Shown: positions 1-24,891 of the stretch, piece after piece
How positions within the stretch are numbered: the stretch's first letter is position 1
How the letters are laid out: the number at the start of each line of letters is the position of its first letter
Translations under genes and position numbers: made by a program
Virus record (IMG/VR): IMGVR_UViG_3300047290_000145
Location: 1 to 24,891 of that record
Length of the DNA stretch: 24,891 nucleotides
Source of the DNA: a virus
Lineage: Duplodnaviria > Caudoviricetes
Direction: 5' to 3' (one strand)
Notes under the pieces: generated by a model
What the model was told of the DNA's origin: nothing
What the model saw: only the letters and a program-made list of their open reading frames with translations
Database searches by the model: none

Positions 1-195
1 TGCCCCGGCAGCGATTGTTCGCTTTGCCCGATACCATTTGCTTGCTTGAAGGGCGCCCGTCCCGTCAGCAATTGAGAAGTTCAGCGAAGGCAAGGCTGTA
101 GACTGCCCGTTGATCGTGTCTGTTTGGACGGCAACGGTATCGTCTTGGGTAAGCGTCCCGTTGATCGTCATTTGGATTGTTGCGGCCAATGTCAT
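1..195 (-). CDS. Partial virion/tail-associated protein (runs off the window edge)
   Basis: Translated by hand: ATG at 195 overlaps the upstream TGA (TGATG); MTLAATIQMTINGTLTQDDTVAVQTDTINGQSTALPSLNFSIADGTGALQASKWYRAKRTIAAGA is open to base 1. Its Thr/Gly-rich composition and position after the tail terminator suggest a structural role. Confidence 0.7.
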   Translation of the reverse strand, partial: MTLAATIQMTINGTLTQDDTVAVQTDTINGQSTALPSLNFSIADGTGALQASKWYRAKRTIAAGA

Positions 196-629
196 CAGAA
201 TACCCCCTGCGTTTGAATAATAAAATTATATGTCGTTATCAAAACATCCAAAGCATCTCGTCTTTGCGGATCCATGGTCAAACCAGCTCCGCTTGGGACC
301 ATTCCGATAACCGATGCCCCATCAATTTTAATCGACCAAAGCCTCTCGCACCATACTTTAATGATTTCGGAATTGATTTTTGATCGGTCATCGTGGGAAA
401 TAGATTCGGAAGAAAAAAGGGAAATTGTAATTGCGTCCGTCGAAATCATGTATCGGTTTGCTGTCAATAATGTGTCCTGATTCTCAATCGCAATCGTAGC
501 ATACGGAGCAACGGCATTCTGATCAACGGCACCGAACCACAGACCCCCCGGGACAAGAGTATTCAATGCGGCAGATGCTTGCCACGATTCAACCAAGCCG
601 GAAACAATTTTTTCAGGAGAGATTGCCAT
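195..629 (-). CDS. Tail terminator / tail completion protein (DUF3168/gp17-like)
   Basis: 144 aa; N-terminal 'ALNTLVPGGLW...APYATI' pattern is typical of tail-completion proteins; follows the gp10-like neck gene. Confidence 0.65.
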   Translation of the reverse strand: MAISPEKIVSGLVESWQASAALNTLVPGGLWFGAVDQNAVAPYATIAIENQDTLLTANRYMISTDAITISLFSSESISHDDRSKINSEIIKVWCERLWSIKIDGASVIGMVPSGAGLTMDPQRRDALDVLITTYNFIIQTQGVF

Positions 630-1018
630 TATTTGGGCTTCCTGACAGGCATACCAATGATTGCCCCTAATTGATTCTTAAGGTCTTGTAGTGTCTTTAC
701 GAGCCCCAGCCGTTTCCGCATGACTTCCAGCACGGGACCATACCAAGCGTTGGCGTCGTACCCGACTTTGATGTCAAGCTTGTTGGTGATTTCCTGAATG
801 GAAACCGGGCTGTACGCTACGGACTTTTGAAGGAACCCAGTTCGCTTCCTTGGATATTCTCCCGGCTTGCTGGAATTCAAATGCGGAAAAGGATTGGATT
901 TCCCAAGCCGTTTTTGATGCTGCGAGCAATAGAACACCACGCAAGCCGCCATGCGCCTTCCCAATTCTTCTTTGGGATACGAGACAGCTCCGGGATTGAT
1001 CTTGATTTTAACGCCCAT
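629..1018 (-). CDS. HK97 gp10-like neck/tail component
   Basis: Basic 129 aa protein with 'SKPGEYPRKRTGFLQKS...VGY..NAWYGPVLE', matching the gp10-like S.PGE.P..RTG.L..S...Y...LE pattern; consistent synteny. Confidence 0.7.
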   Translation of the reverse strand: MGVKIKINPGAVSYPKEELGRRMAACVVFYCSQHQKRLGKSNPFPHLNSSKPGEYPRKRTGFLQKSVAYSPVSIQEITNKLDIKVGYDANAWYGPVLEVMRKRLGLVKTLQDLKNQLGAIIGMPVRKPK

Positions 1019-1689
1019 TACGAAATCCTTTCGCAGACAAACACATTCAGGTTGTCAATCGTGTTTGGTGCTTGACTGGAAATGATTTGGTACACTACGC
1101 CGGATTGATCTTGGATCCTGTCCCCCGGTTCCCAAGGGAGGAACCGCACGGAATGGATTTCATAGTTCCGCTTGGCTTGTCGCTTGCCCAATGTTTGTTC
1201 GGAATATTCTTCACTTGTTTCAATGATTTTTCCGTTTGTGGAAAATATGGTTGCGTACGAGAGTATTAGCTTTGTTCCTCCCTCGTTGACGGAATGCGGC
1301 CTTAAAAGCGTTAAGGTGTCAGTCAGGCCATATGCCAACACAATATTCTTCGATTGCACCCGCCACCAATTTCGCCAACCGTTTTGCGATACAGATTGAA
1401 TGACATATTCGTCGCCCTCTTTTGGAACGATAATGTCAGAAATTTTTGGAGAAAGTCCCGAAGGGATTTTTGCCGTTGGGATAAACCATTCAAGGTCCAT
1501 CCCAACGACCGCTCCTTGGTGTTGTGCCGGAATATCCGCTTTGGACCGATCAAACCGCTTGCAGTCGTAAATCGTATAAGGTGTTTCTGTTGTCGATGTC
1601 CGACTCACAAATCCGATAGTTTCCCGACCGTGCCAATACTGCCACGAATCAGAAACGATGTTTCGTATTTGGTCGTCGATGTTGATCAT
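1018..1689 (-). CDS. Head-closure (stopper)-like protein, apparently two tandem domains
   Basis: 223 aa; two halves each ending in a P..(S/G)D.I....G..Y.I.S motif (PKISDIIVPKEGDEYVIQSV; WEPGDRIQDQSGVVYQIISS); lies between the adaptor and the gp10-like gene. Confidence 0.55.
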   Translation of the reverse strand: MINIDDQIRNIVSDSWQYWHGRETIGFVSRTSTTETPYTIYDCKRFDRSKADIPAQHQGAVVGMDLEWFIPTAKIPSGLSPKISDIIVPKEGDEYVIQSVSQNGWRNWWRVQSKNIVLAYGLTDTLTLLRPHSVNEGGTKLILSYATIFSTNGKIIETSEEYSEQTLGKRQAKRNYEIHSVRFLPWEPGDRIQDQSGVVYQIISSQAPNTIDNLNVFVCERIS

Positions 1690-1701
1690 TTCGCCTCATA
1701 T

Positions 1702-2022
1702 TTAGACCGACAGCTCGTGATAGGTAATGTGACCACCAACGGTTGCAATCCCGGAAAGATTCAAAACTAAATTTTCACCGGGTTGGGTTTCAAACACAGA
1801 AAGCAATCCTGCCGGAACACTATCGCCGCCACCCATGGAAATAGCGGATCCAATGCTCATTGTCATTGGTCCCGTAATAGCAGTAGTTCCGGATTTGAAT
1901 GTTACGGCCACCGCTGCCGATGAAAGGATGTTGTAAAAATATACCCGGATCTTTTTGCCCACGGTTCCTGTAACAATCGTGGTATCCCCGGCTGCTGTAC
2001 AATTGACGACCGCAAACTTCAT
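1702..2022 (-). CDS. Hypothetical virion-associated beta-rich protein
   Basis: 106 aa, Thr/Gly/Val-rich, ATGA-coupled to the upstream gene within the head-completion cluster. Confidence 0.6.
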   Translation of the reverse strand: MKFAVVNCTAAGDTTIVTGTVGKKIRVYFYNILSSAAVAVTFKSGTTAITGPMTMSIGSAISMGGGDSVPAGLLSVFETQPGENLVLNLSGIATVGGHITYHELSV

Positions 2023-2234
2023 GTTTTCACCCGGGTAATGCGTTGAAAAGGTCCGTCAAGATTTTGCCGGATTTGCATCAGGACAGGCAAGGTGTCCCGA
2101 AGTCCGGTAAGGTATCCCACCATGTCAATCGTTTCGCCATTGATTGTCACGGTGGGAGATGGACTTGCCGTTAGCAGTTCAATCAACGATGTCGTTTGAG
2201 CAATTGCCGACGACATCGAATTTGCATCTGCCAT
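2019..2234 (-). CDS. Small head-tail adaptor (gpW-like)
   Basis: 71 aa with a helix-hairpin-helix layout and 'PTVTINGETID' beta-hairpin, as in lambda gpW-type adaptors; located just after the capsid gene. Confidence 0.55.
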   Translation of the reverse strand: MADANSMSSAIAQTTSLIELLTASPSPTVTINGETIDMVGYLTGLRDTLPVLMQIRQNLDGPFQRITRVKT

Positions 2235-2237
2235 TAC

Positions 2238-2450
2238 TTATGCCTCTGTGATTGTCAAATCCGAATCAGGGCGTGCCGGGCTTAATGCCAGCAATTGTTT
2301 GTAGACATAAGCCGCCATAGTTTCGTCATACGCCTCGATCAAACGACGAGGAAGGCCTTTGTAAGAGACATAATACATCTTCGCCTCTTTATTGGCCAAA
2401 GGGGCTGATTCTTCAGCCCCTCGTACAACTTTAACTTTTGTCGAACTCAT
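2238..2450 (-). CDS. Hypothetical protein downstream of major capsid
   Basis: 70 aa ORF whose start overlaps the capsid gene stop (TAATG). Confidence 0.65.
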   Translation of the reverse strand: MSSTKVKVVRGAEESAPLANKEAKMYYVSYKGLPRRLIEAYDETMAAYVYKQLLALSPARPDSDLTITEA

Positions 2451-3790
2451 TAGTTCTTGCTCCGGACCACATAGTGCGGATCCCAGACCGAAGGGATACC
2501 CCGCTCGTTGGCAAAATATGTCGCAACGATGCCCTTGTCAAGCATTTCGTATTGGTTGGGGGCCGCTTGGGTAACGGTAAGCGGGTAAGCCTGCATATAG
2601 CGGAAGGGCTTCCCGGCTTCGAGCACCCAGAAATATTGATCGGCATTGGCTTGGGACAGGTTGAGGCCGTCCGCATCAGTACAACGCTGATCGAGCAGGG
2701 GGCTCGATGCAATCTCAAACTGCCCAGCGAACGGGTTAGACCCGCTCACAGAGATGTTTAGGCTGCTTCCGGTTGACATGGTAGCACCCGGAGTGGTTCT
2801 CCGTTCGGTGCTGGTTGCCCCAAGGATCAATTGCAAGGTGGCAAGAGCTGCCGGATTGCAAACAATCATGTTGGGTTGGGTCAACAAGCGTTTCCCGGTA
2901 TGGGGGTCCGCCATATCCTTGAACTTCATCATGACGGCGTTGATGGAGGTCCAGTCAAGCAGCGGGTTAGAGAAGTCGTTAAGGTAACCCAAGGTGCTAG
3001 TTGTCACATAGGTGTTATAAACGGTCCCGTTGTATTTGTAGGTGCTGTTGTTAACACCCGCAAACACATCGAGAACACGCAGTTCCTTGCGATAACCCAG
3101 TTCCTTGCCGATGTCTCCAGCTACTCGCAGGATTTCGCCCGTAAGGTCGCTAAACACGGTTTCCTTGTTAACATCAATCGCCAAGGCGTGTTCTTCGGTT
3201 TCGGGCGTTTCTACCCAACGCTCCGAAAAGCTTGCCCTTTCGGTAGCTTGACCCGGCAATCGCTTGCGGGCCCTGTCACCGATTTGGGTCACGCCGATGA
3301 TTTTCTGCCCACCCAACATTTTGGTAGGTTCGGCAGGAGCAATTTTATCGGCGATAAACGCCGGGTTGTTATAGGTCTCAAGGATTTTCACCTCCACGAG
3401 TCCGCCCACGATAGCGGTGAAAGTGTTGATGTTGAGGAACGAAGTTGGATCAACCCCAATTCCGTTGGCTTCCAAAAGGGAGCGTCCCGAATTCTCCATC
3501 AACGATTGATGGCGGTTGTATCGTGCAAGGGAGGAAAGCTGCGAAGGGTCCATCCAAGCGGACCAAGATGGTCCGATGATGGATTCTGCAAGGTCCCGAA
3601 TGCTGAACTGCTCCGGACGCAGCTTTCGTTCACCCAAGCGGATGTTTCCAGCATGGTCCCGAAGGGGCTGTCCATTTGCGCCGTTAAGGCCCATTTCCTT
3701 TCGGATTTCCTCAACAAATGCAACCCGGCCTGAAGGCCTTCTACAGGCACTTTGAAAAGCTTCAGACAAATTCATCTTGTTAACAATCAT
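2450..3790 (-). CDS. Major capsid protein (HK97 fold) with probable cleaved N-terminal region
   Basis: 446 aa; strong GGAGG RBS; follows the protease and decoration genes; C-terminal 'FANERGIPSVWDPHYVVRS' resembles the ends of HK97-fold capsid proteins. Confidence 0.85.
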   Translation of the reverse strand: MIVNKMNLSEAFQSACRRPSGRVAFVEEIRKEMGLNGANGQPLRDHAGNIRLGERKLRPEQFSIRDLAESIIGPSWSAWMDPSQLSSLARYNRHQSLMENSGRSLLEANGIGVDPTSFLNINTFTAIVGGLVEVKILETYNNPAFIADKIAPAEPTKMLGGQKIIGVTQIGDRARKRLPGQATERASFSERWVETPETEEHALAIDVNKETVFSDLTGEILRVAGDIGKELGYRKELRVLDVFAGVNNSTYKYNGTVYNTYVTTSTLGYLNDFSNPLLDWTSINAVMMKFKDMADPHTGKRLLTQPNMIVCNPAALATLQLILGATSTERRTTPGATMSTGSSLNISVSGSNPFAGQFEIASSPLLDQRCTDADGLNLSQANADQYFWVLEAGKPFRYMQAYPLTVTQAAPNQYEMLDKGIVATYFANERGIPSVWDPHYVVRSKN

Positions 3791-3816
3791 TGCATTTCCT
3801 CCATTATTCGGTTATG

Positions 3817-4335
3817 TTATCGTGCGAACAGCACAGGAGACCAAAGGCCGACAATCCTAATTCGGACCCTAGTGGTAGCGCTGGCATATCGTTGGATGAC
3901 ATACCCAATCGCTTCGCCAGTCGTTGTGGTTTTGGCTACTTTTTGGTTTTCAATTTTTCCGGTTCCGGTTCCAGCGTTAACCACAACGGAAACCTTATCG
4001 CCGGGCTCAAATGTGGCGCTGGCACAATCAGCCTCGTAAATGCAATCTTGAACCGCCACGAGGTCTTCTGAGTTAAAAGCCGGGTAACCCGTTGTGGTAT
4101 CTGCCGCAAGTTTGCCAAGAGCGAACACGCCTGCAAATGCCGCACCCAATGTAGCCCTGTCAGTCGCAGCCGTTCCGGTTGCGCTGAATTGGTCCATCGG
4201 TTTCAGCAATTTGTTGGTGCTGTCCCAGTAGCACAGGTCACCCTTGGAAATGGCAACCGATGCTACCGCAGGAGCATTGACATCGGTGTCATTCTGAGGC
4301 TTTACGAAACGAAATCCGCCGTTGATTGTTCCCAT
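3817..4335 (-). CDS. Head decoration / capsid cement protein
   Basis: 172 aa, Ala/Thr/Gly-rich; 'AISKGDLCYWD', 'ATFEPGDKV' and 'AIGYV' are decoration-type motifs; between protease and capsid; AGGAG RBS. Confidence 0.7.
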   Translation of the reverse strand: MGTINGGFRFVKPQNDTDVNAPAVASVAISKGDLCYWDSTNKLLKPMDQFSATGTAATDRATLGAAFAGVFALGKLAADTTTGYPAFNSEDLVAVQDCIYEADCASATFEPGDKVSVVVNAGTGTGKIENQKVAKTTTTGEAIGYVIQRYASATTRVRIRIVGLWSPVLFAR

Positions 4336-4353
4336 TGGTATTTTCTCCTAAAA

Positions 4354-5451
4354 TTAGCTCAAAAGGTAAGAAGAAAGCGATTGGCCTTTGCGTGGCTCCG
4401 ATGATTCCATGAAAGGCATTCCGCTTTTGGGTTTGCTTGCTCGTTGAGCGTCAGCCAGTTTTTTGACATACCGCATTTGGGCATCTTCGGAAAGCTGCTT
4501 GAGGTCGCTCACAAGCTCCTTGGTTGGGCGGATTCCCTGACTTTCGCAAAGGGCCCGAACACGGAGAGTCTTTTTGCTTTCGGCAAGTTGGTGTTCTAAC
4601 TTGCCTAATCTGCGACGCAACACAAGAACATCCTTGGATTCCTTGGTGCTGCACATTTCTTCGGTATCTTTTTTCTTTTCGGGATCTTCGGAATCGCCTT
4701 CGGCTTCTTCCATATCCTTCTTTTCTTCATCGTCTTTCGACATTTCGCCATCAGCTTCCATGGCGTCCTTTTCGTCCTTGGACGATTCAGCGCCATCGGA
4801 TTCCATGCTGTTGTCTTCTTCCGAATCGCAGCTATCGCAAGCCATTTTGATAGCGTCCAATTTGGCCGCATCGTCCATGTCGCCATTCAGGATTTCGCTG
4901 ATCTTATCGCTTAACATTTTGGGTTCTCCTTTGATTGCCTCTGTAATAACAAAGTTCCTGATCTTGCTTTCGGCAAGGCTTCGTGTCGTTGCTGGATCCG
5001 CTACAAGGTCCACATGACGAACATCGGTGATTCTGCGGATGACAAGAACGCCGTCCTTGTCTTCTTCGCCTTCGCCTTGAGCATTGTGGGAAAGCCCGTA
5101 AGCATCTGGCATTCGTTCTGCCGCTTCGCAAATCGATTCAGCCATAGGCCTTGACATGAGTAGCTGAAGGTTTCCGTATAGTCCCTTGCCTTCAACATAA
5201 CGAATGTTGGTCAATTTTCCGATTCGATCTTCGGCCCGTCTTGATTGAGCCGGATCCCCTTCGGGATGATCCAAATTGACTTTAATTCCTTCGTACAAGG
5301 ATTTTGCAGCTTTTACCGCTTCTGGGAGATAGCGTCTGTTGTTTTCGCTATCGAATCCTAGGATTTTGACATTGTAAATCGTGCCCGTATTGCGATCAAC
5401 TCGCAATCCGCCTGTAAAAGGCTTGCCGATTTTTACATCTGTGCTTGGCAT
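4354..5451 (-). CDS. Prohead protease fused to an acidic scaffold region
   Basis: Start moved to ATG 5451 (MPSTDVK). Motifs S.NNRRY, 'NLDHP' (His), 'GLSHNA' (Ser) and 'VDLVADPAT' are typical of phage prohead serine proteases; the C-terminal half is D/E/K-rich and coiled-coil-like. Confidence 0.8.
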   Translation of the reverse strand: MPSTDVKIGKPFTGGLRVDRNTGTIYNVKILGFDSENNRRYLPEAVKAAKSLYEGIKVNLDHPEGDPAQSRRAEDRIGKLTNIRYVEGKGLYGNLQLLMSRPMAESICEAAERMPDAYGLSHNAQGEGEEDKDGVLVIRRITDVRHVDLVADPATTRSLAESKIRNFVITEAIKGEPKMLSDKISEILNGDMDDAAKLDAIKMACDSCDSEEDNSMESDGAESSKDEKDAMEADGEMSKDDEEKKDMEEAEGDSEDPEKKKDTEEMCSTKESKDVLVLRRRLGKLEHQLAESKKTLRVRALCESQGIRPTKELVSDLKQLSEDAQMRYVKKLADAQRASKPKSGMPFMESSEPRKGQSLSSYLLS

Positions 5452-5458
5452 AAGTTTA

Positions 5459-5734
5459 TTATCGCACGCTATTTGGCAGAATGTCAAGGGAGGCAGACCG
5501 GGGCAACCTGTTGGAGTCAACCCAATTTCGATAATTATTGAACGCAATCCTTACATTAGGATCTGAGATTTCCCCTGATCCTCCACGGAAATTCCCAAGA
5601 AAAATATTTCCTTTTGCATCTGGCGACCTTGTGTCGTCATGGAATGTTCCCAGCGTTCCATCGGAAAATATTAGTGCCGCAACGGGCCTGTTTCCTTGGT
5701 CCCGAAAAGCTCTTGCAAAAATCAGATTAGCCAT
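5459..5734 (-). CDS. Small hypothetical protein, candidate immunity/partner of the MuF effector
   Basis: Start moved to ATG 5734 (MANLIFARAFRDQ, 91 aa), overlapping the MuF stop; the immunity role is inferred from position only. Confidence 0.55.
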   Translation of the reverse strand: MANLIFARAFRDQGNRPVAALIFSDGTLGTFHDDTRSPDAKGNIFLGNFRGGSGEISDPNVRIAFNNYRNWVDSNRLPRSASLDILPNSVR

Positions 5735-8700
5735 GTGCGTTCTTCCAATTAAGAGAATGTGATGAAAATAACTTTTTTGCACTTCCCCAAGATTTTGCCC
5801 CATACCCATGAGCCATAACAATAAGCTCATTTTCTTCATTGTTCAAAAATGTTGGTTTACTAACATCTCCAATATTCCTTCCAAAAAGATAGGAAGAAAA
5901 CACCCTATGATGCGGGACTTCGATTTGAATAAGGTCTTCGTTGTGAACTTCAACCGTCCGAAATGATGCGTAAGATTCGGCAACTCCGGGATTAAATTCA
6001 TCAGCAGGAATGTTATTTGGGGAATCCCATCGCTCTGCTTGCAACTTGCTTTGATCCTTGAATGCTTGTTTTGTTTCTGTTCGATAAACAGACACAAACC
6101 CTTGCGCCCGATTATTCCCAAGCATATCAGTATTGCGAAGAAGTTCTGAGGTCAATGCGTGCATAGATGACATCGTTGTCCGATATTTTTGATAGCCTTG
6201 TTCGTCCAGTCCTGTTTCCAGCATAAATTTCTTTTTGTCTGCGGTTTTGTGCTTTGCGTAACTTTGTGAAAAATCAGCCCCCGGCTGAACGGATTGCATA
6301 AACAGTTTAAACTTGTTTGATGTTTTTGAGTTTGAACTAAGGCCTTGTCCTTGCCCATATTGTACGAATTCGTTCCAATCTCCGCCATTGGCTTCCATGT
6401 ATTTTCGCCATTGGTCTGTAATTCCTCCATAGTCACGCAGGTTGTCAAAAAGTTTTTTATTTTCATCTCTAACTTCAACATTTCCACTTCGCATTCCATC
6501 CAAACTAAAATCGCCCAGTCGCTTGGGTAAATTTCCGGTAATTTTCAGGCGTCTAAGATTTTGTTGATGCCGGGTGAAATCCTTGGCATATTCTGGATCG
6601 TATCCATCATTAACCAATGTTCTAGAAGTTGCGGCAATGTCCCGCATCTGCTCAATTCGTTTTTCCAGAATATCTTTGTGTTCGGCAGGAGTCGCCTTGA
6701 GAATTTCTTCTTTGGATTTGACGATTTTTTCCATTTGCTCCACGGTATCCATCCAAGGCATTTGTCCGTAAATCTGTGCCGCTTTCCCTTGTGCATCAGA
6801 TTTGGTAGCGTTTCTTGGATCGCTCATGGACCAAAGTTCCGTCGGGTGGGCGTCCCATTGGTCGGAAGTTTTCTTTTGCCCTTGGGCCCGGAAGGCCAAG
6901 GCTCCGCCATTGTCAATTCGATAAGGTGTTCCGTCTTTTCCGACAATAATATTGTCTGCGGACATTCCGATAACATCCCAATTCCCTAATAGAGCATCGG
7001 CTGCGAAATTGGCTTGGATCTTTTTCTGGACATCAGGATCGCTGAACTTTTTGTCTAAGGTTTCCCCGTCAATATGTTCTGCGATTTTAGTCAGCGCCCC
7101 GCCTGTGCTGTAAAGCTTTGACGCAGGAACCGGGACCCCAAGGGCTGCATAAAGTGCATCGGCATCGGCTTCGGATTGAATATGGTCCCGAGACGCCCCC
7201 AACTTTCGCACCCATTTTTTTCCAGTTTCATCCGTAACAAGATCCGCTCCCGTGCTTCCCCCAAGCCGTTTGCCTTGGGTAAGCTTTTCAAGGCTTGGAA
7301 AATCCTTGCGTGTTTCAAAGCGGGAAACAGGAACTACAAGGGAAAGGTCATTGTGCGGAACAAAGGCTTTGTGATTGCCGTTAGAATCCGTGAGGCCAAT
7401 TGCTGGCTTTGGAGCGCCCGGAATTGTGGGAACATTCCACATATTAGGATCGTGTTCGGCTTCGTCACTTTTGTTTTTCAATACAGCCAGCAAACGATCT
7501 TTCATTTCTTTTTTTGCGCTTATAAGGGTTTGTTGCCCGGCTGAAGCTGGCGGAGGAAGATTTTTTATCTTTATCTCTGGCAATGTCGCTGGAGGTTTGG
7601 CCGGGATAATGTTTTGCGGAACCATCGGAACAGTAGGAATAGGAGCAGAAGCAGCAGCAGCAGGAACCGAAGGCAAAGACGAAGCTACTGATGGATTGTA
7701 CTTATACAAAGCAATCATTGTTGCCGGATCATACGAACTGCTCGATGATACTTCTCCAGTTTTTTTGTCAATATATTTCCAAGGGAAAATTGCTCCTGTT
7801 GGCAAATCGTTAAAATGAACAAAATGAACTGTCCAATCGTTTGGGTTATAAATTGCCTCGTATCCAGACATATGGAATGGCGCTGATTTTTTTAAATCAT
7901 TTAGACTGTTGTTGTATTTATAAACCGGGTGTTTCCCACCTACTCCGGGTAAGCCAGAAGCCCCTGCTGACAATGTTCCAAATCCTTTAGGCAAAGAAAC
8001 AGGGGCAGAAGCCTGTGGAGCTGGAGTAGGAGCAGAAGGCGTTGTAATAGGCGGCTTTTTGTAGGTGTAAGCCATTCCATATTTTTTTGCCGAAATCGGA
8101 ACATCTGCGCTGCTTACGATAAAAAGGTCTCCGGTGTCGTCATCGGAAACAACAGAATATCCTGAAGGAATGACTTTCATGTCACCAATATTTTTCGAGG
8201 TCCAAGCATAAACGGGAGCTGTTGTTTTGAACCTTGGCTTTTTGGAATGAAGAACCAATCCGGGTGGAGGCCCCGAAGGTGGGGGTGGAGGCGAGGTTGG
8301 AGTCGGGCTTGGATTTTTAGGAATTATTGCTACTTTGCCACTATAGGTAGCGTACGAAGGCACATCGGTATAATTCACTACCAATGCTTCAAACGGGAAG
8401 GCTCCCGTGTAAAGGGCCAATGTATAGCCTGCGGGGACAAGGTCTGGCGGAATGGTTTGCTGCTTGCCTTGTTGGAGTCCGTTGTAAACCGGGTACATTG
8501 TATCGAAGTCTAATTTTCCGGTAAAAATAGGCAATGTGATTGGAGCAGGTGACGAGACGGGTATGTTGGTAGCTGGAGCAGGAATAGAAGCTATGTTGGG
8601 AGCTATGTTGGGAGCTATGTTGGGAGCAGGGGCGATGATTTGCTTTGCCGTGGAGACGATGCTTGGCGCTGTGATTGGTGCTGTCATTCCTGCCACATTG

Positions 8701-9950
8701 ATAATTGCCGCTTTGATTTTTGCGGCTTTGATGATTTCCGCCTTGGGAGGAACATAGCCAAATGTGGCAACAGCTTTGGCCAATCCTTTCCTTCGGGTAA
8801 GAAGCATCCTTACGGCTTGCAAGCGTTTGGCAAGTTCTTCGGGCGTTTCCGCTTGGAGCTGCGAAATGGAAAGCAATTGCCCCGTTTTGGGGTCAAGAAA
8901 ATGTTCCCACCCGGGGATTTCCCCTTTAGGCAGTTTGGCCAATACGGCTTGATACCGTCGCTTTCCTACGGCTGCGTGTTGTTCTTGAGGCGTTGCGCTT
9001 TTAAACCATTGCTGGTAAACAAGCGGATCCGGGACAAGCTCTTTTTCAGCATCAGCAAACACGGCTTTCGCTGCCGGGTCATTCTCGATGTGGACTTGGA
9101 TATCCATTACTGGAGTCAAATAACAGCGGCAATTATGGGCAACGGTCCCGTCTGGCTCATGTGGAGGATGCGGCATTGCCGTGATGGCTTTTTGCCCTTG
9201 CTTTGGGCTTTTGTAATAAATTTCTCCGGACCTTGCAGCATGATGCGGCCTTGTATGTGAATCCATTGTGGCATGGATTTGGTAGCCCACGACAAGGTCA
9301 CCTAGTTGTTCGTATTCCGCCATACGGGTCATTTGGGCAACCCTAGCCGCTTCGGTCCTTGCAACCCGCCTTGCGCTTGTCCTGACACCTTGCAGCATGG
9401 GCAGCAAGGTTTGTTCAAGGGCTTTGGGAGTTTGCCCGCTTGCCCTCCAATTGACAACAGCGTTGGCAATCTGTGCGGGATCGCCCAGTTTGGTTTGTTG
9501 AATGATCCGGGACCTCCAACCCAATCCGGCTGTTGGTGCTTCCACGATTTTTTTTGCGTCGTCTATTTTCATTGGATCAAAAAGCATCGACTTGATTTGC
9601 CGCTCCTGATCTGGAGTCGCTTTTTCTTCCGTGATCAACAAATTTTTGTAGCCATCGGGAAGCATTCCAAACACGGCATCTTGCGTTGCTTTTGATGTTT
9701 TGATGGCGATCTTTTCCAGACCGTCTTGCAGGGTGTCAATTCCTGCTAAAAGCATTTCGTCAATTAGCTTTTTGAGCTTTTCCCGAAACACCCAATAACC
9801 CGGCTTTTTGCTACGAATTAGCGCCTGAATTCGACGCCATTGTTTTTGAATAGCTGCATCAGCACGGGCCCCTAGTTTGTCTCCAGCGACAATAACAGGG
9901 GCCTGTGTCGTTCCGATTTTTGCAGCTAGAACTTGTGAATGGTAACCCAT
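5727..9950 (-). CDS. MuF/SPP1 gp7-family minor head protein with Pro-rich linker, kinase-like domain and probable ADP-ribosyltransferase domain
   Basis: N-terminal MuF motifs 'ARRVARTE', 'MDSHTRPHHAARSG', 'PPH......HNCRC'; directly after the portal gene. Kinase-like: GGSTGA...K...E...DALLGNWD...N...IDNG. ART-like: VYRTE...ESYAS...EENELIV. Confidence 0.85.
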   Translation of the reverse strand: MGYHSQVLAAKIGTTQAPVIVAGDKLGARADAAIQKQWRRIQALIRSKKPGYWVFREKLKKLIDEMLLAGIDTLQDGLEKIAIKTSKATQDAVFGMLPDGYKNLLITEEKATPDQERQIKSMLFDPMKIDDAKKIVEAPTAGLGWRSRIIQQTKLGDPAQIANAVVNWRASGQTPKALEQTLLPMLQGVRTSARRVARTEAARVAQMTRMAEYEQLGDLVVGYQIHATMDSHTRPHHAARSGEIYYKSPKQGQKAITAMPHPPHEPDGTVAHNCRCYLTPVMDIQVHIENDPAAKAVFADAEKELVPDPLVYQQWFKSATPQEQHAAVGKRRYQAVLAKLPKGEIPGWEHFLDPKTGQLLSISQLQAETPEELAKRLQAVRMLLTRRKGLAKAVATFGYVPPKAEIIKAAKIKAAIINVAGMTAPITAPSIVSTAKQIIAPAPNIAPNIAPNIASIPAPATNIPVSSPAPITLPIFTGKLDFDTMYPVYNGLQQGKQQTIPPDLVPAGYTLALYTGAFPFEALVVNYTDVPSYATYSGKVAIIPKNPSPTPTSPPPPPSGPPPGLVLHSKKPRFKTTAPVYAWTSKNIGDMKVIPSGYSVVSDDDTGDLFIVSSADVPISAKKYGMAYTYKKPPITTPSAPTPAPQASAPVSLPKGFGTLSAGASGLPGVGGKHPVYKYNNSLNDLKKSAPFHMSGYEAIYNPNDWTVHFVHFNDLPTGAIFPWKYIDKKTGEVSSSSSYDPATMIALYKYNPSVASSLPSVPAAAASAPIPTVPMVPQNIIPAKPPATLPEIKIKNLPPPASAGQQTLISAKKEMKDRLLAVLKNKSDEAEHDPNMWNVPTIPGAPKPAIGLTDSNGNHKAFVPHNDLSLVVPVSRFETRKDFPSLEKLTQGKRLGGSTGADLVTDETGKKWVRKLGASRDHIQSEADADALYAALGVPVPASKLYSTGGALTKIAEHIDGETLDKKFSDPDVQKKIQANFAADALLGNWDVIGMSADNIIVGKDGTPYRIDNGGALAFRAQGQKKTSDQWDAHPTELWSMSDPRNATKSDAQGKAAQIYGQMPWMDTVEQMEKIVKSKEEILKATPAEHKDILEKRIEQMRDIAATSRTLVNDGYDPEYAKDFTRHQQNLRRLKITGNLPKRLGDFSLDGMRSGNVEVRDENKKLFDNLRDYGGITDQWRKYMEANGGDWNEFVQYGQGQGLSSNSKTSNKFKLFMQSVQPGADFSQSYAKHKTADKKKFMLETGLDEQGYQKYRTTMSSMHALTSELLRNTDMLGNNRAQGFVSVYRTETKQAFKDQSKLQAERWDSPNNIPADEFNPGVAESYASFRTVEVHNEDLIQIEVPHHRVFSSYLFGRNIGDVSKPTFLNNEENELIVMAHGYGAKSWGSAKKLFSSHSLNWKNAHG
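8590..8627. repeat. 12-bp tandem repeat x3 (GCTATGTTGGGA) encoding (APNI)3 in the MuF linker
   Basis: Exact copies at 8590, 8602 and 8614. Confidence 0.9.
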
Positions 9951-11461
9951 TAGAGTGATGGAGTCCCTATTGGCATACCCGGCTGCGTAGCCATTTCCTC
10001 ATGATATTCTTGGATCTTTTGCTTTTCCTTCTCCCAATCAAGGCCCAATTCCTGAGCGACTGTTTGTGGAGATTTTACGCCGTTGGTAATGTAGGTTTGG
10101 TTTGCGACGGCTTCTTGGGTCTTGTCCCGTGTTTCAACCGATGGTGCTGTTGCTTCGATTTCGACCATATGCAAGATTCTTTCCGGAAGTTCTCCCACAT
10201 CGATTGCATTTTGAACGGCTGCGGTAATGACTCGTAGAAACGGACGCCGATAAAATTCCTGCAATCTGAGACAGTTCCTAAGGAATGGGCTTTCTGCTGT
10301 TAAGCTGCTTGCGTAGTTGTTGTTTGAAGCATCCCCAGAGCAAAGCCATTCAGGGGCGTTATGCCTTGCAGAAGCAGAACGAAGCAACATGGAGAAGATT
10401 TCAAGATGCCCTGCGGAGTTTGCGGAACCGGGAGGGGTTATGTAATTCATTCCCTTTGGAATATCTAGGAAGCTTCCGGCCTCAAGGCGTTGGAAGTCGG
10501 ATTGCCTTCCTGAATTTCCCATCGTGGAATAGTCGATAGCCTGTTGGATAAAAGTTTCGACCTGTCCTGCGGTGCTGGTATCGTGTTGCCGCACGGCTGC
10601 GATGGCCGCTTGAACCGCTCCACCTTCCGCAAGGTTTCGTCGAAGCTTCCCGGATTGACTAAAGATTTCGTGGGTTTCAAAGCTGAAGTCGGGAAGGCCT
10701 CTTTTGATGGACCGCCTGACATTGCACTTGATATGAACCATTTGTTCCGAAGGGACAATTTCGCCCAGTTCCGGATTTTTGGAATCTGCACCTAATGGCG
10801 CAAGATAGTGGACATGATACGCAATAATGTTGAATACATCGTCTGGATCAGTTTGGATTCCGTACGACCATTCTGCAAACTGTGAATTGGGAGGCTGTAT
10901 GATTTGCTCCGGTTCCACGGTTCTAATTTTCATGCGCCCGGAAGGTTGAGGAAACATCCGCAAGAACGCATCGCCATCTTCCCGACTCCGGGAAAATGCC
11001 TCTTGTTCCATTTCCTGCCACGAATTTTCCTCCATGAAACGGTCAATCACTTTTTGAACTTTACGAATCCATCCCGGATCGATTCCTGATTGATCTTTTT
11101 CTCTGACGGAATACGAAAAGCCTTTGCCGATGACATAGGATGTCAGGCCGTTAAGCAACCCAAAGGCGCTAGGATTCATGGCCACGATCATCCGGCTGCT
11201 TGCCCGGATCAAAGCAAGTTCTGATTCCGAAACCCAAAAAGGAAAATTGCTTCCGTATCGTCTGTCCGATGGTTGGGTAATCGGATAGACATTTCCTACG
11301 CCGTCCCGATACCGATCAAGCGTGTTGCTATAATTTGTAAGCCAAAAGTCTGTCCCCATTCCTTCCAGCATTCGTTCTGCCCGTTCGAGCATTTTTACTT
11401 TTAGTTTATCTTCCAGTTCCGCACGCTGTTTTGCGAAGTTTGGTTTGGATGTTCTGCTCAC
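9950..11461 (-). CDS. Portal protein
   Basis: 503 aa between TerL and MuF; 'YVIGKG', 'REDGDAFLR', 'RGLPD' and 'GDASNNNYASS' are portal-type motifs. Confidence 0.85.
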   Translation of the reverse strand: MSRTSKPNFAKQRAELEDKLKVKMLERAERMLEGMGTDFWLTNYSNTLDRYRDGVGNVYPITQPSDRRYGSNFPFWVSESELALIRASSRMIVAMNPSAFGLLNGLTSYVIGKGFSYSVREKDQSGIDPGWIRKVQKVIDRFMEENSWQEMEQEAFSRSREDGDAFLRMFPQPSGRMKIRTVEPEQIIQPPNSQFAEWSYGIQTDPDDVFNIIAYHVHYLAPLGADSKNPELGEIVPSEQMVHIKCNVRRSIKRGLPDFSFETHEIFSQSGKLRRNLAEGGAVQAAIAAVRQHDTSTAGQVETFIQQAIDYSTMGNSGRQSDFQRLEAGSFLDIPKGMNYITPPGSANSAGHLEIFSMLLRSASARHNAPEWLCSGDASNNNYASSLTAESPFLRNCLRLQEFYRRPFLRVITAAVQNAIDVGELPERILHMVEIEATAPSVETRDKTQEAVANQTYITNGVKSPQTVAQELGLDWEKEKQKIQEYHEEMATQPGMPIGTPSL

Positions 11462-12987
11462 GCTCGTAACCCTCGTGCTGTACTGTTTTTGCGTCCGTTG
11501 TACATTTCTATCATACTACGCAAGCCCATTTCCAAAGCGTCGGGCCCGTCATCGTGGGCATCGTTTGGAAATGATTGCATCTGTTTTATCATTATCGTCG
11601 TTCCTTTGGATTTTGCTTTGAAACGGAATTGTCCTTGGCGGAGATAAGGGCCCAATCTGCGAATGCGAACTGTTTTGGCAATGTTGTTGATGACTGAGAC
11701 AACAGGCACAGGAAATCCGGCCTGAAGGGCTTTTTGCCGAACGCCCACGGCAAGAAGTTCTTGGAATTGATTGGTCTCGAATGCGATGGCGTCTGCCCGA
11801 AATTGATCTTGAGTTTCGATAACTAGATCAATCAAGGATTCTGCCGGAAGGCGCTCCATAATCGCTTCGCACCAAATGTTCCCTTGTGCATCCATTCCCA
11901 TTTTGACAATAGCGGAATAATCCCCAGAGGAGGCGGAAGCACCTTTGGAAGGGTCAACCCCGATGACCTTGAGAACCATGGGGACATTCGGCCATTCGTC
12001 GAACCATATGGAATTGGGGAAATATTCTGGAGGCCATTCGACCCCGCCTGAGGATCTTGGGGATTGGTCGTAAAGTGCCGCCCATTCATAATCATCGATG
12101 GAGGCCTTCATCTGATTCAATTTTTCAATGGTATATTTTTCGGGCCAAAGTGCTTCACCCGGTGAACGATGATCGTATGGTTCCAAATCATGCCCAGCAA
12201 TTGCCGGAAGCCTAACCACTTCCCATTGATCTGCGGAAGGATCTTCAGCCGCTTTTTGAATGAGCATTCCGGCAAGATCATCCGTATGCCAGCGGGTCAT
12301 GATGATCAGAATCCGTGCGTCTTGTTCTTGCCGTGTGTAAAAAGTGGAGGTGTACCAGTCCCAAACTTTTTGGCGGAATACTGGAGAATCTGCTTCCGCC
12401 CGGGACTTGATTGGGTCATCGCAAATCAGGATGTTTCCACCAAGGCCTGTAATGCCTCCGCCAACTCCTGCGCTTCGGTACGCTCCGGAATGTCCCACGA
12501 TTTCAAAAATGGAGCTGTTGCGAAGTGGGATCCCGGATTCTGTTCTGACATTGGATTCATTAAGCCGGACTTTTGGAAAAATCTGCTGATAAGCCGGGGA
12601 ATCCATAATCCTTTGAACATCCCGGTTCATCGAGCTGGCAAGGTCTGCGCCGTAAGATGTTGCAATGATTTTGGTATTAGGATTTCTTCCAAGGGCCCAT
12701 GCAGGAAACCTTCTTGAAGCAAGTTCGCTTTTTCCGTGTCGTGGAGGAAGGGAAATGATCAGGCGTCGAAGGGTGCCTGTGGCCATTTGTTGCAGCTTTT
12801 CCGCCATTAACCTATGATGCCAGCCCGCTTGATAATCTGGCATGGTAGCTTGAACAAATGAAAGGAAATCGTTCCTTGCTGCGATTCGCTCCGCTAGAAC
12901 TTTTGTTGCTCGAATGGCCTGTTCTCGCAACTTAAGCCTTTTCAAGCCTTGCTGCTGCGTCTTTGATAATTTTTGCGAGTTCGACAT
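11458..12987 (-). CDS. terL: Terminase large subunit
   Basis: Walker A 'PPRHGKS', Walker B 'ILICDD', motif III 'MTRWH', nuclease 'GVDP..DYSA..HDDGPDA'. Start uncertain (12987 or 13002). Confidence 0.95.
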   Translation of the reverse strand: MSNSQKLSKTQQQGLKRLKLREQAIRATKVLAERIAARNDFLSFVQATMPDYQAGWHHRLMAEKLQQMATGTLRRLIISLPPRHGKSELASRRFPAWALGRNPNTKIIATSYGADLASSMNRDVQRIMDSPAYQQIFPKVRLNESNVRTESGIPLRNSSIFEIVGHSGAYRSAGVGGGITGLGGNILICDDPIKSRAEADSPVFRQKVWDWYTSTFYTRQEQDARILIIMTRWHTDDLAGMLIQKAAEDPSADQWEVVRLPAIAGHDLEPYDHRSPGEALWPEKYTIEKLNQMKASIDDYEWAALYDQSPRSSGGVEWPPEYFPNSIWFDEWPNVPMVLKVIGVDPSKGASASSGDYSAIVKMGMDAQGNIWCEAIMERLPAESLIDLVIETQDQFRADAIAFETNQFQELLAVGVRQKALQAGFPVPVVSVINNIAKTVRIRRLGPYLRQGQFRFKAKSKGTTIMIKQMQSFPNDAHDDGPDALEMGLRSMIEMYNGRKNSTARGLRA

Positions 12988-13321
12988 CCGACATTTCCTC
13001 AAGAGGCGTTTCTTCTGTTCGCTGAATCAATTCTGTTCTTTCAATATATCCCCTGCTTTTTCCAATAGTTTTTAGAGTAAAACAAACTGCCCAGCCTTCT
13101 TTTTTTGTTACGGCAGAATACAAAGCACTTTCGGCAACATCAACCAAGGACTCTCTTGCATCGTCAAGGATTGTTTTTAACTGTGGTGTCCTTTTGATCC
13201 GTTGATACAAAGCATTTCGGGTCATTCCAAGCGATCTGGCCGCTACAGAAATGTTACCCATTGATTTTTGCAAAGTATCTTCAATGACTGAAAGTTTTGT
13301 TCCGTAACGCCTAGTGCCCAT
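12932..13321 (-). CDS. terS: Terminase small subunit (HTH)
   Basis: 'GNISVAARSLGMTRNALYQRI' HTH followed by 'VDVAESAL...AVCFTLKTIGKSRGYIER'; immediately upstream of TerL. Confidence 0.8.
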   Translation of the reverse strand: MGTRRYGTKLSVIEDTLQKSMGNISVAARSLGMTRNALYQRIKRTPQLKTILDDARESLVDVAESALYSAVTKKEGWAVCFTLKTIGKSRGYIERTELIQRTEETPLEEMSDVELAKIIKDAAARLEKA

Positions 13322-13382
13322 TTCCCTTCCCCATTCTTTTTTACAGGTGTCAACTTTTGTTCATTTAGCCATTATTTTATCA

Positions 13383-14255
13383 TTACTTTCCGTTTTTTTT
13401 GCTTTGGTGCTTTTCGTTTAAAATCACGGGAGCTGCATTGGCCCAATTTATTTGATGATGTACCCTTTTGTTTTCCGTATGGAGCATAGAAATTTTGGTA
13501 CAGCTTGGAGCAATCATCACGGTATAAAATGATTTGACATAAGTTCCATATTCTTTATAGGCTTCTGTAATTCCCCCGGAGCTGCTTTGAGTTGGTTTTT
13601 GGTTCAATGAAATTAGTGGAAAAGTGAAAAACAATTCACCACGAATCGCCCCGCTTGTGTAAGTATTAACATCTTCATTTAGACGCCCCAAAAACTGAAT
13701 AGGGCGATCTGTTAAACAAAAAAATGAATTCATACATTTTCGTTTTAAAATTGGCTTTGTTGCTAATGAACCATTTTTCCCTCCAATAAAATCCCCACCT
13801 TGAGCAAAAGCAATTGACTTGATTGGAGTTGTTTTTAAAAATCGAACCATAGAGGCAAAAACATTGTTTAAGCTTTTTTTGATAATAGATGTTGCATATT
13901 GCCCTTGGCTATCAGTCCGAAATGAAAATTCTGTATAGTCGTCGTCGAGCTGAACAAAATATTTTAATTTTAATTTTTTAGCAGCTTCAAATGATGCATT
14001 TCTTGCATGAGTAATGGTCCTTCTGTCTTCAAAATTATCCATTTCATCTGTTTTATCTGACATCTGTTTTTTGTCAAATATAATGACATTTTCGCCATAA
14101 TTTTCAATATATTTTGATGCAGTAGAATCTTCGTTGTCAACCAAATAGTATATTGGGCCTGTATAGCCACATTTTTTAAGTGTAGCAATAGTGTAAATTT
14201 TATCTGGCCTTCCATGTGTAAGAATCAAAACGGCAAAATCATTCAGATCATTCAT
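13383..14255 (-). CDS. GT-A fold glycosyltransferase (GREB1/TET-associated-GT-like), putative DNA-modifying
   Basis: 'ILTHGRP', 'HARN', DxD-type 'QLDDDY', 'FLGRLNEDV' and 'GGIT' fit phage TAGT/GREB1-like glycosyltransferases; AT-rich; start moved to ATG 14255. Confidence 0.75.
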   Translation of the reverse strand: MNDLNDFAVLILTHGRPDKIYTIATLKKCGYTGPIYYLVDNEDSTASKYIENYGENVIIFDKKQMSDKTDEMDNFEDRRTITHARNASFEAAKKLKLKYFVQLDDDYTEFSFRTDSQGQYATSIIKKSLNNVFASMVRFLKTTPIKSIAFAQGGDFIGGKNGSLATKPILKRKCMNSFFCLTDRPIQFLGRLNEDVNTYTSGAIRGELFFTFPLISLNQKPTQSSSGGITEAYKEYGTYVKSFYTVMIAPSCTKISMLHTENKRVHHQINWANAAPVILNEKHQSKKNGK

Positions 14256-15012
14256 TAGTTTCTTCCCCACACATTTCCATGATTTCTTTAGTAATCTTTA
14301 CAAAGCCATTTTCGATAGCTTTTTTGACATCAATTATTACAAGTGCAGAGTTTTCAAAAAGCCGTTTTTCCTCATCGAAAGAATGTGCGTAAAAATCTGC
14401 AATGAGTTCATAATTGAAAACGATATGGCGGCTTGCCGCTTTTTTCAAAAATTCCTTTATTTCCGAGGAAATATTAGACGATTCAATTTCATTGACAAGT
14501 TTGTCATACTTTTCCGTATCAATGAGCTGATCAAGATTTGGCTTTTCATTTTTTGGTTCATAAATTGGAACTTCTGATTTTCTAGTGTATGTTTCCTCTT
14601 TTTCAATAATTCCAGCTTCTTCGGCCAAACTGGTAAGCATATCTGCAACTGCTTGATTATCAGTCTGAACATTTCTGAGTAAATTGTCAAGCATTTCAGA
14701 ATCGGTTTTTGCCATTGCGGATAGTGGATCGAATGTTGCAAGAATTTTGTTTCCTTCTTCTTCTGTCACATCCAAAATCAAACAAGGAATTTCTGAATCA
14801 GGACAAGTTTCAGTCCTTAAGTGTCCATCAATCAGCATTAAACCTTCTGGGGTTTCTCTGGCTAGTACTGCGCCTGCAAATCCAATATCCGCAAGAATAC
14901 CACGCAAAGCTTCTTTTTGTGCTTTAGGATGAACTCTCCAATTTTTTGGATTTGGTGCAAGTTCAGATGCTTTCACCCTACGAAATTCTTTGATGCGATC
15001 TTTAATTTTCAT
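14248..15012 (-). CDS. ParB-like N-terminal domain fused to a helical domain of unknown function
   Basis: 'LAPNPKNWRVHP..Q...L......GF' and 'LIDGHLR' are ParB/Srx-like motifs; distinct C-terminal region 'YTRK..PIYEP...FLKKAASRHIVFNYELIADFYAH...SALVIID'. Start moved to ATG 15012. Confidence 0.8.
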   Translation of the reverse strand: MKIKDRIKEFRRVKASELAPNPKNWRVHPKAQKEALRGILADIGFAGAVLARETPEGLMLIDGHLRTETCPDSEIPCLILDVTEEEGNKILATFDPLSAMAKTDSEMLDNLLRNVQTDNQAVADMLTSLAEEAGIIEKEETYTRKSEVPIYEPKNEKPNLDQLIDTEKYDKLVNEIESSNISSEIKEFLKKAASRHIVFNYELIADFYAHSFDEEKRLFENSALVIIDVKKAIENGFVKITKEIMEMCGEETNE

Positions 15013-15325
15013 CAAACAGCTCCTCAATCAAAAAGTAGGTCGTCTTTCCTGTTGCGTTCTTAAATTCATTTTTTGCTGGCTCTCGTGGTGCTGGAACCGA
15101 ATCGTCAGGATGAAATAGTTCTTCCCCTGCTTTTGCCCGTTCAGCCAATGATCTCATGTGGTTCCTTGATTGTATTGGTTCCTGTGCTTTTTTTGCACGG
15201 TACAGTTCCGGGCATATGATTTCGCAAATTTTGGCCCATACTCCAGCGGGAATTTCTTTGCCGACAACTATGTAGGCATTTTCAATTCGTCGCTCAAGAG
15301 TTTTTACCAAAACGGCTTGTTTCAT
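15002..15325 (-). CDS. Hypothetical protein
   Basis: 107 aa, ATGA-coupled to the upstream gene and overlapping the downstream start. Confidence 0.65.
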   Translation of the reverse strand: MKQAVLVKTLERRIENAYIVVGKEIPAGVWAKICEIICPELYRAKKAQEPIQSRNHMRSLAERAKAGEELFHPDDSVPAPREPAKNEFKNATGKTTYFLIEELFDEN

Positions 15326-15762
15326 CCAACATATCCAAGCGTTTCATTTAGCGCTTCATCATCTAGAATTTCTGTCATTGCATCTTTGGGCCAAACAATT
15401 TCCGGATGCGCTGGAGAACCTAGCAGGATATTATTTCCTGCGCTTAATGGAGGCTTTTCCATTTTGATCGTTTTGAGTTTGGGGCAACAGGCAAACGCAA
15501 ACGACCCGATTGTTATGACGGAATCCGGGATAATGATTTCTTCAAGATCAGGGCAACCCATAAAAGCCATCGCACCGATGCTGATATAGGAAGAAGCGAT
15601 AGAAATCTTCTTGATTCCTTTCTTTCTGGCAAAAGCTTCTTTGCCGATATAAAGCATAAAATGCCCATCGATCAATGGAGGAATCATTATTGATTGCTCA
15701 TTGCCTTTATACCGAAACAGAATGTTTCCATTGATGTCGTATAGTTCGCTGTAGTAGCTCAT
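15322..15762 (-). CDS. BspA/TpLRR-type leucine-rich repeat protein
   Basis: About three repeats: 'IGKEAF', 'SIGAMAFMGCPDLEEIIIPDSVITIGSFAFACCPKLKTI'. Start moved to ATG 15762 (MSYYSEL); no signal peptide. Confidence 0.85.
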   Translation of the reverse strand: MSYYSELYDINGNILFRYKGNEQSIMIPPLIDGHFMLYIGKEAFARKKGIKKISIASSYISIGAMAFMGCPDLEEIIIPDSVITIGSFAFACCPKLKTIKMEKPPLSAGNNILLGSPAHPEIVWPKDAMTEILDDEALNETLGYVG

Positions 15763-16235
15763 TGTTCTGTCCCGTCTGTTGGAAAAGCTTTTTTGCCTAA
15801 CCAGTCCTGTAGTAGAGCAAGTGCTTTTCCGTTGTCGATCCATTCCGGGAGGATCCGAAAAATTGTGTAACCTTGCAGCGTGATGGCGTTGTATTTTTCA
15901 ATGTCCGCACGAAACCCTGCTGGGCGCACATGGCGTCCACCTGTCCAGATTCCTCCCTCGATTTCGATGACAAGCCCCCATTGTGGCCAAAAAAGATCTA
16001 CCCGCCATTTCCTTCCGGGAACAAGCATCTGTTCGTGTTTTGGAATAGGGAGTCCAGCGATTTGACAAACCATTGTCATAGCGGCATTGTTTTGGGCCCC
16101 TGATCGTGGGACTTTCTTTTTTTTCTTGGGAATCAAAATTGGGCCCCCCCCCAGACACAGGTTGGCTCCCCGAAAACAAGTAGACGCAAGGGGGGACCCG
16201 ATTAGATTCTTACCGTGATTTGGAAAATAAATCAA
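15759..16235 (-). CDS. PD-(D/E)xK endonuclease (Vsr/DUF559-like)
   Basis: 'RKWRVDLFWP...VIEIEGGIWTGGRH......DIEKYN.....GY.IFR' is a common phage nuclease signature. Confidence 0.8.
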   Translation of the reverse strand: MIYFPNHGKNLIGSPLASTCFRGANLCLGGGPILIPKKKKKVPRSGAQNNAAMTMVCQIAGLPIPKHEQMLVPGRKWRVDLFWPQWGLVIEIEGGIWTGGRHVRPAGFRADIEKYNAITLQGYTIFRILPEWIDNGKALALLQDWLGKKAFPTDGTEQ

Positions 16236-16423
16236 GGAAATATTTTCCTGAGGTCTTCCAGATGCTCAATCAATTTGCCCATTTGCACCTTACGCAACCG
16301 TGGCGGAAGGGTTGCATCTTCCATGGTGTCGAATAGTGCGACAGCGCAAGCAAACGCTGTCCCTAGGATCGCTTGGACATTTGTGATATTGGGCCCAAGG
16401 TCGATATCATTCGCATCCTGCAT
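16232..16423 (-). CDS. Hypothetical protein
   Basis: 63 aa helical ORF filling the gap, with overlaps on both sides. Confidence 0.55.
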   Translation of the reverse strand: MQDANDIDLGPNITNVQAILGTAFACAVALFDTMEDATLPPRLRKVQMGKLIEHLEDLRKIFP

Positions 16424-16967
16424 CTTTGATCCTCATTTGTTTTTTCAAGTTTTCTTTTGCCCGATTTGCCAATTGCCGCACCCGCTCCTTGGTAATCCCC
16501 ATTTCTGCTCCGACTTCGGACAGGGTTCGGCTTTCCCAAAACATCCGTTGTAGAACATCTTGATCCCGTTGATTTAGCTTTTTCAGGCAAGCCCGCAATA
16601 GTTCCAGTTCCAAAAAATCAACATTCAAATCATAGGTTGTTGGGATAGTCGTTTCGTAATCTTCGTCCATCGATGAATCAAACCTATGGTTGCGAATACG
16701 CTTGCGCTCCCAGCTACCCTTTCTTCTTCTCCAATCTCCCATCGCCCAATATGTTGCCCATGTTATGTATGTTCCGATGTTCGCCCGTGCAGGGTCCCAT
16801 TCTGGTATCATTCGGCAGACTGCAAGCTTTACGGACTGTAGGCAATCTGGGTCACGGAACTCCCGCCAATTCGCCATTTTGTTAAATTGCCTGTAAATGA
16901 GCCCGGTATTCGCACAGTACAAATCCCGCTGCTCCTGCGTCATTGGAACCATTTTTTTACCCTTCAT
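16407..16967 (-). CDS. Sigma-70-family RNA polymerase sigma factor-like protein
   Basis: Region 2-like 'WDPARANIGTYITW' and region 4 'LNQRDQDVL......RTLSEVGAEMGITKERVRQL'; GGAG RBS. Confidence 0.85.
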   Translation of the reverse strand: MKGKKMVPMTQEQRDLYCANTGLIYRQFNKMANWREFRDPDCLQSVKLAVCRMIPEWDPARANIGTYITWATYWAMGDWRRRKGSWERKRIRNHRFDSSMDEDYETTIPTTYDLNVDFLELELLRACLKKLNQRDQDVLQRMFWESRTLSEVGAEMGITKERVRQLANRAKENLKKQMRIKDAGCE

Positions 16968-17039
16968 TTTCTACTCCAACCGTCTCTTGTTTGGACTTTT
17001 ATACTTATTCTTTTTGGGCCCATATAGAGACACACAGAC

Positions 17040-17160
17040 ACACAAAGAAAAAAACAAAATAGGAAATCTAGGAAAGCTAGGAGCCCCCAAGAGAGAGGAA
17101 GATTTAGTTATAAATATAAAAAAAATATATAAATAAATAAGTCTTCTCTCTCTCCATCTC
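17040..17160. other. AT-rich imperfect palindrome with short direct repeats; putative replication origin
   Basis: TAGGAAA-tc-TAGGAAA-gc-TAGGAG, then GAGAGAGGAAGATTT...A/T-only core...AAGTCTTCTCTCTCTC, just downstream of the primase-helicase gene. Confidence 0.45.
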
Positions 17161-17288
17161 CTTGTCTCTTAGGGACTTCCGGCGTTTGACTTATTCTTTT
17201 TTCGCCCTTTCCCTTCTCAAGGATAAAGGAAAAGCCCGGAGTTTTGAATTTCAAAGAATAAGTCGGGCCATTCATAAATAATCCTCCC

Positions 17289-19571
17289 TCAATTTGGCCT
17301 TGGTCGCTTGTCAATTCGGTATACCAATTTTGGCCTCCCAACGGGAGGCTTGACTGTCTCTGTTCCCAATATTGTCCCACATTCCGTAAGGTGCGTAATG
17401 ATCTTTTTGAGCCGATCAGGGTCAACAAACTGGCAAGCGTTGGATACCTGCGACTTGGTAATTCCATCAAACAATCTGGACCGGACCTTTTTAACATCCC
17501 GATCCCAATCATTTTCAGAAATCTTTTCCGCTCCTTGCCCAACCATCCTGCGTGTATGCCAATTGCTCAACCGAATTGCCCAGTTCATATCGTCCAAATT
17601 GATCATTGGGACTTCTCCCATTATTCCGGAGATCCTTGAGCAGGCGGCAAGCAGGGCAAGCTGATTGACATTCTCTGCCGCCCGGCTCCAAAGCTCCGCC
17701 CGCATGGGATCAATCTTGTCATCCTCAATCTGTCTATCCCGGATCTGCTGCTCATGGTTGATAAATCGCTCAAGCGCATTGGGCTCGACATCCGCTTGAG
17801 CATATGTTGGCGTTAGATTTCCCTGTGGTACGAAATCATTGCGCCAGAATCGTACAAGGCGGAGAATTTCTTCTGGGATATTTTCCTGTTTGGCGATGGA
17901 TGTCTTGACATACCCCGGGCTTTCAAAAATGAGAAACCGGGACAATAGACCGTCCCTTGCCTGCGCCTGTGTGATTCCTTCCCAAAATCCTGTTGGGGTT
18001 GTTGTCGCAAGGATGACAAGGTGCGGGTGATTGATATCCCGTGTTCCCGCTGCTAATGCCGGGCCCCTGTACACGCTTCCTGCGCTTGTTTTCAATTCCT
18101 TGATTGTTGGGGCAATCTTAGCCAAATAGCTTGCAGCGCTGTTGGATTTGGCCACCTGAAGGAAGTCGCCAACTTCGTCAAGCTGGTACAACCGCACCGG
18201 ACCAATTTCCAGATCCGCAAGTAGCCCGGCATCCGATCCAATCTGAGACGACCCTAGAAGTTCCTCTGCCCCCGACTCAATCAGGATCCGCTTGTTGATC
18301 TTCCGCCCGTGGTCCTTTCCCGAACCCGTCTTGCCTAATGCCAGAACATATAAATTTGGATAGGTTGGGTAATTGACGAATGACCGGACCCGATTTCCTA
18401 CCACAACGCTCAAAAGGGCAAGTGCGCTTGCCAATGCTAGTTCCGGTTGTTTTTGTGCCGTCGTCCGAAGATTATGACCAATGACTAGGTCAAGAAATCC
18501 CGGATAGGTCAGACATTCTTTTGGGAACGGCTCATGGGTTGCTTCCGGAATAAATTCGATTGGATGACTGGCAACAGCATTTAGCCCCGGGCACGGATCA
18601 GCGATGGTTTCCATTCCTCCACCATATCCCATTTTCCGTAGTGCGGAACTGGCAGCGGAAAAATCTCCGCCGTACTCAAGATGCGCCAGCAATGAATAGG
18701 GGCTGTAATCTTCATCCTGTTCGAGACAGGGTGCGTTGCAAGTGTAGACATGAAGATTCCATTTCCCCGTTGGCCCAAGCATCAGAGATGCTGAATGCTT
18801 TTGATCGCAAGGCCCCGGCCTTATCCAATATTCCTGACGGGAATCGCTGCTGACATGACGCCAACCATGTGCTACAAGCAATCCTCCCGGATGTTCCCGG
18901 GAAAAATGATCCCCCGGCCTGTCTCCTGATTCCGAAACAACCCAAGAAGAAAACCCCGTTGCCATGTCTGGCTGAACTGCTGGCTTTTTGTCCCGGACCT
19001 GAAATCCCCTCTGTACCATACGGGACTTGATTTCCTCAAACAATTTATCCAAAGCCGATTCTAGATCCTCAACCGTGATCAAATTCGGGACCGTATCGAT
19101 TGTGTCATAAAGCCCCCCGCTAGGATGGACGCTGGGACCAACAACGACTTGCCTTCCATCTGACAACAACTCAAACGCCGTGATACAAGTCCATGTGTTT
19201 CCTGTTTTTGACGCATAGAACTTTGGTGCTTTGGATTTCATTGCCCCGTTAATCCGATAGAACCAATGTCCTTTGGGACGCCCTTCACGCCCCACGACGC
19301 AAGGTGTTTCAGGAAGGATTTCAGGTCCGACCTCAAGGGATATTTCATTATCAAGGTCAACACAAATCAGACCTTGCCCGCAAAGAATCCCAACATTCGC
19401 CCCCGGATGAAAATGCTGAATAGAGGCTTCGGTAAATTTGTATTCCTGCCACTTTTCCAAAACCGGGCCCTTGCTTTTATGCGGTATCGGAATCGGCCTG
19501 TAACCATTCTGATGGAGTCGAAGTGCCGCTGCAAAAGCCTTGTTTCGTTGTGCGTCCGTCAAGAAAACCAT
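17289..19571 (-). CDS. Bifunctional primase-polymerase fused to a DUF3987-like P-loop helicase
   Basis: Prim-Pol motifs 'NVGILCG..LICVDLD', 'GHWFY', 'VVGPSVHPSG..Y'; P-loop 'GKTGSGKD', Walker B 'YQLDE', 'DGLLSRF'. Confidence 0.88.
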   Translation of the reverse strand: MVFLTDAQRNKAFAAALRLHQNGYRPIPIPHKSKGPVLEKWQEYKFTEASIQHFHPGANVGILCGQGLICVDLDNEISLEVGPEILPETPCVVGREGRPKGHWFYRINGAMKSKAPKFYASKTGNTWTCITAFELLSDGRQVVVGPSVHPSGGLYDTIDTVPNLITVEDLESALDKLFEEIKSRMVQRGFQVRDKKPAVQPDMATGFSSWVVSESGDRPGDHFSREHPGGLLVAHGWRHVSSDSRQEYWIRPGPCDQKHSASLMLGPTGKWNLHVYTCNAPCLEQDEDYSPYSLLAHLEYGGDFSAASSALRKMGYGGGMETIADPCPGLNAVASHPIEFIPEATHEPFPKECLTYPGFLDLVIGHNLRTTAQKQPELALASALALLSVVVGNRVRSFVNYPTYPNLYVLALGKTGSGKDHGRKINKRILIESGAEELLGSSQIGSDAGLLADLEIGPVRLYQLDEVGDFLQVAKSNSAASYLAKIAPTIKELKTSAGSVYRGPALAAGTRDINHPHLVILATTTPTGFWEGITQAQARDGLLSRFLIFESPGYVKTSIAKQENIPEEILRLVRFWRNDFVPQGNLTPTYAQADVEPNALERFINHEQQIRDRQIEDDKIDPMRAELWSRAAENVNQLALLAACSRISGIMGEVPMINLDDMNWAIRLSNWHTRRMVGQGAEKISENDWDRDVKKVRSRLFDGITKSQVSNACQFVDPDRLKKIITHLTECGTILGTETVKPPVGRPKLVYRIDKRPRPN

Positions 19572-19664
19572 TTCCCGCTCCTGTCCTGTGGTAAAAACTT
19601 GCTTTCCCTGATTCTACGGCTACGATACAGATAGCCCCCATTTCCCGTGGCGGCTCCTGTGGTC

Positions 19665-19706
19665 ATGGCCGGGCGAGGAATCAAGTCCACCTCCCCGGCC
19701 ATTTTT
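19665..19706. promoter_or_regulatory. Strong hairpin upstream of the primase gene
   Basis: ATGGCCGGG-cGAGG...CCTC-CCCGGCCAT followed by a T-run on the plus strand; could be a plus-strand terminator or an mRNA structure. Confidence 0.55.
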
Positions 19707-19928
19707 ATTTGTGAGATCCGCTATCCCAAACCCTTTGCGGATCCCCATGGTGGTTTACGGCGCTGGCATATTTGCCCACCAAGCCAACGCTGTTCGGGAC
19801 CATGTGGACGATCCACACTTTCCTAAATGACCGCCTGTTCAACCAAGCGTGCATTCACCCGCCAGTCATCAAGAATAATATCACCTGTGAACTCTACTTG
19901 CTTATTCATCCCTCCACTCCACTTCTTT

Positions 19929-20102
19929 TCAATCACCTTGTAAATCAAGTAAATCAAAAATCATTTCCCGCCAAGGAAAATTTCCCTCTTTTATCATCAC
20001 GGTTTCGTTCCAGAGCTTCATAGCTACAGGATCATTATCTACAGTAGAACGAGAATAAACTTTCCCAGCAAGTAATCCCTTTACCACTTCTGTCGTAAGC
20101 AT
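19929..20102 (-). CDS. Small hypothetical protein (57 aa), possibly truncated by TGA
   Basis: Translated by hand: TAATG-coupled; MLTTEVVKGLLAGKVYSR...FPWREMIFDLLDLQGD*. Confidence 0.55.
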   Translation of the reverse strand: MLTTEVVKGLLAGKVYSRSTVDNDPVAMKLWNETVMIKEGNFPWREMIFDLLDLQGD

Positions 20103-20332
20103 TAGCTTTCCTCCTTATCCAAGAACCCAAGCACTTCCTGAATCACATCTTGCCCATACTTTTCCGCTGATCGCAGCGTTAAAAACTTCTGGGAAAGATT
20201 GTTTTCCAAAAAGGAATATCTTTTGTCATGATCGACAACTTCAACCCGGACGGCCCATTTGAACACCTCTTCGGGATAAGACTTTGAACGAAAAAACTGT
20301 AGCTTGACTTGCCTGCTGGGCTTTTTACTCAT
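20102..20332 (-). CDS. Hypothetical protein (76 aa)
   Basis: Start moved to ATG 20332 (MSKKPSRQ) with AAGGAG RBS and ATGA overlap. Confidence 0.65.
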   Translation of the reverse strand: MSKKPSRQVKLQFFRSKSYPEEVFKWAVRVEVVDHDKRYSFLENNLSQKFLTLRSAEKYGQDVIQEVLGFLDKEES

Positions 20333-20490
20333 TTTTTCTCCTTTAATTCTTCGTATGCTTGAATCACTTTCCATAAAGCGCATCGAATATGCCACTTGTA
20401 GCAATCATCAGAATGCGTTGTTTCGTTTCCCGATGTAAGATGCGCTTGGATCATTGAATCAATTTCGCCTTCGGTAATTGTCTTTTTCAT
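20329..20490 (-). CDS. Small hypothetical protein (53 aa) with His/Cys motif
   Basis: Translated by hand: MKKTITEGEIDSMIQAHLTSGNETTHSDDCYKWHIRCALWKVIQAYEELKEKK; GAGG RBS. Confidence 0.65.
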   Translation of the reverse strand: MKKTITEGEIDSMIQAHLTSGNETTHSDDCYKWHIRCALWKVIQAYEELKEKK

Positions 20491-20504
20491 TGCGTTTCCT
20501 CTAT

Positions 20505-22163
20505 TCAAAATGGCAAATCGTCATCTGGAACCAAACTTTCGTTTGTCTCCGGAATTTCAAAAATAATATCGACCAATTCCGGCCATTTTGATCCGGGAAT
20601 TTTACGGGCCCTTACCGCAGTCGGGCAATCGAATTGCTCGCTGTTTGCGATTTGTTCTGCTTCAACGGCTGTAGCTGGGCAAGGCAATTTGGTATGATTC
20701 CACCACCATATTTCCGCCTTCCTTCTTGCGTATCCCTTATGTTCCACGCAAATCCATTCTGATACTGATTCTCCTACTCCATAGTGATATATGGCCCGCA
20801 AAGTTTTTGGGGCGCTTTCGTCCGCTCCTTTTTTTGTGTGGACCATGTATTCCACTTTGTATATTTTTCTTGTTTCAATTTGTGCGACTTGGGAAATAAT
20901 TTGATTGTTTTGGTCCGGTTCCGTGTCGCATTGTTGCTTGGATCGCTCTGGGAAATTATGCCCGCAATCAGGACAAGCAGGAATTGCCGCATGACAAATT
21001 TCCTTGCATTCCGGGCAAGTTCTCATTGGAGGCTTTCCATCTCCAGAGTTGCCTTTTGGCCGTTCGTCTTCTTCCACTTCTGCATCGATTGGGCCATGGC
21101 GATAAATATTGTTGCCATAATCCAAAACAAGGCAATCTGCTTTCCCTTCACTTAAGCGGAATCCCCGGCCAACCATTTGGTAGTATAGCCCCCGGCTTGC
21201 CGTGGGCCTTGCAAGCACAACGCAATCAACACCCGGCGCATCAAAGCCTTCCGTCAGCACAGAAACATTTACGAGGATCCGGATTTCCTTTTGCTTGAAC
21301 TGCTCAATCATCAGATTGCGCTCTGGGCTTGGTGTTGATCCCGTAAGCAATCCCGCCATTTCCCCATGTCCATTTAACTCATTCCAAATGTGAAATGCGT
21401 GTTCCACCGAAGTTGCAAACACAATGATAGATTGCCTTCCTTTGGCTTTCTGCAAAATATCCCGCACCATAGCGCAAACAAGTTCGTCTTTATCGACACG
21501 CTCCGCAAGTTCCTTTTGAACAAATTCCCCGGCACGGATTTTAGTTCCTTCAAGATCTGGCAATGCTTCGTCCGTTCCGCATTTGTTTCGTAATTGACTG
21601 AGATATCCTTGCTCAATCAATCCCCGGATTGGTGCCGAATAGCACGCCCTTTGAAATAGCTTTCCCTCGCCATAGATCATCCCCCCGGCAAGCCGATATG
21701 GTGTTGCAGTTAGCCCCAAAAGCTTAATGCCCGGATTCCACAAGCGAAGTTCCGACAGGAGCGTTTGGTAACATGAATTTTCATCACTTCCAATCCGATG
21801 CGTTTCATCAACGATAATAATATCCCGCTTTCCCAATTCGGAACCTAATCGCCAAACGCTCTGGATCCCTGCTACCAACACCGTGCAATCTGTGTCCCGA
21901 AATCCCATGCCAGCGGAATAAATCCCGACATCCAAATTAGAATCCAACTGAATAAGCTTTTTATGTGTTTGCTCAAGAAGCTCCTTGACATGAGCCAGCA
22001 CGAGGACTTTCAGTCCATATTGCACAAATTCTTGTGCAACTCGTGCGATAACAGGAGTTTTACCAGATCCTGTTGGCAGTACAATCAGCGCAGAGTCCTG
22101 CCCCCGCCTAAATTCTCCATACGCCGCATCAATCGCTTCTTGCTGATATTTTCTAAGTTCCAT
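20505..22163 (-). CDS. Superfamily 2 helicase (RadD/YejH-like) with C-terminal zinc ribbon
   Basis: 'LRKYQ', 'PTGSGKT', 'DETH', 'TATP', 'LTEGFD', 'QMVGRGFR', CPEC...CPDC. Confidence 0.92.
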   Translation of the reverse strand: MELRKYQQEAIDAAYGEFRRGQDSALIVLPTGSGKTPVIARVAQEFVQYGLKVLVLAHVKELLEQTHKKLIQLDSNLDVGIYSAGMGFRDTDCTVLVAGIQSVWRLGSELGKRDIIIVDETHRIGSDENSCYQTLLSELRLWNPGIKLLGLTATPYRLAGGMIYGEGKLFQRACYSAPIRGLIEQGYLSQLRNKCGTDEALPDLEGTKIRAGEFVQKELAERVDKDELVCAMVRDILQKAKGRQSIIVFATSVEHAFHIWNELNGHGEMAGLLTGSTPSPERNLMIEQFKQKEIRILVNVSVLTEGFDAPGVDCVVLARPTASRGLYYQMVGRGFRLSEGKADCLVLDYGNNIYRHGPIDAEVEEDERPKGNSGDGKPPMRTCPECKEICHAAIPACPDCGHNFPERSKQQCDTEPDQNNQIISQVAQIETRKIYKVEYMVHTKKGADESAPKTLRAIYHYGVGESVSEWICVEHKGYARRKAEIWWWNHTKLPCPATAVEAEQIANSEQFDCPTAVRARKIPGSKWPELVDIIFEIPETNESLVPDDDLPF

Positions 22164-22180
22164 TGTTTGCTCCTGTGGTT

Positions 22181-22213
22181 AAAAAAAGGGCCCCGGGATT
22201 GCTCCAAGGGCCC
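22181..22213 (-). terminator. Rho-independent terminator between SSB and helicase
   Basis: Minus strand reads GGGCCCTTGGA-GCAA-TCCCGGGGCCC-TTTTTTT (GNRA loop, T7). Confidence 0.8.
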
Positions 22214-22230
22214 GTTTGTTTTGGGACAGA

Positions 22231-22659
22231 TTAGCCCCAAGGATTCTTCTTTGGCTCGACAGGAGCAAATCCTCCAGCCGGGAAATAGTTGTTGACCTGA
22301 TTCTCCTTTTCCCCGGATCGTTGGTTGTCACGAACCCCGACTTGAATCAACAGGGGCTTGTTGTGCCATTGACTGGTATCGTTGGCGGGACCAAAAATTC
22401 CCATAAGGGCCTTGAGCTTCTTATTGCCAATTTGCACGGCAATAGGGTTTTCTGCTTTTCGCATAGCCATGTCATACAGCCGTCGCCCCTTGTTTGGTCC
22501 CGAAAGAACCTCCCAAACGAACTGGATATATTCACCGCCATTTTGAGAGGTTTTGTTTTCGCTCTCAATCATGGCCGCTTCGTATTTCCCGGCAGGAATG
22601 GCTTCGTAGCCCAATGATCCCTCGACAGACGCAGCATCAAATCCAGACAGATTTCCCAT
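22231..22659 (-). CDS. DUF669-like single-stranded DNA-binding protein
   Basis: 'YEAIPAGKYEA...KTSQNGGEY....EVLSGPNKGRRLYD...NQV..Y' with a C-terminal 'NPW'; follows the Sak4-like ATPase. Confidence 0.8.
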   Translation of the reverse strand: MGNLSGFDAASVEGSLGYEAIPAGKYEAAMIESENKTSQNGGEYIQFVWEVLSGPNKGRRLYDMAMRKAENPIAVQIGNKKLKALMGIFGPANDTSQWHNKPLLIQVGVRDNQRSGEKENQVNNYFPAGGFAPVEPKKNPWG

Positions 22660-22663
22660 AGCA

Positions 22664-23437
22664 TTAAACTCCTGTGTTTTTGGCTTTCGCCAGTTCCTCA
22701 GTAAACCTCGTCCAATCCAAAGGCATTTCCTTTGGCATCTTCAACCGTGAGCCCGCACGACAAGTTGGGCCCCCGTCCAAGCGCAGCACACGCTGCACAT
22801 TACCTTGGTCTCCTTCAATTCCTGTAGCAATGGTTCTGCGGCCTTTATCCGCTTCCATTGCCCCAACACGCTCTCTATATCCCACGAAGCCAACAATGTC
22901 AGCCCATTCAATGATCAGGCTGTTAAAGTTCTCGTGTCCTCGTGGTTGCCACCTGTCATACGATGGACCTTCAGGGTTGGCAAAATTCTTGGACACAGCG
23001 TGTCCGATCAAAAATATTGCCATGTTTTTGCGTTCCCAAAGGATATCCAATCCATCGAGAATATGCCGCATCATTTCAGCGGCAATCACATAACCATTGC
23101 CATAGCCGCCAGCGGCTTTGACGATGCTGGTAACCCGATCCTTCTCCATAATGGCTTGATGGATCAATCGCTCAAGTGTTGTCGTGGTATCAAGCGCCAC
23201 GGCCTTGTAGTCATGCTCTTGTGTGATCAGTTCATTGATAGCTGACTTGACTTCCTCATAAGATGTCAGCTTGGGTGGCGTTTCCGCAAGGATGTTATTT
23301 AGCCCACTTTCAGTCGGGATAAACACAACCCCCGGGCATTGGGAAACGAATGTGCTTTTGCCCAACTTCTCTCCACCATAGATAAACATCCTTGGCGGAA
23401 GATTTGCCGTCTTTTTGATGCTTTTCAAAAAACTCAT
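22664..23437 (-). CDS. AAA_24 / Sak4-like ATPase (single-strand annealing recombinase)
   Basis: 'IYGGEKLGKST', 'TESG', 'VALDT', 'LIGH', 'EWADIVGF'; adjacent to an SSB gene. Confidence 0.85.
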   Translation of the reverse strand: MSFLKSIKKTANLPPRMFIYGGEKLGKSTFVSQCPGVVFIPTESGLNNILAETPPKLTSYEEVKSAINELITQEHDYKAVALDTTTTLERLIHQAIMEKDRVTSIVKAAGGYGNGYVIAAEMMRHILDGLDILWERKNMAIFLIGHAVSKNFANPEGPSYDRWQPRGHENFNSLIIEWADIVGFVGYRERVGAMEADKGRRTIATGIEGDQGNVQRVLRLDGGPTCRAGSRLKMPKEMPLDWTRFTEELAKAKNTGV

Positions 23438-23625
23438 CGCAAACTCTCCTTTCTGACTTCTTCTGCAACGATCTTGTGTAAGATCTCCAAGACCGTCACC
23501 TGCCCAGAATAGATCCCGTTCATGTATGTGTATTTGTCAGTCTTGTCGCTTTCCTGCCTCCCGTTTCTCGCCACATCCAACATCGCTTCGATGATGTATT
23601 TTACCCGTTCCCAATCGCTGATCAT
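23434..23625 (-). CDS. Hypothetical protein (63 aa)
   Basis: Translationally coupled on both sides. Confidence 0.6.
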   Translation of the reverse strand: MISDWERVKYIIEAMLDVARNGRQESDKTDKYTYMNGIYSGQVTVLEILHKIVAEEVRKESLR

Positions 23626-23798
23626 TATTCATTTCCTTTCAAAAGCTCTTCCCGTGCAATATTCAAGGACTTCGGTGCCGTTATGTGTAGCTGGACTTTC
23701 TTTCCAACTACGCTTCCAACAGAAATTCGGATTTGATCGCCAATCCAAACCGCTTCGTTTTCCATGCGGGTTATTACCAATGAGCCATAATCATCCAT
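23625..23798 (-). CDS. csrA: CsrA/RsmA-family RNA-binding translational regulator
   Basis: Translated by hand (absent from the ORF track): MDDYGSLVITRMENEAVWIGDQIRISVGSVVGKKVQLHITAPKSLNIAREELLKGNE; matches the CsrA pattern L.(I/L)TR...E...IGD.I...V......V...I.AP....I.REE. Confidence 0.88.
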   Translation of the reverse strand: MDDYGSLVITRMENEAVWIGDQIRISVGSVVGKKVQLHITAPKSLNIAREELLKGNE

Positions 23799-23800
23799 TA

Positions 23801-23941
23801 TTATTTTCCCCTAATTTGGACAGATATTTCACCAAAATTTTTCTCGTGATAAGTAGCCGTGAAAAGCACTTCTGTCCGGACATGATTTCCACGGCAACCT
23901 GCCACTACCAAAACAACACAAGCAAAAAGCATCCTTGCCAT
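23801..23941 (-). CDS. Small putative lipoprotein (46 aa)
   Basis: Translated by hand: MARMLFACVVLVVAG-C-RGNHVRTEVLFTATYHEKNFGEISVQIRGK; basic N-terminus, hydrophobic stretch, VAGC lipobox; AGGGG RBS. Confidence 0.65.
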   Translation of the reverse strand: MARMLFACVVLVVAGCRGNHVRTEVLFTATYHEKNFGEISVQIRGK

Positions 23942-23950
23942 ATTTCACCC

Positions 23951-24466
23951 CTATTTAATCTGTAGATGATTCCCACGAGGAAGCAACTCTGCGAAATCCA
24001 AAACTTCCCCGGCTTCAATTGCCTCCCGGATCTTATCGGAATCCGGCTCTTTTTTAATTCGGCAAAATTCGTCCGGAACTTCATAATTTTCGCAAAATTT
24101 TAAAGGGGCTTTGCCTCCATTGGCTTGGACACGCACTTTGAAAAGCTCCGTCTCCAATTTGGTTTTACCCGTGAGAAGCATAGCTTCTTTGATCACGGCT
24201 TTCATCCGGGCAATTTGGTTGAGGTCGATCCGCACAAGGCGTTGCAACCGATTAACTTCTTCTTCCCGTGCTTTAAGCAACGCTTCCCGGTTGCGAATGA
24301 CATGACAATAAGCCTCAACCTTTTCCTCGAACTGAAGGTCAAGGACATTGAATTCGTACGCAAGTTCCTCTTGCGCCTTGCCATCCGGTGTGCCCAGCTC
24401 CGCTTGGCTGTCCGCCAATGTTTGGATCCGTTCTTGTATCTGATTGGTGATTTGGAAAAGATTCAC
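23951..24466 (-). CDS. Siphovirus Gp157-like protein
   Basis: GTG start at 24466 (GGAGG RBS; overlaps the upstream TGA); coiled coil 'EEKVEAY..VIRN...EEVNRL', then 'KLETELFKVRVQ', 'EPD..KIREAI..GE...FAEL...HLQIK'. Confidence 0.8.
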   Translation of the reverse strand: MNLFQITNQIQERIQTLADSQAELGTPDGKAQEELAYEFNVLDLQFEEKVEAYCHVIRNREALLKAREEEVNRLQRLVRIDLNQIARMKAVIKEAMLLTGKTKLETELFKVRVQANGGKAPLKFCENYEVPDEFCRIKKEPDSDKIREAIEAGEVLDFAELLPRGNHLQIK

Positions 24467-24759
24467 TTTGCACCCTCCAAAATGGCCTTGGCGTCTGCGG
24501 GCCACCATTGCGTTTGGCTATGTGGAATAAGGTCGGCATCGACCCAACAATCAATTGGAGGCCCTCCATCAAGGACAAGCTGCGGAATCCTGCAATGCGA
24601 AGCAATTCGCTGCCGGAGTGGATCAATGACGGGTTTCCCGTCCCGATAGATCAGGAACTCAATCGGCTCACCTTTGAGCCGCAAGGAGGCCATCCTTGGT
24701 TGATCCCGGCCAATCCTGATTGCCGCCATAACCCAGTCAAACACCATTTCCGTTTCCAT
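24463..24759 (-). CDS. Hypothetical protein (98 aa)
   Basis: Start moved to ATG 24759 (METEMVFDW) with AGGAG RBS. Confidence 0.6.
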   Translation of the reverse strand: METEMVFDWVMAAIRIGRDQPRMASLRLKGEPIEFLIYRDGKPVIDPLRQRIASHCRIPQLVLDGGPPIDCWVDADLIPHSQTQWWPADAKAILEGAK

Positions 24760-24794
24760 CACAAATTCTCCTGTGAGCAGAGACAACCCCTGCA

Positions 24795-24844
24795 TTTGAG
24801 CGCCCGGGAGTCGAACCCGGGCATGGCCCCGATGGCCCACTCAA
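24795..24844 (-). ncRNA. Truncated tRNA-like element (T-arm plus acceptor-like stem)
   Basis: Minus strand TTGAGTG-GGCCATCGGGGCC-ATG-CCCGGG-TTCGACT-CCCGGG-CGCTCAA-A: canonical T-loop and a 7-bp closing stem, but only one internal hairpin. Confidence 0.5.
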
Positions 24845-24891
24845 CAAATCAAACGGCCAACAGTAGCTGATTCCAAGCCGCCCGCCTAAAG

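Follow-up and report, generated by a model that had tools for sequence, protein, structure and literature searches.

The window analysed here, the whole stretch of 24,891 nt, is a fragment of a tailed-phage genome whose (-) strand also carries replication genes and a sigma factor. Its head genes follow the order terminase, portal, a large MuF ORF, a small ORF, a scaffold-like gene and capsid (Table 1). The large ORF encodes P0001, which combines a MuF region with kinase-like and ADP-ribosyltransferase (ART)-like domains. It lies between the portal and scaffold genes, that is, in the DNA-packaging/head module that is a feature of MuF toxins, and it overlaps the 91-aa ORF behind it by 8 nt. The scaffold-like gene had no family match and was identified from position and synteny. 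A near-consensus match to a sigma-70-type promoter stands at the end of the small ORF and points toward the scaffold gene. No integrase was found among the 24 proteins scanned in this 24.9-kb fragment. One public contig, possibly from the same source as the window, is identical over positions 5300-10100, including the whole P0001 frame, and a contig from another study, 91% identical, spans 5303-7484. Given the family relatives and the public contigs bearing the frame, an assembly artefact was rejected.

Table 1. Features of the MuF-kinase-ART locus and the head genes around it, with the basis of each assignment.
Feature	Position (nt)	Strand	Basis
Terminase gene	11458-13002	(-)	Pfam/PHROG context
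Portal gene, directly upstream of P0001	9950..11461	(-)	Pfam and PHROG matches; context
MuF-kinase-ART protein P0001, 1407 aa	5727..9950	(-)	ORF list, Pfam, family search
N-terminal head-morphogenesis region, aa 1-400	8751..9950	(-)	Pfam, PHROG, similarity to relatives
Pfam Phage_Mu_F core, aa 160-278	9117-9473	(-)	PF04233, E 3.5e-10
Pro-rich spacer, aa 401-880	7311..8750	(-)	Comparison with close relatives
Predicted atypical kinase domain, aa 883-1114	6609..7304	(-)	Alignment, model, structural search
Conserved linker, aa 1115-1176	6423..6608	(-)	Found with this ART family
Predicted divergent R-S-ExE ART-like domain, aa 1177-1400	5751..6422	(-)	Model, structural search, conservation
Coupled ORF of 91 aa; candidate ART immunity protein	5459..5734	(-)	Position and codon evidence; weak similarity
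Near-consensus sigma-70-type promoter match, 11/12	5458..5487	(-)	Consensus match only
Acidic scaffold/protease-like gene, directly downstream	4354..5451	(-)	Position and synteny; context
Capsid gene	2450-3790	(-)	Pfam/PHROG context

The first-pass annotation had described a MuF head-morphogenesis region of roughly 400 aa extended by about 1000 aa that carry two enzyme-like domains. The layout stands, similarity to relatives extending over aa 1-400, but of the 1000 extra residues the enzyme domains take up only some 520, and the rest is spacer. The PF04233 match exceeds the curated cutoff, giving P0001 the N-terminal MuF domain typical of MuF toxins, and the N-terminal region also matches phrog_595, 241 and 115; no Pfam or PHROG families beyond the Phage_Mu_F domain were found in P0001. 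The spacer holds three degenerate modules of 70-88 aa (aa 471-548, 565-634 and 665-752), which are gained or lost as units among close relatives.

Within the clade sharing this MuF region, 50 of 51 loci gave a MuF ORF, and these formed 19 clusters. Some lack a tail, and others end in a PF03496 ART, a tail with an HExxH motif, DUF3626 or a Nudix-kinase-ART array. Each of these enzyme-like tails is followed by a different ORF of 84-191 aa. In eight short-tailed clusters a scaffold-like gene lies within 111 nt of the MuF ORF; one cluster is fused to the scaffold, and the remaining five have wider gaps or no scaffold in view. Since the same MuF bears other tails or none in its relatives, the C terminus of P0001 occupies a polymorphic-toxin slot, and the variable C terminus and small downstream ORF (<150 aa; here 91 aa) of MuF toxins are both present. 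The MuF polymorphic-toxin context, first suggested from the window alone, is thus borne out by variable tails and tail-specific small ORFs in one MuF clade.

When 7997 candidates were searched with aa 880-1407, 244 proteins matched at E<=0.001; among the 120 of these that were listed, most covered 92-100% or about 55% of the query. Kinase and ART-like parts occur together in most of the listed matches, in some with an insertion of ~100 aa between them. Scans of viral, metagenome and genome contigs, three of them contributing their best 80 each, gave at least 241 loci; 123 of the 241 listed hold the ART and form 90 clusters at 80% identity. Across 108 aligned sequences the glycine-rich loop, K916, E927, D992, N1000, D1013, Q1202, R1290, S1326, E1373 and E1375 are invariant. 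The kinase-ART pair is therefore a conserved unit, one without a Pfam or NCBIfam name: NCBIfam gave 0 matches in 66 cassettes, neither database names the kinase, the ART domain or the partner family described below, and PDB sequence searches with the cassette and with the cassette, ART and partner alignments found nothing significant. Among 72 N-terminal parts of cassette carriers scanned, 38 matched MuF, four Phage_min_cap2, two portal, 11 Nudix, one GNAT and 25 none, in overlapping categories. Contigs with the cassette are labelled Cyanobacteria, Chloroflexota, Verrucomicrobiota, Planctomycetes and others, and the copies include ones from Nostoc and Geminocystis. The MuF region itself was not found in 301 genomes of the phylum of an Isosphaeraceae genome, in a search run without a positive control, and a scan of RNA contigs gave a single uninformative match of 33 low-complexity bases.

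In the kinase domain, the glycine-rich loop (897-902) lies in LGGSTGA (aa 896-902), followed by K916, E927, D992 in DALLGNWD, N1000, and D1013 in RIDNG. The model of aa 880-1407 reached pLDDT 93 and pTM 0.93. Its closest structural match was CtkA (Z 13.1, rmsd 3.6, 203 residues aligned), then PI4KII (12.0), CotH (11.8), actin-fragmin kinase and HipA (11.6), all falling on the first 235 residues of the model; Foldseek also matched the kinase at E<=0.001. Model and alignment place a glycine-rich loop, Lys, Glu, catalytic Asp, Asn and Mg-binding Asp in a kinase fold. The K/E/D/N/D set is kept in all 84 of the 90 listed clusters that cover it, a figure that is partly selected because kinase motifs formed the scan patterns. 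These data support the prediction of an atypical HipA/CtkA/PI4K-like kinase. It resembles CtkA, HipA, PI4KII, CotH and actin-fragmin kinase in fold and catalytic layout (Z 11.6-13.1), but identity to them is 11-18%, and the fold is silent on substrate, be it protein, lipid or small molecule. Membership of the HipA toxin family proper was rejected, the region having no Pfam HipA match at E<=10, as was membership of the T7K family (no T7K PHROG match). The kinase described for polyvalent proteins in the available text of PMC5512222 is a different, truncated one, and it too was rejected, given that a helical C-lobe is retained in the model, whose residues 4-235 align to CtkA.

The ART-like domain carries the predicted key residues Q1202, S1206, R1290 (VYRTE), S1326 (ESYAS) and E1373-N-E1375. 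A model of this part alone reached pLDDT 90, with R1290, S1326 and E1373/E1375 on or beside modelled strands. Its best structural match was a Listeria ART toxin (Z 5.8, rmsd 4.7, 154 aligned), with C3stau2, Certhrax, VIP2 and Vis in further leading rows; judged by their titles, all of the top 25 rows are ART-fold proteins. Of the 90 listed ART clusters, all retain the R and S and 89 the ExE, and these figures are independent of the scan patterns. At position 1328, the second Ser of the S-x-S, the window has Ala, whereas 97% of the family has Ser. Foldseek found no match for the domain at E<=0.001, and none of 71 ART sequences matched the ART Pfam families, so that membership of the Alt/VIP2 family (PF03496) was rejected; Atlas look-alikes carrying PF03496 scored 0.85-0.86, at lead level only. 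Decayed or pseudo-enzyme domains were also rejected, given the conservation of the catalytic residues across the 90 listed clusters. Because the assignment rests on fold ranking and an invariant R-S-ExE, without a strong single match, aa 1177-1400 are supported as a predicted divergent R-S-ExE ART whose best Z is modest, below 8. The motifs quoted in the first-pass annotation all proved to be in place, with invariant key residues, and both of its fold readings held: the HipA/PI3-4K-like kinase in the model and structural search, and the R-S-ExE ART in its invariant residues and ART-only structural list, at modest Z. In ARTs, an ExE loop as a rule points to arginine acceptors. We consider it quite unlikely that the domain uses NAD+ otherwise, acting on nucleic acid, attaching NAD-capped RNA or hydrolysing NAD+. 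The domain lies far from every solved ART (rmsd 4.7-5 A), has invariant residues peculiar to it (Q1202 and S1206), and has DNA-targeting and NADase enzymes lower in its list (Scabin, Z 3.7; Pierisin, 3.6; Tne2, 2.7); however, the ExE is invariant and the list is headed by R-S-E enzymes that modify proteins.

The two domains are rarely found apart from the side of the ART. Scans with ART motifs gave 31 matches, three of them unrelated and one cut by a contig end; the kinase was present in all 27 ART-positive loci, 24 of which were contigs already in the set. ART-profile searches of 802 genomes found the kinase in eight of nine matches, and a search of plasmids did not find the ART. A tree of 181 kinase domains groups 89 of the 90 ART-linked kinases in one clade (support 0.93) together with eight others, with 28 label changes against a shuffled mean of 81; as kin share labels, this clustering points to long co-inheritance only. 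Kinases without this ART have other tails and other downstream families. A scan covering 73 of their 81 tails matched PF03496 or PF01129 in 18 and Nudix in six. In 29 further clusters the kinase precedes a shared unnamed third tail with an ART-like motif order, which had no Pfam or PDB match and an Atlas lead to OspC at 0.88 only; with support at lead level, it was not counted as an ART. Twenty cultured-phage records contain the kinase without this ART, none of them covering it; the two inspected have tails ending in PF03496, and in the Pseudomonas putida phage Dolphis (gp117) a related kinase precedes a VIP2-like ART.

This association raises the question of whether kinase and ART form one coupled machine, in which the kinase switches the ART on, through self-phosphorylation or inhibitor release, or primes the same target. 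We regard this as possible though somewhat unlikely. The near-constant presence of the kinase, the single clade and the confident two-domain model would all be expected from it, as would the frequent placement of related kinases before other NAD-related domains and the failure to find any immunity gene tracking the kinase. Yet co-inheritance and a confident model fall short of showing that the two depend on each other in function, MuF-ART fusions elsewhere do without a kinase (locus L251; Bxa), and at the end of one contig (L333) the linker and a partial ART occur with no kinase in their frame.

Downstream of the ART, 57 of the 90 listed clusters have, on the same strand, a member of an unnamed family of about 90-140 aa. 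In 12 more clusters (14 loci), among them cyanobacterial genome contigs, it is inverted, stop to stop and mostly within 20 nt, bringing the total to 69 of 90. Several of the remaining clusters have divergent look-alikes of it. It occurred in none of the 99 clusters of the kinase without this ART, of which 13 had no downstream room and five were truncated cassettes. Given 69 of 90 with the ART against 0 of 99 without it, the partner family tracks the ART and not the kinase, as would be expected if it conferred immunity to the C-terminal enzyme. Behind the cassettes of loci L004, L008 and L323 stands a second convergent family, unrelated to the first, and in L323 it is repeated with each cassette copy.

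The 91-aa ORF of the window has relatives 92-98% identical to it and no others in the databases. When four public contigs are compared, third codon positions account for 16 of the 22 variable sites (p about 2e-4), changes are 15 synonymous against 8 non-synonymous where 25% synonymous would be expected, and stops or indels are absent; this pattern of change marks the ORF as a real gene. Its similarity to the main partner family is slight: E 0.62 against the family HMM (104 sequences), an hhalign probability of 0.9%, and a gapped profile score equalled by 3 of 300 shuffles and 13 of 400 natural ORFs in a test chosen after the alignment had been seen. No similarity to the second convergent family was seen, and a profile search for intermediates linking it to the partner family gave seven proteins, none alignable to the 91-aa ORF. 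In the alignment, the D-G, G-x-x-F-L-G and D-P motifs of the family appear in order, and it is by position and weak similarity only that the ORF is tied to the family. The slight resemblance to one partner family and none to the other, together with the near-identity of its only relatives, would also suit a real gene with another task, for example a minor head accessory. We consider this unlikely given that the ORF sits exactly where the eight short-MuF clusters have nothing and the enzyme-tailed relatives have a gene particular to their tail, that the family motifs align in order, and that two unrelated partner families already serve this ART. The proposal that the small ORF encodes an inhibitor of the two-enzyme effector therefore survives in part: the gene is real and coupled, but a role against both enzymes does not fit a family that tracks the ART only.

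The reading we favour, and consider reasonably probable, is that P0001 is a packaged and injected MuF effector whose ART modifies host arginines, with the small protein silencing it in the producer and the kinase as a coupled helper. The gene lies among head genes and is translationally coupled to the 91-aa ORF. Judging by co-occurrence, the small protein would bind the ART in the producing or lysogenic cell. By analogy with SPP1 gp7, treated in the available part of PMC5576092, and with T4 Alt, one or two copies would be anchored at the portal by the MuF part, and the length of the Pro-rich spacer would allow the enzymes to trail behind and leave the particle free of the inhibitor. Once in a new host, the ART would use NAD+ and, given its ExE loop, act on arginine acceptors of host proteins, while the kinase would use ATP and most likely phosphorylate Ser/Thr of proteins. 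Since it is the C-terminal enzyme, and not the kinase, with which the partner gene varies, the ART would be the growth-inhibiting warhead and the kinase a coupled helper tolerated or silenced within the same folded unit. The likely purpose would be early host takeover or the disarming of defences. The cassette makes it testable how a packaged toxin stays off in its producer and turns on at entry, and cultured phages with a related kinase, such as Dolphis, offer a laboratory route.

Action in the producing or lysogenic cell itself, as superinfection exclusion, abortive infection or a toxin-antitoxin-like system, seems to us improbable. The available text of PMC8008677 puts forward such a role for a HipA-like kinase of gut phages whose gene sits between those for portal and capsid. 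Relatives of the cassette lie on large host contigs, some copies on contigs of 120-530 kb, and an inverted partner gene implies that it is expressed separately from the late operon; separate expression, however, also fits protection of a lysogen against incoming toxin, and fusion of the cassette to three head carriers (MuF, minor capsid 2 and portal) is hard to explain without packaging. On the view that P0001 is delivered by the virion, a more far-reaching and rather doubtful extension is that phages of several bacterial phyla carry a head-borne two-enzyme machine in which the kinase arms the ART after injection, or the pair leaves a paired phosphate and ADP-ribose mark on one host target. 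On this view the kinase would have been placed in front of ART families that are unrelated to one another and have an inhibitor gene each, two of them at least and possibly three.

Much of this scheme has precedents. In the parts of PMC5576092 available, 89.4% of MuF toxins have a small ORF behind them and 14% of 191 listed toxins are ARTs. P0001 resembles the MuF polymorphic toxins of temperate phages outlined there and in the available part of PMC3482391 in its N-terminal MuF within the packaging module, variable enzyme tail and small downstream ORF. It differs in that its tail consists of two catalytic domains inherited as a unit, with an ART lacking a Pfam match. The toxin kinases that PMC3482391 presents, as far as available, are of lantibiotic type only. 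The word 'kinase' is absent from the available main text of PMC5576092, whose Table S5 labels four deltaproteobacterial MuF proteins of ~1525 aa as 'Kinase' and non-toxin; these are comparable to the window kinase by label alone. ART-MuF and Nudix-MuF fusions have been reported as well (PMC9503650 and PMC7302621, as available). The Bacteroides prophage protein Bxa, a MuF-ART fusion as P0001 is predicted to be, is antibacterial and blocked by two adjacent immunity proteins (Bsi/BAH); the accessible text of PMC11699363 describes no kinase for it, and no ADP-ribosyl hydrolase gene adjoins the window gene. The 'Gratiaviridae' kinase is likewise of HipA class and encoded between portal and major capsid genes, but, compared by description only (PMC8008677, in part), it occurs with an AAA ATPase and a glycosyltransferase, without MuF or ART.

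In the literature searched, mostly without subscription papers, no description of a MuF-kinase-ART tandem was found, though supplements may list one. T4 Alt and the Alt/VIP2-MuF fusions are head-packaged R-S-E ARTs, as P0001 is predicted to be, for which modification of host proteins on entry has been proposed or shown (available parts of PMC5512222, PMC9503650 and PMC7302621), whereas the ART of the window falls outside PF03496, has a kinase in front and has a dedicated partner gene. T7 gp0.7, a phage protein kinase that disarms defences, is a functional precedent for the other enzyme, but as presented in the available text of PMC13645617 it is an early gene product with a DPV motif and a shut-off domain, and not a head protein. 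Virion-delivered ARTs such as T4 Alt and phage kinases such as T7 gp0.7 are each known to rewire the host, and a fused pair on a head protein is apparently undescribed. What emerges is a kinase family without a name, an ART family that is divergent, and two candidate immunity families, likewise unnamed. While the delivery scheme and MuF-ART toxins are already known, the fixed kinase-ART pairing appears new, and the divergent ART and partner families appear to be unnamed.

Two public contigs retain the small ORF, the 91-aa candidate immunity gene next to the MuF-kinase-ART toxin, but diverge from the window just 5' of its start codon (5735-5760), and therefore the last residues of the toxin vary while the small gene is kept. 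The -10 box of a sigma-70 promoter match (see table) overlaps the stop codon of the small ORF. A sigma-70-like factor is also encoded by the phage. In related loci, the partner gene, encoding an unnamed family of about 100 aa, can be inverted and abut the toxin stop codon (L003, L006, L010, L012, L015, L046, L052, L082, L083, L087, L161 and L164), an arrangement implying that the inverted gene has its own promoter.

Features of the window and of related loci
Feature	Location	Strand	Remarks
Sigma-70 promoter match	window 5458-5487	-	near-perfect consensus match, directed at scaffold gene
Three degenerate modules	window 7695-8540	-	70-88 aa each, within Pro-rich spacer
Low-GC block	window 13383-15843	-	GC about 0.36 over 13001-15000
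Sigma-70-like factor	window 16407-16967		
~250-aa C-terminal domain behind kinase	L045:7486-8265		
Large kinase + VIP2-like ART protein	L293:7081-12093		locus of gp117-119 in Pseudomonas phage Dolphis
Large kinase + VIP2-like ART protein	L294:2955-11064		Escherichia phage ECML-606-1
Cassette array	L323:909-7042		
Cassette array	L008:4499-7530		

The spacer modules share the pattern PVY...GY...D-x-P, with modules 1 and 2 alike at an hhalign probability of 78% and modules 2 and 3 at 52%. Their sets differ among relatives: the window carries 1+2+3, P0002 carries 1+2, and P0003 and P0004 carry 2+3. Elsewhere, a single ORF of 1600-1900 aa joins MuF to the scaffold-like protein, leaving ~1000 aa between the parts without assignment (L242-L250, L260, L266 and L281). 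The low-GC block adjoins the terminase, encodes TAGT-family glycosyltransferase, ParB-like and BspA leucine-rich-repeat proteins, and is possibly a DNA-modification module.

The same kinase in L045 and 28 related clusters is followed by an unnamed C-terminal domain (motifs H..L..GG, YxFTRI and NETxFKxG) that has its own downstream gene of 115-145 aa and may represent another ART-fold family, as a lead from the Atlas only. The large proteins of the two cultured phages gave no MuF match; a gene of ~165 aa comes after each, followed in Dolphis by a Nudix gene. Related kinases also occur in bacteria, as parts of large proteins that contain Nudix, HEAT or ankyrin repeats (L212, L215, L216, L221, L224, L232 and L234), where they form a separate clade (support 0.97), which suggests exchange with host-directed effectors.

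In the arrays of L323 and L008, a complete cassette is accompanied by a remnant left after deletion and by an orphan copy of kinase-ART; between them lie small convergent genes that belong to a second, unrelated family. The arrangement resembles that of polymorphic-toxin cassette arrays.
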